DNA from: Candidatus Poribacteria bacterium | Lineage (GTDB): Bacteria > Poribacteria > WGA-4E > WGA-3G | NCBI GenBank assembly: GCA_022825665.1 | Contig: JAJDWI010000086.1 | Coordinates: forward strand, 838 to 64,837 | Direction: 5' to 3' | Length of the DNA: 64,000 nt | Shown here: positions 1-64,000 of the stretch, one piece after another | How positions within the stretch are numbered: the stretch's first letter is position 1 | Layout: every line of letters begins with the position of its first letter | The notes under the pieces: model-generated | Told to the model about the DNA's origin: nothing | Databases searched by the model: none | What the model saw: only the letters and a program-made list of their open reading frames with translations | Translations under genes and position numbers: made by a program

Positions 1-162
1 ACATTTCAAATCAAATATAATACTAAAATCCTGCAAACCTTGTTATCAAATGAGGTATCAATTATACGCGAGCAAACGATCTGGTTTGTACCTTATGTAG
101 GCATAGTTAAAATTGAAGATGAACACGGCATTTCTGAATTGATTGAATATAAACTACAATGA
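1..162 (+). CDS. 3' end of a hypothetical protein (truncated by window edge)
   Basis: Frame 1 is open from base 1: ...EQTIWFVPYVGIVKIEDEHGISELIEYKLQ*. Its TGA overlaps the ATG of the next gene (ATGA 159-162). Confidence 0.7.
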   Translation, partial: TFQIKYNTKILQTLLSNEVSIIREQTIWFVPYVGIVKIEDEHGISELIEYKLQ

Positions 163-1247
163 ATATTGTTGTGTTAAGTGATAAAAAGCCAGGGCATTAC
201 AAACAATCATTAGGCATTATCAATAAAATACCAGATTGTCGTATGGAATGGCTTGAGATAGAATTCCAACATAAATGGCGCGATAATCTCCTACGCATAA
301 TCATGTGTGTTTCCGGAGGCATGCCACTGTCAACCTCAATGATTCGTTTCCTCCTTCGCTGGAGTCTTACTACTTCCTCCTACAATGCAGTTTTACAAAT
401 TCAAGGTATGGACTTAGTTCTTTCGACTGGATCATCCGTAGCTGCTGTTAATTTACTTCTCGGTAAACTCCTCAATGCTAAAACAGTCACCTGTCGCAGA
501 CCTTCGCCTATTGGTATCCGACATTTTGACCTTGCAATTCTACCGATGTTATCATGGAATAGTGCCAAAGACCGAAACAATGTATGCAAAACAATTGGTG
601 TCCCAAACCCAATTTCTCCTGACGTCCTAAAGACGAAGCGAGACAATCTGAAACAAGCCCTACACCTGCAAGAACGTCCAGTAATTGGAATCCTTTTAGG
701 AGGAACCGATCAATACGAGACAATAACGGTTGAAGATGCAAAACAGCTGCATACAACATGTGATAAAGTTGCTAAAACCATCAACGCGCAGATATTACTA
801 ACGACATCTCGAAGAACACCTACAGACGTTTCTAATTACTTAAAATCAAAGTTCACAAATGCGGATTGGTGTCCTTTGTTCATTGATCCTGATACACCTT
901 CAGATCTTGATGATCCGTATCAAACCATTCTATCAGCAAGTGATTTACTTATCGTAACAGCAGACAGTTTTTCAATGGTATGTGAAGCAGCATCCAGTGG
1001 TTGCAAGGTGATAGTTCTATCTCTCACACAGCAAAGACAGAAACAACATAAAAGGTATGAAGTTTATAGTTATATGCAAGAACAGTCGATATTGAATCTC
1101 TGTAGTCTTGAGGAACTTTCGCATGAAATTGATAGAATTTTAGCACTACAACATCAGAACACTATTCTCCGAGATACAGAAACAGCAGTGAGTGCAATCC
1201 AGCATCTATTTGAAAGTAATCATAAAAAAGATAATGGAACAATGTAA
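159..1247 (+). CDS. ELM1/GtrOC1-family (DUF1022) putative glycosyltransferase
   Basis: N-terminal SDKKPGHxxQSxG, plus TTSRRTP and VTADSxSMVCEA motifs typical of the family. Confidence 0.85.
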   Translation: MNIVVLSDKKPGHYKQSLGIINKIPDCRMEWLEIEFQHKWRDNLLRIIMCVSGGMPLSTSMIRFLLRWSLTTSSYNAVLQIQGMDLVLSTGSSVAAVNLLLGKLLNAKTVTCRRPSPIGIRHFDLAILPMLSWNSAKDRNNVCKTIGVPNPISPDVLKTKRDNLKQALHLQERPVIGILLGGTDQYETITVEDAKQLHTTCDKVAKTINAQILLTTSRRTPTDVSNYLKSKFTNADWCPLFIDPDTPSDLDDPYQTILSASDLLIVTADSFSMVCEAASSGCKVIVLSLTQQRQKQHKRYEVYSYMQEQSILNLCSLEELSHEIDRILALQHQNTILRDTETAVSAIQHLFESNHKKDNGTM

Positions 1248-1368
1248 GAAAATAGGTGTATTAAAAAGTAATCTATCCGTTAGAATAGTCTAACTATTCA
1301 CCAACCGATATTGACAACTATCATTAGTTAAAATGATTCAATTTATATTATTGTTATGGAGAAGAACA

Positions 1369-2682
1369 ATGAAAAACTATAGTGCCTATTTTGCTATTGC
1401 CCTCATAATGCTTCTGGGATTAACAGCCTTCTATATAGTCAATGCTGATACAAAAACCGTTGATGATCCATGGAAAACTTGGGTGGAACAACAGACTGAG
1501 ACTATGTTAAAAGCTGCTGGAGATATAGATAAAGAACGTTGGACGGAAATGCAATCTAATATTAAAGAACAGTTTTCTGCTATTGCCGCAGAATTAAAAA
1601 AAGATATTAGTTCTCCTCCCATGTTTGTAAAAGAGAATATAGATCATGATATCAAGAAAACCCTCAAGTATTTACTAACAGAAGAAATTATCAATTCTAA
1701 GAAAATAGACGATCTGATTAAAAAAATAACAGATGAAGACCTATCTTATATAGAAGAGCGTGTAGTTGTGGATAAATTGCCAGAATCCAAATTACACAAA
1801 GGTAATTCCAAAATCCAAGTAAAGACTTATTTTGACACGAAAAACAATGATTTGGAGATAACATCAGAAGCGCATGTCAATGCACATATTCTGAGAGATC
1901 TATTTGATAAAGATATCCGAAATCTGCCCAAAGACGTGGATCAAAATGTTGATGCATTACGTGAAGCTTATGACAAAGCATATAATGGCATGTTGAAAAC
2001 ATCCTCACAATACTTTACACATCAGAGAGATGGGAAGGTTGTTCTGAAGTACAAAATCCCTGCTCCCATAGAAGTAGTAGATGAAAAATATCCGCGAGAT
2101 GAATGGCTTCAAATGTTACTGGATGAAAAGATAAAAATTAGCAATTTCTATGAATATCAGGCATATCTGTTGGAACGAGATGTATTGGTCCACATTGAAA
2201 AGAACCCTAAGGTTTGGTCTTCAGGTCTCTTCGGTATTGATGCAACTGATGATTGGGAAACTTACAAAGAAGCATATATGCAGGAGAGGGTATACAAACT
2301 CAAACCATTCATCAGATCACAAATAATAATAGATGCCAAGAAAATCAGTGAAATGAAGGAAAAGATACTGAAACAGTCTGAGGATATGAAACATGACACT
2401 GATGAAGTTGCAGAGAAGGTTAGGGCAATAGTTGAGGAACTTAACAAAAAGTCAACTACAGCCCTTGATAAAGCTGACATAGTAAAGTTAATTGATGTTG
2501 ACCCAATCATAACTAAAGTTACCCCATCCATTACTACCAAGCCATACGTTCACACCAAGGTTCTCAAAGCCCTTTCTACAGAGAATGAATTAGAAAAAAA
2601 GATTGAAAAACTTGTTGATAGGATTGATAAGTTAATTGATAAACTTGAAGAAAATCAATCACAGTCTACAGAAACAGAATAA
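1369..2682 (+). CDS. Secreted or membrane-anchored hypothetical protein
   Basis: ATG 1369 follows GGAG. N-terminal hydrophobic segment and coiled-coil C-terminus. No recognisable family. Confidence 0.7.
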   Translation: MKNYSAYFAIALIMLLGLTAFYIVNADTKTVDDPWKTWVEQQTETMLKAAGDIDKERWTEMQSNIKEQFSAIAAELKKDISSPPMFVKENIDHDIKKTLKYLLTEEIINSKKIDDLIKKITDEDLSYIEERVVVDKLPESKLHKGNSKIQVKTYFDTKNNDLEITSEAHVNAHILRDLFDKDIRNLPKDVDQNVDALREAYDKAYNGMLKTSSQYFTHQRDGKVVLKYKIPAPIEVVDEKYPRDEWLQMLLDEKIKISNFYEYQAYLLERDVLVHIEKNPKVWSSGLFGIDATDDWETYKEAYMQERVYKLKPFIRSQIIIDAKKISEMKEKILKQSEDMKHDTDEVAEKVRAIVEELNKKSTTALDKADIVKLIDVDPIITKVTPSITTKPYVHTKVLKALSTENELEKKIEKLVDRIDKLIDKLEENQSQSTETE

Positions 2683-2704
2683 TCTTCCTACATTCACCTT
2701 AAAT

Positions 2705-2736
2705 AACAATGGCGAGGTACTACCCTCGCCATTGTT
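2705..2736. terminator. Hairpin between convergent genes (bidirectional terminator)
   Basis: Perfect 13-bp stem AACAATGGCGAGG / CCTCGCCATTGTT. Confidence 0.7.
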
Positions 2737-2793
2737 GTTTAACAGCAAAGAACACAAGAAGTGTTAATAAGAAACATGCTAATTTTCCATTGC

Positions 2794-3735
2794 TTATTGT
2801 GTTTCAGTTGAAATGTAATAACCTGAACCGAACAGATACCCATCGTGTCGGATCGCCCAGGTGCGTTTCAGTTCAGTTACACCACTTTCCGGATTTGGCC
2901 ACAAATAATCAATCCAGTCTCCTGTTACGGAAGCCTTAGCAATTTTTGTACCTAATGTTGACCCATCATGACGTTCTACATCCTCATCAAGCCATTCAAC
3001 ATCTTTGAGATCTGTACCTATGAAGTCTGGTCTTGGCGCGTGTGCGACAAAGTGATCGTTTTCATCAGTAATAAATACATACCACTGACCATCTATATTA
3101 GTTTTATCGTTGTAGTAGGTCGCAGTGGCTTCTTTTCCAGTATATTCGTAACGCGCAATTGCTTCCAAGACAATTGCATGTGTATACGCCGCTGGATCTT
3201 CTTTTGAAACAACAGGAGGTGTCGCAGGATCTGGTCTCCACGGCACATAATATCCTGAAGCAAAGAGGTAACCATCATACCGAATTGACCAGGTCCGCTT
3301 TTGTTCCAATTTGTTTGTTTCTGGATTCGGCCACAAATAATCAGTCCACTTTCCTTCTTCTGTCGCCATAGCTATTTCAGCCCCAAGGTCTGAACTATCA
3401 ATCCCTGGCAGTACTTTAAGATCTTGATCTATCAAATGTGGACTCTGAGCATGTGCGATAAAGTGGTCGTTTTCATCAGTTATGAACACATACCATTGAC
3501 CATCAATATTCGCAGGATCATTGTGATAGGATATTACGGCATCTTTACCATCAGATTTGTATAGATCAATGGCAGATTGAACTAATGCAACAGCATACGC
3601 CTCAGGATCATCCTTTGATGGTGCATCGGGTTGATCAACAACATCCATCACAGAATCTACCATTTGTTTTTCACATCCAGTAGTATATATTACTGCCAGT
3701 ATGAGAATAAGCAGTATTATGAAATAATTCCTCAA
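2794..3735 (-). CDS. Lipoprotein with two tandem single-Cache domains
   Basis: Lipobox-like TTGC, then two copies of NIDGQWYVFITDENDHFxAHA...DYLWPNPE...W(S/A)IRxDGYLFxSGYY. Confidence 0.85.
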   Translation of the reverse strand: MRNYFIILLILILAVIYTTGCEKQMVDSVMDVVDQPDAPSKDDPEAYAVALVQSAIDLYKSDGKDAVISYHNDPANIDGQWYVFITDENDHFIAHAQSPHLIDQDLKVLPGIDSSDLGAEIAMATEEGKWTDYLWPNPETNKLEQKRTWSIRYDGYLFASGYYVPWRPDPATPPVVSKEDPAAYTHAIVLEAIARYEYTGKEATATYYNDKTNIDGQWYVFITDENDHFVAHAPRPDFIGTDLKDVEWLDEDVERHDGSTLGTKIAKASVTGDWIDYLWPNPESGVTELKRTWAIRHDGYLFGSGYYISTETQ

Positions 3736-3768
3736 TTTGTAACTCCTTCATATAATTTTTCTCACTGA

Positions 3769-3857
3769 ATTGTAATCAGAATTATCGGGTTTGTCAAATT
3801 TCTTAAGTATGAGGACAAAACGAAATATTTGACATAAACTCTAAATTGTAGTATCAT
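3769..3857. promoter_or_regulatory. Back-to-back sigma70 promoters
   Basis: + strand: TTGACA(3829)-17-TATCAT(3852). - strand: TTGACA(3797)-17-TACAAT(3774). Confidence 0.65.
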
Positions 3858-3947
3858 ACATAGTGAAATATATCTAACCAATTCATTCTTCAAAAACTAT
3901 TGGCAAGATGGGTGTTTCATTTACCCATTAGGAGTATTGTATATATT

Positions 3948-5933
3948 ATGCCAAATGCCCTATTCGTTTATCCTAAATTCCCACCTTCTTATTGGGGATT
4001 TAAATATGCCTTAGAATTCCTCGGTAAAAAATCTTCAATGCCACCGCTTGGTTTATTGACCATTGCCGGAATGTTCCCAAATAATTACAACTTACAAGTC
4101 GTTGATATGAACATTGAGACGTTAACTGATGAACATCTCGATTGGGCAGATATGGTCCTCACGTCAACAATGATTGTACAGAAAGAATCGTTATATGAGG
4201 TAGTAGAACGATGCAACCGGGCAGCTGTGCCAATAATCGCTGGTGGTCCTCATCCTACATCCTACTATGACAATATCAAAGAAGAGTGTGATGGAACAGT
4301 TGATCATTTCCTATTTGGTGAAGTAGAGGAAATATTTGAAGGTTTTTTGACAGATTTTGAGAGTGGTTCTGCAGATGAAGTTTACAAGGAAACAAGAAAA
4401 CCTGATATAACAAAGACACCTCCACCTCGATATGACCTTATTGATATAAACGCTTACGGTTCAATGGCACTCCAATTCTCTCGCGGATGTCCATTCAACT
4501 GTGAATTTTGTGACATTACTAAGTTATTTGGTCGAGTGCCACGCACAAAAAGCAATGAACAAATGCTCAATGAGTTTGAATTACTGTATAAACTTGGTTG
4601 GAGAGGGGCTATGTTCGTTGTTGATGACAATTTTATAGGAAACAAACGTGATGCAATGCGGTTACTGCCAGCAGTTCAGGAGTGGCAAAAGGAACGCGAC
4701 TTCCCATTTACACTTTATACCGAAGCGAGTGTGAATCTTGTTGAAATACCAGAAATGCTTGATGCAATAACTGCTGCAGGATTTAATATGGTTTTCCTTG
4801 GAATTGAAACGCCAAATGAAGAAGCATTGATCACAACTTCTAAAGGACAAAACACAAGTAAAGAAGAAGAAGCGGGAAGTTACCTGTTAAACGCTATTAG
4901 AAAAATACAGAAAGCAGGTTTGGAGGTGACTGGAGGATTTATTATAGGGCTTGATGGAGACACAGAATTTGACTCTCACATTAATTTTATTCAGAATGCT
5001 GGTATCCCAATGGCTATGGCTGGCTTACTCACAGCGTTGAAAGAAACCGATCTGTGGCACAGACTGAAAATGGAAGACAGATTACTTGTAGAGTCCAGCG
5101 GTAACAATACCGATATGAGTTTGAATTTTGTCCCTGAAATGCCGCGTGAGCAACTTATCCAAGAATACCGACGTGTTATTTCAACACTTTATGACCCCAC
5201 TTTGAAGAACTACTTTGATCGCTGCTATACTTTGCTCAAACACATGCCACGTACCCCACATAATGTTAGACCTATAAAGAAAGAAGAAGTACGTGCATTT
5301 TTGCTATCAATCAAGCGACAACTCTTCTCCAGACAGGGCATAGAATATGCAAAATTTTTAGTTCGGACAATAAAACTTGATAGAAAAATGTTTCCTGAAG
5401 CTGTAAAATTAGCAGTCATGGGTTACCATCTGGAAAAAATGACCCGCCATACAGTTGCAGTAGAGGATTTTAGAACGTTTCTGAGTGGCGAATTGGAGTC
5501 CTATAAAACAAAAATTGCACAATATGTCAATTCTCAAGGTGATAAGATACAGGAATTGCAGAAATACGCATTACAACTTAGCGCAAGAGTTAAGAAAGAA
5601 TACGAAACTATACATATAGATTTTCAATATGCTGCCCACAATGCCCTTGCAAATTTTCATGATTCCTTGTTTGCTGAATATTTAGAGGCAGAATTGACGG
5701 CATTTAAAGAAGCGGTTGCTGCATTTGCAAAAGCACAAAGTGAACGTATTGGCGAGTTACAAGCGTATGTTAGCAATCTCTTAACCCGTGTCCGCGCACA
5801 ACAAACACAACTCCATGCTGATTTCAAACAGAACCTTCAGGAAACCTTTGATGCTTTCACGGAATCCATATCCAATTATTTAGAGCAACGTTTCGGTTCC
5901 ATACCATTTCAGATTGAAGAATTGCAAACCTAA
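3948..5933 (+). CDS. B12-binding radical SAM protein with DUF4070 (HpnP-like architecture) and duplicated C-terminal helical extension
   Basis: PPLGLLTIA and GGPHPT cobalamin-binding domain, SRGCPFNCEFC motif, DDNFIG. Probable start is ATG 3948. Confidence 0.9.
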   Translation: MPNALFVYPKFPPSYWGFKYALEFLGKKSSMPPLGLLTIAGMFPNNYNLQVVDMNIETLTDEHLDWADMVLTSTMIVQKESLYEVVERCNRAAVPIIAGGPHPTSYYDNIKEECDGTVDHFLFGEVEEIFEGFLTDFESGSADEVYKETRKPDITKTPPPRYDLIDINAYGSMALQFSRGCPFNCEFCDITKLFGRVPRTKSNEQMLNEFELLYKLGWRGAMFVVDDNFIGNKRDAMRLLPAVQEWQKERDFPFTLYTEASVNLVEIPEMLDAITAAGFNMVFLGIETPNEEALITTSKGQNTSKEEEAGSYLLNAIRKIQKAGLEVTGGFIIGLDGDTEFDSHINFIQNAGIPMAMAGLLTALKETDLWHRLKMEDRLLVESSGNNTDMSLNFVPEMPREQLIQEYRRVISTLYDPTLKNYFDRCYTLLKHMPRTPHNVRPIKKEEVRAFLLSIKRQLFSRQGIEYAKFLVRTIKLDRKMFPEAVKLAVMGYHLEKMTRHTVAVEDFRTFLSGELESYKTKIAQYVNSQGDKIQELQKYALQLSARVKKEYETIHIDFQYAAHNALANFHDSLFAEYLEAELTAFKEAVAAFAKAQSERIGELQAYVSNLLTRVRAQQTQLHADFKQNLQETFDAFTESISNYLEQRFGSIPFQIEELQT

Positions 5934-5955
5934 CAGTTGACATTTCTATGTTATC

Positions 5956-7476
5956 ATGGTTCCAATTCAGATTGAAGATCTCTCCTATACTTATCCAAGT
6001 CGCGAAACACCAACACTGAATGGTATAAATGCTCAAATATCACCCGGTGATTTTGTGCTGTTAACAGGTCCAACCGGATGTGGTAAATCTACGTTTCTCC
6101 GCACTATAAACGGACTGATTCCCCATTCCTCTGGGGGAACACTCACTGGAACTGTCTGTATTAACAATACTGACGTTTCCACGCAACCCCTCGCAACGAC
6201 ATGTCAACAAGTCTCCCTTCTTTTTCAAAATCCTGATGATCAATTGTTTTGTACACTGGTAGAGGATGAAATCGCATTTGGACTCGAAAATCTTGGTATT
6301 CCACCTGATAAAATCAGACAACGAATAACTACAGCCTTAGAACAGGTAGGTCTGAGTGGATTTGAAAATAGACGAATTGCAGAACTCTCTGGAGGAGAGA
6401 AACAACGTATAGCACTTGCATCAATCTGTGCAATGCAACCACAGGTTTTACTGCTTGATGAACCTACAAGTCATCTGGATCCACGTGCAACGAGAGATAT
6501 TCTCAACATTGTCAAACAATTGAATACTGATCTTGGAATTACTATTGTATTGGCAACACACCGAGTCAAACAGGTACAACATCTATGTAACCGTGTATGG
6601 TTGATGCATGAGGGAAATCTACGCTTAGACTTACCAAAAAATGAAGCGTTTCAAGACGATACAATTTTCCATAACTTAGGTGTCGAGTTGCCAGATTCAA
6701 CAGATACTACCACACCGATGTCCACAAAACGCACTTCATTACAGCATTCTAATGGGACTATACTTGGTGTCCATAAACTACGCTTTCAATATCCAAACAG
6801 TGATATAAATGCTGTCAGTGATGTTTCTTTAAAGGTGTCACGTGGAGAAGTCGTTGCCGTAATGGGGGAAAATGGTTCAGGTAAAACAACGCTACTCCAT
6901 CTGATATGCGGTTTGCTGCGACCTACAGCCGGCGAAGTAAAGGTTGATGGAAAGACAACGCAACAAATAAAACTTCGCAAATTTGCTGGCAAAGTAGGAA
7001 TAGTATTTCAGAATCCAGACCTATTGTTGCAAGCTGAGACGGTGAGGAGTGAGGTGAGATTTGGTCCCAAGAATCTGAAGGTGAAACCTGACAAACTGAA
7101 TGCCTTAGTCAATGACACGTTGACTCAGTTTAGGTTGTCTGATTTTGCGGAAGAAGCACCGTATTCTCTTTCTCGCGGTCAGCGACAACGCGTTGCAGTT
7201 GCGTCAACTTTTTCCCTACATCCCGATATATTCTTGCTTGATGAACCGACATCTGGTCAAGATGCTCGACACTTACAAAGTATGATGGACAGACTCTGTA
7301 ATCAGATCCGACAACAGAATAAAACTCTTATGTTTGCCACGCATAACATTGAACTCACCCAGAAATATGCGGATCGCATCCTATTGATGCATGAAGGAAA
7401 ATTAATTTATGATGGATCACCTATTACTGCATTTAATGATCAGGAACTAATCGAAAAGTGTTCGTTGACGTTTTAG
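5956..7476 (+). CDS. ECF transporter duplicated ATPase (A-A' fusion)
   Basis: Two ABC domains (GPTGCGKST and GENGSGKTT), FQNPD Q-loops, LSGGE/LSRGQ signatures, LLDEPT. Confidence 0.9.
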   Translation: MVPIQIEDLSYTYPSRETPTLNGINAQISPGDFVLLTGPTGCGKSTFLRTINGLIPHSSGGTLTGTVCINNTDVSTQPLATTCQQVSLLFQNPDDQLFCTLVEDEIAFGLENLGIPPDKIRQRITTALEQVGLSGFENRRIAELSGGEKQRIALASICAMQPQVLLLDEPTSHLDPRATRDILNIVKQLNTDLGITIVLATHRVKQVQHLCNRVWLMHEGNLRLDLPKNEAFQDDTIFHNLGVELPDSTDTTTPMSTKRTSLQHSNGTILGVHKLRFQYPNSDINAVSDVSLKVSRGEVVAVMGENGSGKTTLLHLICGLLRPTAGEVKVDGKTTQQIKLRKFAGKVGIVFQNPDLLLQAETVRSEVRFGPKNLKVKPDKLNALVNDTLTQFRLSDFAEEAPYSLSRGQRQRVAVASTFSLHPDIFLLDEPTSGQDARHLQSMMDRLCNQIRQQNKTLMFATHNIELTQKYADRILLMHEGKLIYDGSPITAFNDQELIEKCSLTF

Positions 7477-7522
7477 GATATTGAACGTTTCTTGGATCTT
7501 CTAAAAAAAGTGTATAATCAAA

Positions 7523-8386
7523 ATGTTTATATGTAAATCTAAACTGGAATCCAGAACTAAAATCATAATCATGATGATAATCGGGTGTCTTGTCATTTTG
7601 CTGGACAGTCCATCTGCATTGTTGGTCTGTTTTTTGGCAAGTATCCTCCTTGTTGTCTCATCTATGCCTACTCTAAAGCAAATTCGATTACTGTTGATCT
7701 TCCTTTTCTTTACCACTTGGGGACTCATTTACAGTCAAGGCATATTCTATAATGCATTTCCTCGCACGGTATTGATTACACTCGTCCCTGTAGATTTTCC
7801 TCTCATTGGTAAGTGGACAGGTGGTATTCATGTGTATCGTGAGGGGTTGTTTCACGGGATTATTCAATCATTAAGGTTCAATTCTACGCTTGTTATCGGT
7901 TGTTATATTGTGTGGAGCACACAACCACGTGACCTTCTTCTTGCTTTGTCGCAATTGCGTGTGCCGGGGGCACTTGCCTTTATGGTGACAACTGCATTAC
8001 ACTTTATACCCGTGATTGCCTCTGAAGCCGCAGCGGTGATACGTTCACAGAGATTACGAGGGGCCCGTTATCTACGGTTCAATCTGTTTGCATCTGTACG
8101 AGGTGTCGTCAATAGTTTTCGTCCTATCTTAGCAGGAAATATACGACATGCGACAAACCTCGGAGAATCGGTGGAGAGTAGAGGATTCTCTCCAGAGACT
8201 TCAATGCAAAGGACATCTCTGCGGTCATCACAGATGGGTAGGTTAGATTATGGTTTGATTGCGGTACTGTCCCTTTGCCTGATATGTGTTATTGCATTGA
8301 AAGTGCTATATTTCTGTTATGCGAATGGCATCTATTATGGATCTTGGTTAAGGGGTTTGTATACCTTTACCCGTGAGATTCTGTAG
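7523..8386 (+). CDS. ECF transporter transmembrane T component (EcfT/CbiQ)
   Basis: Multiple TM helices. QRLRG and ESRGF coupling motifs. Confidence 0.88.
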   Translation: MFICKSKLESRTKIIIMMIIGCLVILLDSPSALLVCFLASILLVVSSMPTLKQIRLLLIFLFFTTWGLIYSQGIFYNAFPRTVLITLVPVDFPLIGKWTGGIHVYREGLFHGIIQSLRFNSTLVIGCYIVWSTQPRDLLLALSQLRVPGALAFMVTTALHFIPVIASEAAAVIRSQRLRGARYLRFNLFASVRGVVNSFRPILAGNIRHATNLGESVESRGFSPETSMQRTSLRSSQMGRLDYGLIAVLSLCLICVIALKVLYFCYANGIYYGSWLRGLYTFTREIL

Positions 8387-8394
8387 TGCATATA

Positions 8395-8913
8395 TCAACG
8401 TCCAACTTCCCAAGCCAAATGTTCAAGTTCAGGACCAATGAGTTTTTCCCACGCTAACCGAACAGCTGCATTTGATCCAGGTGTGGAGACAACAACCTTC
8501 CCTCTATAGACACCTGCCGTTGCGCGTGATAACATTGCTGCAGCACCGACTTGGTCATAACTGAACATCCTGAAGAGTTCACCAAACCCAGGTAATGTCT
8601 TTTCTAATTTGCGATTGAGAACATCAAATGTCGTATCTCGCGGGGCAATACCGGTGCCGCCGTTGAAAATAATAACTTGTGCATCGGTCTCAGCCATTTT
8701 GTCCAATACATCAGATACTTGGTCAGGTTCATCTTTGATTATCTGATATGCGACTACACCGTTTCCTTCGGACTCAAGTTGTTCGCGTAGGAATACTGCG
8801 TTAGTGTCTGTTTCTGGCGTGCGTGAATCGCTTACTGTTACTATTGCAACTGAAATAGGTCCTTGTTCAGCTGCAATCTCTCTGTGTTGTTGAGTGCTTG
8901 TTGAAGTCGACAT
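8395..8913 (-). CDS. moaB: Molybdenum cofactor biosynthesis protein MoaB/MogA
   Basis: [25 protein letters not shown] and PGS motifs. Confidence 0.9.
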
Positions 8914-8938
8914 TAATATAAAACCCTTTCTCTACAAT

Positions 8939-11179
8939 TTATTGGTTGGGATAGTCTTTTTCTAAATGATTAGGCATTGTATAGAATAATCCCTTTGTTT
9001 CATTTGCAAGTTTTGTTTGTAAATCATCAGGATTTGGGTGCCCTATTACATAAGCCTTTATTCCGTAGGATCGGCATAGATTTAGTGCTTGTTCAGCGGT
9101 GTATTTTCCTTTTGTGGGTTCATCGGTCAGAATGAGTAGGAATCGCTTAGCGTAAGGACTAAATCTTATTTTTGGTAACCCATCTACGATTGCGTTTGTC
9201 AGATGTTCATCTCCACCAAATGGATCAGCCAATAGTTGTTCGATAACAACCTCGTTGAGTGGCATTTGGCTGACAATTTCACCATCAACTGCTTTAATAG
9301 CATCTTTTGCTTCTGCGAAACGGATTAATCCTACGCGGTATTTTAGGGGAAAAATAGAAAGTCTACCGATGAGTGTGCTTAATCCGAGCATAATTGCCTG
9401 CGATTTCCCACCCATGCTCCGACTATAGTCTAACATTACAACAATGTCGACGACGGGTTCTGATGAAGCGTTGGAAGCGGTTCCAGGCTGTCCTCCTATG
9501 TGGACAGCGAGAAGATCTTTGTCTTTGATGAAGGTATAATTTTGTCGATTGGGTTGGTCATAGAGTACCCACCTTGTGCCACTTTGTTGCTTTCGAGCGA
9601 TAAGATCCTCTCCAATATTCCAATGTTCAGGATAATTGGCTTCATAAACTGTAATTTTATTCTTTTCACGGCGTATCGCATAGAGTAGTCCGTTTGCATG
9701 GTCAATTATAATCCATAGATCACTATCAACATTTTGCAGTATTTCGGCATTTTCAGATTGTATGATATGATCTTTCAATACAATCCCATTGTTAAATAAT
9801 TCCTGTTTTAATTTTTCAATATTAAACATTCCATCTAAAAAGATCGTAGTGAACTTTGTATGAAGACTGAACAGTGATTTTCCACCACTTTTGCGTATAT
9901 CTACAGCAATTTCTCTGAAAACTTTTAGGAACTTTTGGTTTCCAACGCGATTACTCGGTAGTGCAGTAGCACTTCGGACACTGCCGGGTATTTCCTGCCA
10001 AGTTCCTCCAGTCGTTTCCGCTAAGGTTTGTTGAAAGGGTTCGTAATGTCCGAGGACGTTAACTCTTACTTCCTCAAATTGTGCCCGATCAATTACCTTC
10101 GTTTGCATCATCTTTTTTGGATTTTCTTGTCTCATGTTTGTTGTTGCTTGTTCATTTGGATTTTCTTGTCTCATGCTCGTTGTTGCTTGTTCATCAGTAA
10201 CGAGAATTAAATGTCTATCCGCGTCCGCGTGAAATTCAATTAAGTCAAACGTCTGTAAAAGTGCATCAAGTGCGTTCTCATCTCCACTCAATTTGACATT
10301 TTTCATTCGTCTACGTAGTGTGCTAACATCTGGCAAAAGAGCCCGTGTTTTTATTTCTTGTCCGTCGCGCCGAACACTAAATTCAGTCATCCCTAAGTGG
10401 TATTCCAGATTGACAAGATCGAATGCATCAGTCATTGTAAACAGGTTATCTGCGACCTGTTGTATGTTATCCTGCATACTTTGACTCGTATCAAGTACAA
10501 AAACCACGTTGACTTTATCAAGTTCGCGTGTGCTAATAATATGGTCTGCAATCTGTTTTAGTGCTTCACCAAAGGGATTAGTACCACCGTTTCCGTTTCC
10601 ATCACCATCACCATTTCCATCTCCCAACCCTTCACCGATGGAACCGATATCTGCTGTTCCCTTAGATTCAAGTCTGTGAAATCCACCATCACCGTTACCT
10701 TTTACCCGTTGCCGAAGACTTTCCACACCTTTTCCAGAAGTTATTTCAAATGGACTTTGCACTGATTTAGCGATTGATGTAGCATTACTATTTAGGAGTC
10801 TTGCTTGTGTTGTAACATCAGGGAGTTCGGTTGCAGTTGGAGAAACCGTTTCTGTTGCATTATGCATGAGTATTTCGTCAGATGGTTTAACGGTTTCATC
10901 AATCGGATTTGATGATGCAGATAGGTCAGCAAATTTTGGACGGAATTCAGAAAACTCTTTGGTCTGTTTTTGTGTTAGGGGCTTTTTCGGAGGTCTTTTT
11001 AATATGCGTTGTTTTACATCTTTATCCATATCAATAAATTCCATGTCCACTACATCATGAATTTCGTAACTTAGATGTGTGTAGTAGAATAATGTCAATA
11101 GGATAGCGAAACAAACGTGTAATATTCCTGCAATCAGGCAGGCATTTAGGGATCGTTGTTTCTTCTCAAAACGATTCAT
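8939..11179 (-). CDS. Membrane-anchored protein with two vWA domains
   Basis: N-terminal TM helix, Gly-rich linker, MIDAS motifs DTSQS and DYSRS, and LVTDE/LTDE. Confidence 0.85.
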   Translation of the reverse strand: MNRFEKKQRSLNACLIAGILHVCFAILLTLFYYTHLSYEIHDVVDMEFIDMDKDVKQRILKRPPKKPLTQKQTKEFSEFRPKFADLSASSNPIDETVKPSDEILMHNATETVSPTATELPDVTTQARLLNSNATSIAKSVQSPFEITSGKGVESLRQRVKGNGDGGFHRLESKGTADIGSIGEGLGDGNGDGDGNGNGGTNPFGEALKQIADHIISTRELDKVNVVFVLDTSQSMQDNIQQVADNLFTMTDAFDLVNLEYHLGMTEFSVRRDGQEIKTRALLPDVSTLRRRMKNVKLSGDENALDALLQTFDLIEFHADADRHLILVTDEQATTSMRQENPNEQATTNMRQENPKKMMQTKVIDRAQFEEVRVNVLGHYEPFQQTLAETTGGTWQEIPGSVRSATALPSNRVGNQKFLKVFREIAVDIRKSGGKSLFSLHTKFTTIFLDGMFNIEKLKQELFNNGIVLKDHIIQSENAEILQNVDSDLWIIIDHANGLLYAIRREKNKITVYEANYPEHWNIGEDLIARKQQSGTRWVLYDQPNRQNYTFIKDKDLLAVHIGGQPGTASNASSEPVVDIVVMLDYSRSMGGKSQAIMLGLSTLIGRLSIFPLKYRVGLIRFAEAKDAIKAVDGEIVSQMPLNEVVIEQLLADPFGGDEHLTNAIVDGLPKIRFSPYAKRFLLILTDEPTKGKYTAEQALNLCRSYGIKAYVIGHPNPDDLQTKLANETKGLFYTMPNHLEKDYPNQ
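10117..10194. repeat. 39-bp tandem duplication inside the vWA gene
   Basis: 10117-10155 and 10156-10194 differ at 2 positions. Encodes EQATT(S/N)MRQENP twice. Confidence 0.9.
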
Positions 11180-11343
11180 GATTCACCTCCAATATGTTTA
11201 TTCTGTATGATTTTATATTTGCAGAATTGTTATACTCATTATATCATTTCTATTATGAAATTTCAATGATAGTATTTTTTAGTCAGTGATATTTAGTTTA
11301 AGATTTCTAAGTTGATGCGTGTTACTAAGCGTTTATATTAAAT

Positions 11344-11367
11344 GTCGCTACGCTCGCTCCGACCTAC
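11344..11367 (-). repeat. GTAG-type REP-like element (partial)
   Basis: Reverse complement GTAGGTCGGAGCGAGCGTAGCGAC matches 38846-38869 at 22/24 positions. Confidence 0.7.
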
Positions 11368-11417
11368 ATGTTCATGTTTTGCATTGGCTCCCGATGTCAT
11401 TTGCTTTCAAATTACCT

Positions 11418-12689
11418 TCAAATATTTCTCCTTAAAAGGTTGCCTTGATTTGAAGTTGTTCCGTTAATCATTCTCTGTCTATTTAGTTCGAATAATAATA
11501 TACCAGCTGCAACACCAACATTTAAGGACGATTGTCCAGCTGCCATTGGAATTCGGACTAATTCAGTGCATTGTTGTCGTGTTTCCTCAGACAATCCTGT
11601 ATTCTCATTACCAACAACTATTGCAGTAGGAGATGGAAATTGCATATCGTAGAGTTCAATTTCTGCACTTGCTGTTGCCCCTATAATATTCCACCCGGCT
11701 TGTTTTAGTTCGTCAATTGAACAGATGGTATCTGTAGCATAGAATGTGGGAATACGTCCAACTGCACCGCGGGATGCGCGTATGCAGTTTTTGTGAAGAG
11801 GACTTGCACCTTCACCACATATTAAGACAGCAGATACACCTGCAGCGTCTGCAGTGCGTAGTGTCATACCAAGATTATCAGGGTTACTTACATTTTCCGC
11901 AATTAGTAGGCTACAGTTTTTACTAAAATGTAGGTTTAGGTGTCCAGTATCAGTTAGCAAGGGAGGATAAGTGAGATGCACAGAAGCAAGGATTGAGGGT
12001 ACTGGTCGAGTTGATGTGATAGAACCCATCAATCCATCGTTCACCTGAAAGCAAGATAGATTTTCGTTAACTGCTTGATTTAGGAAGTTCTTTCTATCAA
12101 GTGTTGATATATAATTTGTTGTATACAGGATCGCTTCAATTGGTAATCCATCTGAAAATGCTCTCTCTACCAACATCTCACCTTCTAAAACATATTGTGC
12201 ATTGTCAATTTTACCTTTTAGCGAGGTTAATTTTCGAAATTGTGCTGCAATGTTATCCTTTCTTTTTGATATAATTCGATGCTCTGCTTTCGCTTTATTC
12301 CCACGTTTGATACCACGATAGTATTTTCCGTATTTTGTTAAAATAAATTCTCCTTCAAATATTGCTTGGACTCTTTCTTCTATTATATTACCCGTTGGAC
12401 TAAACAAGCCAACGGCTTTCCTTGGAAATGCAAGTAATAGTTCCGATAAACTCCGTTCATTTGTAGCGATTAGATAAACCTGATAGTCCGCGTCTTCTAT
12501 GTTATCTGGTGTCATTATCATTGCACCCTCAAGTTCTAACGTACCAGATGTTATAACCTTATATTCAGGTTGCCACTTCCCTGTTTTTATATAGTTTTCA
12601 TAAGCTTGCCGAAACTTATCTATTTCACCAGAATGTATATTCTGATTTTCAATAAATGCAATTAACTCATCGTAGTTTATCAAAGACAT
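11418..12689 (-). CDS. TrmH/SpoU-family RNA 2'-O-methyltransferase with N-terminal extension
   Basis: NPDNLGMTLRTADAAG, VGNENTG and SLNVGVAAG SPOUT motifs. ATG 12689 avoids overlap with the upstream gene. Confidence 0.88.
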   Translation of the reverse strand: MSLINYDELIAFIENQNIHSGEIDKFRQAYENYIKTGKWQPEYKVITSGTLELEGAMIMTPDNIEDADYQVYLIATNERSLSELLLAFPRKAVGLFSPTGNIIEERVQAIFEGEFILTKYGKYYRGIKRGNKAKAEHRIISKRKDNIAAQFRKLTSLKGKIDNAQYVLEGEMLVERAFSDGLPIEAILYTTNYISTLDRKNFLNQAVNENLSCFQVNDGLMGSITSTRPVPSILASVHLTYPPLLTDTGHLNLHFSKNCSLLIAENVSNPDNLGMTLRTADAAGVSAVLICGEGASPLHKNCIRASRGAVGRIPTFYATDTICSIDELKQAGWNIIGATASAEIELYDMQFPSPTAIVVGNENTGLSEETRQQCTELVRIPMAAGQSSLNVGVAAGILLFELNRQRMINGTTSNQGNLLRRNI

Positions 12690-12706
12690 TATTGTGGCGA
12701 GGTAAT

Positions 12707-13573
12707 TCACCATCCCCCATTTGCATTGAAAATTGTTCCTATGTATATTGCTACCAACCCGACAAATATATCCCATTTCATCCAACGTTGGACACATGTG
12801 CAGCTGTCTTTAGATGCGTCCTTCCATAGACGAATTCCTAAGACGATTAACACAATATCTACCCCTAATACGATGGCTACCAAATAGTGCCACGTATACC
12901 ATCCGATTATATACGGTAAAGGACTGAATATAATGACAGATCCCATGAACACCAACGTTACAACAACTGCAAGCTTTGGGCTGAGAATTGCCAGTGTGTT
13001 AAGATTATTCCTTTTATCACCTTCAGTATCCTCAATATCTTTTACAATTTCTCTTGCAGTTGTGAAGAGAAAGGCAAATATTGCGGGGATGATAGTTCCG
13101 TGTACGAGTCCGATTGCGACCCCTCCAGATATAAATGTTATACTTGTCAAACTACTAACTACTATATTTCCAAAAAATGGAGTGCGTTTTAACCAAACTG
13201 CATAACTTACAAGCAAACAGCATACGAGTATTGCAATTCCAACAGCGTAAATATTTATTAACACACCGAGTCCAATACCAGTTACCATTAGTATAATAGA
13301 GAATATTAGTGCGTGGAATTTCTTAATGCGTTTTGATGGGAGTGGTCGTTTAGGTTTATTGATCAGGTCAATGTTGAAATCGCAATAATCGTTGATGGCA
13401 TTTCCAGCAGAAAGTAGTAGCAAGGCAGCAATACTCACATAAAACAACTTTATGTTGGTTATGGTGTCTAATTTATGTCCACCAGCGAAAATTCCACCTA
13501 ACCATGCTGAGATGAAAGCAATTGTTCCATTTAGTGGACGTGCAAGTTCAACATACGCCAATAGCGTTTTCAT
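12707..13573 (-). CDS. UbiA-family prenyltransferase, DGGGP-synthase-like
   Basis: ELARP, AGNAINDYCDxxIDxxNKPxRPLPS, Y...LKRTPxxGN and AREIVKDIEDxEGD motifs. Confidence 0.85.
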   Translation of the reverse strand: MKTLLAYVELARPLNGTIAFISAWLGGIFAGGHKLDTITNIKLFYVSIAALLLLSAGNAINDYCDFNIDLINKPKRPLPSKRIKKFHALIFSIILMVTGIGLGVLINIYAVGIAILVCCLLVSYAVWLKRTPFFGNIVVSSLTSITFISGGVAIGLVHGTIIPAIFAFLFTTAREIVKDIEDTEGDKRNNLNTLAILSPKLAVVVTLVFMGSVIIFSPLPYIIGWYTWHYLVAIVLGVDIVLIVLGIRLWKDASKDSCTCVQRWMKWDIFVGLVAIYIGTIFNANGGW

Positions 13574-13666
13574 TGTGATTCCGATAATTCAATCAATAGA
13601 TATTCTTGTAGAAAAATGGTGTGGTTTAAGCTGGAGAGGATAGTATTTGGGTGATTTATTATGTAA

Positions 13667-14722
13667 TTATTGATTTTCAGAATTTTTGAGTTTTTCTTCC
13701 AATTCTTCAACACGTTTTTGAAGTTGGGAAAACTCTTGCATTAGATCGGGTACCTTTCGGGTTGCGGCTTGAGTACGTAACTCCTGTTTATGAGTTTGGG
13801 CAGGAATACCTGAGAGATGACTTCCGGAAGGCATATCCTTTGTAACAGCAGTTTTGGCGTAAATGACACTATTTTCCCCAAGTTTCAGATGTCCGACCAC
13901 ACCAGATTGTCCCGCAATGTTAACACGGTCACCTATAATGGTACTACCCGCTATGCCTGATTGTGCTGCAAGGCAGCAGTCCTGTCCGATAACTACATTG
14001 TGTGCAATCTGTACTAAGTTATCAAGTTTCGTTCCGCTCTTGATAATCGTTTCAGAAAGAGTCGCCCTATCTATAGTGGTATTTGCTCCGATTTCGACAT
14101 CGTCTTCAATTACGACTGATCCAATTTGAGGAATTTTATATGGTCTCTGGTTCTTAGGTTCAGGTGTGAAGCCGAAACCATCACTACCAATCACAGCCCC
14201 ACAGTGTATAATGACTCTATTTCCAATAGTAATGTTTTCACGTATGCTTACATTAGCATAGATTAAACCGTCACTTCCAATTTTGCTACCATCTCCCACA
14301 TAAACAAGTGGCATGATAACGGTATTATCACCAATCTCTACATTGTCACAAATAACACTGTTTGCTTGAACTGTTACACCTTCTCCAAGTGTAACATTTT
14401 CTCCGATAATTGCAGTTTTATGTATTCCAGATTCTGTTTGTTTGTTTGAATCCCAAGAGAATAATTCCAAAGTTTGTACGAATCCCCAATATGGGTCATC
14501 AACACATATTGTTGGTTTGCCGTTGCCTGAAACACCACGTCCAATAATGATTGCTGATGCTTGGGTTGTAGCAATTGCCCCAAGGTACTTAGCATTTGCA
14601 ACAAAGGTAATCTGGCTTGGTTCTGCCTCATTGATACCAGAAACACCGGTAATGTTAATTTCACCATCACCGGATAGGTCTCCACCTAAATGCTTACAAA
14701 TATCTTTGAGTTTGATACTCAT
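13667..14722 (-). CDS. lpxD: UDP-3-O-acylglucosamine N-acyltransferase
   Basis: Hexapeptide repeats, [29 protein letters not shown]. Confidence 0.95.
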
Positions 14723-14811
14723 AGGTTACCTCGTTATATTGAGTTCCCTCGAAACTAATTATAGAAACTAATCGTCTGGTAATACTAAAATGTATAGGGA
14801 GAATGACAGAG

Positions 14812-15390
14812 TTAATTTCCATCACTATTCTGTTGCGTAGGGATCTCAGCATCTGTTTGGTCGGTATCCCCTTCTTTTTTAGCACCTTCATTAATTAATT
14901 TAATCAGATTTTCAGACATATCGTATTTCTCATTCAAATAAAATACAGCTTGCTTGTCGATAATAAGATCATAATTCTCTTCTTTTCCGACCTTGATTAT
15001 GAGATCCTGTAATTCTTTAAAGATAGGTGTCATCCATTCTTGGTTCTTTTCTAAGAGAGCATCTCTACCTTGATTGAATTCTTGCTGGTATTGCTGCTGT
15101 AGTTGTTGTATTTCGCTTTCTAACTTAGCAGTTTGCGCTTCTTCAACAAATAGTTCTGTCTTCTCTTTTTTCTCTTGCTTCGTGCTGATTTCTTCACGGA
15201 TGTCATTAAGTTTGTCTTTCCAACGTTTTTCTGCTGCTTTTAGTTGGTTATCTACCTCGATAGCCTTGCTATAATTTAATAACACACGTTGTGTATCTAC
15301 CACACCTATTTTTAATGCTTCTTGTCCGATACTGCCTGACAGGACACCGAACAGCATCAATGGTAATATAACAATCAGAAGTTTCTTCAT
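14812..15390 (-). CDS. skp: OmpH/Skp periplasmic chaperone
   Basis: Signal peptide, KIGVVD, coiled coil, YDLIID. Located between bamA and lpxD. Confidence 0.9.
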   Translation of the reverse strand: MKKLLIVILPLMLFGVLSGSIGQEALKIGVVDTQRVLLNYSKAIEVDNQLKAAEKRWKDKLNDIREEISTKQEKKEKTELFVEEAQTAKLESEIQQLQQQYQQEFNQGRDALLEKNQEWMTPIFKELQDLIIKVGKEENYDLIIDKQAVFYLNEKYDMSENLIKLINEGAKKEGDTDQTDAEIPTQQNSDGN

Positions 15391-15479
15391 AATTTATCCT
15401 TTTCGTGAATACAAAATAAAACTGATTAAGGTTGTATATCTAAAAATAGTGATATATAAAATATAATAATTGCAGTGAA

Positions 15480-17909
15480 TTAAAAACCTGGACCGATAGT
15501 AAAATAGAATCTTCCTTGTGGATCTCTATTTTGGCGATCAAATGCGTAACCCCATCCAAACCGTGCTAACATCCCTAACATCTGTAATCGTGCTTCTACA
15601 CCAGCACCCCGTTTTAGGTTGATTTGATTAAATGGGTTTTTGACTGTTTCATCCCAAACTTGTCCTATGTCAAAAAATACTGCAGTTGTGAGTTGCGGGG
15701 AGACAGGAATACGGTACTCAAAATTACTGAAAAACACTTTGTTGCCACCAAATGGATTTGGAATACCTGATTCGTCAGGATCGGGATATATTTCCCAGTC
15801 CTCATACCCCCTGACTGTGTCTACACCACCCAGATAAAATCTCTCATAGAATAGTTCTCTTCTATCAGTGATTTTACTTTGCATATATCCTGCGCGTGCA
15901 TGTACAGCGAAGACATGGTTCCACCAAGGATTGACAAACCAACTTGAATCTGCAGTATATTTCTGAAACTGATTGTCTGCCCCTAAGATTCCTCCAGAAT
16001 ATTCATAGGAAATACTATTTGAACTACCACCCATCGGGTCGTAGAGTGAGGTTCTATAATCTCGTGTATCACGTCCTACAGCGAAAAGAATACTGCGTGT
16101 AGATCGATTAAACAGGTTCTCTTCTTGTGTTCTCGCTTTAACGAGTTCATTACGAAATCGGACTGATAGGTCAATATCAAAAGCAATTGGTCGTCCGAGA
16201 GAAATCGATCCTCCTCGTGTATCCCACACATATCTGTCTCTGAGATAGTCTTGTTCCTGTAAAGCACCTATAGTGCCGTAGTATCGTCGAAAGCGTCTAT
16301 TGTTGTATAGACGGGCGTTCAACCGAGTGGGGGTTCCCATTATCCACGGTGTACCAAAACTTGCCTCAGCAGTATGATGGTCTCGTGTTCCCAGTTCACC
16401 TTTTAGGTGTACACGATAAGCGCGTCCAAAAAGGTTGTGTTGTCCAATTTCTGCTGACCCGAAAATACCACCTTCACTTCCGTATCCGCCACCTACACTT
16501 AGTGTGCCGGTAGTGGGAGATTCGGCTATATTGACAACAAGGTTTTTTCTGCTGTCGTTATTCGTATCGCTTGGAACGAAATCTACTGCGCGAATAAAAG
16601 GACCCATTTGAAAAAGACGTTGTCTTGCTTTGCGTAGCACTTTTACATCAAGGAGTTCGTCTGACTTGATGTTCAGATAATCAAGTTCACGTCTAATTAC
16701 TGGTTCCTTAGTCTTTGCTAAACCTCTGATAGGAACATTGTCAATAATTATAACGTCACCTTGGTTGATTTTCAAGGTTATGTTAACAGATGCAGTCTGT
16801 TCATCAAATAATGGGATCGGAATAACATCAGCGAGGAGATAGCCTTTATCAAGATATTTCTGGCGTAATTCGTTAATTGATTCTTCAAAGATGTCTCTGT
16901 TGAAGATTTCTCCTTCAGCGGGATCTATCATATTTAAGATTTTCTGTTGAGAAAAAACAACTTTCTCACCTGTCTCAAGTTCAACAGTATAATGTCCGAC
17001 TACAAACTTTTCCCCTTCGTCAACGGTAATATCAAGCATCAATCCGGTTTTATCTTCAGTGAAACGTTTTGTGTGTCCTACAATCTTTATTTGTGCGAAG
17101 CCTAAGTCCTCGTAGTAATTTCTTAGGTTTAGACTTAAATCTTCCTCTTTAAATAGAATTTCATCAAAATGTTTCCCGATCCTTGTTTTCATCTTTTTGT
17201 GTAATTTTTTTGCATCAACTTGATCGTTTCCTATGAAGTTGATTTCTGTGATTCTGATGCGTGGTCCTTCATTTATCTCAAATGTTACTTGGGTTGTGTT
17301 ATCTTCTTCATTTTTGTCAAGATGTACTTGTATACTTACGAGGTAATAGCCTTTTTCGTGGTATAATTTTTGTATAGCGCGCTCACTTTGCCAACGTAGA
17401 AAATCACTGAATGTTTCTGAACGTCTTAACATCATCTTGTCCATTAATTTTCCGGTGTCTAATTCATCATTTCCGATGATGGTAATTCCCTCAATTTTTG
17501 GACTTTCCTCAAGGAGATACGTAACCTGAAACCCTCCACCATCTACTCCAACAACATCTACGGCTATATCATAGAAAAATCCTGTATCTTTATAAAGGTT
17601 TTCAATGTCTTTTGAAATTAGTTCGTCAGATATTTCTTGACCAACCTGTGTTTGAATTAAGGTTTGCAGCATCTCCTCTTGGAGATTTTTGACACCTTTG
17701 AACTCTATTTTTTTTACGATAAATGTTTCGTCAATAGATGAATCTGTCTGACTTTCTTCAATATTTTCTATTTCTCCTGCAGGTTTTGGTCCAAATATAT
17801 TTTCGTCCGATTCATCTGAAAATACGTTCATATACGAAGTAAAAAGTAATAAATGAAAACAGATTATACTTATATATACTTTAAGTGCTGATTTATTGGG
17901 TAAATACAT
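15480..17909 (-). CDS. bamA: Outer membrane protein assembly factor BamA
   Basis: POTRA repeats, FYLGGxxTVRGY loop-6 motif, C-terminal FxIGxxF. Confidence 0.95.
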   Translation of the reverse strand: MYLPNKSALKVYISIICFHLLLFTSYMNVFSDESDENIFGPKPAGEIENIEESQTDSSIDETFIVKKIEFKGVKNLQEEMLQTLIQTQVGQEISDELISKDIENLYKDTGFFYDIAVDVVGVDGGGFQVTYLLEESPKIEGITIIGNDELDTGKLMDKMMLRRSETFSDFLRWQSERAIQKLYHEKGYYLVSIQVHLDKNEEDNTTQVTFEINEGPRIRITEINFIGNDQVDAKKLHKKMKTRIGKHFDEILFKEEDLSLNLRNYYEDLGFAQIKIVGHTKRFTEDKTGLMLDITVDEGEKFVVGHYTVELETGEKVVFSQQKILNMIDPAEGEIFNRDIFEESINELRQKYLDKGYLLADVIPIPLFDEQTASVNITLKINQGDVIIIDNVPIRGLAKTKEPVIRRELDYLNIKSDELLDVKVLRKARQRLFQMGPFIRAVDFVPSDTNNDSRKNLVVNIAESPTTGTLSVGGGYGSEGGIFGSAEIGQHNLFGRAYRVHLKGELGTRDHHTAEASFGTPWIMGTPTRLNARLYNNRRFRRYYGTIGALQEQDYLRDRYVWDTRGGSISLGRPIAFDIDLSVRFRNELVKARTQEENLFNRSTRSILFAVGRDTRDYRTSLYDPMGGSSNSISYEYSGGILGADNQFQKYTADSSWFVNPWWNHVFAVHARAGYMQSKITDRRELFYERFYLGGVDTVRGYEDWEIYPDPDESGIPNPFGGNKVFFSNFEYRIPVSPQLTTAVFFDIGQVWDETVKNPFNQINLKRGAGVEARLQMLGMLARFGWGYAFDRQNRDPQGRFYFTIGPGF

Positions 17910-17970
17910 GTCAGGTTTTCTCCTTACTCAATTATTTGTCGTGTTATTTATTACATCTGATTAATGTATG

Positions 17971-18852
17971 TCAAGTATTTTCAGGATAAATAGATGTACC
18001 AAAGTTGTTTGCGAGATGACGGAATGCTGCAATAAGTTTCTGTGTGACTTTACCGGGTTCCCCAGTTCCGATAACACGTTGGTCAAGTTTTACAACAGGT
18101 ATGACTTCCGCTGCAGTACCTGTAAGGAAACACTCATCAGCAATATATATATCATGTCGTGTAAACACCCGTTCATCGACTTGAAATCCAGCTTCTTGTG
18201 CAAGTGTAATGACGCTGTTTCGTGTGACACCCTCCAAAATACCGATGTGAGGTGGTGGAGTTATGATGACTTCATTCTTGACCAAAAATATATTATCTCC
18301 ACTACACTCCACAACATATCCGTCGTTATTTAGCATTAAAGCTTCAACTGCCCCCGATTGTTTTGCTTCAATTTTTGCCAAAATATTGTTGAGATAATTT
18401 AGTGATTTAATGCGTGGGTTTATTGCCTCAGGATAATTGCGTCGTACTGAGACGGTGACGATTTCTAAGCCGTTATCATAATAATGTTGTGGATATAGTG
18501 AGATTTTATCCGCAATAATGATGATTGATGGATGCGGACACTTTTCAGGATCAAGTCCTAAATCACCAATCCCACGAGTGACGATCAATCGTATATATCC
18601 TTCACGGAGTTGATTTTGACGTAGCGTTTCAAGTACATCTTGCTTCAGTGTTTCAATTGGGATTGGGATTTGCAGCATAAGTGATTTAGCTGAATCATAT
18701 AGTCTTTCTAAGTGTTCGTCAAGTTTGAAGACATACCCGTTATAGCAACGGATGCCTTCAAAAACACCATCCCCATATAGTAATCCGTGGTCAAACACAG
18801 AAATCTTTGCATCTGCGTAAGGTAGAAACTCTCCGTCAATATATATCAACAT
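17971..18852 (-). CDS. ilvE: Branched-chain amino acid aminotransferase
   Basis: DHGLLYGDGVFEGIR, KSLNYLNNI, ILEGVTR and GTAAEV. Confidence 0.95.
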   Translation of the reverse strand: MLIYIDGEFLPYADAKISVFDHGLLYGDGVFEGIRCYNGYVFKLDEHLERLYDSAKSLMLQIPIPIETLKQDVLETLRQNQLREGYIRLIVTRGIGDLGLDPEKCPHPSIIIIADKISLYPQHYYDNGLEIVTVSVRRNYPEAINPRIKSLNYLNNILAKIEAKQSGAVEALMLNNDGYVVECSGDNIFLVKNEVIITPPPHIGILEGVTRNSVITLAQEAGFQVDERVFTRHDIYIADECFLTGTAAEVIPVVKLDQRVIGTGEPGKVTQKLIAAFRHLANNFGTSIYPENT

Positions 18853-18883
18853 TATCTATCCCTTCCTGTCTACAAATAAGTTG

Positions 18884-19591
18884 TTATTCTGCTATTCTTC
18901 CATCTACAAGGTGAACTGTTCGTTTTGCCCGTTCTGATATGCGATAATCGTGTGTAACAATAATAAATGTTTGGTTCATCCGTTCATTTATATCTTGTAA
19001 GACATCAAGTACTAATTCGCTTGTTCTGTCGTCAATGTTTCCAGTCGGTTCATCAGCAAGTATGACTTTAGGTTGATTTACGAGTGCCCGAGCGATTGCG
19101 ACGCGTTGCCGTTCTCCGCCAGATAATTGGCTTGGGAAATGAGATAGGCGTTCAGATAAACCGACGCTATCCAGAAGATGTTCTGCTGTTTCGTATGTGT
19201 CCTTACGGTCAAAGATTGTATCGTTATCAGTTTTGTTTTTCTTTGATTGTCTGATTATTCGTGCCATTGCAACATTTTCTAATGCGGAAAACTCTGGTAA
19301 TAATTGGTGAAACTGAAATACAAAACCGATTGCATTGTTTCTGAATCTTGCGAGTTCTATTTCAGAGAAAGCCGTAATGTCTTGGTCTTCGTAAAAAATA
19401 TTCCCATCAGTTGGACGATCAAGTGTGCCGATGAGATGCAACAGAGTGCTTTTTCCAACACCTGATGCTCCCATTATCGTAAGTATCTCCGATTTGTGGA
19501 CATCAAGGTTAACACCTTTCAGCACTTTCAGTTCTGCGTCACCATCATAAAATGATTTATGTAAATTGTCAATTCTAATTAAATTTTCCAT
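18884..19591 (-). CDS. lolD: Lipoprotein-releasing ABC transporter ATPase
   Basis: GASGVGKST, GFVFQFHQLLPEF LolD motif, LSGGE, ADEPTGN. Confidence 0.9.
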   Translation of the reverse strand: MENLIRIDNLHKSFYDGDAELKVLKGVNLDVHKSEILTIMGASGVGKSTLLHLIGTLDRPTDGNIFYEDQDITAFSEIELARFRNNAIGFVFQFHQLLPEFSALENVAMARIIRQSKKNKTDNDTIFDRKDTYETAEHLLDSVGLSERLSHFPSQLSGGERQRVAIARALVNQPKVILADEPTGNIDDRTSELVLDVLQDINERMNQTFIIVTHDYRISERAKRTVHLVDGRIAE

Positions 19592-19640
19592 TGGTTTTTC
19601 ACATAAGATAACTTAACTACATAGGATTGCAATTCAGTAA

Positions 19641-21104
19641 TTATTCATACTGCAGTGCCTCAATTGGATTTAGTTTGGATGCCTGCAGTGCTGGGTATAT
19701 CGTTGCTAACCAACAGATAACGAATGAAAGTAGATTTATGAAACATACAAAGAACCAATTTACTTTTATTGGTAATTGGTTCATCTGGTATATTTCGCTG
19801 AAACCTAATTCTTTAAGAGAAATTGGTTTCACGAGACAATATAACACAAAACACGCAGCCAGAGTCCAGAAGATTGCCAATCCCATTTTCATAACTTTTG
19901 ATTTAGGTATTAAACGGCGGAATGCAATTATGGTCTGACATAGAATTAGAACTATAATAGTTGCTATTGCAATCCAAGGAGAAGGTCTCAATATATTTGT
20001 GCTTAATAACCAGCAGAGTCCAAGTCCTAAGGCAGTTCCAGCAAATGTTCCTAACATACCGATAACACTTCCTTGAATAATGAAAATTCTCATTATATTT
20101 CCGCGTGTTGCTCCGAGCGTTCGGAGTGTCCCAACATCTCGTGTTTTTTCCATCACAGTCATAATTAGTGTGCTTGCGATATTAAATGCTGCCACTAATA
20201 TAATAAGTGCTTCGATTATAACAGTTGCGATTTTTTCCATTTTCAACGCAGCGAACAGAGCAGAATGTGTTTCTAACCACGTTGTCGAAATAGGCATTTC
20301 CAAAAACGAAAACGCTGCTTCCTCAAGGATGGGACTTAGAGTAGGTGCCATTTCAGCATCTTCTAATCTAACTAAGATGACATTTACGTTTCCAACTTGA
20401 TTATATAGTTTTTGTGCGATTTTATAATCAATAAAGCCGATACGGTTGTCATAAACCGCAAGCTCAGATTCATAGACTCCAATGACTACAAAATTGGAGA
20501 AATCAACTAAGAGCATCGGTGAACCAGAGGTTGCCGGATCTTCCACAAGTTTTACAACAAGACGTAAAACATCACCTCTTGTCAGCCCATGCCTTTGTGC
20601 TAAACGTGATCCCAGTACTATTCCCCCAGCAATTGTTTCCCCTTCTCTGAGTTCTGCTTCAGCAATTAATGGTGACGATTGAAAATCTATGGAACCGTTG
20701 ACTAATTGAGAAAAACCGGTTACCTTATCTTCCTGCGAAATGTCAATTCCTTTGACATAAATGGTATCCGTAATTCCTTCGCTGCCAGTCTGAAACACCC
20801 CCATTTGCGAATAGACCACAGGAGAGGCAGCAACAACACCCTCTACATCCATAATTCGTTCAATTCTATCTTGATAGTTACCAAAAAAACTGTTGCCTAC
20901 CAATCTTAGAGCGATATGTGCTTCATTTGCAAGAAACCTATCTCTCAGTCCATGTTCCACACCATCAAGAACTGCGATGACTAAAATAACAGTGGCAACA
21001 CCGAGACCAACGCCAACAATTGAGATAATGCTGATAATTGAAATAAAGGACTGTTTGCGTCGAGATAACAGATAACGGGATGCTACGAACCATTCAAATT
21101 TCAT
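19641..21104 (-). CDS. lolE: Lipoprotein-releasing ABC transporter permease LolC/E
   Basis: RYL...FISIIS N-terminus, VAAFNIASTL, YPAxxASxLNPIEAL. Confidence 0.88.
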   Translation of the reverse strand: MKFEWFVASRYLLSRRKQSFISIISIISIVGVGLGVATVILVIAVLDGVEHGLRDRFLANEAHIALRLVGNSFFGNYQDRIERIMDVEGVVAASPVVYSQMGVFQTGSEGITDTIYVKGIDISQEDKVTGFSQLVNGSIDFQSSPLIAEAELREGETIAGGIVLGSRLAQRHGLTRGDVLRLVVKLVEDPATSGSPMLLVDFSNFVVIGVYESELAVYDNRIGFIDYKIAQKLYNQVGNVNVILVRLEDAEMAPTLSPILEEAAFSFLEMPISTTWLETHSALFAALKMEKIATVIIEALIILVAAFNIASTLIMTVMEKTRDVGTLRTLGATRGNIMRIFIIQGSVIGMLGTFAGTALGLGLCWLLSTNILRPSPWIAIATIIVLILCQTIIAFRRLIPKSKVMKMGLAIFWTLAACFVLYCLVKPISLKELGFSEIYQMNQLPIKVNWFFVCFINLLSFVICWLATIYPALQASKLNPIEALQYE

Positions 21105-21158
21105 ATTTATTTATGCTTTTTATTAGGTGTTTTATCAATGCAATCTGCTGAAGCAGTA

Positions 21159-21731
21159 TTATATTTTTGTTAATTTTGTATAATGTTCAATCTTTATGTT
21201 GTATTTAACTAAATTTTCAAGTACACCCCACTTTTCTGCCTGTTTATGGAAACACTCCTCAAATTGCATGCCAATCTTTTGTAGGACCCTGCCTGATGCG
21301 ATGTTTCTGTCAATATGGAATGCGTGAATACTCCTTAATTTTATAACGTCAAAAGCATAATTTAGGATTACTCTGGCAGCTTCGGTACAATACCCACAAT
21401 TCCAATACGGTTTACCTATCCAATATCCGAGTTCACCTATTTTTTCTATTTTATCTATTTTTATGCTGATAGCTCCAATTAAAACTGGTTTGCTTACTTT
21501 ATCATTTTCTTTCAGAATAATTGCGAGGTTGATTCCTTTACCATTTTCAAAGTCATCGGCATGAGTGTCAATCCACGCCTCTGCCATTCCATCCTCATAA
21601 GGATGCGGTATTGCACACGTCATTGCGGCAATGTCCTTATCACCGGCAAGACGTTGCACCTCTGGAGCATCCTCAAGTGTAAATGAGCGGAGTATCAATC
21701 GTTCTGTGTGGAGTATTGGGGCAGTGATCAT
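21159..21731 (-). CDS. RimJ/RimL-family GNAT acetyltransferase
   Basis: LHTERLILR, ELGYWIGKPYW, NIASGRVLQKIG. Confidence 0.9.
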   Translation of the reverse strand: MITAPILHTERLILRSFTLEDAPEVQRLAGDKDIAAMTCAIPHPYEDGMAEAWIDTHADDFENGKGINLAIILKENDKVSKPVLIGAISIKIDKIEKIGELGYWIGKPYWNCGYCTEAARVILNYAFDVIKLRSIHAFHIDRNIASGRVLQKIGMQFEECFHKQAEKWGVLENLVKYNIKIEHYTKLTKI

Positions 21732-21732
21732 A

Positions 21733-23205
21733 TCAATTTTCTGGTCGCATTTGTGGAAACAGGATTACATCTCGGATAGAATATTGGTCTGTCAATAGCA
21801 TTGTTAGTCGGTCAATTCCTATGCCAAGTCCACCTGTAGGTGGCATTCCGTATTCCAATGCCCGTAAATAATCTTCGTCAACCATGAATGCTTCCTCATC
21901 ACCTTTTGCTAAATTACTTGCTTGTTCCATAAAACGTTGTCGTTGGTCAATTGGGTCGTTAAGTTCACTAAACGCATTACCAACTTCCATTCCACAAATA
22001 AAAAATTCAAACCTTTCCACAAGTTCTGGATTCTCCGGTTTCTTTTTTGCAAAGGGTGATACTTCAATAGGATAATCGTAGACTATAGTCGGTTGAATAA
22101 GTTTTGATTCTACAAGTACGTCAAATATTTCAGCGATAATTTCTCCAATTGATTCGTCTCCATCCAATTCAATCCCAGCACTTTTTGCTTTCGTAGAAAT
22201 TTCATGTTCAGATAGAGTTTCAGGATCAATGTTAGTATATTTTTGAATAGACTCAATCATTGTCATTCTTCGCCATGGGGGAGTAAAATCTATTTCTTGG
22301 TCTTGGTATGATATTTTAGTCGTACCGTGTATGTTTTTTACAGTCTTAGCAATTAGATTTTCTGTTAACTCCATAATTTCCAAGTAATCTGCATAAGCCT
22401 GATAGAGTTCAAGCATGGTAAATTCGGGATTATGATCTCTATCCATTCCTTCATTACGAAAATCACGTGAAAACTCGTAGACTCTATCAAACCCTCCAAC
22501 AATAAGCCGTTTTAGGTAAAGTTCATTGGCAATACGAAGATATAAAGGTTGGTCTAATGTGTTATGATATGTTGTAAATGGTCGTGCGCTTGCACCACCG
22601 TATATTGGTTGAAGAACAGGGGTTTCTACTTCAATAAATTCCTGTTCGTTTAACATATCCCGAATGGCTTGAACAATTTGTGTGCGTTTGACGAATACCT
22701 CTTTCACTTCAGGGTTCATGATGAGATCGGCATATCGTTGTCTATACCGTGTCTGCTTGTCTTGTAAACCGTGCCATTTTTCCGGGAGCGGTCGGATAGA
22801 TTTCGAGAGTAGTTCAACGGAGTCAGCAAGGATGGTTAATTCACCAGTCCGAGTCCGAAAAACAATTCCATTTACCCCAATAATATCTCCTACATCAAAC
22901 CGACGATAAACCAGGTAAGATTCTGCCCCTATGTCATCTCGGCGCACGTAAATCTGAATTTGTCCAGTGCTATCTTGCAAATGTGCGAAACTACTTTTAC
23001 CATGATCGCGCTTGGTCATAATCCTGCCTGCGACAGTGACACGGTTGGTTTCATCTGGAGTTTCAGTGACATCCTCGAATTCTACGCGGATTTTTTCTGT
23101 TGTGTGGGTAGGAGCATATTGATGTGGATAGGGGTCTATACCTGCTTTTCGTATTTCACTCAGTTTTTCCTTGCGTTGCCGCATTAAGTCATTTGTCTCT
23201 TCCAT
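21733..23205 (-). CDS. lysS: Lysyl-tRNA synthetase class II
   Basis: PLPEKWHGL, YRQRYADL, FRNEG, HNPEFT and PPTGGLGIGIDRL. Confidence 0.98.
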   Translation of the reverse strand: MEETNDLMRQRKEKLSEIRKAGIDPYPHQYAPTHTTEKIRVEFEDVTETPDETNRVTVAGRIMTKRDHGKSSFAHLQDSTGQIQIYVRRDDIGAESYLVYRRFDVGDIIGVNGIVFRTRTGELTILADSVELLSKSIRPLPEKWHGLQDKQTRYRQRYADLIMNPEVKEVFVKRTQIVQAIRDMLNEQEFIEVETPVLQPIYGGASARPFTTYHNTLDQPLYLRIANELYLKRLIVGGFDRVYEFSRDFRNEGMDRDHNPEFTMLELYQAYADYLEIMELTENLIAKTVKNIHGTTKISYQDQEIDFTPPWRRMTMIESIQKYTNIDPETLSEHEISTKAKSAGIELDGDESIGEIIAEIFDVLVESKLIQPTIVYDYPIEVSPFAKKKPENPELVERFEFFICGMEVGNAFSELNDPIDQRQRFMEQASNLAKGDEEAFMVDEDYLRALEYGMPPTGGLGIGIDRLTMLLTDQYSIRDVILFPQMRPEN

Positions 23206-23331
23206 GTGTCTACCCTCCTTTCAACTTTATGAACAACTTAATTATACCTTCATTTTCTGTTTGTTGCAACATGAAAACTTTGGAAGAACCGATTTGATCT
23301 ACTTTTTGAATAACTACTTGATTACCTACAT

Positions 23332-23481
23332 TTAAAACTTTTTACTTCTGAGTTCTCCCCACAAAACTAACTTTTTCCCAACAGCGTTTACACTAAGAAC
23401 TTCTTCAACAGAGGATTGGAAACCCATCTATTTTGATGGACTGTTCGGTTTAAGATTGTAATCATGTTTGTGAATATTTAC
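23332..23481 (-). pseudogene. C-terminal remnant of the third beta-helix paralog
   Basis: Translates VNIHKHDYNLKPNSPSK*MGFQSSVEEVLSVNAVGKKLVLWGELRSKKF*, colinear with the C-termini of the two intact paralogs. In-frame TAG at 23428-23430. Confidence 0.85.
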
Positions 23482-23560
23482 CAAACGTTGCGGTGTGAAA
23501 GCCCAATGCTTTAGATTTGGGATGAAACACCGCCAAACGTCTCCTTCGTTAAAAATAACC

Positions 23561-23589
23561 TTGATTTTATCCAAGAAATGTGGTATCCT
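23561..23589 (+). promoter_or_regulatory. Promoter inside the IS200/IS605 element
   Basis: TTGATT-17-TATCCT with extended -10 TGG. Predicted start ~23596 coincides with the first stem of the structured region. Confidence 0.55.
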
Positions 23590-23595
23590 ATTTAT

Positions 23596-24022
23596 ACCAA
23601 CTGGATAGGAGAGCAATCATTCACTACCTTGTGAATGTCCTATCCAATCCGATTGCTCGGACAGAGTTGGTGTTGGAAAAACCGACAATACCATATTCGG
23701 ACTATACTTATGAGGTTATGATCCTCACTTCGTTTATGATGAGTTCTGAAATCGCATCATAGAGATCGTGTAGGTGTTCCCTACCCGACCGCGATAGAAA
23801 CAGAACGCCAAGAAAAAGTATCTGGGTCGCGCATTTGGGGAATATACGGACCCCGTTAGTCGTGCCTTGGCGGGCACCCCCGCAGTTGCTGCAACGGTCA
23901 ACTCGGCTTAAAACTGAGTGAGTATGCTATAAGCATATAAAAGATGCCCACATTTTCAAAATACGCAAGGCGTGAGAAGATGACCTAAGGAACCCCAATC
24001 CTTTAGGTTTGGGAGCCGTCAG
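23596..24022 (+). ncRNA. Putative structured ncRNA (5' pseudoknot plus omega/reRNA-like 3' part)
   Basis: Dense perfect stems, including crossing pairs GGATAGGA/TCCTATCC and GAGCAATC/GATTGCTC. Ends at the IS right-end hairpin. Confidence 0.5.
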
Positions 24023-24587
24023 TATCTCCATACAGGTAAACACCTCCTCCAATATCAGAACCTGCACGGTTGCCCTTTATTATACAGGATGATAGATATA
24101 AATTAGAATCAATACAATATATTCCACCCCCGGTTCCACTGGAATCAAAAAAATCTCCTGCGCTGTTTTCAGTTATGACACAGTTTCTAATTGTTGGTGA
24201 GGAATTGTTACAATATATACCAGCCCCATTTAGATGTAATCCATTTGTTATAGTGAATCCATCTAATACCGAGTTGTTGGTTTCTCTGCTGTGGAATATG
24301 AATCCTCTTGTTTTTTCCTTTCTTTTACAATCAATTATTGTCACCTCTGGACCATTTTGAGACTTAAGTGTTATCTGTTTCCCTTTGAAATCAATGTTTA
24401 CATTTCCTATACCTTTGTAAACACCATCAGCAACTAATACAGTATCACCATCTATTGCTGTATTAATACCTGCTTGTATTGTAGGATGTTCAGCAGGCAC
24501 ACGAATCACTGCTGCAAATGTATGTACATTGGCGAAAAGTAATAATAGAATAATCATTATATTGACAATAACCCTACTAAATTTCAT
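24023..24587 (-). pseudogene. N-terminal part of third beta-helix paralog, truncated by the IS element
   Basis: ATG 24587 after GGAGG. VPAEHPTIQAGI...GDTVLVADG and GGGIYC repeats. Homology stops at the IS right end. Confidence 0.88.
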
Positions 24588-24589
24588 GA

Positions 24590-26002
24590 TTACCTCCATC
24601 TATTATGTCTATGGTCCTTTCGTTTTATATCTGCCCATCTTAACAACCGTTTACCAACAGGTACAACACTTAGGGCACCTCCAACCGAAGTTTGTGGTCC
24701 CATACCTAATACTGGACTATCTCCCCTAAGCCTATAGTCTCCTCGGTCAGGATTTCTAAAAAGTGGATCCATATCTATGTTGTCTTCATAAACAAACAAA
24801 TTTCCATCAGGTTCTTGTCCAATATGATCGAGTCCATCCCTAATAACGTTTGATTTAAATACTATCCCTCTACCAGCAACAAATACCTCAGGATTTCTGT
24901 CATCCGAATTATTACCCCAGACAATTGAATTAGTTAACTTAAATGAGGTTAAACTAAAAACATATAAACCACCACCTCTCTCGCTTGCAGTATTCCGCGT
25001 GATAGTGCAATTACTAATTTCTGCATATCCATGCTTAGACTCACCGACTTCAATTCCACCACCCCACCTTGTGGCTATGTTTTCAGCTATAATACAGTTA
25101 GAAACTTCGATAATTCCTGATGGACTACAGTAAATTCCTCCACCGTTTTTTGCTGTGTTTTGTCTGATGTATGAATTGTCGATCTTTATTCTGGAATACT
25201 CACTTGCTTCCAAACCACCCCCAGTGTTTTGGGCAATTTCACAATTTGTAATGAATGTGGTACCTGCAAAAAATGAACATACAACACCGCGTAAACTATT
25301 ATGTAATATCTTAGAATCTTTGATTTCACAACTGACGAAATCCAGTATATGAACGCCACTGCCAGTATTCTCTGAAATAATACAATTGATTAGTTGCGGT
25401 TGAAAATACGTGTCTCTAAATCCACCATCAATTTCATTACTTCCATCAAAGTATATTCCACCACCATACGTGTATTCTGCAATATTGTTTGATATTGTAG
25501 AATCAATTATTATTGCTTCAGAATTGAAACAATATATTCCACCACCCCGTCCTGTACCACTTTCGTCCCTAAGTGCTTTGTTCCATGAAATGACACAATT
25601 CTTAATTGTTGGAGAAGCATTATTGCAGTAAATCCCACCACCATTTAAATCTCTACCATTTTTAATAGTAAATCCATCTAATACTGATGTATGTGTTTCT
25701 TCATTTTGAAAGGTAAAACCACGCGTATTTGGGGTCCACAAACAGTTGATAATTGTCCCTTCAGGTCCATTCTTGGACTTAACTATAATCTGTTTTCCCT
25801 TAAAGTCTATGTTGACATTACCGTCACCTTTGTATACTCCATTAGCAACTAAAACCGTATCCCCGTTTTGTGCAGAGTCAATACCCGCTTGAATTGTTGG
25901 TTGATCGGCAGGTACATTAATTGTTACAGCATAGGTTGAGATATTCACACAAAGCAAAATTATATAGATAAAGATGTGGACACAAAATCTATTAATGTTC
26001 AT
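24590..26002 (-). CDS. Secreted right-handed parallel beta-helix (pectin lyase-like/PMP-repeat) protein
   Basis: Signal peptide, VPADQPTIQAGID...GDTVLV, GGGI-x-C repeats, DPLF...DYRL, C-terminal LSVVPVGKRLLRWADIK. Confidence 0.9.
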   Translation of the reverse strand: MNINRFCVHIFIYIILLCVNISTYAVTINVPADQPTIQAGIDSAQNGDTVLVANGVYKGDGNVNIDFKGKQIIVKSKNGPEGTIINCLWTPNTRGFTFQNEETHTSVLDGFTIKNGRDLNGGGIYCNNASPTIKNCVISWNKALRDESGTGRGGGIYCFNSEAIIIDSTISNNIAEYTYGGGIYFDGSNEIDGGFRDTYFQPQLINCIISENTGSGVHILDFVSCEIKDSKILHNSLRGVVCSFFAGTTFITNCEIAQNTGGGLEASEYSRIKIDNSYIRQNTAKNGGGIYCSPSGIIEVSNCIIAENIATRWGGGIEVGESKHGYAEISNCTITRNTASERGGGLYVFSLTSFKLTNSIVWGNNSDDRNPEVFVAGRGIVFKSNVIRDGLDHIGQEPDGNLFVYEDNIDMDPLFRNPDRGDYRLRGDSPVLGMGPQTSVGGALSVVPVGKRLLRWADIKRKDHRHNRWR

Positions 26003-26029
26003 GTAATCCTCCTAATCTTACGCCACTAT

Positions 26030-27421
26030 TTAGTTACGCTTCAGGTCTGCCCATTTAATTATTCGTTTCCCTGTAGAGGACACACTAAGAGAATCCTCAA
26101 TAAAATTCTCTTCCCCTTGATCATTTGCTTCTTGATCCTCTTCTTCACGGGATGCGGTTGCTCCCATTTCTGTTGCCGGACTTACACGTTTAAGTGTATA
26201 ATTCCCATTCTCAGCATTTACGAACAGTGGGTCTTCATCAATGCTATCTTTATAAACAATAGATTTAGCCCATTGCTCCCCAAATCCTTCAAGTCCGCCT
26301 CGTAAAACACATGAAATAATACGAACTGTTGGACCAGCTCCGAAAAATTCTGGGTGAGTACCATTTGATGTATTGCCCCAGATAATAGATTTAGTGCATT
26401 TGAAGGTTGAACCTTCAAGAAGAGCATGCACCCCGCCACCTCTATTATTCGCTGAGTTTCTTGTAATTGTACAATATGATATGTTTACATGTCCAAAGGT
26501 AGAAATAGAATCAATACCACCACCAGATTCTGTTGCTATGTTCTCTGCAATAACACATCCAATAACGTTAAGCCTTGATGTTGGACTACAAAGGATACCG
26601 CCACCGTTTTCAGCTGTATTCTGTTTGATAATTGAATCAGTAATTGTTAAACCGGAATATTCCCTACATTCAACACCACCATCCAAGTTCTGTGAGATTA
26701 TACAATTCGTAATTTTTGCACCTGAAAAAGAGTTACAAAAAATACCCCGACCAATGTTTTGAGAGACTGTGCTTTTTGTTATTGTTGCGGATGCATGAAG
26801 TAAACAATAAATTCCATGTCCTTTATTTTCAGATATATCACAATTGATTAGATTCGGTCCACTAATAGGTTTTTCTATTACCTCACCATTCCTTGTATCC
26901 GGTTCTAAAATCAGGATACCATTGCCATCTCGGTTGTTTGTAATCTGACAGTCAATTATTTTAGCCTCAGAAACAATACAGAATATTCCACCACCGCTGT
27001 TATCCGTTATAATACAATTCTTTATCGTCGGTGACGAAACATCACAAAAGATTCCACCACCATCACTATTATTTCCATTCTTAATTGCAAAACCCTCTAA
27101 CACAGTATCATTGGTTTCCTTATTTTGAAAAATAAACCCTCGTGAATTTGGTGTGGATAGACAGTTGATTATAGCTGCCTCTGGACCATTCTGTGATTTT
27201 AAGGTAATTTGTTTACCCTTGAAATCTATGTTAGTATTACCTTCACCACTATAGATTCCATCAGCAACTAAAACCGTATCACCGTCTTTTGCAGCATCAA
27301 TGCCTGCTTGAATTGTCGGCTGATCTGAAGGCACTTGAACCACCGCTGCAAATAGAATCGCATTTACACATAAACAACAAATTACGATTGATATATACAG
27401 AAAAGTTTTATAGATATTCAT
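26030..27421 (-). CDS. Secreted right-handed parallel beta-helix protein (paralog)
   Basis: Same architecture as 24590-26002. C-terminal LSVSSTGKRIIKWADLKRN. Confidence 0.9.
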   Translation of the reverse strand: MNIYKTFLYISIVICCLCVNAILFAAVVQVPSDQPTIQAGIDAAKDGDTVLVADGIYSGEGNTNIDFKGKQITLKSQNGPEAAIINCLSTPNSRGFIFQNKETNDTVLEGFAIKNGNNSDGGGIFCDVSSPTIKNCIITDNSGGGIFCIVSEAKIIDCQITNNRDGNGILILEPDTRNGEVIEKPISGPNLINCDISENKGHGIYCLLHASATITKSTVSQNIGRGIFCNSFSGAKITNCIISQNLDGGVECREYSGLTITDSIIKQNTAENGGGILCSPTSRLNVIGCVIAENIATESGGGIDSISTFGHVNISYCTITRNSANNRGGGVHALLEGSTFKCTKSIIWGNTSNGTHPEFFGAGPTVRIISCVLRGGLEGFGEQWAKSIVYKDSIDEDPLFVNAENGNYTLKRVSPATEMGATASREEEDQEANDQGEENFIEDSLSVSSTGKRIIKWADLKRN

Positions 27422-27452
27422 GAGTGACTCCTATACTGTGGGCGATCACTTA

Positions 27453-28551
27453 TTAGGTGGGTTTCATTTTCAGATAACTCTCAATAAACATATCAATTTC
27501 ACCGTTCAGGACTGCATCAACATTACCGGTCTCTATATTTGTTCGGGTATCTTTCACGCGTTGATAGGGATGAAGGACATAAGATCGGATTTGACTTCCG
27601 AAGTCAATATTCCGTCTTTCAGGTTGTAGTTTCGCAATTTCTTCATCACGTTGTGCTTGAAAATGGTTGAATAGTCGAGAACGGAGGACTTTCATTGCAA
27701 TTTCTCGGTTTCTGTGTTGAGATCGTTCATTCTGACACTGTACCATAATATTGGTAGGTATGTGAGTTATTCTGACAGCGGAATCGGTTACGTTAACATG
27801 TTGTCCGCCGGCACCACTTGCGCGGTAGGTATCTATGCGTAGGTCTTCTGTGTTTATTTCCACCTCTATGTTATCATCTATTTCAGGAGTTAGATGCACC
27901 GCGGCAAAAGAGGTGTGTCGACGATTGTTAAAATCATACGGTGACAGACGGACAAGACGGTGAACACCTGATTCTGCCTTTAGGTAACCATAAGCGTAAA
28001 CACCTTTCACTAAAATAGTAACACCTTTTATACCGGCTTCATCACCAGATGTTAGATCAACTATTTCAGTTGTATAGTTATGTTGATCACACCAACGGAG
28101 ATACATACGCATTAGCATACCTGCCCAATCTTGTGCGTCAACACCTCCTGCACCAGGATGAATGTTTAGGATTGCATTGTTCTCATCAAACTCCCCATCC
28201 AACATCAATCGGAGTTCTATTTTCTCAAACTGTGTACCGATTGTTGATAATCCATTCTGAATTTCCGGTTCTAAACTTGTATCATCTTCCTCTATAGCAA
28301 GTTCCAAGAGAGTCTGTATATCATCAACCGAACTCCTCAACTTTTCATATTCGCCTATTTCATCTTTAAGGGCTGCAATACGTTGATTCACAGTTTGTAC
28401 CCGTTGAGGATTCCCCCAAAAATCGGTTGCCATTGCTTCCTTTTCCAGATCCTCTAATTCTTTCTGCTTTGAAGCAAGGTCAAAGAAACCCCCTAAGCTC
28501 ATTTAGTCGCGTTATTACTGATTCAACATCTGTTTTTATCTCTGTTAACAT
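27453..28551 (-). CDS. prfB: Peptide chain release factor 2 (programmed +1 frameshift)
   Basis: ATG 28551 MLTEIK...RGFL, then CTT-TGA-C. The downstream frame has SPY (SPF-like) and GGQ. Confidence 0.97.
28479..28494 (-). other. RF2 +1 frameshift signal
   Basis: AGGGGG TTT CTTTGAC: internal Shine-Dalgarno, 3-nt spacer, slippery CTT followed by TGA. Confidence 0.95.
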
Positions 28552-28554
28552 TTA

Positions 28555-30168
28555 TCACCTTTCAATTTGTCTGTCATCAGACTTGATAACTGAGTAATGT
28601 ATTAAAATTTTATATATTATCAATGCTAAACAAAGTATACTACATAGAATTGGCAACCAATCTCCATAACGAGTATATATTGTATGATCTCCATCTGATA
28701 GTGCCACATTTGCAATTAAGAACTCATCAGATGTATGTGGAGTTACAAAGGGTGTACTGATACGTCCAAATCTATTAACAGCACATGTATATCCCCCATT
28801 TGCACACCGAAAAACCGCAACTCGGTTTTCAACAGCACGAAATGGTGCCATTGCTAAATGAAGTTCTGGTAAGGCTGTGCCAACAAACCAAGCATCGTTG
28901 GTAAGTATTGCCATTACATTAGCACCATTTTTCACAAACCTACGAAAATGGTTTGGAAAAGACGACTCAAAGCATATTGAAGTACCTACTTCTATAGTCT
29001 TGCCAGATTGATTTTTTTCATTAATTGTTATTGGTAGTAATTTGATTTCCTTTCCATTTTCAAAAGGATGAAACTGAACAAAATTTGGAAGAAAGTCTGC
29101 TAAAGGCACATATTCACCAAACGGAACCAGACGCATTTTTGCATATTTCCCAAGTAATTCTCCTTCGGAAGATACAGAAATAACTCGGTTGTATAAATCT
29201 TCAAATGTATCAACGTCCGTTGCTCCCATAAGCATAGGTATGCCACCATTTTCTCCAAACATCTGTTTGTATACGTTATGAAATTTCGTCCATTGACGAA
29301 ATGACACTTGTACTGCCCATTCACCAGATAACATCCCTCCTCTAAATGTTGTCTCAGGTAAGACAATTACATCAGGGTTTTTAATGGAACTTTTTCGTGT
29401 CAAATTGAGGTATTTCTTTACAATCTTTCCGACATTTTCTGATTTCCATTTCTCAATTTGCGGTATATTTCCTGGTACAAGGGCAACTTTGATAGTTTCT
29501 GTTTGGTTGTCTTTACTATTATTGATAATGACATATCCGTAAATGAGAGTCATCCCCGCAAGTAGACAAGGAACAAGAACAGTAACAATTTCCTTTTTCC
29601 ATTTATGTCTGTCTTGTATCAAGGCTGCAATCCCTGCATTGAAAAAGACGATAACAAAACTTACGCCATATACGCCAGCAAAGGATGCTATTTGAATACT
29701 GGGTTGGTAATTCCATTGCGAATAACCGATGTTACCCCATGGAAATCCTGTGAGTAGCCAACTACGAACCCATTCTAAACCCACCCAAATGGTTGCGACA
29801 CCTAATGGATATAGTATCCCTGACTGCCACGGTAAATGATAAACTAATACTGCAGCTACAGCAAAATAGAGTGCTGTATATCCTACTAAAAGCAAGTAAC
29901 CTAAAACTGTTGTAAATATATTCGCATAAGGATATAATAATGCTATTGCTAACAATAAACCCGCGAAAAACAGGAATCCTGCTACATATCCAAGGCTGAA
30001 TGCAGTTTTCCAATGATCAACGGATTGCAGTGTTAGTAACAGTGGAACTAATCCAAACCATGCAAGAGGGAAGAAATTAACACTGGGAAAACTACAAAAT
30101 AAGATTACTCCTGAACTTAAAGCAAACAGATAACGGTGTCGTTTAATTGTATTCAAAATGTCTTCCAC
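28555..30168 (-). CDS. lnt: Apolipoprotein N-acyltransferase
   Basis: LTGFPW, PET, KMRLVPFGEYVP, ICFES, TNDAWF and RAVEN. Start uncertain (GTG 30168 or ATG 30201). Confidence 0.95.
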   Translation of the reverse strand: MEDILNTIKRHRYLFALSSGVILFCSFPSVNFFPLAWFGLVPLLLTLQSVDHWKTAFSLGYVAGFLFFAGLLLAIALLYPYANIFTTVLGYLLLVGYTALYFAVAAVLVYHLPWQSGILYPLGVATIWVGLEWVRSWLLTGFPWGNIGYSQWNYQPSIQIASFAGVYGVSFVIVFFNAGIAALIQDRHKWKKEIVTVLVPCLLAGMTLIYGYVIINNSKDNQTETIKVALVPGNIPQIEKWKSENVGKIVKKYLNLTRKSSIKNPDVIVLPETTFRGGMLSGEWAVQVSFRQWTKFHNVYKQMFGENGGIPMLMGATDVDTFEDLYNRVISVSSEGELLGKYAKMRLVPFGEYVPLADFLPNFVQFHPFENGKEIKLLPITINEKNQSGKTIEVGTSICFESSFPNHFRRFVKNGANVMAILTNDAWFVGTALPELHLAMAPFRAVENRVAVFRCANGGYTCAVNRFGRISTPFVTPHTSDEFLIANVALSDGDHTIYTRYGDWLPILCSILCLALIIYKILIHYSVIKSDDRQIER

Positions 30169-30301
30169 AGGTAGGTAATGATTATGTGAACATAGTAACA
30201 CATCTACTTGTAAGTGTCAACTAAAAGAAAACTGTTTGACGTGATGACTCGTAATATATCTTGTCTATGTATCTGGTTGATATTCTCTGTATAAATGGAA
30301 T

Positions 30302-30421
30302 CAGGACTTACGCATAAACGGTAGGCGCGCTTTGTAAGCGCGCAAAATACCCACTATTCAGCTGAAATTGACCATTTTGTCCATAATTATTGAATAAATC
30401 GTGGAAAATGCGTAAGTCCTA
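30302..30421. mobile_element. MITE with CAGGACTTACGCA terminal inverted repeats and internal REP
   Basis: CAGGACTTACGCA...TGCGTAAGTCCTA. Flanking direct repeat ATGGAAT (30295-30301 / 30422-30428). Internal GTAG-GCGCGCTT-tgt-AAGCGCGC hairpin. Confidence 0.85.
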
Positions 30422-30619
30422 ATGGAATATAATTGTCTTATGTATTTGTTGCATCATATCTATAGTAACTTCAATAAATGTAAACCGAAATAATACAATT
30501 GACGTTTATAGATATATTCTAAGACATTTATTTATAATTACATAAAACCAACAGATATAGGGAGGAACTATTCTTGTAGACAATACCCTTAATCTCTACG
30601 AAGATAGTCGTGCTTTTTT

Positions 30620-31738
30620 ATGTTTAGATATGTCACTATATTACTATGGGTAGTTTTCATTATACCTTCAACAGTGTTAGCTGGTCCGGGTAGGACAGGC
30701 GCACAAATATTAAGTTTAGGTGGTGGGGCTCGAGCCAGAGCATTAGGAGATGCATTTTCTGCTATGTCTGGAGATGTAACTGCATCACTTTGGAATCCAA
30801 GTGGTTTAGCACAGATGCCAGAAAGCAGAATACGATCCGGTAAAATGGGAGCACAAGCATCTATGTTTTACACGGATTACAGCGGTCCTTTTGGAGAAGC
30901 AGGAGAAGGATTATATTATACTTTCATTTCTGGAGCATTACCACTCGGAGAGATAGGCACTGTTGGTGCAACTCTACAACTGAACGGACAGGGAACAATT
31001 GCCGTTACCAGTGATTCCCCTGATGTACTTCGTGAAGAAAGTCTTGGGACGAATATGGCGTTAACTTTATCTTATGCTGATACACTCACAAGTTTATTAG
31101 CAGCAGGTGTCAATGCAAAGATGATACGTATGGTACTTGGTAGAGAAAACGGCACTTCTTATGCGGTTGACATGGGAATTCAGTATTTACTTCCATTTAG
31201 ACCGATACCGACTACTATCGGTTTAGCGATACAGAACGTCGGTCCGGGTATCTCATTTATTGATGAAAATCAAGCGGACCCATTACCACGTATGCTTAGG
31301 ATAGGGACATCAATGAGTCTGTATCAGGATAGATATAACCACCTTCGTTTTGTAACTGGGATTTCAGCATATATTGATAAATTGAGAGAAGATGAAACAG
31401 AATTAGATGCAGACTTGGAACGACTTAATGCTGACAGGTCAGAATCTGAATTACTTACTAAAGAACAACTATTATCAGATCGAGGGGTTGGCTACCGAGC
31501 ATTTGAATGGCGACATTTACAAAAAAATCTCGGTTTGGAATACTGGCTTGGTAATACACTGGCATTAAGGGTAGGATACAAATCTGAACCCGGAATTAAT
31601 TTACCTGATTTGGCTGATTACATTACCTACGGTATTGGTGTAAAAATATATTTATTCAATTTAGATTTAACATACGGTCCGCGATTTGGACCATTACAAG
31701 AGAGACTAATTGAGATGACAGGTATAATCGTATTTTAG
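30620..31738 (+). CDS. PorV/PorQ-family (UPF0164) outer-membrane beta-barrel protein
   Basis: GAQIL..G.GARARALGDAF.A..GD..A..WNPSGL N-terminal motif, DPLP..LR.G, GLEY...LALRVGY, C-terminal Phe. Confidence 0.85.
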   Translation: MFRYVTILLWVVFIIPSTVLAGPGRTGAQILSLGGGARARALGDAFSAMSGDVTASLWNPSGLAQMPESRIRSGKMGAQASMFYTDYSGPFGEAGEGLYYTFISGALPLGEIGTVGATLQLNGQGTIAVTSDSPDVLREESLGTNMALTLSYADTLTSLLAAGVNAKMIRMVLGRENGTSYAVDMGIQYLLPFRPIPTTIGLAIQNVGPGISFIDENQADPLPRMLRIGTSMSLYQDRYNHLRFVTGISAYIDKLREDETELDADLERLNADRSESELLTKEQLLSDRGVGYRAFEWRHLQKNLGLEYWLGNTLALRVGYKSEPGINLPDLADYITYGIGVKIYLFNLDLTYGPRFGPLQERLIEMTGIIVF

Positions 31739-31765
31739 GCTTTCAAATTAGGAATAAGTTAACAA

Positions 31766-32563
31766 GTGAAACGAAACCCAATAATCTTAACACTAATCAT
31801 TCTCAGTATAACATCCCATATTTGTTTAGCTTCCAGTGAATCACACACAACTATGCTGACAAATTTCTATTTAGAATCCAATCTTGGTATCCGAGAAATT
31901 GCCAATCAAACCGCTGTTTCTCCTAATCCAGAAATAAGACTCTTTAATCGCAAATCACCTAATGAAGCATTTCTTTATTCACTGGCAATTCCAGGTATGG
32001 GGCAACTGTATACTGGTGCAAAGCATGGATACCTCTATACTGCAGCAGAAGTAGGTTTATTTGTCACCTATTTTATACTTCGAAATAATGCAATTAATAC
32101 ACGAGATGACTATCGAGATGTTGTTCGAGATAACATTATTTTTATTGGACCAGCCTCTTTTGATAAATGGGATCTCGTAGAAGATTTTGAACACGCAACA
32201 CAATATGAAAATTGGAACCACGTCTATGATTCTGAAGCAACACGAAATCGTACAGGTAAGTGGTATTGGAAAGATCTTGATCCATCATTGAAAGATGAAA
32301 AAGACACCGAAATTGAGTTTGATTCAAAATATAGATTGGAAGCGTTCGATCTACGTCAAAAGGCGAATGACACATTTCAAACCGCACGTACAATGTTAGG
32401 TTTGGTTATATTAAACCATATCGTTAGTGCAGTGGAAGCACGTATTACCACGAAACGTTGGAATCAAAGACAAGAAAGATTAAATGGTTTTGAGATAGAT
32501 GTACAGACAGATGTCACTTCTGGATCGGTAAAAAGTGCGTTGGTTCTAAGAAAACATTTTTAA
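31766..32563 (+). CDS. Hypothetical exported protein (DUF5683/TM2-like)
   Basis: KSP..A...SL.IPG.GQ.Y.G motif and C-terminal Phe. Confidence 0.7.
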   Translation: MKRNPIILTLIILSITSHICLASSESHTTMLTNFYLESNLGIREIANQTAVSPNPEIRLFNRKSPNEAFLYSLAIPGMGQLYTGAKHGYLYTAAEVGLFVTYFILRNNAINTRDDYRDVVRDNIIFIGPASFDKWDLVEDFEHATQYENWNHVYDSEATRNRTGKWYWKDLDPSLKDEKDTEIEFDSKYRLEAFDLRQKANDTFQTARTMLGLVILNHIVSAVEARITTKRWNQRQERLNGFEIDVQTDVTSGSVKSALVLRKHF

Positions 32564-32576
32564 TTTGGAGTTACCT

Positions 32577-33515
32577 ATGCTATTTGAATTACCACAACTC
32601 ATAGATGCTCTCAATTCCGTAACTGCAATCCCTGTGATACCATTTAAAGAAAACAAGATTGATTATGTTGGACATGCAAAGAACATAGACTATTTGATGA
32701 ATAACAATTACCTTGATGAGGGACGAAAAAGGGTTATTGCAATTGCAGGAACAAGTTTAATTCACCATATATCTGAAACACAACAACTACGATTGATAGA
32801 CAGAACGGGACAACAGATGGGATCCGACGGTGTCTTAATATCAGGAATCGTCCCGAATCCTATCAACCAAGCAGGACAACTCATAGAAGCACAATCTGAA
32901 CTTAATAGACCACCTGATGCATATCTGTTGATGCCATTGACGGGTATTAGTAGTCCGGAAGGTATCTACGAACATTTTATGAAATTCGCAGAACATTACG
33001 GTACTTCTTGTAATGCAAGATTTCTCTACTATTTTAGGCAAAAGCGAGACTTAGATGCAGTTATCCGTTTGTTGAAAGATTCACTACATTTCATTGGCGT
33101 GAAAATCGGAACTGATGAAGATGATGTGATCCCACTCATTGAAGGTATTGGTGATTCTGGTATAGTAATGTGGGGAATTGGAGATAGATGCACACGGCCT
33201 GCACAACTTGGTACAAAGGGACATACATCTGGTATTGCAGTTGCTTATGCCCGTGCCTCTGATGAAATCAATAACGCACAACGGCGCGGAGATTATGAAA
33301 CTTCGGAACGAATTGAAGCTGATATAACCCCACTTGAAGAGATACGTTTTTGGAATGGAAGAGTATACAACTATTCTGCTGTTGTGGAAACGATGATTTT
33401 GAGCGGTTTTGAGGATATTGAAGCTGGGACAGGGGGTCCATTCAATCCACGTGTCCCTCCTGATATTCAAAAACAACTACGCAGCATTACGAATAACTTG
33501 AAACGGTATCATTAA
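32577..33515 (+). CDS. Dihydrodipicolinate synthase-family (class I aldolase/dehydratase) protein
   Basis: IPVIPF...IDY, YY...GVK Schiff-base Lys region, G.TSG. ATG follows GGAG. Confidence 0.8.
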   Translation: MLFELPQLIDALNSVTAIPVIPFKENKIDYVGHAKNIDYLMNNNYLDEGRKRVIAIAGTSLIHHISETQQLRLIDRTGQQMGSDGVLISGIVPNPINQAGQLIEAQSELNRPPDAYLLMPLTGISSPEGIYEHFMKFAEHYGTSCNARFLYYFRQKRDLDAVIRLLKDSLHFIGVKIGTDEDDVIPLIEGIGDSGIVMWGIGDRCTRPAQLGTKGHTSGIAVAYARASDEINNAQRRGDYETSERIEADITPLEEIRFWNGRVYNYSAVVETMILSGFEDIEAGTGGPFNPRVPPDIQKQLRSITNNLKRYH

Positions 33516-33583
33516 TGACAAACCGATGGCTGTATGTTTAGTAGTACTTCAATTGAAATTGAAACTACCTATCTGAGTAACCC

Positions 33584-35293
33584 ATGTCTTTTGATAGTTT
33601 AACACTTCATCATGTAACGGACGAGATGTCCCATTTACTTATTGGCGGTACAATTCGTCACATTGAACAAGCAAATCCAAGCACTTTTAACTTCAAGATT
33701 GATCAAGGAACACAACCCCATTGGCTTACGATATCAGCGCATTCAGTTCATGCCCGTGCACACCTCATACATAAACCACCTCCCGGACAAAAGCAATCCT
33801 ATTTTGCCGATTTTCTTGCAACCCATCTGAAACATGGTAAAATTATTGACATAAAACAGATCGGTTGGGATCGTATACTAAAAGTTACTGTTCAACCAGT
33901 TTCCGATGAACCAGTTAAACCTCCATACAAAGCCATAATTGCTGAATTTATGGGAAGACACAGTAATATCATTCTGATTGACGATACTGATAACAGAATC
34001 TTAGAATGCTGGAAACATATTGATGATACAATGAGTCGGTATCGGGAAGTCCTCCCAGGTGAAACTTATGATTTACCACCACAACAGGAGAAAATTGATC
34101 CATTAACTTTGGATAAGACAACTTTTACTGAACTATTTACGTCCCCAGAAACTACGTGGAAATCACTATTTAGTAGAATAGATGGACTGAGTCCAATGAT
34201 TGCTAATGAAATAATCGCTCGTGCAGATAAATCAGGACTATGGGAAGCTTATCAACAAGTAAGCGTTTATTTTCACACGAAAAACGTTAAACCACAAGTC
34301 CTTATGGATGGAGATGAACCGTTAACCACATCACCTATGCCATTAGAACAATTTCCTGATTCAGTTTCTCACTCTTATGATACTATGAGTGAAGCGTTAA
34401 CAGAATATTACGACGCTATCACACTGAAAGAAAACATTGCATCAGAAAAACACAAACTCAAACAAGCATTAGAAAAACAGAAAAAGTTACTTACGCGAAA
34501 AGAGAGAGAACTACAGAAAGATTTAGAACGTGCTGAAAAGGCTGAAGATTACCGTATCCATGGGGAACTATTGCTTGCCAACCTCCATAACATTACCCGT
34601 GGACAAAAACAAGTGGAACTTCAAAACTATTATAGTCCAGAACTTGATACATTGACAATCTCACTTGATCCTGAATTAACTCCTTCTGACAATGCACAAT
34701 CGTATTTTAAGAAGTACACCAAAGCAAAACGTGGTTTTTCCAGAATACAACAACTTATTGCTGCTCTTGAAGCGGAACAAAAAATCCTCAGTAGATATGA
34801 AATTAAGTTAGAATCATCTGATACACTTGAGTCCCTCCAAAAACTTAGTTCAGAGTTTGTTGAAAATGGGTATCTGAAAACGCAGCATAAGAACAAAAAA
34901 CAACAAGATATAAATGAGGGTCCTTTCCGTAAGTATATCTCAAAAAACGGATTTCACATGTATGTAGGTCGGAATAGTGAATCTAATGATCTGCTGTTAC
35001 GGCAGATAGCAAAACCTCGCGATATGTGGCTCCATGCCAAGCAAATACATGGATCACATGTCATCATACGTAATCCAGAAAATAAACCAGACATCCCAAT
35101 GCCTACATTGTTGCAAGCAGCCCAACTGGCAGCATATTTCAGTAAGGCACATCACTCAAGTTTTGTCCCCGTAGACTATACATGGGCAAAATATGTTGTA
35201 AAACGAAAAGGCAACGTCGCTGGATATGTGCATTACACACGCGAAAAGACATTGTATGTAGAACCAGCAGTGCCATCCACAAAAAATCTATGA
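33584..35293 (+). CDS. rqcH: Rqc2/RqcH (NFACT, FbpA-like) ribosome quality-control protein
   Basis: MSFD, DRIL, EFMGRHSNIIL, NAQSYFKKYTK, VGRN...ND, WLHA...GSHV, VDYT. Confidence 0.92.
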   Translation: MSFDSLTLHHVTDEMSHLLIGGTIRHIEQANPSTFNFKIDQGTQPHWLTISAHSVHARAHLIHKPPPGQKQSYFADFLATHLKHGKIIDIKQIGWDRILKVTVQPVSDEPVKPPYKAIIAEFMGRHSNIILIDDTDNRILECWKHIDDTMSRYREVLPGETYDLPPQQEKIDPLTLDKTTFTELFTSPETTWKSLFSRIDGLSPMIANEIIARADKSGLWEAYQQVSVYFHTKNVKPQVLMDGDEPLTTSPMPLEQFPDSVSHSYDTMSEALTEYYDAITLKENIASEKHKLKQALEKQKKLLTRKERELQKDLERAEKAEDYRIHGELLLANLHNITRGQKQVELQNYYSPELDTLTISLDPELTPSDNAQSYFKKYTKAKRGFSRIQQLIAALEAEQKILSRYEIKLESSDTLESLQKLSSEFVENGYLKTQHKNKKQQDINEGPFRKYISKNGFHMYVGRNSESNDLLLRQIAKPRDMWLHAKQIHGSHVIIRNPENKPDIPMPTLLQAAQLAAYFSKAHHSSFVPVDYTWAKYVVKRKGNVAGYVHYTREKTLYVEPAVPSTKNL

Positions 35294-35379
35294 AATAGAA
35301 AAGGAGGGTTTCTAACCCCGATTTCTTTCTGCCTGTATCACAGATTACGCGTTCTCCGCACCTATCTTCCTCCTCTTCT

Positions 35380-35404
35380 GTAGGAGCGACATCCTTGTCG
35401 CTAC
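35380..35404 (+). repeat. GTAG-type REP-like hairpin
   Basis: GTAG-G-AGCGACA-tcct-TGTCGCT. Confidence 0.7.
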
Positions 35405-35409
35405 CTCTT

Positions 35410-35452
35410 ATCCTGAAAATCCTGCACATCCTGAAAATCCTGGTTCAGACAA
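35410..35452 (+). repeat. 9-bp micro-array ending in TTCAGACAA
   Basis: ATCCTGAAA ATCCTGCAC ATCCTGAAA ATCCTGGTT CAGACAA. Confidence 0.75.
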
Positions 35453-35462
35453 TTCTAAAAAC

Positions 35463-35490
35463 TGAAACATACATGAAACATACATGAAAC
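35463..35490 (+). repeat. 11-bp tandem repeat
   Basis: TGAAACATACA x2.5. Confidence 0.7.
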
Positions 35491-35855
35491 TTATGGTTCT
35501 AATCACCACAAACCCTTCCATCTTTTTCCAACACCTGTTATAATACTACTACTATGGAACACAAAAACCGCATACACCCCACATTCTCAACAAAAACCCT
35601 CACCCGTTACCTAAAAAATATCCACCCAAAAACCGACTACAGTCAAGAAAATAAAAACGTACCAAATTGAAATTCTCAAAAAAAATCGTACCACCTTATA
35701 AACCCAGTCCCAGACTGGCATAATCCCAAAAAGCAAAACGTACCAAGAAACGAAAAACAGCCGTTTTTGGTACGTTTTTAGAAGGAGCAAAAACCGATGT
35801 ATTTACAAGCAAGACACAAAGAAATTGACATTTGAATGCCTCTGATGACTAAAAA

Positions 35856-35884
35856 TTGACTTTACGCAATGAGCATGTTATAAT
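35856..35884 (+). promoter_or_regulatory. groEL sigma70 promoter
   Basis: TTGACT-17-TATAAT with extended -10 TGT. Strong RBS AAGGAGG before the ATG. Confidence 0.75.
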
Positions 35885-35941
35885 TTATCATCTCTATTTA
35901 GTATGAATTCAGTATTCTAAGATTATATAAGGAGGAATTAT

Positions 35942-37573
35942 ATGCCAGCCAAACAAATTATCTTTGATGAAGAGGCGAGGGTAGCACTCAAACGTGGGGC
36001 AGATACTCTCGCTAATGCTGTAAAAGTTACACTCGGACCACGAGGACGAAATGTAGTTATTCAAAAGTCATTTGGTGCACCAATAGTAACATGTGATGGA
36101 GTTACCGTCGCGAAAGAAATTGAACTCCCAGATCCTTATGAGAATATGGGGGCACAATTGTTGGAATCCATTGCTACCAAAACTAATGATGTCGCTGGTG
36201 ATGGAACGACAACTGCAACTTTGTTAGGACAAGAAATACTGCATGAAGGGCTAAAAAACGTTACTGCTGGTGCAGACCCGATGCAGCTGAAAATTGGAAT
36301 TGATAAAGCCGTTGATGCAGCTGTTAACGCAATTTCCGCACAAAGCCGTGATGTAAATACACATGAAGACATCCTACATGTCGCTTCAATAGCAGCTAAC
36401 GATCCCGCTAACGATAGCAATATCGGAACCATCATTGCTGAAGCAATCGAAAGAGTTGGGAACGATGGTGCGATAACAATTGAAGAGGGTAAATCATCCG
36501 AAACCAACGTTGACATTGTTGAAGGAATGCAGTTTGATAGAGGTTTCTTATCACCTCACTTTGTAACTGATTTGGAAGCACAGGTAGTAGAATTTGAAAA
36601 TCCGTATATTCTCATTAACACGGAAAAAGTCACTGGTGTTGCAGACCTTGTGCCGATATTAGAAAAAGTAATGCAACTATCACGTCCCTTGCTTATAATT
36701 GCTGAAGATATAGAAGGGGAGGCTCTTTCTACATTAGTCGTCAACAAACTACGAGCAAATATGCAGGTTGCAGCAGTTAAAGCACCCGGATTCGGTGATA
36801 GACGTAAGGAAATGCTTGAAGATATTGCAGTCTTAACTGCTGGTCAGGTAATCTCTGAAGATACTGGTATCCGATTAGAAAACATCGTAGTCGGCATGTT
36901 AGGCACTGCACAAAGAGTTACGATTGATAAGGATACTACAACTATTGTTGGTGGCTTTGGATCAAAAGAGAGCATTGATGGTAGAGTCGCACAGATTCGC
37001 ACACAGATTGAGGATACATCCTCCGAATATGACCGTGAAAAACTTGAAGAAAGACTTGCTAAACTCGCTGGTGGTGTTGCTGTGGTAAACGTTGGTGCTG
37101 CTACTGAAATTGAAATGAAGGAAAAAAAGGCACGGTGTGAGGACGCACTTGCTGCAACACGAGCTGCTATAGAAGAAGGTATAGTCGCAGGAGGGGGGAC
37201 TACGCTCTTACGTGCTATCACAGGACTTGAATCCCTTGAACTTGATGGGGACCAAAACACTGGACGAAACATCGTCCAAGAGGCATTACGTTCTCCTATC
37301 AAAGCGATTGCGGAAAACGCTGGATTAGAAGGGGCAGTTGTTCTATCTAATGTTGAAAGTGGTGAAGGTAACTACGGTTTCAATGCAGCAACCGAAGAAT
37401 ATGGGGATATGTTGGAATATGGAGTTATTGACCCAACGAAGGTTGTAAGATCCGCACTACAAAACGCAAGTAGTATTGCGGGATTGCTATTGACCACTGA
37501 AACGCTGATTACTGAGATTGAAGAACCACCTGAATTTCATGATGAAGCGGATCTAGATGGCCACATGCATTAA
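35942..37573 (+). CDS. groL: Chaperonin GroEL
   Basis: [40 protein letters not shown]. Confidence 0.98.
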
Positions 37574-37643
37574 AATAGAATATTTTTCTGATTCTCTAAG
37601 ACGCATTTAATGTGAAATTGTTAGAACTTAGAAGACAATTATT

Positions 37644-37670
37644 AGCGCGTTCTTTACGGACGCGCTTTTT
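37644..37670 (+). terminator. Intrinsic terminator after groEL
   Basis: AGCGCGTTC-ttta-cGGACGCGCT followed by a T tract. Confidence 0.75.
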
Positions 37671-37695
37671 CAATTGGATTACGATTGAAAATAAC

Positions 37696-38169
37696 TTATA
37701 CACGGTAACGTGCAACCATACCACTATCCCAATCGCAATCTAAACAGAACATTTCTTTTGGACCTAAATACTGAATCTTATTACCACCACATGTTGGACA
37801 TTCCAAAACTTTGTCAGATACATCATCGCTCTCGTTCTGTTGAAAAATATTCAGATGGTAAACCTTCATGATTCCTGAATATCTATGTCCAAGTGGACAC
37901 CTTATCTGGTTAGTATCTTCATTCTCAAATCGTTCAATTAACTCACGTAGAAACTTCAAAGGATGGTGACATATAGGACAAGGATTTGGTACAAGTTCCT
38001 TAACGACGATAATGTCTGTATCCTCTGACTTAACAGATACAGGTAATGTAAGATGATGCTCAAGCCTTAGAGACTCGTTGTCATCAGAACCAGTGGTTTC
38101 CGTATCAAGACGTTCCGTTACAACTTTATCATAACTATCAGGGCTCAACACAACTGCAGTCGGCACCAT
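37696..38169 (-). CDS. Hypothetical zinc-ribbon protein
   Basis: CPIC, CPLGH, CPTC and CLDC motifs. Confidence 0.7.
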   Translation of the reverse strand: MVPTAVVLSPDSYDKVVTERLDTETTGSDDNESLRLEHHLTLPVSVKSEDTDIIVVKELVPNPCPICHHPLKFLRELIERFENEDTNQIRCPLGHRYSGIMKVYHLNIFQQNESDDVSDKVLECPTCGGNKIQYLGPKEMFCLDCDWDSGMVARYRV

Positions 38170-38332
38170 CGTTCCACCTTTTAAACTTGATATGAGTCTG
38201 TAGATGCGTTCTAAAATGGTCTGGTACCTCCAAATTATAAACTAATCTTCTTATCATTTGGTATGAATGTATAAGGAATTACGTTTCATCTGCAAATGTG
38301 TTGTTGACAATTATTATATCTATACCTTTACA

Positions 38333-38695
38333 TTAAACCACTGGATCAGATGACAATAACTGTTCACGAGAACGTGCTAAAGATGATGAACCACGTTGTT
38401 TGCGATATGCATCGCCAGGTTGGTTTTTGACAATAAAAATTTCATTACCATCACGAATTATAGCATCACCTTCAATCAATGTAGTTTCGAATTTTCTCAT
38501 ACTTGTTATGAAATTGACGGTCACTCGTCCTGTATCAAGTATCTGTATTGTCCAGCCATTCTCAGAACTGACTTTGCTGAATCGCTGTTCAATTTCCATA
38601 GTTTGCATCTGTTCTACATTTAGGACTACACCACTTTCTGAGGGACCTTGATTAGTACTTTCAGTCATTTCGTCCATTGCATTTTCTTCAACCAT
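38333..38695 (-). CDS. Hypothetical protein
   Basis: 120-aa ORF with AAGGAG RBS. Confidence 0.7.
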   Translation of the reverse strand: MVEENAMDEMTESTNQGPSESGVVLNVEQMQTMEIEQRFSKVSSENGWTIQILDTGRVTVNFITSMRKFETTLIEGDAIIRDGNEIFIVKNQPGDAYRKQRGSSSLARSREQLLSSDPVV

Positions 38696-38845
38696 TTTCG
38701 TCTCCTTCTAAAAAATTGACATATCCCTATTTTATCCAATGATATAGTCATTTGTCAACCTATTTTACCAAACTTACAGGGTTATTTAGTTTTCTATAAT
38801 TCTAACACTTGTGTTCACAAACGTGGTTTTTGAAAAATTAGTATA

Positions 38846-38876
38846 GTAGGTCGGAGCGAACATAGCGACCTCCGAC
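38846..38876 (+). repeat. GTAG-type REP-like hairpin
   Basis: GTAG-GTCGGAG...CTCCGAC. Second copy at 11344-11367. Confidence 0.75.
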
Positions 38877-39011
38877 ATGTTATACCCAGTTTTCATAGTA
38901 TCGTTCTCTTTTGTAGCACAAACTTGAAAGTTTGTGCTATTCAGCACGAACATTGCAAAAGGTTGTCAACATATAATAGGATTCCGACATCTCCAACTCA
39001 ATGCTTTGCGT

Positions 39012-39073
39012 AATCTACGTAATCAGTGTAATCCGCGCTTCAGACAATTCCGTGACTTCTATGATTCAGATAA
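39012..39073 (+). repeat. Degenerate 9-bp micro-array with TTCAGA(C/T)AA
   Basis: AATCTACGT AATCAGTGT AATCCGCGC TTCAGACAA TTCCGTGAC TTCTATGA TTCAGATAA. Confidence 0.6.
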
Positions 39074-39116
39074 AAAATCGACAATTAATTGCCTTTGGTT
39101 TTCAAATAAAATCATA

Positions 39117-39146
39117 TTGACAGTGACCACACTTACAGGATATAAT
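39117..39146 (+). promoter_or_regulatory. sigma70 promoter
   Basis: TTGACA-18-TATAAT upstream of ATG 39179. Confidence 0.7.
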
Positions 39147-39178
39147 TTTATAGATTAAATTGAGAAAGTATACATAGA

Positions 39179-41488
39179 ATGCAGTTCACATACTATTTGC
39201 CTCTTTGGGCAATAATACTTGCAATCATCATTTCAATAGGCATTACTTTATATGGGTACACTAAAGCAGGTCAACCTATACCTCAGTTCCTCCGTTATTT
39301 ACTCATTACATTACGTTTTATAGCAATAGTAATTTTACTTAGTTGCTTATTAGCACCGGTTATACTCCAAAAAAAAGATGTTACGCCTCCAACACATCTA
39401 TCCATATTAGTGGATACATCACGAAGTATGCAATTGGAAGATAACTATCTTGGTAAGACAGATTCCTCAAGAATGAATCAAGTAAACCGATTGCTTTTTG
39501 ATGAATCAAGCCAATTCTTACAAAATGTGAATAGTGAACACAAAGTCCATCTATACCATTTTGATAATTCCTTACATGAAAGTACAAAAAGTGTAGCTAA
39601 TTTTGAACCAGATGGGTCACTCACAGATATTGCTGCTGCGATTAAGGAGACGGTGGAAGCATGGCGCGGACAACCTAACGCTGGTATAATTTTAATATCT
39701 GACGGCGCACATAATACATCTAACCTTTCAATTGATAACATTGCTGCTATGAATACACCTGTTTATGCAATAGGGGTCGGTTCGCCACTACCTCCAAAAG
39801 ATATACAGATTCAGAAAGTTGATGTGTTACCAATTGCCTATACAGGACATGAAACACTAATTCGTATCACAGTTGGTCAGACAGGATATGCAGATGAATC
39901 TATTAGATTATCACTGCGAGATACCAGTACTAATCGTCTTGTTGATGCGTCAATGGTGACTTTTCCTGAGGATAATAATGAGCAATCAATTACTATTGAT
40001 GAACAACGTTTACCGAAAGGCAGTCAACAGGTCATTGAACTAAAATTGACACCTCAGACAGAAGGTAATTTTCAATATCAGGTAGGGCTTCCTACATTAG
40101 AAGGTGAACTAACCGATAAAAACAATGAAAAGACGTTTACCATAAAAGTGGTGAAGGCGAAACTAAATGTCCTTTATTTTGAAGGAAGACCTCGTTGGGA
40201 ATATGCATTTCTCAAACGCACTTTAGAACGCGATCCAGATATTGATCCTACTTTTGCTATACAATCGAAGAAATCTGTCAGCGACTCAGTCCTATCTCGT
40301 TACAATGGGTTTTTCCCGCAAGACAGTGATACTACACCTACTCGGTTCCCTGAAACTCGTGAAGAACTCTACCAATATGATGTGTTGATATTAGGTGATA
40401 TATCTGCAGAACATCTTACAATTGCACAGCAGCAGTCGATTGTTGATTTTGTTGAGCAGCGCGGAAAGGCTGTGATTTTTTTACCATCACATAATGCTTT
40501 AGGGGTAGATGGATTTAGAAAGACGGAAATTTCCAAAATACTACCAATCCAGATACCCGCAAATGGATGTAGGGAACAAAAGGGAGAGTATGCACTTAAC
40601 CTAACACAAAACGGTATATTTCATCCGATTTTGCAACTTACTGATAAAATAGAACGTAACAACGAAATATGGCAAAACTTACCTGCACTTTCACATTCCT
40701 TTCGAAGATTCCAACTCAGAGCGGGAGCAACAACACTCATAAATAAGGACAATGGAGAACCTATTCTGATATTCCATCGAGTTGGTCTTGGAAAAAGTCT
40801 TTTCTTTGCAGCAGAGGGTATTTGGAATTGGGATTTTGGCGTAAATTCATATAAGGATGAAGTATATCAAACAGTGTATTCCCGTTTTTGGGCACAGACA
40901 CTAAGATGGATGGCACAACAGTCTGATGAAAATCAGATATATATCTCAACTGATGCCTCTACATATTCGCAAGGTGAAACTGCAAAGATTAACATTAGGA
41001 CATTTTCACTTACTATTGATCCACAAATTAACACTGAAATTCAATTATCCGTTACAACCCCAAGTGGAACACAATTTCCACTGAAAACACATACTGAAAC
41101 AAGTGGAACACAATTACGCAATGCAGGAAATTACACTACGCAATTGAAAGTTGAGGAAAAAGGAACCTATAATATTCGTGCAGTGGGTAAAGCTGGAAAT
41201 ATACCATTGGGTGAGGATGAAATTGATCTATTCGTACACCCTCAACTGATTGAATTAGAAGCACCTCAACTAAACGAACCGCTACTGAAAGAACTCGCTA
41301 CGAAGACTGGTGGTGTCTATTCTATAATTGATAATGCACACTCACTTCCTGATAAGATAAACATTGAACAGGACCCAATATTTGTGGATACTGAACGCGA
41401 TTTATGGGCACATCCCATAGTCCTTATAGCAATTGTTGGTTTGTTAGGTACTGAATGGTTTATACGAAAACGTGTAGGTTTGATTTAA
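39179..41488 (+). CDS. Membrane protein with vWA and class-I GATase-like domains
   Basis: Two N-terminal TMs, DTSRSM MIDAS, ISDG, EGRPRWEY.FL, YDVLILGD, C-terminal EWFIRKR TM. Confidence 0.85.
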   Translation: MQFTYYLPLWAIILAIIISIGITLYGYTKAGQPIPQFLRYLLITLRFIAIVILLSCLLAPVILQKKDVTPPTHLSILVDTSRSMQLEDNYLGKTDSSRMNQVNRLLFDESSQFLQNVNSEHKVHLYHFDNSLHESTKSVANFEPDGSLTDIAAAIKETVEAWRGQPNAGIILISDGAHNTSNLSIDNIAAMNTPVYAIGVGSPLPPKDIQIQKVDVLPIAYTGHETLIRITVGQTGYADESIRLSLRDTSTNRLVDASMVTFPEDNNEQSITIDEQRLPKGSQQVIELKLTPQTEGNFQYQVGLPTLEGELTDKNNEKTFTIKVVKAKLNVLYFEGRPRWEYAFLKRTLERDPDIDPTFAIQSKKSVSDSVLSRYNGFFPQDSDTTPTRFPETREELYQYDVLILGDISAEHLTIAQQQSIVDFVEQRGKAVIFLPSHNALGVDGFRKTEISKILPIQIPANGCREQKGEYALNLTQNGIFHPILQLTDKIERNNEIWQNLPALSHSFRRFQLRAGATTLINKDNGEPILIFHRVGLGKSLFFAAEGIWNWDFGVNSYKDEVYQTVYSRFWAQTLRWMAQQSDENQIYISTDASTYSQGETAKINIRTFSLTIDPQINTEIQLSVTTPSGTQFPLKTHTETSGTQLRNAGNYTTQLKVEEKGTYNIRAVGKAGNIPLGEDEIDLFVHPQLIELEAPQLNEPLLKELATKTGGVYSIIDNAHSLPDKINIEQDPIFVDTERDLWAHPIVLIAIVGLLGTEWFIRKRVGLI

Positions 41489-41609
41489 TGACTTTGTCAT
41501 ACATATTGTATTGATAGTTAATATTCCTTACCGTTTATTTGAAATTAAAGTGGCACAATTAACCTCGCTATAATATAATCAAGTAGATGTTGATCAAGGA
41601 CATTCAAAT

Positions 41610-42317
41610 ATGAAAAGAAGGGATAAAAACTGGAACTTCCAACATATCTATACAAGAAAATGGCTTCTACTTCTAATCTTCTTCTTGTTTTTCTGCATTC
41701 TTATTAGTACACAACAGGCTGGAGAACAATTTACAATTGCACAAGTTCAGTATGGTGGTGGAGGAGATTGGTATGGCGATCCATCTGCAATAGGAAATTG
41801 GCTCCGTCTGCTCAGGGAACGGACTGAAATTGAAACTGCTGATGACCGTGTGATTCTCAAATTAACTGATCATGAATTATATCAGTATCCTATGTTATAT
41901 CTGGTGGGACACGGAAATATCCGTCTAACTGAGGATGAAGTTACTTCGCTACGACAATATCTTACAAAGGGTGGATTCCTTTTTGTAAACGATGACTACG
42001 GATTAGACAAGAGTTTCCGAAGAGAGATAAGTAGGGTTTTTCCAAAGCAGGAATTGCAACCGATACCAAATTCGCACCCGATATATCACTGTTTTTACGA
42101 TTTACCCGGTTTACCGAAAATCCATGAACACGATTCAGAACCAGCTCAAGGATTTGGTATTTTTCACGATGGAAGAATGGTAGTCTTTTACGCTTACAGT
42201 GCTGACATTGGAGACGGGTTGGAAGACCCAAGAGTCCATCCAGACGACACACCAGAAATCCGAGAACTTGCATCAAAAATGGCGGTAAACATTGCTGTCT
42301 ATGTTCTGTCTCATTAA
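41610..42317 (+). CDS. DUF4159 domain protein
   Basis: YGGGGDWY, YP.LY..GHG, LR.YL..GGFL...D.YG, LPKIHEHD, DIGDG.ED. Confidence 0.9.
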   Translation: MKRRDKNWNFQHIYTRKWLLLLIFFLFFCILISTQQAGEQFTIAQVQYGGGGDWYGDPSAIGNWLRLLRERTEIETADDRVILKLTDHELYQYPMLYLVGHGNIRLTEDEVTSLRQYLTKGGFLFVNDDYGLDKSFRREISRVFPKQELQPIPNSHPIYHCFYDLPGLPKIHEHDSEPAQGFGIFHDGRMVVFYAYSADIGDGLEDPRVHPDDTPEIRELASKMAVNIAVYVLSH

Positions 42318-42391
42318 GTAAAATCGGAGTATATCTATATACTCGTACTTGTGGTATACAGTCTCCATATAACTGAATACGAGGAAATAAA

Positions 42392-45300
42392 ATGTCAAAT
42401 CAAAACACCAATCAGATTTACCAATCTATCATCAACAAACTCAATAGAGTCCGAAGTACTTGGCGATGGCTTATTCTATCTGAGAATCTCTTAAAATGGG
42501 TTGCTGTACTCTCAATCGTCATGACTGTTGTTCTCCTCTGTTTTCAGTTGGCATTACCCCTAATATTCCGAGGTGCTATCGTCGTTTTCTCATTAGGAAT
42601 TGCACTATATTTCACTATTCGTATTTTGATCCGTCCACTGTTTCGTAAATTTACCTATACCTCAGTAGCAGCCTATCTCGAAAAAGCATATCCGAATATA
42701 GAAAATAGGATACTAAGTGCAGTCCAACTGAAAAATACACTTGATAACAACAGGTTAGGGTATGCACAAGAATTTGTTGAGCAGTTGATAAATCAAACAC
42801 AAGATGATATAGATAAGATTGAGTTAAAGAAGATTTTTCACAGAGAAGTTCATGGAATAAAACAGTACGCTGGTGTTGCTGTTATATCTTTGTGTGTTTT
42901 GTTACTGACTACATTCCTATTACCATCTGCATTGAAGGGATTCACACAAACATTTGAGACACTACCTAAGACAACAATGGAGGGATTTACTGCACACATA
43001 GATCAAGTTTCTCCTGGGAACATTCAAATAAAACGTGGAGAAGATGTAACCATTAGTGCAAAGGTTAGTGGTCATCTGGATGCGTCTGTTTATGTCTATT
43101 ACAGATTGGCACAAACTGACGAGAAAGAAAATGATCAGACTAATGGAAAGGTATTAACTGATACAGATAATAACATAAATGATGTAAAGAATCCATTACC
43201 GCATACACAGGAAGGAGAAACGTGGCAATCTTTACTAATGAATCGTGAACCCACAGATGTCCCATTTACCGCAACGATAAAAAATATTGATCGTTCAATA
43301 TACTACTATGTTTCAACAAAAGACATTGCGTCAGAACGATTTCAAATTGCTGTAAGTCATGAACCTATCATTCAATCCTTCCAACTACAGCTCAACTTTC
43401 CCGCATACACACAACTTCCATCGAAAACCCTTGAAGCAAACACAGGTAATACAGAAGTGCTTTATGGTACAGAGATAATTATCACTGGAGAAAGTAATAA
43501 GCCACTGACAGAATCAAATATTATATTTAATGAATCTGATCCTGTTCCATTACAAATCGTATCTGAAACTGGAATCAAAGGTAGTTTTATCGCACAAGAA
43601 GCGGACACATACCACATACAAATACAAGACAAAGAAGGTCTGACAAATACTGACTCACTTGTTTATACACTCAACGTTTATAAGGATAATATCCCTCAAG
43701 TGGAGATTGTTGAACCGGGTAAAGACCTTGATTTAGATAATGATATGCTTATCAAACTCAAGGTTGAAGCAACTGATGATTATGGACTCCAGACATTACA
43801 ATTGGTGCATCGAATTCAGAAAGAAAACGCTGACGATGTATTTGTTACACTCAAGCAAATATCTTCAACCACATCACCACCACAAACATCGCAGTTCCTA
43901 TCATATACTTGGGATATTGATCCGATTGGTCTTTTTCCCGGTGAGATACTTTCTTATTATGTACAAGCACTTGATATAGATGATGTATCAGGTCCTAACA
44001 TTGGCAAATCGCGCACATATACACTCCGTTTTCCAACGCTTGATGAATTATATAAAGAACTTGCAACTGAGCAGGAAACTGAACAGTATAGTCTTGATGA
44101 ATTATTTGACGAACAGTCTGAAGCAACAGGTATGGTAGAAGAACTTCTTGACAAAATTCGGAAATTTAATGAGTTCTCTTTAACCGATAAAAAACTATTA
44201 CAACAAGTAGTTGAAACCCAAGAACAGATAGAAAAGAAAGCGAATGAACTCATTACAGACATGCAACAGACTACTACAGATATAGAGAAAAACCAACTCT
44301 TTGAACCAGAAACCATACAAAAATACCAAGAACTTCAAGAATTGATGAAGGAAGCACTGTCAGAAGAACATCAGGAACTTCTGAAAAAATTGAGCGAGGC
44401 ATTAGCTCAACAACAAATATCTGATCAAGAACAAGCAATGACTGAAGCCAATTTCAATCAAGAACTGTTTCAACAACAGCTTGAACGCATGAAATCGCTT
44501 TATCAACAAATGATAATGCAACAGAAACTTGAGGCAGCAGCCAAACAAGCACAAGCTCTCGCAGAACAGCAGAAAGAACTAATGGATTCCATAGACACAA
44601 AATCCGCACAGAATACAGATGACTCAACTTCCTCTGAAGCCGCTGAATCAGCAGACACTCAGCAATCTACAAATCAGGAACAAGATCAAACAGCAAAGAA
44701 TAATTTAGAAAAAGCAAAACTAAATGACTCGGCACAAAAAGAGGATAGGATTAGAGGAGAATCTGATAAACTTAGCGATAAATTAGACTCTCTTGGCAAT
44801 GAAATGTCTGAAATGGCAAAATCTCAAGAAAATACTGCTCCGCAAATACAGAAAATCGCTGATGAAGTCAAGAGACTCAACGAATTTACCAAAGATCAAA
44901 ACCTATCTGAAAATCTGCAAAATACAAGTGAAAGTCTACGAAAGGAACAGCAACAAAAAGCACTTCAAACAGGTAGAGAAGCAGAACAAACAATGACTGA
45001 ATTAGCACAAGGGTTGGATAATGCATTAGAATTTATGGAAGGTGCAAATTCTAATCAAGCGTTGGTTGCAATGCGAGAGGCAGTAAAGAGCAGTCTATAT
45101 TTTTCGCACCTTCATGAGAAAGCGATAAATCAAACAAGCGAACTTGTTACATCTAATACAATGGATTACATCCCAAGTGAAATACAACGGCTACAAAAGC
45201 TTGCGTCAGATGAACTAAGTGTTGCAAATGGGATCTCACATCTTGCTAATAAACTCTGGGAACTGGGAAAGCAACAGATGCAAATAGACCCTGAAATTGT

Positions 45301-46030
45301 GTGGCAATTGAATTCATCAAGTGATGCCTTAAACCGTGCTGCACGCGCGTTGGAAGATAGACAAACTAATCTTGCACTACCAATACAAAAGCAGGGATTG
45401 GCAGAACTCAATCAAGCAATCTCTGACATGCTCGACGCCATGGCACAAATGAATCAACAGATGGGTGCTGGTGGTTTGGAAGATATGCTACAACAACTTC
45501 AACAACTTGCGCAAAGTCAAGAACAATTGAATCAGATGGCACAAAACCTTAGTCAGCAAATGCGAGAACAAGGCAGAACTCCTGGACTTCAACAACGCCT
45601 CGATAGACTTGCAGCACAACAACAACTCATCCGTGAAGCAACAGAAAGACTTGCAGAATTAGCAGAAGAGGCAGCAGAAATGCTCGGAAGTCTAAAAAAT
45701 GTTGCTGAAGAAATGGCTGATGTTGAGAGAAAACTCGAACAAGGAACACTCAATGATCAAGTCATTGAACAACAAGAACGGATTGTAACACGAATGCTTG
45801 ATAGTCTAAAATCGCTGCAGAAACGTGATGTCGGTAGACAGAGAAAAGCACAGGTTGCCAAAAGACCCTCAGCATCACCCCAAGACATACCACCGTTACA
45901 TCCAGAACTATTAGAAATCGTTCGTAAATTTGAAACCACACCAAATGCTAAGGAATTGGAAAATATACCATTTCAATATCGTGAATTACTAAAGCAATAT
46001 TTTAAAGCACTATCACAAAAAACACAGTAA
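42392..46030 (+). CDS. Large membrane-anchored coiled-coil protein (DUF4175-like)
   Basis: N-terminal TMs, Ig-like region with ATDDYGL, Q-rich coiled coil, C-terminal P..YR.....YF..L. Confidence 0.8.
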   Translation: MSNQNTNQIYQSIINKLNRVRSTWRWLILSENLLKWVAVLSIVMTVVLLCFQLALPLIFRGAIVVFSLGIALYFTIRILIRPLFRKFTYTSVAAYLEKAYPNIENRILSAVQLKNTLDNNRLGYAQEFVEQLINQTQDDIDKIELKKIFHREVHGIKQYAGVAVISLCVLLLTTFLLPSALKGFTQTFETLPKTTMEGFTAHIDQVSPGNIQIKRGEDVTISAKVSGHLDASVYVYYRLAQTDEKENDQTNGKVLTDTDNNINDVKNPLPHTQEGETWQSLLMNREPTDVPFTATIKNIDRSIYYYVSTKDIASERFQIAVSHEPIIQSFQLQLNFPAYTQLPSKTLEANTGNTEVLYGTEIIITGESNKPLTESNIIFNESDPVPLQIVSETGIKGSFIAQEADTYHIQIQDKEGLTNTDSLVYTLNVYKDNIPQVEIVEPGKDLDLDNDMLIKLKVEATDDYGLQTLQLVHRIQKENADDVFVTLKQISSTTSPPQTSQFLSYTWDIDPIGLFPGEILSYYVQALDIDDVSGPNIGKSRTYTLRFPTLDELYKELATEQETEQYSLDELFDEQSEATGMVEELLDKIRKFNEFSLTDKKLLQQVVETQEQIEKKANELITDMQQTTTDIEKNQLFEPETIQKYQELQELMKEALSEEHQELLKKLSEALAQQQISDQEQAMTEANFNQELFQQQLERMKSLYQQMIMQQKLEAAAKQAQALAEQQKELMDSIDTKSAQNTDDSTSSEAAESADTQQSTNQEQDQTAKNNLEKAKLNDSAQKEDRIRGESDKLSDKLDSLGNEMSEMAKSQENTAPQIQKIADEVKRLNEFTKDQNLSENLQNTSESLRKEQQQKALQTGREAEQTMTELAQGLDNALEFMEGANSNQALVAMREAVKSSLYFSHLHEKAINQTSELVTSNTMDYIPSEIQRLQKLASDELSVANGISHLANKLWELGKQQMQIDPEIVWQLNSSSDALNRAARALEDRQTNLALPIQKQGLAELNQAISDMLDAMAQMNQQMGAGGLEDMLQQLQQLAQSQEQLNQMAQNLSQQMREQGRTPGLQQRLDRLAAQQQLIREATERLAELAEEAAEMLGSLKNVAEEMADVERKLEQGTLNDQVIEQQERIVTRMLDSLKSLQKRDVGRQRKAQVAKRPSASPQDIPPLHPELLEIVRKFETTPNAKELENIPFQYRELLKQYFKALSQKTQ

Positions 46031-46059
46031 TCAACTATCATCAACACATTTAGCATATT

Positions 46060-47730
46060 ATGTATTTTATCAATAAAACTCTCCTATGTTTATTTTTTAT
46101 AGTTCTTACTGTATCTTATTCCTTTGCTCTCACAGATGCAGAGATAGAGGGACTCATTGGTAGGATGTCTTTAGATGAAAAGATTGGACAGCTTTTTATT
46201 GTCGGTACTGGTGGAAGACAAGTAGGACCAGTACCCAAAGCACACATATCCAAACGTTATGTCGGTGGAATAATTCTGTATGAGAAAAATATAAGTGTTC
46301 CGGAACAAGTAGCAGCCCTAACAACTGAACTTCAACTACTTGCACAAAAAACACCAAAAGGTATTCCTTTATTTATTGCAATTGACCAAGAGGGAGGCAA
46401 AGTCTCAAGATTTCAGAGAGGGGCAACTATTTTTTCAGGAAACATGGCTTTAGGTGCAACACAATCAGAACCCTTAGCATTAAAAGCAGGAAAAATCACA
46501 GGTATAGAATTAAGTGTAATGGGAATAAACTTAAATCTTGCACCTGTCCTTGATGTCAATACTAATCCGAAAAATCCTGCCATCGGTATCCGATCTTACG
46601 GGGAATCTCCACAACTTGTCTCCCAACTTGGTGCAGCCTATATCCGCGGTTTACAAACACAAGATGTACTTGCTACAGCGAAACACTTTCCAGGACACGG
46701 AGATGCAAACGCAGACTCTTATAAAAAATTACCTTTGGTTACAAAAGATCAAAAGAGTTTAAACAAAGTTGAATTGCTACCATTTCGCAAAGCAATAGAT
46801 TCAGGTGTTGCAGCAATTATGACAGCACATATACTATATCCCGGTCTGGACAATCAGATGCCAGCAACACTTTCACATACGATTCTCACTAAACTTCTAC
46901 GAGAAGAACTTGGTTTTGAAGGTATAATCATTACCGATGATCTTGAGATGAAGGCTATTTCGGAAAAATACGAAATTGATAAGGCAGCTGTCATGGCAAT
47001 ACAAGCAGGTGCAGATATGCTACTGATTCCTTGGACATTGCAAAAGCAACAAACTGCATATAATGCAGTACGTCAAGCAGTAAGAACCCGAAGGATTACA
47101 ACGACAAGATTGGATAACTCACTTCGACGAATATTGAAAGCTAAAAATGCTTGCGGAGCGTTTGATAAAACGATAGCACATATTGAAAATCCACAGGCGA
47201 TCAATTCACCATTAGCAATTGTAGGAAGCAGGGAACACAGAGAAACTGCACAAACAATTTCAACACAAGCAGTATCAATCGTCAAAGAAACACCCGGTAT
47301 ATTACCTTTAGATGCAGAACCTAAGGAATCTGTTCTCATCCTCAGTCCTTCGCGTGACTTTTCAAATACTTTCTTAAAGGCACATACAGATCTTACACAT
47401 GTCACAGCACTTCTAATGCCTCCTTTAATTATCGCGCGTCAATATATACCACATATATTGTCATCCAAACCGAAAGTTATTGTTGCGGGTATCGCAAGTC
47501 TAAAGCATGCACAACTTGTACATCAGTTGAGTCGTAATACCGATGTTCCGATAATTGCTATTTCCGTTGCATCACCGTATCTACTGGGTGAATGTCCTAA
47601 TGTTGAATGTGCTATTGCAGCTTACGATAATAACTATTTTTCTCTACTCGCAGCAGTGGAAGTATTATTAGGTAAAAAACAAGCAACAGGTAAGTTACCT
47701 GTTACCATACCTTACCAATTGAAGAACTAA
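46060..47730 (+). CDS. nagZ: GH3 beta-N-acetylhexosaminidase-like protein (atypical DSY)
   Basis: IDQEGG, APVLDV, KHFPGHG, MTAH, TDDLEM. Signal peptide and C-terminal GKLPV domain. Confidence 0.88.
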   Translation: MYFINKTLLCLFFIVLTVSYSFALTDAEIEGLIGRMSLDEKIGQLFIVGTGGRQVGPVPKAHISKRYVGGIILYEKNISVPEQVAALTTELQLLAQKTPKGIPLFIAIDQEGGKVSRFQRGATIFSGNMALGATQSEPLALKAGKITGIELSVMGINLNLAPVLDVNTNPKNPAIGIRSYGESPQLVSQLGAAYIRGLQTQDVLATAKHFPGHGDANADSYKKLPLVTKDQKSLNKVELLPFRKAIDSGVAAIMTAHILYPGLDNQMPATLSHTILTKLLREELGFEGIIITDDLEMKAISEKYEIDKAAVMAIQAGADMLLIPWTLQKQQTAYNAVRQAVRTRRITTTRLDNSLRRILKAKNACGAFDKTIAHIENPQAINSPLAIVGSREHRETAQTISTQAVSIVKETPGILPLDAEPKESVLILSPSRDFSNTFLKAHTDLTHVTALLMPPLIIARQYIPHILSSKPKVIVAGIASLKHAQLVHQLSRNTDVPIIAISVASPYLLGECPNVECAIAAYDNNYFSLLAAVEVLLGKKQATGKLPVTIPYQLKN

Positions 47731-47770
47731 TATACCGATTTTTCTTTGTATATAAAATTGGATATATCTG

Positions 47771-49831
47771 ATGAAGATAAAAACTTTCTCTATTGTGTTG
47801 ACATTGTTTTTTCTATCAATATTCTTTCTATCAAATACCTTCGCACAGGACATCACACAATGGAGTTTGCCAGAGGGAGCAAAAGCCCGCCTCGGAAAAG
47901 GAATTGTAAACGAGATAGCATATTCACCGAATGGCAAGCATTTAGCAGTAGCATCAAGCATCGGTATCTGGCTCTATGATATGATAAAGTATCAGGAGTT
48001 AGCACTGCTTACCGAAAATAATTCAGGTCCTGTTAGTAGTGTTGCCTTCAGTCCAGATGGAAATACGATCATTAGTGGTAATGAAGATGGATCCGTCAGT
48101 GTATGGAATACGCACACATTCGAACACATCCAATCCTTTAATACTGCAGACTGGGTATTGAGTGTCGCATTTAGTCCAGATGGAAAGACTATCGCTGGAG
48201 GAGGAGGACATGTTGAAGGTTTAGGTTCAGGAATCCAATTGTTTGATATCAAAACTGGTGAACATCTCAAAGCATTCGGAGGACCCTATGCAACTTTAAG
48301 CGTATGTTTCAGTCCGGATGGAAAAACCCTCGCTAGTAGTGGAGATGAATGGGACAGCAACATCCGCTTGTGGGATGTTCAGAGTGGCGAACTGCTCAAA
48401 ACCCTCAAAAAACGTATAGCTTTTGAAAACACGTCTTTTCAAGATCGCATAGTCAACAGTGTAGTCTTCAACCCGGATGGAGATATTATCGCCAGCGGCA
48501 GTGGCAATGGAACCATCCGCCTATGGGATGCTAACACTGGTGAATTCATCAAATTTCTTGTAGGTCACACGAAATCTGTCAACAGCATAGCTTTCAGCCC
48601 GAACGGAAAGACGCTCATGAGTGCTGGCACGGACGGTGCCTGTTTATGGGATGTCAACACCAGTGAATACATTGAAGACGTTCCAATTCCTGCCGTCAAG
48701 GCAATTTTCAGTCCAGATGGAAATACATGCGTGATTGTAAATGAATCAGGTATATCTGTATGGAATGCTCATACCTTACAACACCTCAAGAGTCTTACGG
48801 AAAATGAAGGTTTAGAAGATAAATACAGTGGAAAAGACATAGGTTCAATCGGAAGTGTGGCTTTCAGTCCAGATGGTAACACGATAATTAGTTGTGGTGG
48901 AAACAACATCCACCTATGGGATTCTCACACAAACCAACTCCTCAACACGTTGATTGGACATTTGGGATCTGTCAACAGTGTAGTCTTTAGTCCGGATGGA
49001 AAAACAATTGCCAGTGCAAGTAACGACAGAACAATCCGCCTATGGAATGTCAACACACGTGAACACATCAAAACGCTGATGGGACATACGGATTCGGTAA
49101 GTTGTGTAGTTTTCAGATCGAATGGAGATATTATCGCCAGCGGGGGCAACGACAGAACTATCCGATTATGGAATGCCAATACTGGTGAACTTCTCAAAAC
49201 CCTTATAGGACATATAGAAAACGTCAACACCGTAGTTTTCAGTCCGGATGGGACCACAATCATCAGTGGTAGCGGTAGGTTGGTATATCACGGAAGAGGG
49301 GAGGATCAGGGCACATGTGAGGGGCAGGAAATCCGACTTTGGAATGTCAACACCGCTGAGCATTTAAGGACTCTAACAGCACATACATCCGTAGTTAATA
49401 GTGTAGTTTTCAGTCCAGACGGAAACACTATCGCAAGCGGCAGCGGACATTGGGCGGGTTATGAAAGCACCTACAGTGACGGTGAGGAAATCCGTTTATG
49501 GAATGCCAACACCGGTCAACTCATAAAAACTCTAACAGGACATAAAGATGTGGTCTCAAGTGTGGTATTCAGTCCCGATGGAAATCTTATCGTTAGTGGC
49601 GACTGGTATTCCTGGGATGGGTATCTCAGCAGCGGGACTTGGAGCGGAGAAATTCGTGTATGGAATGCACACACTGGTGAACATCTCAAAACACTCAAAG
49701 GACATACTGGTGGTGTCTCAAGTTTGGCATTCAGCTCAGATGGGAAAACACTTGCAAGTGGAAGGACAGATGGTACAGTACTTCTATGGGACTTCTCCTC
49801 GCAACCTGAAAAACCCAACCGTAGCGAATAA
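47771..49831 (+). CDS. Secreted WD40-repeat protein
   Basis: Signal peptide, LPEGAKARLGKG, and over ten GH...V.SV.FSPDG..IASG...IRLW repeats. Confidence 0.93.
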   Translation: MKIKTFSIVLTLFFLSIFFLSNTFAQDITQWSLPEGAKARLGKGIVNEIAYSPNGKHLAVASSIGIWLYDMIKYQELALLTENNSGPVSSVAFSPDGNTIISGNEDGSVSVWNTHTFEHIQSFNTADWVLSVAFSPDGKTIAGGGGHVEGLGSGIQLFDIKTGEHLKAFGGPYATLSVCFSPDGKTLASSGDEWDSNIRLWDVQSGELLKTLKKRIAFENTSFQDRIVNSVVFNPDGDIIASGSGNGTIRLWDANTGEFIKFLVGHTKSVNSIAFSPNGKTLMSAGTDGACLWDVNTSEYIEDVPIPAVKAIFSPDGNTCVIVNESGISVWNAHTLQHLKSLTENEGLEDKYSGKDIGSIGSVAFSPDGNTIISCGGNNIHLWDSHTNQLLNTLIGHLGSVNSVVFSPDGKTIASASNDRTIRLWNVNTREHIKTLMGHTDSVSCVVFRSNGDIIASGGNDRTIRLWNANTGELLKTLIGHIENVNTVVFSPDGTTIISGSGRLVYHGRGEDQGTCEGQEIRLWNVNTAEHLRTLTAHTSVVNSVVFSPDGNTIASGSGHWAGYESTYSDGEEIRLWNANTGQLIKTLTGHKDVVSSVVFSPDGNLIVSGDWYSWDGYLSSGTWSGEIRVWNAHTGEHLKTLKGHTGGVSSLAFSSDGKTLASGRTDGTVLLWDFSSQPEKPNRSE

Positions 49832-49892
49832 GGTTGACGGTATGAATAAGATGAAGATAAGAAACACATAACCGACTTGACAGGAGACAGCA

Positions 49893-50633
49893 ATGAACGT
49901 ATTACTTGTTGGTGGATCAGGACACGTGGGTACAATGACACTTCCATATATGAAAGAACATCACAATTTCCGTGTCCTTGATCTTTCTCCGCCAAAAGAT
50001 GATTCCATTGAATACATCCAAGGTTCCGTTACAGATGTCAACATCGTTCAAGAAGCGTTAAAAGGTATGGACACATTCATCTACATGGTGATGCTACGTC
50101 CAACAAGTGATCGTTCATCCGTGGCAGATTTCCCAGATATCATTGCTAACTATGATGTGAATGCAAAAGGACTTCATATTCTACTTCATGCGGCAAAGGA
50201 AGCTGGAATAAAACACGGTGTCTACACAAGCACATTCACAGTGCATGAACGGACACGAAATAGTTATCCGTATGAAGATATCGTGCCACGTGATAATCCT
50301 GGGGTTTACGGACTAACCAAAAGTTTTGGCGAACAGGTATGCGAATACTTTGCTCGCGAACATAATATGTCTCTTATTGCACTGAGGATTACAGGACCAT
50401 CAACCCGTGAACAGTGGTTAGAACGTCGCACCCAACCCAAAGACCAATCTGTCCATATCTGGTGGACAGATGAGGAAGACCTCGCACGAGCATATCTGAC
50501 AGCCATTTCAGTTGAACATCAAGGGTTTGATGCAGTCTTTATCGCTGGAGACTATGAACAGAAGGAAATCAATCTCTCAAAAGCAAAACGTCTTCTCGGA
50601 TGGGAACCACTAACTCACAAGTCAAATTTGTAA
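49893..50633 (+). CDS. NAD-dependent epimerase/dehydratase (extended SDR)
   Basis: GGSGHVG and YGLTK. Confidence 0.88.
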   Translation: MNVLLVGGSGHVGTMTLPYMKEHHNFRVLDLSPPKDDSIEYIQGSVTDVNIVQEALKGMDTFIYMVMLRPTSDRSSVADFPDIIANYDVNAKGLHILLHAAKEAGIKHGVYTSTFTVHERTRNSYPYEDIVPRDNPGVYGLTKSFGEQVCEYFAREHNMSLIALRITGPSTREQWLERRTQPKDQSVHIWWTDEEDLARAYLTAISVEHQGFDAVFIAGDYEQKEINLSKAKRLLGWEPLTHKSNL

Positions 50634-50664
50634 CAAATAAAATAGATTCCCGTTTACTGTTTAT

Positions 50665-50693
50665 TTGACAATAATGTCACTTCATGCTATTAT
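50665..50693 (+). promoter_or_regulatory. Promoter with overlapping palindrome
   Basis: TTGACA-17-TATTAT. TGACA-N4-TGTCA at 50666-50679. Confidence 0.6.
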
Positions 50694-50741
50694 ATTCACG
50701 AAGATTACTAAAAATAGTGTGTAATTATGGTATAGTTGCTA

Positions 50742-50936
50742 ATGAAAGAAAAACCTGAGGCATTCACGGATCCTATCTTAGAAGAATTTTATCGCTACAA
50801 AACAACATACCCTACAAAATTAATCACCCTACAAGAACTCATTGATTATTTGCAGTCATACCAAACACAGTTAGACCATCCCAATGAGAATCTGTTTACG
50901 CTATCACACCCGACTGGAAGAAGTAATGATGACTGA
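50742..50936 (+). CDS. Small hypothetical protein (DPIxEE-type)
   Basis: 64-aa ORF downstream of a consensus promoter. Confidence 0.55.
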   Translation: MKEKPEAFTDPILEEFYRYKTTYPTKLITLQELIDYLQSYQTQLDHPNENLFTLSHPTGRSNDD

Positions 50937-51077
50937 TTTTTTAACAGATGTTTCAAATAATCAAAAAATAAAAACTAACTAATGATCTCAAATACTTTAC
51001 ACACACCGTAAGGATGTAAATACTTGCAAAAATATTAAAATTATGATATTCTCTTAGTTATTGAAGGATAATTTGAA

Positions 51078-51923
51078 ATGCAGCAACCAGAACTTACATT
51101 AACTGAACACCGACCCTTCCAAACCCAAAGAAAAGATACCTGGTGGGTTCAGCCTATGGCTGTTTTTCTCGGGTTAGGATTATTCATCGTTTATGCAACC
51201 TTTAGGGTTTTTGAAGGGAATCACTTCATACACGGACCCTACTTGACCCCATTTTATTCACCACTGCTTTTTATTCCGAAACATTTTCCAGAACTTTTTG
51301 GTCCTGAATCTGATACGGTTAGGCATGCCCTTAACCATAGTGTGTTTCGTTCAACAATGCCATCTTGGATACCTGGTATTATCACACCTGCAGTCCTAAT
51401 CTTATGGGCACCGCTTGGATTCCGATTCACATGCTACTACTATCGCGGTGCATATTATAAAGCATTTTGGGCTGATCCACCCTCTTGCACAGTATCTGAA
51501 CCACGTAAAGGTTATCGAGGTGAACATTCGTTTCCATTGGTTGTCCAAAACATACACCGCTATTTTCTATATGTTGCAATCGTTATAGTAGGTATATTGG
51601 CTTATGATGTTTGGAAGGCTCTCTGGTTTGATGTGAACGGTGAAACAAAATTCGGAATAGGAATAGGCACAATCATATTAGCAGGTAATGTTGTCCTATT
51701 AGGCGGATATACTTTTGGGTGTCACTCATTGCGACACTTAGTTGGTGGTGTTGTCGACTTACTTTCAAAAGCACCTATCCGCCGTAATATGTACAACTGT
51801 ATCAGTTGTTTGAATCAAAGACACATGCTCTGGGCGTGGATGAGTCTGTGTTGGGTAGGTTTATCTGATTTCTATGTCCGCACAATTGCAGTCACAGGTT
51901 GGCAGGATTACATTACATTTTAA
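51078..51923 (+). CDS. Succinate dehydrogenase membrane anchor (Sdh1/type F, Rv0249c-like)
   Basis: PFYSP, FRFTCYYYRGAY, QNIHRYF, GCHSLRH and HM.WAW motifs. Lies upstream of sdhA. Confidence 0.88.
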   Translation: MQQPELTLTEHRPFQTQRKDTWWVQPMAVFLGLGLFIVYATFRVFEGNHFIHGPYLTPFYSPLLFIPKHFPELFGPESDTVRHALNHSVFRSTMPSWIPGIITPAVLILWAPLGFRFTCYYYRGAYYKAFWADPPSCTVSEPRKGYRGEHSFPLVVQNIHRYFLYVAIVIVGILAYDVWKALWFDVNGETKFGIGIGTIILAGNVVLLGGYTFGCHSLRHLVGGVVDLLSKAPIRRNMYNCISCLNQRHMLWAWMSLCWVGLSDFYVRTIAVTGWQDYITF

Positions 51924-51985
51924 TATATAAATTGAATCCTAAAATTACGTAAAAATACGGTTCGGAAAAGCGAGGATAATATAGT

Positions 51986-53803
51986 TTGGCATCTTATGAA
52001 ACTTTTGAACATGACGTGTTAATCATCGGGGCAGGTGGCGCAGGACTACGTGCTGCAATAGAAGCAGCTGCAGATGGTTTAAAAGTCGGATTAGTATGTA
52101 AATCTCTACTTGGAAAAGCACATACGGTAATGGCAGAAGGCGGTGTTGCTGCAGCATTAGCGAATGTTGATGAGAGAGATAGTTGGCGTGTTCATTTTGC
52201 TGACACAATGCGTGGTGGACAGTATCTCTCAAATGCACGAATGGCAGAACTCCACGCAAAAGAATCACCTGATAGAGTCCGTGAACTGGAAGCATGGGGT
52301 GCACTCTTTGATCGCACAAAAGAAGGAAGTATACTGCAGCGGAACTTTGGAGGACATCAGTATCCAAGACTCGCTCACGTTGGTGATCGAACAGGTTTAG
52401 AAATGATTCGTGCATTGCAAGATCACGGTATTCACCAAGGTATTGATGTTCACATGGAAAATACCATTGTTTCTCTCCTAAAAACAGGAGATAGAGTTTC
52501 AGGTGCTTTCGGATACGAACGCGAAAAAGGACGTTTCAAAATCTTTTCTGCCAAAGCAGTTGTGTTGGCAACAGGAGGCGTTGGAAAAGCTTACAAAATC
52601 ACGAGTAACAGTTGGGAATATACAGGTGACGGTCATTCACTCGCATACCATGCTGGTGCTGAACTAATTGATATGGAATTTGTCCAGTTTCACCCAACAG
52701 GTATGGTGTGGCCCCCCAGTGTTAGAGGTATATTGGTTACCGAGGGAGTTAGAGGAGAAGGTGGAATCCTTACAAATAGTGAGGGAAACCGTTTCATGTT
52801 TGACGATATCCCTGAATTATATGTGAACCAAACTGCTGACAGTCCTGAAGAAGGATGGAATTACACACAAGGAGACAGAGAAGCACGAAGACCACCGGAA
52901 TTACTGACACGCGATCATGTTGCTCGCTGTATTGTTCGAGAAGTGCATGAAGGTAGAGGGAGTCCGCACGGTGGAGTGTTCTTAGACATCGCTTGGATTA
53001 AAGAAAAAATTCCAAATGCTCAGGAACATATCCGCAGAAAACTACCAAGCATGTATCATCAATTTAAAGAACTCGCTGACATAGACATTACACAAGAACC
53101 TATGGAGGTGGGTCCTACAACTCATTATATCATGGGAGGTATCAAAGTTGATGCGGATACACAAATGACTTGTGTACCTGGTCTATTTGCCGCGGGTGAA
53201 TGTGCAGCAGGTCTACACGGGGCAAACCGTCTCGGTGGTAATTCGCTTTCTGACCTACTTGTTTTTGGTAAACGAGCAGGTGAATACGCTGCCCAATTTG
53301 CTGCCGATAATGGCGAGGTAGCACTTGATGATAGTGCAATTGAGGAAATAGCACAACAGGTTCTACAACCATTTGATAACCCAGAAGATGGTGATAACCC
53401 TTATGAAATTCAAGCACAACTTCAAGACAAGATGCAGGAATTAGTGGGTATCGCACGTAGTCAAGAAAGTCTGATGCAAGCTTTAGAAGAAATACAGACC
53501 CTACGCGAGAAAGCGGACAGTGTTCATGCAATAGGAAATCGTGAATACAACGCAGGATGGCACACAGCACTTGATCTTGACTGTTTACTCACTGTCTCCG
53601 AATCAATTGCACTTGCAGCTTTGGAACGTAAAGCAAGTATCGGCGCACATTCTCGTGACGATTTCCCTGAGAAAGAGGAACAGGGTGCTGGAAAATATAA
53701 TACTATTGTCCAAAAATCTCAAGATAACACAATGGGTATTCGCCGTGAACCCGTTCCTGAATTGACCGAAGAATACCAAGAAATCATTGATGAAATGGGA
53801 TAA
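51986..53803 (+). CDS. sdhA: Succinate dehydrogenase/fumarate reductase flavoprotein
   Basis: GAGGAG, AHTVMAEGG, QFHPTG, TEGVRGEGG, HGANRLGGNSL. Confidence 0.95.
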   Translation: MASYETFEHDVLIIGAGGAGLRAAIEAAADGLKVGLVCKSLLGKAHTVMAEGGVAAALANVDERDSWRVHFADTMRGGQYLSNARMAELHAKESPDRVRELEAWGALFDRTKEGSILQRNFGGHQYPRLAHVGDRTGLEMIRALQDHGIHQGIDVHMENTIVSLLKTGDRVSGAFGYEREKGRFKIFSAKAVVLATGGVGKAYKITSNSWEYTGDGHSLAYHAGAELIDMEFVQFHPTGMVWPPSVRGILVTEGVRGEGGILTNSEGNRFMFDDIPELYVNQTADSPEEGWNYTQGDREARRPPELLTRDHVARCIVREVHEGRGSPHGGVFLDIAWIKEKIPNAQEHIRRKLPSMYHQFKELADIDITQEPMEVGPTTHYIMGGIKVDADTQMTCVPGLFAAGECAAGLHGANRLGGNSLSDLLVFGKRAGEYAAQFAADNGEVALDDSAIEEIAQQVLQPFDNPEDGDNPYEIQAQLQDKMQELVGIARSQESLMQALEEIQTLREKADSVHAIGNREYNAGWHTALDLDCLLTVSESIALAALERKASIGAHSRDDFPEKEEQGAGKYNTIVQKSQDNTMGIRREPVPELTEEYQEIIDEMG

Positions 53804-53815
53804 CAGACACATTAT

Positions 53816-53900
53816 TAGGACTCACACAATTCCCGGTAGGTGCAGTTTCTAATCGCACTACATGGTAATAGCGATAAACATGTAAATTGCGTAAGTTCTG
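53816..53900. mobile_element. Degenerate MITE of the CAGGACTTACGCA family
   Basis: TAGGACTCACACA...TGCGTAAGTTCTG with internal GTAG-GTGC...GCAC hairpin. Sits between sdhA and sdhB. Confidence 0.7.
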
Positions 53901-53917
53901 ACAACAAGGAATCCATA

Positions 53918-54658
53918 ATGGAAAAAGCAACTTTTAGAATTTGGCGTGGTGATGCTAACGAAGCACAATATGTTGATTACGAAACTGAAGTCTCGGAAGG
54001 GATGGTAGTTTTAGATGCCGTACACCGCATTCAAGCTGAACAAGCAAATGATTTGGCTGTTAGATGGAATTGTAAAGCTGGTAAATGTGGATCCTGTTCC
54101 GCTGAGGTAAATGGCAACCCAAAATTATTGTGTATGACACGTCTTAACGATTTACCACTTGACCAACCTGTTACCGTTGAACCGATGCGTGCATTTCCCA
54201 TTATCAAGGACCTGGTTACAGATGTGTCATGGAATTTTAAGGTAAAAGAAAAGATGAAACCATTTACTCCGCGTCCACCAGATGAGGAAGATGGCACGTG
54301 GAGAATGGAACAAGAGGACATTGACCATATTCAAGAATTCCGTAAATGCATTGAATGTTTTCTGTGTCAGGACGTGTGTCATGTTTTACGCGAACATGAT
54401 CTACACGATGAATTCATCGGACCCCGATTCTTCGTCTATGCCGCATCTTTAGAAATGCATCCTATTGATACTGAAAATCGTTTGGAGGAATTGAAAAATC
54501 AGGACGGGATCGGATATTGTAACATTACCAAATGCTGCACGAAAGTTTGTCCAGAACATATCACGATTACAGATAATGCCATCATCCCACTAAAAGAACG
54601 CGTTGTTGACCAGTTTTATGATCCAATAAAAAGACTTTTCCGTGTGTTTAGTAGTTAA
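53918..54658 (+). CDS. sdhB: Succinate dehydrogenase iron-sulfur subunit
   Basis: CKAGKCGSC...C, CIECFLCQDVC and CNITKCCTKVCP. ATG 53918 after AAGGA. Confidence 0.95.
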   Translation: MEKATFRIWRGDANEAQYVDYETEVSEGMVVLDAVHRIQAEQANDLAVRWNCKAGKCGSCSAEVNGNPKLLCMTRLNDLPLDQPVTVEPMRAFPIIKDLVTDVSWNFKVKEKMKPFTPRPPDEEDGTWRMEQEDIDHIQEFRKCIECFLCQDVCHVLREHDLHDEFIGPRFFVYAASLEMHPIDTENRLEELKNQDGIGYCNITKCCTKVCPEHITITDNAIIPLKERVVDQFYDPIKRLFRVFSS

Positions 54659-54677
54659 ACGTTAGGAGTAAGTAATA

Positions 54678-55811
54678 ATGGCAAGCAAAAATGATATATT
54701 GAGAGTCGGTGTGATTGGACCTGGTGGTGCTGGACGTGGAAATACAATGGGATTTGCGACACGTCCCGATGCAAAGGTCGTAGCCGCAGCCGACGCGTAC
54801 GAATCAAGTTTAGATGCTTTAGAAAACGCACTACAGGAACGTGTTGAAGATTATAAACCCAATAGTATGAAACGTTATCTCGGTGAATATGAATTTATTG
54901 AGATGCTCAATCATGAAGATTTAGACATTGTTGGTGTCTTCTCACCACATTCTATGCACGATATTCATGTCAAATACGCCCTACGTGCTGGATGTCATGT
55001 TATCGTTGAAAAACCGATGGCAAATATTGTCGGAGATGCCATAACCATTACAAGAATAGCCCTCGGTAGTGACTTGCATCTGGTCGGTGGTTACCAACGG
55101 CACTACGAAAATACATACATTACCGGTAGACGCGGTATTGCAGAAGGTCTCATCGGTAACCTGAAAAAGTTTGAGGTATACATGGCACAAAGATGGGGTG
55201 CTGGTGGATGGCGTGGTGACCCTCGTTTTTCTGGTGGTGGACAACCCAACGATTCAGGCAGCCACCTACAGGATATATTCCTGTGGATGACCAATACTTT
55301 ACCCGCTGAAGTTTATGGGACAACTGATATGAAATTTGAGGACGATGACGGTAATCTCGTACCAAAATTTGTTGAGATTAATTCATACTCCGATGTAAAA
55401 CTTGACAATGGTGCAGAAGGCACAATCACTATCCTTGGAAATACACGTGTGGGGTTCGAAGAGTGGGTGATTCTTGAAGGAGACGAAGGTACAATCGAAA
55501 TCAAAAATGGAATACGTTATACTCCAAAAGGTGGAGAAACTGAAGAACTTTCATTCCCACGTCCTGAAGGATATCCAAGAAGCAAGGTTGACCAACTTGT
55601 TGGTCTCGTAAAAGGTGAATATAAGTCAAATTACACATCAGGAATCAACGGAATACGAACAAGTTGGTTGACAAACTCAATTCTTGAAGCAGGAAGAGGA
55701 CCGGATGAAAAAAATAGGATTGATTGTGATGAACTTATTGAAAAAGAAGGATATACTCGTCAAGATGTATTGGATTTAATTGATCAATGCACCTCAAAAC
55801 AGATGTTTTAG
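54678..55811 (+). CDS. Gfo/Idh/MocA-family oxidoreductase
   Basis: GVIGPGGAG, HVIVEKPM, GGG...D.GSH..D. Confidence 0.9.
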   Translation: MASKNDILRVGVIGPGGAGRGNTMGFATRPDAKVVAAADAYESSLDALENALQERVEDYKPNSMKRYLGEYEFIEMLNHEDLDIVGVFSPHSMHDIHVKYALRAGCHVIVEKPMANIVGDAITITRIALGSDLHLVGGYQRHYENTYITGRRGIAEGLIGNLKKFEVYMAQRWGAGGWRGDPRFSGGGQPNDSGSHLQDIFLWMTNTLPAEVYGTTDMKFEDDDGNLVPKFVEINSYSDVKLDNGAEGTITILGNTRVGFEEWVILEGDEGTIEIKNGIRYTPKGGETEELSFPRPEGYPRSKVDQLVGLVKGEYKSNYTSGINGIRTSWLTNSILEAGRGPDEKNRIDCDELIEKEGYTRQDVLDLIDQCTSKQMF

Positions 55812-55884
55812 ATAAAATATGCTCTCCGTGTGTTGAAATGGATTCAATACTCATTGTTCATTCAGATTAGTAAGGAGAAAAACC

Positions 55885-57822
55885 ATGAAATATGTCAACT
55901 TTTGTCTATTGGCTACTCTCTTATTCATAATGATCGCAATGATAGGTTGTTTACCCGGTAGTGAATTGGGTACAGCGAAAAAATTAGAGGAAGCAAAGGA
56001 CTATAGAGGAGCGATAGAAGTATACCAAGGTGTAGTAGTTAACAAACCTGGCACTACTGAGGCACGACAAGCACAACTTGCTATCGGTAAACTTTACATA
56101 GAAAAGATGAATAGACCGCAAGAAGGCATCAAAGCTTATCAAGCAGTTATCAATGATGCTCCAGAAAGTGATGAAGCTGCCGAAGCACGATATAGTCTTG
56201 GAATGCAATACTATCGTCAACAGGAATATGAGGAAGCACAAACACAATTTGATACAATTATCAACGACTTCCCTAATCTTGAATTGAGTCACAAAGCACA
56301 GTTGATGTTAGCTAAAAGTTATGAAGATGGACAGAAATATGAACTTGCTGTAGAGGTATTTGATAACTTCGCAAACAGGAACCCACAAAGTGAACGTGCA
56401 GCACAAGCACTCGCAAATAAAGCACGTATCCAAAGAAATCTTCTAAAAGACGATGACGAGGCAAAACGCACACTACAGTTTTTGGTTAAAAAGTATGGTA
56501 ATATAGATACCGCACAGTCCCATATTGAAAAAGCTAAAGAAGAGTTAAATGATCTCAATGCTGAAATTCCGAAACCAGAGAATCCTGAAGAAACTCAAAT
56601 CGGAAGGGCTATGGCGAGACAACAGGAACGACGGGAAATGAATCGTCCACGTGGTGGAAGCGAAGTAAGCCCAACTATGAAATCAAAGGTTGTCGTTGAG
56701 GATTCAGGTTTTGGTATTAGTGCCGAGGAAGTTATGAGAAGTTTTGGTGGAGAAACTGCTATAGCAGGTGACGAACAAGGCACATATTATGATGCCGAAT
56801 TGATGATTGCTGGGTTTTTCTATGGAGACGAAAACTATCGTGATGCCGGAGCACTGTACTTTGATGCAATATCACGCGCAGAAGCAGAAAAGGTTAGGCT
56901 TGAACCACTCAATTACCTGCGCCTTTCAATTTGTTATCGGAAACTTGGTATGCATCAAAAAGCTGCAAAGGTTCTGAAGAAAGCCGCAAGTCGCGACCCA
57001 AAGGTTATTGATGCAGTAAAATCTACGGGACAGAATCAATATACCAATGGTGAATATGAAAAAGCACTTGAGACATTTAAGTCTGTGATCGGACTGAACC
57101 GAAACAAAGATACCGAATTATATTGGTTTGTAGGTAAGACCTATGAAAAACTTGGTGACTATAAAAAAGAGAGAGAAGCCTTTGAACGTGCTGTTGCAAT
57201 TAATCCTGAGGATACGGACGCATTGCAAAGTCTCGCGGAAGTACTACATTTCCGTTTGAAGGAACGTAAGTTAGCAGTAGTTTTCCAAGACCTCGTAGAA
57301 AATAAGAGAGATTCTTTTGAAACGATGAAAATCCTTGGGGACGTTTGTTATAAATACGGTGAATACAGCAAAGCACAAATTAAGTATAAGGCTGCCGCCA
57401 GAACCGCAAAACGGCATCTGGAAAAATCAGAAAATGTTGCTGAGAAAAAGATACTAACTCACCAGTACGGTCATGGTACAATCCTTGCAGCAATTTCAAC
57501 ATATAAACAAGGTCGGGAAGAAGATGCACTAAAGTTAATTGACACACTCACAAGTGAATATCCTGATCATACACTGCTTCCTTATGCAAATGGTGAAATT
57601 GCACTCATTAAAGGGGATGAACAGGGAGCGGTTGATGCATTTAAAGAAGCTATCGAAAAAAATCCGAATTCGGATATTCCTGTAATTGCTCTTGGAGATT
57701 ACTATGTATCAAAAGGATATAATGACGAAGCAATAGCATTATGGGAAGGATATTTGGAAACGGATAAGTATAATGCCAAAGTCATGCGCCGGTTAAAGCC
57801 GCTTAAGGATAGTAGTGAGTAA
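55885..57822 (+). CDS. TPR-repeat lipoprotein (BamD/CpoB-like N-terminal repeats)
   Basis: Lipobox MIGC and multiple TPR repeats. Confidence 0.85.
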   Translation: MKYVNFCLLATLLFIMIAMIGCLPGSELGTAKKLEEAKDYRGAIEVYQGVVVNKPGTTEARQAQLAIGKLYIEKMNRPQEGIKAYQAVINDAPESDEAAEARYSLGMQYYRQQEYEEAQTQFDTIINDFPNLELSHKAQLMLAKSYEDGQKYELAVEVFDNFANRNPQSERAAQALANKARIQRNLLKDDDEAKRTLQFLVKKYGNIDTAQSHIEKAKEELNDLNAEIPKPENPEETQIGRAMARQQERREMNRPRGGSEVSPTMKSKVVVEDSGFGISAEEVMRSFGGETAIAGDEQGTYYDAELMIAGFFYGDENYRDAGALYFDAISRAEAEKVRLEPLNYLRLSICYRKLGMHQKAAKVLKKAASRDPKVIDAVKSTGQNQYTNGEYEKALETFKSVIGLNRNKDTELYWFVGKTYEKLGDYKKEREAFERAVAINPEDTDALQSLAEVLHFRLKERKLAVVFQDLVENKRDSFETMKILGDVCYKYGEYSKAQIKYKAAARTAKRHLEKSENVAEKKILTHQYGHGTILAAISTYKQGREEDALKLIDTLTSEYPDHTLLPYANGEIALIKGDEQGAVDAFKEAIEKNPNSDIPVIALGDYYVSKGYNDEAIALWEGYLETDKYNAKVMRRLKPLKDSSE

Positions 57823-57838
57823 ACGAAACAAGATTGTC

Positions 57839-57871
57839 TGTGTAGATGCGGTAATTAAACCCATCTACACA
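57839..57871. terminator. Hairpin after TPR gene (terminator or REP-like)
   Basis: 10-bp stem TGTGTAGATG / CATCTACACA. Confidence 0.55.
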
Positions 57872-57943
57872 AGATAATTGTTAGTTGTATACCTCATTTT
57901 TCTTTTATAGTTTTCAATGCTTAAGGTTTTTTTGAAAAAAGAC

Positions 57944-57972
57944 TTGACATAAAATATAAAATTGTGTATAAT
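57944..57972 (+). promoter_or_regulatory. Consensus sigma70 promoter upstream of rho
   Basis: TTGACA-17-TATAAT. Confidence 0.8.
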
Positions 57973-58388
57973 ATAAACTGAAATGATTCAAACGATGGAT
58001 CAACATTCGGTCCAACACATAGAGGATGTCATATTCCTACCAACTTTTCATACGGACCCCAAAAATAAATTCCAAATACAGTATTTGTCAGACATGTACC
58101 CGCCAAAATTAACCAATAGTTGATGCTGGTGCTTGTTTGCCCACCGAGTGTGATGAATATTTACCCTACAATGTATAATACGTTCCAAAAAACTCTTATA
58201 ACTCATTTATATATCTCTGGTATTATTGACCAGAACTTAACTAACTATATTAGACAGTACTGTGAAGAGTACAGTCTACTGTCAGAATCACAAGTAATTC
58301 CCTGTACCAAAATTAACTATGTCAAAAGATAATCTATATTTGACGTGTTGTAAGTTGACACAGGTTTTTCTGAGGAGTATGAATAAAT

Positions 58389-59717
58389 ATGGAGAGCTTG
58401 GAAATCGGCAAGCTCCGTGAAATGGAGATTTCCACCTTAAAAACCATGGGGCAATCCTACGGTATTGAAGACTGTAGTTCATTTCGAAAGGATGAACTCA
58501 TTGCACGTATTCTTGAAGTGGTATCTGAAAAGAATATCCCCCTATATGGAAAAGGAGTGCTTCAAATCTTAGATGACCGTGATCAGAATTACGGTTTTCT
58601 ACGGTCTCCGCGCTCAAATTATTTTCAGAGTGATGAAGATATATATGTCTCATCTTCACAAATACGATTGTTTGGGCTGCAGACTGGACATGTTGTGGAA
58701 GGGTTGGTACGTCCTCCAAAAAAATCGGAGAACAAAACTGAACGCTATTATGCGTTGTTACAGATAGAGAAAGTCAACGGTGAACCACCGGAATTAGTTA
58801 AAACCAGAACATCTTTTGACGACCCAATGCCGGTTTTTCCCTATGAACAGTTAAAATTGGAACACAAATCTTCTGAATTCGGCACGCGTATTATTGACCT
58901 GATTTCGCCTATCGGTAAAGGACAGCGCGGTTTAATTGTCGCACCACCTTACTGTGGTAAAACAACACTGTTAAAAAATATAGCCTGTGGGATTGAAGCG
59001 AATCATCCGGAAACTTCACTCATCTTTTTGCTAATTGATGAACGCCCGGAAGAGGTAACAGATGTTATACGCACAGTACAAGGGGAAGTTATCAGTTCTA
59101 CATTTGACGAACCGCCTGATCGACACATACAGGTTGCGGAAATGGCACTTGAAAAAGCAAAACGCATGGTTGAATGCGGTGAAGACGTTGTCATATTACT
59201 CGACAGTATGACTCGACTTGCAAGAGCACACAATATGATCGCACCCAACAGTGGCAGAACCTTAACCGGTGGATTAGATGCTATGGCATTTGTAAAACCA
59301 CGTAGATTCTGTGGTGCTGCACGTAAATTTGAAGAGGGAGGAAGTCTAACGATTATCGCTTCTGTTCTTGTTGATACTGAAAGTAGGTCGGATACCTATA
59401 TCTATGAGGAATTCAAAGGTACAGCAAATATGGAAATCCACATGGATCGAACACTGTTAGAACTACAGATCTTTCCTGCAATCAATATCGAAAAATCAAG
59501 AACGCGCCGCGAAGAACTTTTGTTAAAACCTGATGTACTCAACAAAGTATGGGTTTTACGTAAGTTTATCAGTCAAATGAGCATGGCTGAATCAATGGAA
59601 CTCCTGCTACAGCAATTTAGCAAGTGTGAAACCAATGAAGAATTTCTTGAAAGAATGACTGCTGATGCAGGGGATACAGGAAAACAACGTCCTAAACCTG
59701 TCAGATCTGGAAAATAA
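58389..59717 (+). CDS. rho: Transcription termination factor Rho (divergent)
   Basis: YGFLR, DIYVS.SQIR, PIGKGQRGLIVAPP, IDERPEEVTD, EEFKGT.NME. Confidence 0.95.
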   Translation: MESLEIGKLREMEISTLKTMGQSYGIEDCSSFRKDELIARILEVVSEKNIPLYGKGVLQILDDRDQNYGFLRSPRSNYFQSDEDIYVSSSQIRLFGLQTGHVVEGLVRPPKKSENKTERYYALLQIEKVNGEPPELVKTRTSFDDPMPVFPYEQLKLEHKSSEFGTRIIDLISPIGKGQRGLIVAPPYCGKTTLLKNIACGIEANHPETSLIFLLIDERPEEVTDVIRTVQGEVISSTFDEPPDRHIQVAEMALEKAKRMVECGEDVVILLDSMTRLARAHNMIAPNSGRTLTGGLDAMAFVKPRRFCGAARKFEEGGSLTIIASVLVDTESRSDTYIYEEFKGTANMEIHMDRTLLELQIFPAINIEKSRTRREELLLKPDVLNKVWVLRKFISQMSMAESMELLLQQFSKCETNEEFLERMTADAGDTGKQRPKPVRSGK

Positions 59718-59817
59718 TCTATATCATCAATCTTTGTATAGAATCTATCCCTAACTACGTTTATTTATTAATTTCAATATAATCAACACCACATATTTAA
59801 AATGAAGGATTGAACTT

Positions 59818-60030
59818 ATGAAACCTGAAATCCATCCAGAAACAACAGAATGCACTATCAACTGTGTTTGTGGAGCAACTTATCAAACAGTTACAGTCGA
59901 ATCAGAGATGAGAGTAGACGTTTGTGCTAAATGTCATCCGTTCTATACTGGGCAACAAACAAGATTTATTGATACTGCTGGACGTGTGGAAAGTTTCCGT
60001 CGTCGTTATGGTATTACAGATAAATCGTAA
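59818..60030 (+). CDS. rpmE: 50S ribosomal protein L31 (zinc-binding type)
   Basis: [29 protein letters not shown]. Confidence 0.97.
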
Positions 60031-60130
60031 TTATACCAAGAGTGCCTTTATTTCCAGTTGATACAAATCCTTAGTTATTTACTACAATGATTTTGTGTAT
60101 ATACTAATTCATTCTGTGAAGTGAAAAGTT

Positions 60131-61204
60131 ATGTTAGAGAGACTTAAAGACATACAAAATAAATTTGTTGATGTTGAAAAATCCTTGAGCGATCCTGCAC
60201 AAATTTCTAACCCGCAACGTCTACAGGAACTTTCAAAACTCCACGCAGAACTATCGCCAATAGTGTCAGCATATAAGGATTATCAGCAGTTAGAATCCGC
60301 TATAGAGGAGACACAAGCATTGCTTGATGAAGAAACTGATAGTGATATGTTGGAGTTAGCACAAGAGGAGTTAAATGAACTCAACAATCAACAAGAAGAT
60401 CTAATTGAATCGCTTAAGATGCTCCTTGTTCCAAAAGACCCTAATGATGAGAAAAACGTCATAATTGAAATACGTGCTGGAACAGGTGGAGAGGAAGCAA
60501 GTTTATTTGCTGCCGAGATCTTCCGTATGTACACACGATTCGCTGAGAGACAGAATTGGAAAGTCGAAATGCTCAGTGCAAATGCAACTGGTTTAAAAGG
60601 ATTTAAAGAGGCTATCTTTTCTATAGAAGGTAAGTCAGCATATAGTCTTCTAAAATATGAAGGTGGTATTCATCGCGTACAACGTATTCCAACAACTGAA
60701 ACGAGCGGACGTATTCATACTTCTGCAGTTACAGTTGCGGTACTTCCTGAAGCAGAAGAAGTTGATTTGCAGATTGATGAAGCTACTGAATTAAGGATAG
60801 ATACCTACCGATCTTCAGGACCGGGTGGACAGAGCGTTAATACAACGGACTCTGCAATACGCATTACACATCTACCAACAGGTCTTGTTGTAACCCAACA
60901 GGATGAAAAGTCGCAACACAAAAACCGATCCAAGGCAATGAAAATCCTCCGTGCTCGACTTCATGAACTGAAACAAGCTGAATTGGACAGTGAACGTGCG
61001 GAAACCCGTCGATCTATGGTCGGTAGTGGAGACAGAAGCGAAAAAATACGCACATATAACTTTCCGCAATCCCGCGTGACTGATCATCGAATTAAATATA
61101 CTTCACATCAGTTAGATTCTGTATTAGATGGAGATTTAGACTCGTTTATTGAAAGGTTGACAACCGCAGACCAAGCGGAAAAGTTAAAGCACGAAGGAAA
61201 CTAA
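60131..61204 (+). CDS. prfA: Peptide chain release factor 1
   Basis: IRAGTGG, PTT (PxT) motif, GGQSVN, NFPQSRVTDHR. Confidence 0.97.
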   Translation: MLERLKDIQNKFVDVEKSLSDPAQISNPQRLQELSKLHAELSPIVSAYKDYQQLESAIEETQALLDEETDSDMLELAQEELNELNNQQEDLIESLKMLLVPKDPNDEKNVIIEIRAGTGGEEASLFAAEIFRMYTRFAERQNWKVEMLSANATGLKGFKEAIFSIEGKSAYSLLKYEGGIHRVQRIPTTETSGRIHTSAVTVAVLPEAEEVDLQIDEATELRIDTYRSSGPGGQSVNTTDSAIRITHLPTGLVVTQQDEKSQHKNRSKAMKILRARLHELKQAELDSERAETRRSMVGSGDRSEKIRTYNFPQSRVTDHRIKYTSHQLDSVLDGDLDSFIERLTTADQAEKLKHEGN

Positions 61205-61340
61205 GCATATAGACTCATAACTATAGAATCAATCATGAATGGATATAAGTTTGGTAATTATCCTTTCTATACATCCTACCAAGTTTACACCTTCCCGTTA
61301 TTGCTACCTCACTTGTGGAGTTCTTGATAACAATTAGAAT

Positions 61341-62210
61341 ATGGCTACCAAAATCTGGCACGTGCTTGAACTTCTTGAGTGGACTACAGGTTATTTTGAG
61401 AAGCATAACATCCCAAATCCTCGTTTAGATGCTGAAGTTTTACTCGGACATCTACTTGATAAAAGCCGTCTACAACTATACCTACATTTTGATATGCCAG
61501 TTTTTCAAAATGATTTGACGTTGTTCCGAGAACTGATTAAGAAACGGGTAGCAAGAACACCAATTAGTTATCTAACCAACCGTAAAGAGTTCATGTCACT
61601 TGATTTCTATGTAGATGAACGTGTGTTAATCCCACGTCCAGAAACAGAATTCATTGTGGAAACTATTCTAAATTCTAATAGTGATGGAGATCAGCGTATT
61701 TTAGAAATAGGGACGGGTAGTGGAGTGATTGCAACTGCACTTGCAGTCAACAGACCGGAGTGGGAAATCATTGCAACTGACATATCATCTGAGGCATTAA
61801 CAGTTGCTAAAAAGAATAGGGATGTCCATGAGTGCACTGAACGCATTACTTTACTTCAGGGTGATCTTTTTGAACCTATTAAATTGCTGGATTCCTCAAG
61901 TTTTAACTGGATTGCATCCAACCCTCCGTATGTAAAAACCTGTGAACATGACACATTATGTTCTGACATCAGAGACTATGAACCGCATATTGCACTCTTC
62001 GCTGGTGAAGATGGTTTATCAATCGTTCGTTCACTGATAGCGGAAGCACCAAACCACCTCTGTCCTGAAGGCACACTTGTCATTGAAATTGGCGACACAC
62101 AGGCAGACCCAGTTAGAGACTTACTTGAAGAACAATCCGTGTATAAGAACATTCAATTCATAAAAGACTACGCAGAAATAGAACGTATTGTTGTCGCAAG
62201 TGTTGATTAA
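61341..62210 (+). CDS. prmC: Release factor glutamine methyltransferase
   Basis: VLIPRPETE, GTGSG and NPPY. Follows prfA. Confidence 0.96.
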   Translation: MATKIWHVLELLEWTTGYFEKHNIPNPRLDAEVLLGHLLDKSRLQLYLHFDMPVFQNDLTLFRELIKKRVARTPISYLTNRKEFMSLDFYVDERVLIPRPETEFIVETILNSNSDGDQRILEIGTGSGVIATALAVNRPEWEIIATDISSEALTVAKKNRDVHECTERITLLQGDLFEPIKLLDSSSFNWIASNPPYVKTCEHDTLCSDIRDYEPHIALFAGEDGLSIVRSLIAEAPNHLCPEGTLVIEIGDTQADPVRDLLEEQSVYKNIQFIKDYAEIERIVVASVD

Positions 62211-62237
62211 ACTCTCTATCATAAGATTGTGTTTCAA

Positions 62238-62825
62238 TCATTGAGAATCATTTAATATTAATTCAGTGCGTGCATAAATATCCCGTAGATGCAAATCACA
62301 ATCTATTGAACTCAACGTCACCACATCATCAGGTTTCAAAAACTCAGTGCGTGACCAACCAATATTCTGAAGATAGAAATGCTCAACTTTTATTTCTGCT
62401 TGAGAAACGAGCAGGTATTCGCGCAGGGAGTTATTTTGCTTATACAATTCGAATTTTTCACCTCTGTCATACGCTTCAGTTGATGGGGAGAGTACTTCTA
62501 TGATAACTCTTGGGTTGAGGAGTGAGTCGTAATCTTTGTCTTCAAAGAGTGGTTCATTGCAAGCAACGACAACATCTGGGTAAAAGTATGAATTCGTCGA
62601 TTGTATTCTAACACGCATATCACTGGAATGTACTTCACATTTTTGTCCTTTCAATTGCTCACGTAGTTCGCCAAAAATATCTCCAGTGATAAAACTATGT
62701 GCGCGACTTGCACCAGACATAGCAAAGATATGTCCTTTTCGATATTCGTGTTTTATAGTAGCTTTCCGTTCAAAAGTGAGATATTCTTCAGGTGTTAAAT
62801 ATGTTTGGGCTGCTGCGGACGACAT
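62238..62825 (-). CDS. Uma2-family (PD-D/ExK) endonuclease-like protein
   Basis: EEYL..ER....HEY..G...AM.GAS..H, YPDV.V, EVLSPST..YDRG.K. Confidence 0.9.
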   Translation of the reverse strand: MSSAAAQTYLTPEEYLTFERKATIKHEYRKGHIFAMSGASRAHSFITGDIFGELREQLKGQKCEVHSSDMRVRIQSTNSYFYPDVVVACNEPLFEDKDYDSLLNPRVIIEVLSPSTEAYDRGEKFELYKQNNSLREYLLVSQAEIKVEHFYLQNIGWSRTEFLKPDDVVTLSSIDCDLHLRDIYARTELILNDSQ

Positions 62826-63006
62826 AAATGACTCCAATATCCTGTTTGTTTAAATTAACTGTATTTACTTCAGATACTATTCCTACTCTCATTATGTTAA
62901 TTATAACATAATTCTTTACAAATTGTTAGTATAAAAGTATCTTTAAATCAGTGATTTTTTTCGGTATGATTGATAGAAAAGAAATATAGAATTATCATCA
63001 AATGAC

Positions 63007-63035
63007 TTGACACAAAAGCCACCTACAGATAAACT
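63007..63035 (+). promoter_or_regulatory. sigma70 promoter
   Basis: TTGACA-17-TAAACT upstream of ATG 63066. Confidence 0.65.
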
Positions 63036-63065
63036 AAATAGAACATCCTTTTGTAAGGTATACCT

Positions 63066-64000
63066 ATGCATATCAACGATCTTGATACTCCTACATTACT
63101 TGCTGACTTAGATGTTCTTGAGAAGAATATTAGTAGTATGGCAAAACATTGTAATGAGATTGGTATACCGCTTCGTGTTCATACCAAAACTCATAAAGTA
63201 CCAGAAATTGCTAAATTGCAAGTTAGAGCTGGTTCACAAGGCATAACGTGTCAAAAATTAGGTGAAGCAGAAGTAATGGTTGATGCTGGGATTGAGGATA
63301 TCCTTATTCCTTATAATATCGTTGGGATACATAAGTTGAAGCGGTTAACCAACTTGGTAAAACGTGCTAAGATAATTGTTGCAGTGGATTCTGAGGATAC
63401 TGCATCTGGTATTTCACAACAAGCGATCGTTGATGACTCTGTTATTCCGATAGTGATTGAACTGGATACAGGTAGTAGACGATGTGGGGTCGAGTCACCA
63501 CTGGCTGTACAACATCTTGCTCAAAAGGTTGTGAAAATGCCTGGACTTGATATTCAAGGTGTGATGACCTATCCAAGTAATGTAAATGCTAAACCCTTTA
63601 TAACTGAAACAGTTGATCTGTTGAGGAAAGATGGTATTCCTGTTAAAATTATCAGTGGCGGGGGTACAGGTTCAGAAACTGCTTCAAAGGAAATAGGTTG
63701 CACCGAAACGCGTAGCGGTTCTTATGTATATGAAGGGATGACGCGTATCGGAAATTCAGAGATGTTGTCACCTGAACGATGTGTGCTTAGAGTTCTTGTA
63801 ACAGTTGTAAGTACCCCATCTCCAGACAGGATAATCATTGATGGAGGACAGAAGACCTTTACAAGTTACCCACCTACACCTTATGGACATATCATTGAAC
63901 ATCCTGAGGCAAAAATATACGGAATGTCTGTTGAACATGGACATGTAGATGTTAGTGAGTGTACTCATGAGTTTCGGGTCGGTGAAAGGTTATCCGTTAT
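63066..64000 (+). CDS. D-threonine aldolase/DSD1-family PLP enzyme (fold III), truncated by window end
   Basis: MHINDLDTP..., RVHTKTHK (PLP Lys), TCQKLGEAEVM, R.GSY, DGG.K. Absent from the ORF track because no stop lies within the window. Confidence 0.9.
   Translation, partial: MHINDLDTPTLLADLDVLEKNISSMAKHCNEIGIPLRVHTKTHKVPEIAKLQVRAGSQGITCQKLGEAEVMVDAGIEDILIPYNIVGIHKLKRLTNLVKRAKIIVAVDSEDTASGISQQAIVDDSVIPIVIELDTGSRRCGVESPLAVQHLAQKVVKMPGLDIQGVMTYPSNVNAKPFITETVDLLRKDGIPVKIISGGGTGSETASKEIGCTETRSGSYVYEGMTRIGNSEMLSPERCVLRVLVTVVSTPSPDRIIIDGGQKTFTSYPPTPYGHIIEHPEAKIYGMSVEHGHVDVSECTHEFRVGERLSV

What the first reader, a model, noticed from the sequence alone, without database searches (positions are those of the whole stretch)
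23482..24022. Protein-free IS200/IS605 element that looks like a self-contained guide-RNA cassette
Seen: two near-identical subterminal hairpins, AAAG before the left one with TTAC at the left flank, and GAAC before the right one with TCAG at the right end. No TSD and no intact ORF. Established: in IS608 the guide AAAG selects TTAC and GAAT selects TCAA, so GAAC predicts TCAG, which is what is present. TnpB omega-RNAs come from the right end and take their guide from flanking DNA. Also seen: an internal promoter (23561-23589), hairpins along almost the whole length, and a weak frameshifted resemblance to a TnpB tail (HRDRVG...KKYLG) near 23758-23910. Inference: a mobilisable, transcribed RNA-only element that could supply guides in trans to TnpB or a derivative. 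Here the guide would start at 24023 (TATCTCCATACAGG...), antisense to the beta-helix gene family.
Basis: partly seen in the sequence, partly recalled or inferred. Interest (0 to 1): 0.85.

Follow-up and report, generated by a model that had tools for sequence, protein, structure and literature searches.

The report
Protein-free transposon carrying a guide-RNA gene
This 541-base jumping element in a sponge-symbiont (Poribacteria) genome has lost its protein gene but kept its ends, its promoter and a folded RNA derived from the guide RNA of a TnpB nuclease, so it probably borrows both its transposase and its nuclease from other elements; the kind is already known.

Summary
Window 23482-24022 is a multi-copy, protein-free IS200/IS605-type element (a PATE) in a Candidatus Poribacteria genome. 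It sits right after TTAC, has no target duplication, and has two subterminal hairpins. The base before the right hairpin pairs with the element's last base in 50 of 53 right ends in this genome.

Copies of 530-585 bp occur in at least 8 genomes of the genus. They keep a promoter (TTGA.. -35, TGTGGTA extended -10) and a folded RNA of about 427 nt: 30 of 84 predicted pairs show compensatory changes (0 of 500 shuffles reach this).

I found the parent. It is a tnpB-only element ("F-type") with the same left end and TTAC target in this genome. The short element's 3' half is homologous, at DNA-profile level, to the 3' end of F-type tnpB plus right end (E 3e-15 to 4e-11), which is where TnpB guide RNAs are encoded.

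Most likely it makes a guide RNA used in trans by F-type TnpB (about 0.6). Transcript ends, binding and cleavage are untested. Meers et al. 2023 already state that PATEs often encode such RNAs, so this is a new member of a known kind. It also has an added 5' pseudoknot domain.

The parts
23478..23481 (+). TTAC target tetranucleotide. It would also be the transposon-adjacent motif (TAM) for TnpB. It lies just 5' of the element.
   Evidence: In one search, 16 of 17 left ends with the AAAG-type guide follow TTAC.
23482..24022 (+). The whole 541-bp protein-free IS200/IS605-type element (a PATE).
   Evidence: Ends fixed by 12 right-end and 17 left-end junctions. Other copies: C60 (96%), C45+C9 (96-98%), C170 (85%), C79 (73%).
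23482..23534 (+). Left end. It holds an outer inverted repeat (GCGGTGT / ACACCGC), the DNA guide AAAG (23498-23501) and the hairpin at 23502-21.
   Evidence: AAAG goes with TTAC and AAAA with TTAT across subfamilies.
23561..23589 (+). Promoter shared with the F-type tnpB element: -35 TTGATT (23561-66), TG (23581-82), -10 TATCCT (23584-89). The predicted start is near 23596.
   Evidence: Invariant bases T80, T81, A83 and T98, T100, G101, G102, T103, A104 of the element in 32 copies. Left-end and promoter homology to F-type elements, E 1e-12 to 2e-22. Not listed by the consensus scan. The start site is inferred.
23596..23747 (+). 5' RNA domain with no counterpart found in the parent. It has stem GGATAGG (23603-09) / CCTATCC (23639-45) enclosing a hairpin. 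It also has a pseudoknot GAGCAATC (23611-18) / GATTGCTC (23651-58), followed by further hairpins.
   Evidence: Helices 5-8 of A1 carry compensatory changes. The pseudoknot strands change together in G003 copies and in the second ~538-bp family (read by eye). No hit to F-type elements.
23748..24022 (+). Domain homologous to the 3' end of F-type tnpB plus right end, that is, the omega-RNA scaffold region. It includes the HRDRVG remnant (23758-23778) and AAGTATCTGGG (23816-23826). It carries three insertions relative to the parent.
   Evidence: nhmmer E 3e-15 to 4e-11 to five F-type elements and E 7e-11 to 4e-7 to four contig starts of this genome. Alignment A2. Shared helices are 92.8% paired, with 21 of 34 pairs compensatory.
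23990..24022 (+). Right end: DNA guide GAAC (23990-93), hairpin (23994-24013), tail AGCCGTCAG with cleavage site TCAG (24019-22).
   Evidence: The guide's 4th base is complementary to the last base in 50 of 53 right ends and in 29 of 32 family copies (two rows re-read by eye).
24023..24042 (+). Predicted guide segment of the RNA (flanking DNA, about 16-20 nt). It is antisense to the host gene fragment.
   Evidence: Inferred from TnpB omega-RNA topology. No other match with 2 or fewer mismatches in the genome.
24023..24599 (-). 5' fragment of a beta-helix protein gene (aa 1-194 of a ~470-aa paralogue family). Its reading frame runs into the element.
   Evidence: 57% identity to paralogue aa 1-190.
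23341..23478 (-). 3' remnant of the same host gene (matches paralogue aa 417-462). About 0.68 kb of the gene is missing where the element lies.
   Evidence: tblastn E 2e-9. One RNA-library contig carries 692 other letters between the same two flanks.

Best explanation
The stretch is a non-autonomous IS200/IS605-family element (a PATE) in a Candidatus Poribacteria genome. It descends from a tnpB-only element, here called F-type.

What it keeps from the parent:
- The left end with its TTAC-selecting DNA guide.
- The tnpB promoter.
- The last ~270 nt of the tnpB region, where the TnpB guide (omega) RNA scaffold is encoded.
- A right end whose GAAC guide selects the TCAG cleavage site.

The tnpB reading frame is gone. 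In its place is a ~150-nt folded 5' domain with a pseudoknot.

Proposed working:
- The promoter drives a ~427-nt RNA that runs through the right end into flanking DNA.
- F-type TnpB, made by other copies, binds the scaffold and uses the flank as a guide.
- When a Y1 TnpA supplied in trans excises the element, the rejoined site (TTAC plus guide match) is cut and repaired from a sister copy. The element is thereby retained.

Shown: element identity, ends, copy number, parentage, conserved promoter, conserved RNA structure.
Inferred: transcription start and read-through, TnpB loading, cleavage, and which TnpA mobilises it.
For: Ends and mobility signature.

Family: 17 of 41 related genomes match. 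Near full-length copies occur in G000, G003, G006, G007, G019, G020, G023, and a 260-nt 3' match in G010. All 40 exact hits of a 5'-domain pattern among about 185,000 species genomes lie in Poribacteria records.

Selected RNA structure:
- A1: 97.2% of cells paired against 90.0% shuffled; 30 of 84 pairs compensatory against 18.4 +/- 1.9; 0 of 500 shuffles reach this; slid controls give 4-10.
- G-U 213 against A-C 25 on the + strand.

Promoter bases are invariant.

Parentage:
- The left end is 95% identical over the first 56 nt to the TTAC-flanked left ends on C71 and C72, which continue into a TnpB N-terminus.
- In G020 the F-type left end reads the same as that of the short copies.
- Target tetranucleotides agree between F-type and short copies in 3 of 3 genomes where both were read (G000 TTAC; G020 and G023 TTAT).

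Scaffold homology.
- Blocks that cannot be kept by coding in the short family are invariant in both groups: AAGTATC.GGG, TAG..G, TGGC.
- F-type protein is a TnpB: PF07282 2e-21, PF01385 2e-12.

Same genome, same logic: a 311-315-nt family joins left end, promoter, TnpB tail and right end of another TnpB element.

RNA libraries: depth 2,000-34,000 on the element against 110 on the flanks.

A TnpA element in G003 has a homologous left end (E 2.5e-6).

In print: PATEs 'often encode' omega-RNAs to be used in trans (PMC10055086, passages read).
Against: - The right-end tail differs from the parent: AGCCGTCAG against AGTATGTCAA in all TnpB elements read.
- Three insertions and the extra 5' domain might prevent TnpB binding.
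- Protein-level searches stay insignificant: best E 0.12 against this genome's TnpBs and 0.012, at an unrelated position, against F-type TnpB. The homology is seen only with DNA profiles and by eye.
- The F-type tnpB interior is not assembled in this genome, so an intact partner here is not shown.
- G010 has short-family pieces but no F-type hit. G007 has only a weak partial hit.
- The only IS605-type TnpA in this genome (C159) has different hairpins and a TCAC target. The complete genome G020 showed only a REP-type TnpA.
- RNA evidence is from contigs, which give no ends, strand or level. X1 had no contig over 23708-23809.
- No Rfam family matches.
Confidence: 0.6

Rival explanations
1. It is a purely selfish miniature element whose RNA does nothing. 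The fold is only what was inherited from the parent's guide-RNA region, and the promoter is a leftover.
For: Deletion derivatives of TnpB elements arise readily in this genome: the 311-315-nt family and a 562-nt copy with fused TnpB N- and C-terminal remnants. The partner nuclease is not shown to be intact here.
Against: Copies at only 68-78% identity keep length (530-585 bp), promoter bases and helices through compensatory changes. A 5' domain absent from the parent is itself conserved and covaries. Single-stranded blocks are invariant in coding and non-coding lineages alike.
Confidence: 0.13
2. It is a mobile promoter or antisense-RNA source that matters through its effect on neighbouring host genes. 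Earlier agents proposed this for a 0.8-kb promoter-carrying repeat of the same genome.
For: There is a conserved outward-facing promoter and no terminator before the right end. In this copy the read-through would be antisense to a gene fragment.
Against: The nearest downstream gene is co-directional in only 4 of 11 right flanks. This idea does not explain about 400 nt of conserved structure or the scaffold homology.
Confidence: 0.08
3. The RNA binds TnpB but acts as a decoy or competitor, or serves a different effector, rather than guiding retention of its own element.
For: The scaffold is altered by insertions and a new 5' domain, and the right-end tail next to the guide differs from the parent's. 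RNA-library depth is very high.
Against: IsrB/IscB-type partners are excluded by distribution: PF14239 gives 0 hits in G000 and in the complete G020, both rich in the element. The guide-flank topology and the matching TTAC or TTAT targets of parent and derivative fit ordinary guide use.
Confidence: 0.12

Closest known systems
PATE-like elements of Geobacillus stearothermophilus IS200/IS605 families (Meers et al. 2023; preprint PMC10055086, passages read)
   Same: They lack protein genes and share left and right ends with tnpB-bearing elements of the same genome. The paper states that such elements 'often encode' omega-RNAs that TnpB from other elements would have to use in trans, and that they are mobilised by TnpA in trans.
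   Different: This is a different phylum and an unrelated sequence. Here the RNA is about 427 nt with an added 5' pseudoknot domain and three insertions. The family is kept across a genus. The Geobacillus PATE figure and supplements were not visible to me, so finer likeness cannot be judged.
PATEs of Haloquadratum walsbyi (Dyall-Smith et al. 2011, PMC3119063; passages read)
   Same: They match the definition: no terminal inverted repeats, near-terminal palindromes like those of IS605-type elements, no target duplication, too short for a transposase. Some retain the C-terminal coding remnant of tnpB.
   Different: Those are archaeal. No promoter or RNA function was analysed there.
IS608 of Helicobacter pylori (TnpA guide rule; tetranucleotides recalled, general principle passages)
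   Same: A tetranucleotide 5' of each hairpin selects the target and cleavage site. Here AAAG goes with TTAC. The right-end guides GAAC, GAAA, GAAG and GAAT go with TCAG, TCAT, TCAC and TCAA.
   Different: IS608 carries tnpA and tnpB. This element carries neither.
TnpB omega-RNA / reRNA (ISDra2 type; recalled, abstract of PMC10097598 seen in listing)
   Same: The RNA is encoded over the 3' end of tnpB and the right end, with the guide taken from the flank 3' of the right end.
   Different: Here the scaffold stands without tnpB, has its own promoter, and is about twice the usual length. No Rfam model covers it or its parent.
Promoter-bearing MITEs (for example Neisseria Correia elements; named in earlier findings e1-4609288 and e1-4609289)
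   Same: Short, multi-copy and promoter-carrying.
   Different: Those have inverted repeats and target duplications. This element has IS605-type hairpin ends and a guide-RNA-derived cargo.

Membership tests
IS200/IS605-family non-autonomous element (PATE) | Subterminal hairpins at both ends, no terminal inverted repeats | tested here: met
   Hairpins at 23502-21 and 23994-24013, 88% alike over 24 nt. 45 such hairpins occur genome-wide.
IS200/IS605-family non-autonomous element (PATE) | Insertion 3' of a fixed tetranucleotide, with no target duplication | tested here: met
   TTAC precedes 16 of 17 left ends with the AAAG-type guide. TTAT precedes 11 of 12 with the AAAA-type guide. The flanks are unrelated.
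IS200/IS605-family non-autonomous element (PATE) | DNA guide 5' of each hairpin matches the target or cleavage site | tested here: met
   50 of 53 right ends in the genome. 27 of 32 family copies by script; 29 of 32 after re-reading the two G000 rows, where the script set the hairpin one base early.
IS200/IS605-family non-autonomous element (PATE) | Too short to encode a transposase; ends shared with protein-coding elements | tested here: met
   ORFs of 62 aa or less. The left end and promoter are shared with F-type tnpB elements.
IS200/IS605-family non-autonomous element (PATE) | Mobilised by a Y1 TnpA in trans | not testable with these tools
   Copies 96-98% alike at different loci and a strain contig without the element at this site suggest recent movement. 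The candidate TnpA in this genome (C159) has other hairpins. A G003 TnpA element has a homologous left end.
TnpB omega-RNA (guide RNA of IS605/IS1341-type tnpB) | Scaffold encoded by the tnpB 3' end plus right end | tested here: met
   DNA-profile homology to F-type tnpB 3' ends, E 3e-15 to 4e-11. Shared helices have 21 of 34 compensatory pairs.
TnpB omega-RNA (guide RNA of IS605/IS1341-type tnpB) | Transcript crosses the right end and carries about 16-20 nt of flank as guide | tested here: inconclusive
   A conserved promoter faces the right end and there is no terminator before it. RNA-library contigs cover the element but cannot show ends or strand.
TnpB omega-RNA (guide RNA of IS605/IS1341-type tnpB) | Bound by TnpB and directs TAM-dependent DNA cleavage | not testable with these tools
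   No complex prediction or assay was run. F-type TnpB has both Pfam domains.
Any curated Rfam RNA family (including HEARO/IscB RNA, group I introns, IS605-orfB motifs) | Score at or above the family's gathering threshold | tested here: not met
   No hit at gathering score or at E<=1. Only chance-level hits at E<=10. The true F-type tnpB 3' ends also give none.
IscB/IsrB guide RNA | An IscB/IsrB protein is present wherever the RNA is kept | tested here: not met
   PF14239 gives 0 hits in G000 and in G020, both with many copies, against 28 hits in G003.

The most novel reading that the evidence does not exclude
The family may be an RNA-only lineage that parasitises two proteins at once: TnpA for movement and F-type TnpB for retention. 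On this reading it has evolved on its own for long enough to add a 5' pseudoknot domain and three scaffold expansions. These could let it out-compete the parent's own guide RNA for TnpB, or stabilise the RNA. It would be a natural 'guide-RNA hyperparasite' kept across a bacterial genus.
Probability: 0.3. Interest if true: 0.7.

Novelty: new member of a known kind. Interest (0 to 1): 0.45.

Why it matters
Protein-free IS605 derivatives that carry a guide RNA have been mentioned in print but, in the searches I ran, not dissected or tested.

This family offers a clean natural case:
- The parent and the derivative sit in the same genomes.
- Their TTAC or TTAT targets match.
- The promoter is conserved.
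- A covariation-supported RNA shows which scaffold parts survive once coding constraint is lifted, and which parts were added.

That makes two things directly testable: trans use of guide RNAs by TnpB, and the minimal or extended scaffold requirements of this TnpB clade. It also explains many contig breaks in Poribacteria assemblies.

Tried and rejected
- Rfam: no family. The weak HgcC hits (E 1.2 and 7.7, 14-17 bits against a gathering score of 50) are chance-level hairpin matches.
- blastx of the element against all ORFs of the genome, its TnpBs and F-type TnpB: nothing significant. The remnant is too frameshifted for protein tools.
- IsrB/IscB as partner: rejected by distribution. One G003 copy lies beside an IsrB element, right end to right end. 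With 28 x 27 possible pairs in 6 Mb I treat that as chance.
- IS607 TnpB on C80 and the IS605 on C159: different ends.
- Mobile-promoter idea: only 4 of 11 downstream genes are co-directional.
- Second targets for the predicted guide: none with 2 or fewer mismatches in 20 nt.
- Strand by alifold energy: + gives -171.5 and - gives -160.5, which is not decisive alone.
- RNA run X2 (share 0.10, depth under 9) and the X1 gap over 23708-23809 say nothing either way.
- Contig walking from repeat ends found almost no continuations, so the F-type interior could not be rebuilt.
- No covariance model was built. No structure or complex prediction was run.

Full report
**What is there**

TTAC lies at 23478-81. 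A left hairpin at 23502-21 is preceded by AAAG. A near-identical right hairpin at 23994-24013 is preceded by GAAC. The element ends in TCAG at 24022. The two hairpin blocks are 88% identical over 24 nt. There is no target duplication. ORFs inside reach only 46-62 aa.

**Is it more than chance?**

The window is contig C81 of a 170-contig draft. BLAST finds 45 matches in the genome, many at contig ends. Contigs overlap by 141 nt and break in this repeat.

- Of 17 left ends with the AAAG-type guide, 16 follow TTAC. The exception is the inner copy of a tandem left-end duplication on C124.
- Of 12 left ends with an AAAA-type guide, 11 follow TTAT.
- Twelve right ends end ...GCCGTCAG. Eleven have readable, unrelated flanks.
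- Across the whole superfamily in this genome, the fourth base of the right-end guide is complementary to the last base of the element in 50 of 53 right ends: GAAC/TCAG 33, GAAT/TCAA 14, GAAA/TCAT 3.
- In 32 aligned family copies from seven genomes a script scored 27 of 32. It set the hairpin one base too early in the two G000 rows. Read by stem complementarity these are GAAC/...G, giving 29 of 32. G03a, G19d and G19e do not obey.

This is the IS608-type rule. The IS608 tetranucleotides themselves are recalled. The principle is described in the passages of PMC10055086 that I read.

**Organism and spread**

A 25-base pattern from the 5' RNA domain gave 40 exact hits among about 185,000 species genomes. 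All are in records titled Candidatus Poribacteria MAG. Seventeen of 41 related genomes match the element, 14 of 24 in the genus. Near full-length copies occur in G003, G006, G007, G019, G020 and G023. G010 gave a 260-nt match to the 3' half. The fetched full-length copies measure 530-585 bp and are 67-77% identical to the window copy.

**A conserved promoter and a folded RNA**

In 32 copies (alignment A1, mean column identity 69%) the -35 bases TTGA and the extended -10 bases T.TGGTA are invariant or nearly so. In the window copy the hexamers are weak (TTGATT, TATCCT), and the simple scan does not list them.

RNAalifold predicts 84 pairs, 30 of them with compensatory changes. Counting gives:
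- 97.2% of cells paired against 90.0% in shuffles.
- 30 compensatory pairs against 18.4 +/- 1.9, with 0 of 500 shuffles as high.
- 4-10 compensatory pairs when partners are slid.

G-U pairs outnumber A-C 213 to 25 on the + strand. The alifold energy also slightly favours +. There is no convincing terminator before the right end. Transcription from about 23596 would therefore give a ~427-nt RNA that continues into the flank. This is inferred.

**Parentage**

My first protein-level tests were negative. Two observations changed the picture.

First, the genome holds several protein-free size classes. The 311-315-nt family and a 562-nt copy are plain deletion derivatives of TnpB elements. They join left end and promoter to the TnpB tail and right end. 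blastx gives 79-93% identity to the last 14 aa, and the 562-nt copy keeps both N- and C-terminal remnants.

Second, left ends on contig ends C71 and C72 are TTAC-flanked and 95% identical to ours over 56 nt. They run into a TnpB N-terminus. Complete copies of this 'F-type' element occur once or twice in many genomes of the genus: 16 of 41 genomes match. They encode a 395-aa TnpB (PF07282 2e-21, PF01385 2e-12).

The profile of the short family hits the 3' ends of five F-type elements at E 3e-15 to 4e-11, and their left ends at E 1e-12 to 2e-22. The same profile had already hit four contig starts of this genome (C167, C45, C17, C154; E 7e-11 to 4e-7). tblastn shows these are F-type TnpB C-termini.

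Alignment A2 (13 short copies, 9 F-type 3' ends) shows the shared blocks:
- The HRDGVG codons, facing the element's HRDRVG.
- AAGTATCTGGG.
- GTTAGTCG.
- A hairpin with a TGGC loop.
- Two further hairpins.
- The right-end hairpin.

The shared helices are 92.8% paired against 76.5% shuffled. Of 34 pairs, 21 are compensatory (0 of 500 shuffles; slid controls 5-9).

Relative to the parent, the short family has three insertions and a different right-end tail: AGCCGTCAN against AGTATGTCAN. It also has a 5' domain of about 150 nt with no counterpart found in F-type elements.

In G020 the F-type left end reads the same as the short copies' left end. The target tetranucleotide agrees between parent and derivative in the three genomes where I read both.

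**Mechanism**

The best reading is that the element is a PATE that makes a TnpB-type guide RNA from the old tnpB promoter. F-type TnpB, supplied in trans, would use it to cut the rejoined TTAC-plus-flank site after TnpA excision. This is the retention pathway described for IS605-family elements.

Evidence against is real:
- The altered tail and the insertions.
- The unassembled tnpB interior in this genome.
- No or only weak F-type hits in G010 and G007.
- No matching tnpA here. C159 differs, and G020 showed only a REP-type TnpA. A G003 TnpA element does share the left-end architecture.

**Expression**

Two RNA libraries hold parts of the stretch. In the sponge metatranscriptome X1 the k-mer depths are:
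- 110 on both flanks.
- About 1,900-2,200 over the left end (23470-23605).
- 5,800-29,800 over 23606-23673.
- 10,500-34,000 over 23810-24013.

No contig covers 23708-23809. These are summed contig depths from all copies and strains. They cannot show ends, strand or level, so I count them only as weak support.

**Host context**

The element lies between the first 194 codons and the last ~46 codons of a beta-helix gene of a three-paralogue cluster. About 0.68 kb of the gene is missing. One 11.8-kb X1 contig has 692 other letters between exactly these flanks. The simplest reading is a related strain with the intact gene and no element. The copy is therefore polymorphic, and its arrival was accompanied by a deletion on the right-end side. 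This is inferred, as the contig's letters were not available.

**Comparison and novelty**

The element meets every tested PATE criterion (definition read in PMC3119063). Meers et al. state that PATEs often encode omega-RNAs that TnpB must use in trans. The IStron paper shows a PATE with IStron ends. Three searches listed only the first of these as holding both PATE terms and TnpB. A search with 'Poribacteria' listed no paper combining it with IS605 or TnpB among the 15 shown.

So this is a new member of a known kind. It is notable for its clear parent, its genus-wide conservation and its added RNA domain.

Noticed in passing
L176 (G000:C5) 1-311; also G000 C11:15090, C102:25700, C48:99849, C165:21585: A 311-315-nt protein-free family made of left end, promoter, the last codons of a TnpB gene, and the right end AGTATGTCAG of the 1.7-kb TnpB element on C158. 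It is a second, simpler guide-RNA-only derivative in the same genome.
   Followed up: partly
L114 (G000:C95:17247-17784) and L115 (G000:C136:4704-5242): A second ~538-bp protein-free family (68% alike to each other) with TTAT target and right ends AGCGGTCAT / AGCGGTCAA. Its 5' stem-plus-pseudoknot has the same shape as in the 541-bp family but a different sequence. Its parent was not sought.
   Followed up: partly
window 23341-23478 and 24023-24599 (- strand): The host beta-helix gene lacks about 0.68 kb exactly where the element lies. An RNA-library contig from a related strain has 692 other letters between the same flanks. This suggests insertion plus adjacent deletion, and strain polymorphism.
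   Followed up: partly
G003, G019, G007, G015 (for example L191 1263-2306; L185 889-1932): Many IsrB-like genes (RRXRR domain, 340-374 aa) sit in IS605-type elements: 28 matches in G003, 9 in G019, 5 in G007, none in G000 or G020. In L185 one lies right end to right end with a short-family copy.
   Followed up: partly
L174 (G000:C80) 4026-5754, - strand: An IS607-type pair: a 208-aa serine recombinase overlapping a 538-aa TnpB-like protein.
   Followed up: no
G000:C124 about 266-340 (- strand): A tandem duplication of the left end. A second copy of the left end starts right after ...GGGATGAAAC of the first.
   Followed up: no
L032 (G000:C90:61100-61750) and L082 (G020): REP-associated tyrosine transposase (RAYT-like) genes flanked by short palindromic repeats. 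They are unrelated to the element's ends.
   Followed up: no
L177 (G000:C18, element 20348 downward, 562 nt): An internal-deletion derivative that fuses TnpB residues about 11-80 to residues about 359-388 between intact ends.
   Followed up: no
G000 genome-wide: The family profile finds over 80 left-end-like sites. Many of the 170 contigs start or end inside IS605-type repeats, so repeat interiors, including F-type tnpB, are missing from the assembly.
   Followed up: partly

Follow-up and report, generated by a model that had tools for sequence, protein, structure and literature searches.

The motif that starts at position 23596 of the window (the whole stretch of 64,000 nucleotides of Candidatus Poribacteria DNA analysed here) is a real pseudoknotted RNA fold. 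It has no earlier description, covaries strongly and forms the leader in IS200/IS605 elements of the TnpB lineage in sponge-symbiont bacteria. The window's copy heads the RNA of an element that carries no gene, and there we read it, with a probability of about 0.55, as a 5′ domain that stabilises a guide-type RNA, which TnpB would use in trans. The features on which the argument rests are collected in Table 1.

Table 1. Positions in the window of the gene-less element and of the parts of its RNA.
Feature	Position	Strand	Description
TTAC flank adjoining the left end	23478-23481	+	target/transposon-adjacent motif position of IS200/IS605 elements
ORF-less IS200/IS605-type element (PATE-like)	23482-24021	+	540 bp; limits of the repeat from BLAST (own genome) and aligned relatives
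Left-end subterminal hairpin	23490-23533	+	GCGGTGT 23490-23496 with ACACCGC 23527-23533; CCCAA 23502-23506 with TTGGG 23517-23521; loop GCTTTAG
Promoter	23561-23589	+	-35 TTGATT 23561-23566; 17-nt spacer; TG 23581-23582; -10 TATCCT 23584-23589
Whole domain	23596-23671	+	three-way junction of P1, P2 (stem A plus inner hairpin) and P3
P1 (closing helix)	23596-23602 with 23665-23671	+	ACCAACT with AGTTGGT; read directly
Stem A	23603-23610 with 23638-23645	+	GGATAGGA with TCCTATCC; read directly
Stem B as first noted	23611-23618 with 23651-23658	+	GAGCAATC with GATTGCTC; read directly
Inner hairpin	23619-23624 with 23631-23636	+	ATTCAC with GTGAAT, plus the pair C23618-G23637; read directly
"Competing" hairpin	23648-23652 with 23657-23661	+	TCCGA, loop TTGC, TCGGA; read directly
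hp2 hairpin	23672-23686	+	GTTGG, loop AAAAA, CCGAC
Middle of the non-coding RNA	23687-23950	+	covarying helices; invariant blocks, e.g. GGTTATGATCC, GTGATGAG, AAGTATC, TGGCGGG
3′ module	23951-24021	+	stem CATTTTC 23951-23957 with GAAGATG 23976-23982; hairpin 23963-23973; alignment A6
3′ module, end	23984-24021	+	CCTAAGG 23984-23990; right-end hairpin 23994-24013; AGCCGTCA 24014-24021

An earlier note on this DNA had described four stems in the motif, and direct reading of the sequence confirms all of them where it had placed them. The region 23590-23690 is predicted to fold with -37.4 kcal/mol on the + strand (z = -5.71), a value equalled by none of 200 shuffles, and with -35.0 kcal/mol on the - strand (z = -4.81). 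A covariance model of the domain, R1, gave 94 matches, of which the 49 distinct ones make up the alignment (A2) used for the pairing statistics. Paired cells amount to 95.1% in A2 against 80.2% in shuffles, a level reached by none of 500, and the fraction falls to 25-45% when the partners are slid by 1-3 columns. Compensatory changes among the homologs are present in several helices: both sides have changed in five of the seven pairs of P1, in four of the six pairs of the inner hairpin, in all three pairs of the outer P3 stem and in all five of hp2. Stem A is almost invariant, with one compensated change in each of three pairs. The hp2 hairpin, which follows the domain directly, repeats the sequence of P1 and tracks it in five of the six P1 sequence classes. 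It occupies the position that, in the leaders of tnpB genes, is taken by a second P1-complementary site over the start region.

The order of the strands had been taken to mean a pseudoknot, and this is borne out by the pairing of loop B with the P3 loop, which is kept across changing sequences. The crossing stem joins the internal loop of P2 (23611-23617) to the loop of P3 (23652-23658). It was first counted as eight pairs; seven positions pair as proposed, and the eighth, C23618, is not part of B; its partner is G23637, and all 49 rows have CG there. Among the 49 distinct copies, the first pair of B is AU in 33 rows, GC in 11, GU in two and UA in one, and the second and sixth pairs change from AU to UA in two rows each. 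A wider set of leaders comprises 44 matches from varied loci to a broader model, R2, in which A, B and the P3 region occur in 35 distinct combinations. In 28 of these 35, loop B and the P3 loop can form at least six contiguous Watson-Crick pairs, through 15 different B sequences. The 20 distinct B sequences form 6.1 pairs on average with their own partners and 3.19 with swapped ones, and at least six pairs arise in 12 of 380 swaps. The seven combinations that fall short of six are five rows of the C122 type, with a 4-5-nt loop and three to four pairs, the degenerate C136 and L193 (five pairs). A smaller test that also counted G-U pairs went in the same direction, with weaker figures per family.

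The note had seen, in addition, a hairpin that could sequester the 3′ strand of B, and had suggested a switch between the two. The hairpin exists; it is not simply an alternative to B. Its two inner pairs use the same columns as B, and in copies L009 and L115 these inner pairs are gone while B is retained via a compensated change. Its outer three to six pairs show covariation and form alongside B, the 3′ strand of B being the loop of the hairpin. The loss of the inner pairs where B is kept, together with the covariation of the outer P3 pairs, thus argues for a pairing of the P3 loop with the P2 internal loop rather than for two mutually exclusive hairpins.

The proposal that the motif matches no described RNA family holds against Rfam 15: the whole window gave no match at the gathering score, and in the region 22800-24600 the sole match at E ≤ 10 was to TUG1_2 (24300-24385, E = 4.7), which we take as chance. 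The three tnpB loci that carry the leader gave two chance matches at E ≤ 1 and nothing else. The likeness to HDV-like ribozymes that had been drawn from the strand order finds no support. No HDV or other ribozyme family matched 22800-24600 at E ≤ 10, and no block of unpaired nucleotides is common to the divergent leader families. The fold itself is a three-way junction with one loop-loop pairing, whereas an HDV-like ribozyme is a nested double pseudoknot with a catalytic core. We also rejected a group I intron, as in an IStron: there is no group I match in Rfam, the window copy lies antisense to a truncated gene, and the copies have no orientation bias.

The motif was thought to be carried by an insertion sequence, and this is supported by end hairpins, a TTAY flank and ends in common with TnpB genes. 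The element has no terminal inverted repeats. It has subterminal hairpins at both ends, in direct orientation and both on the + strand, with related loops (GCTTTAG at the left, CCTTTAGG at the right), and the stems of the left-end hairpin show compensated changes among copies. The flank was examined by a script that sought TTAY 23-32 nt before the left-end loop motif. It returned TTAC (24) or TTAT (15) in 39 of 40 distinct left ends; the case of L080 is spurious, which leaves 38 of 40 (L080 and L096 fail, and L095 is doubtful). The sequence 5′ of TTAY is unconserved among the left ends. At the right, the aligned copies in relatives stop sharply at GCCGTCA (...GGGAGCCGTCA), corresponding to 24021 of the window. 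The left end and promoter of the element also stand ahead of a gene for a 419-aa TnpB in locus L150, and related ends are found with TnpB genes on contigs C122, C147 and C170 of the window's own genome. No ORF is conserved among 37 distinct copies, the longest ones differing in strand and place, and a tblastn search of the element with three TnpB proteins gave a best E of 0.58. Judged by its ends and its relatives, the element is a gene-less member of the IS200/IS605 family, of the TnpB lineage. The own genome has two Y1 transposase matches (PF01797, over the cut-off) and 28 TnpB TNB-domain matches.

The element is a repeat. In the 170-contig assembly to which the window belongs, BLAST finds the stretch from about 23477 to about 24022 repeated, with some 30 left and 13 right ends, mostly at contig ends; the genome holds at least ten copies of the element and 11 matches to R1. 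Complete genomes of the same genus have full copies of 69-81% identity, matches being found in 18 of the 41 genomes searched, and the copy number reaches at least 13 in relative G020 and at least 15 in G003. The flanks are unrelated among the copies of this multi-copy element. When the pattern of stems A and B was sought in one genome each of 185,579 species, it turned up in 42 stretches, all 42 of them in Candidatus Poribacteria, and in metagenomes it turned up in four contigs. A contig of another strain, found in runs X11 and X6 from a sponge sample, shares the window's flanks up to 23481 and from 24023 and has 692 other letters between them; by this alignment, the same site is occupied there by a different variant of the element, against a stretch of 541 nt in the window. 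Further gene-less elements follow the same plan (in the own genome C136:4700-5243 and C95:17150-17800, and on C121 and C123). They represent at least one further family, with a left-end hairpin, promoter, pseudoknot domain, a length of about 540 bp and the right end GGGGAGCGGTCA, and with an unrelated middle. The loop pairing reads GTTGTAA:TTACAAC in the C95 copy and is decayed in the C136 copy.

Reduced forms of the ends occur as well. A left-end hairpin of about 60 nt stands alone at C128:34253-34312 of the own genome. Genome G019 has, at locus L152 (C1:1116623-1116668), a hybrid hairpin of about 45 nt (...TTTACCAAACGC...GGGAGCCGTCA) whose 5′ half is that of a left end and whose 3′ half is that of a right end; it looks as though the end hairpins had recombined with each other and everything between them had been lost.

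In the window, the motif is flanked on one side by a lysyl-tRNA synthetase gene (21733-23205, - strand), from which the element is separated by only about 270 nt, and on the other by an ORF of 198 aa (24003-24599, - strand). This ORF is the N-terminal part of a third paralogue of the beta-helix genes at 24590-26002 and 26030-27421; 24175-24315 and 25590-25730, for example, are 71% alike between the truncated paralogue and its neighbour. It enters the right end of the element, stops at 24003-24005 and lacks some 270 C-terminal codons. From the sequence, the truncation looks like the outcome of an insertion followed by a deletion.

The motif had been placed directly behind a promoter, and the conserved spacing in relatives bears this out; the window's own copy (TTGATT-N17-TATCCT) matches the consensus at eight of 12 positions and was not flagged by a consensus scan. 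Among 43 distinct upstream regions, the 17-nt spacer is kept in 41, as is TG at the extended -10 position, also in 41, and in 37 a gap of 6 nt separates the -10 hexamer from P1 (P1 starts 7 nt after the -10). Copies in another genus (L176) have a perfect TTGACA-N17-TATAAT. Going by conservation in these relatives, what precedes the motif is a conserved sigma-70-type promoter. Because the distance from the -10 to P1 is fixed, P1 should start at about +1. Two sequence repeats may be mentioned here. Just after hp2, at 23688-23696, most copies have ATACCACA(T), the reverse complement of the extended -10 region (A)TGTGGTAT (23577-23585). The 3′ module contains a block similar to the one after hp2, GATACCACA / GATGCCCACA, and so do right ends of tnpB elements.

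The same fold is found as the leader of tnpB genes. The 150 nt before TnpB start codons have the same order of helices in wholly different sequences. R1, run without filters, detects these leaders with E = 4e-6 to 0.02, and the broader R2 does so with E = 2.6e-15 to 6e-5, with 23 matches in the own genome. At the level of aligned sequence and predicted pairing, these matches show that the domain of the gene-less elements is homologous to the tnpB leaders. Its distribution follows TnpB: R2 finds the domain in 83 of 121 genomes of the phylum (70 of 81 in family f1, 12 of 19 in f3 and none of 20 in six other families), and the TnpB TNB domain is present in 96 of the same 121 (77 of 81 in f1, 17 of 19 in f3, none of nine in f2), so that the R2 domain is found only in two families rich in TnpB.

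The tnpB-linked leaders have one feature more. Fifteen of 16 contain a second complement, of 8-9 nt, to the 5′ strand of P1, at most 20 nt after P1. This second site covers the AUG itself (C170, C122 and L191 types) or a purine-rich stretch just before it (the type of genus g6); in the sixteenth leader, L043, the AUG lies inside the 3′ strand of P1. Since the 5′ strand of P1 can pair either within the domain or with the start region, the leader is laid out like a device for translational control, and the fold probably controls the translation of tnpB. The pseudoknot would favour the form in which the domain is closed over the form in which the start region is paired. In several leader families, the 3′ strand of P1, which is the first partner site, contains the starts of short upstream reading frames. 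In the leaders L047, L058/L189 and L186, such frames end overlapping the AUG of tnpB (AUGA), an arrangement that suggests translational coupling on top of the helix switch.

In the gene-less elements, the domain is followed by a conserved RNA instead of a gene. From P1 to the right end, 37 distinct copies measure 423-469 nt, and the window copy about 426 nt. For the whole RNA, the RNAalifold consensus of 23 copies (two genera) has 64 predicted pairs, and compensated changes are seen in 35 of these; it also shows invariant single-stranded blocks. One invariant block, GUGAUGAG at 23746-23753 (columns ~155-162 of alignment A5), opens a covarying stem; it may resemble a box-C / k-turn or hammerhead-like core, and has no hammerhead match in Rfam. 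An nhmmer profile of the middle (23721-23860) matches ORF-less copies only. The 3′ module has a structure of its own, in which both the stem and the hairpin covary. Its strand CCTAAGG (23984-23990) is complementary to the loop of the right-end hairpin, and strand and loop change together: CCTAAAGG:CCTTTAGG, GCTAAAG:CTTTAGC and GCTGAAG:CTTCAGC. No terminator-like site occurs between 23728 and 24200. The position of the RNA would suit an omega RNA, in which the scaffold ends at the right-end boundary and the flank supplies the guide.

The relation of this 3′ part to tnpB elements is confined to its end. A model of the 3′ module, R3, matches the right ends of tnpB elements with E = 2.7e-4 to 0.3, via the last ~45 nt, and an nhmmer profile of 23861-24021 matches them over profile positions 130-167 only. 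No tnpB element was found with the same right end (GAGCCGTCA) or with sequence resembling the part of the RNA before its last ~45 nt, and hence no cognate TnpB was identified. By eye, a terminal pseudoknot of the ISDra2 type was not found on A5 or A6, where the last eight columns are almost invariant and covariation is unreadable.

Metatranscriptome contigs from two libraries of two studies cover 23477-23664 and 23715-24019; carrying no strand, start or end information, they are a weak hint of transcription. In runs X11 and X6, 23688-23807 is uncovered at 85% likeness, which we take to mean that the copies in that sample have a different middle. The RNA and DNA contigs both end at 24018-24019, as expected at the boundary of a repeat. 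The X11 pieces have a depth of 1,200-7,637 against 110 for a flank contig, and the DNA run of the same sample has 48-65 against 13, a comparison that is suggestive only.

The mechanism that we propose is the following. The motif would be the 5′-terminal folding domain of a transposon RNA, transcribed from the sigma-70-type promoter just inside the left end of the element, and the 7-nt internal loop of its P2 arm pairs with the P3 loop into a loop-loop pseudoknot. In the sister elements that bear tnpB, the same domain forms the leader of the mRNA, and the 5′ strand of P1 has two possible partners, one within the domain and the second site over the start codon or ribosome-binding region. There it would most likely set the amount of TnpB translated, and it would also give the transcript a base-paired 5′ end. 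In the window copy, the domain heads the conserved, structured non-coding RNA of ~426 nt that reaches the right end. We read this RNA as a guide-type (omega-RNA-like) transcript that is driven by a promoter and would rely on TnpB and TnpA from other loci of the genome, with the pseudoknot domain as its stabilising, folding 5′ module. A nuclease-resistant 5′ cap had been among the ideas of the earlier note, and a nuclease-resistant or stabilising 5′ domain is still a live reading.

The same evidence can be arranged otherwise. In the ORF-less family, across two genera and 49 distinct copies, A and loop B hardly change, in contrast to P1, the inner hairpin, P3 and hp2, which show free variation. 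Such near-invariance suggests sequence-specific recognition, which would be superfluous for a mere stabiliser, and we know of no omega RNA for which a structured 5′ domain of such size is a requirement. In ISDra2, moreover, the 5′ 115 nt are described as dispensable (PMC10097598), which counts against the need for a large 5′ domain. The junction could be a new class of riboregulator that gates the synthesis of TnpB by a choice between two partners of one strand, and the gene-less elements would have taken it over to lead a new, promoter-driven long RNA with a guide or effector role; we give this reading a rather low probability. In another reading, the domain is a regulatory decoy or sensor. 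It would have a site for a protein (TnpB, TnpA or some host factor) or for a small ligand, tnpB translation would be under the control of that factor, and the abundant ORF-less RNAs would titrate or report it instead of acting as guides. The constancy of A and B speaks for it, as do the two alternative partners of P1 in 15 of 16 tnpB leaders, which have the layout of a switch, and the way in which hp2 tracks the sequence of P1. Between leader families, however, A and B change completely, with compensation, and share no unpaired block, unlike ligand-binding aptamers, and the factors named are candidates; we find a decoy or sensor rather doubtful. That the RNA has no role of its own, the ORF-less elements being tnpB-deleted shells that move by their ends, would explain why ends and leader are inherited from tnpB elements, and would suit the solo end hairpins and the minimal left/right hybrid hairpin. 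A relic of this kind is nevertheless unlikely, given that the RNA is held to 423-469 nt, that its middle helices have compensated changes across two genera, that the promoter is kept in 41 of 43 upstream regions and that no trace of tnpB coding sequence is left.

The remaining alternatives are still less probable. A compact pseudoknotted junction at the start of a transcript, with a block downstream (GUGAUGAG) that may resemble a hammerhead or k-turn core, invites the thought of a self-cleaving or other small ribozyme; the empty Rfam searches at both thresholds and the want of a common unpaired core argue against one, and cleavage in the tnpB elements would part the leader from its gene, so that we consider it very improbable. 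IS200/IS605 elements move as top-strand single-stranded DNA, and the fold is on the same strand as the end hairpins, as would befit a DNA structure read by the Y1 transposase during transposition. To this, too, we give little credence: the fixed place of the fold 7 nt after the -10 and its pairing with the start codon are features of an RNA, and the known contacts of the transposase are with the subterminal hairpins and not with the interior. Nor does the element look like a mobile promoter that drives a downstream host gene, with the motif as the new leader of that gene. Among 28 copies, one of them without an ORF, the next ORF downstream runs in the direction of the element in 14 of 27 and against it in 13 of 27 (by rough ORF calls), and the window copy points antisense into the truncated gene, which makes such a role highly unlikely.

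TnpB elements are the ancestors of Cas12 nucleases and have been studied almost entirely via their 3′ guide RNA; to our knowledge, the control of TnpB synthesis from the left end has been little described. A leader fold backed by covariation and present in 83 of 121 Poribacteria genomes, with a pairing that reaches the start region, offers a concrete and testable control device. The gene-less derivatives indicate that leader and right end can stay together around a conserved RNA of 430 nt. If this RNA is a trans-acting guide, as we favour, the element would be an exceptionally elaborate example of a transposon that subsists on nothing but RNA, and a source of compact natural RNA modules. If the riboregulator reading is true, the long RNA would enable a transposon to persist although it encodes no protein, or would work on the cell's pool of TnpB.

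Among known systems, the gene-less elements come closest to PATEs, which according to the discussion of one preprint "often encode" omega RNAs for TnpB in trans (bioRxiv 10.1101/2023.03.14.532601); a PATE with IStron ends is mentioned in a figure legend of another (bioRxiv 10.1101/2023.11.20.567912). Like the PATEs in the former account, they have end hairpins without genes, would be mobilised in trans and have a right end that codes for RNA (bioRxiv 10.1101/2023.03.14.532601). They differ from PATEs in their internal promoter, in an RNA of ~430 nt that is conserved over its whole length and in the pseudoknot domain at its 5′ end, and only their last ~45 nt resemble the right ends of tnpB elements. 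The omega RNA of ISDra2 is described as a 116-nt scaffold that overlaps tnpB, with a pseudoknot of -6..-2 with -106..-102 (PMC10097598). Like it, the RNA studied here is a structured one with a pseudoknot, located at the right end and running in the direction of the flank; unlike the one described for ISDra2, this pseudoknot lies 350-425 nt from the right end and is also found upstream of tnpB genes (PMC10097598). Its position and its occurrence upstream of tnpB mean that it is not the scaffold pseudoknot of ISDra2. The curated Rfam RNAs of this transposon family include IS605-orfB-I (RF03065) and HEARO (RF02033) (PMC11701678). They too are structured RNAs linked to IS605 elements, and neither matches the window or, at E ≤ 1, the three leader-bearing tnpB elements. 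The freely accessible full-text literature, to which our search was confined, held nothing on point on a pseudoknot in tnpB leaders or on the TnpB of Poribacteria.

The leader of IS200 tnpA hides the ribosome-binding site in a stem-loop. In Salmonella, the 5′ UTR of the tnpA mRNA is reported to be processed into a regulatory small RNA (PMC5435999). With this leader the present one shares a promoter just inside the left end, a stable 5′ structure that can pair with the translation start and the capacity to be a separate RNA. Whereas the IS200 leader is a simple stem-loop on a transposase gene, the fold described here is a three-way junction with a loop-loop pseudoknot, and it occurs on tnpB and on gene-less elements, with its partner site duplicated. 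Of the known systems, the leader of IS200 tnpA is its nearest functional parallel.
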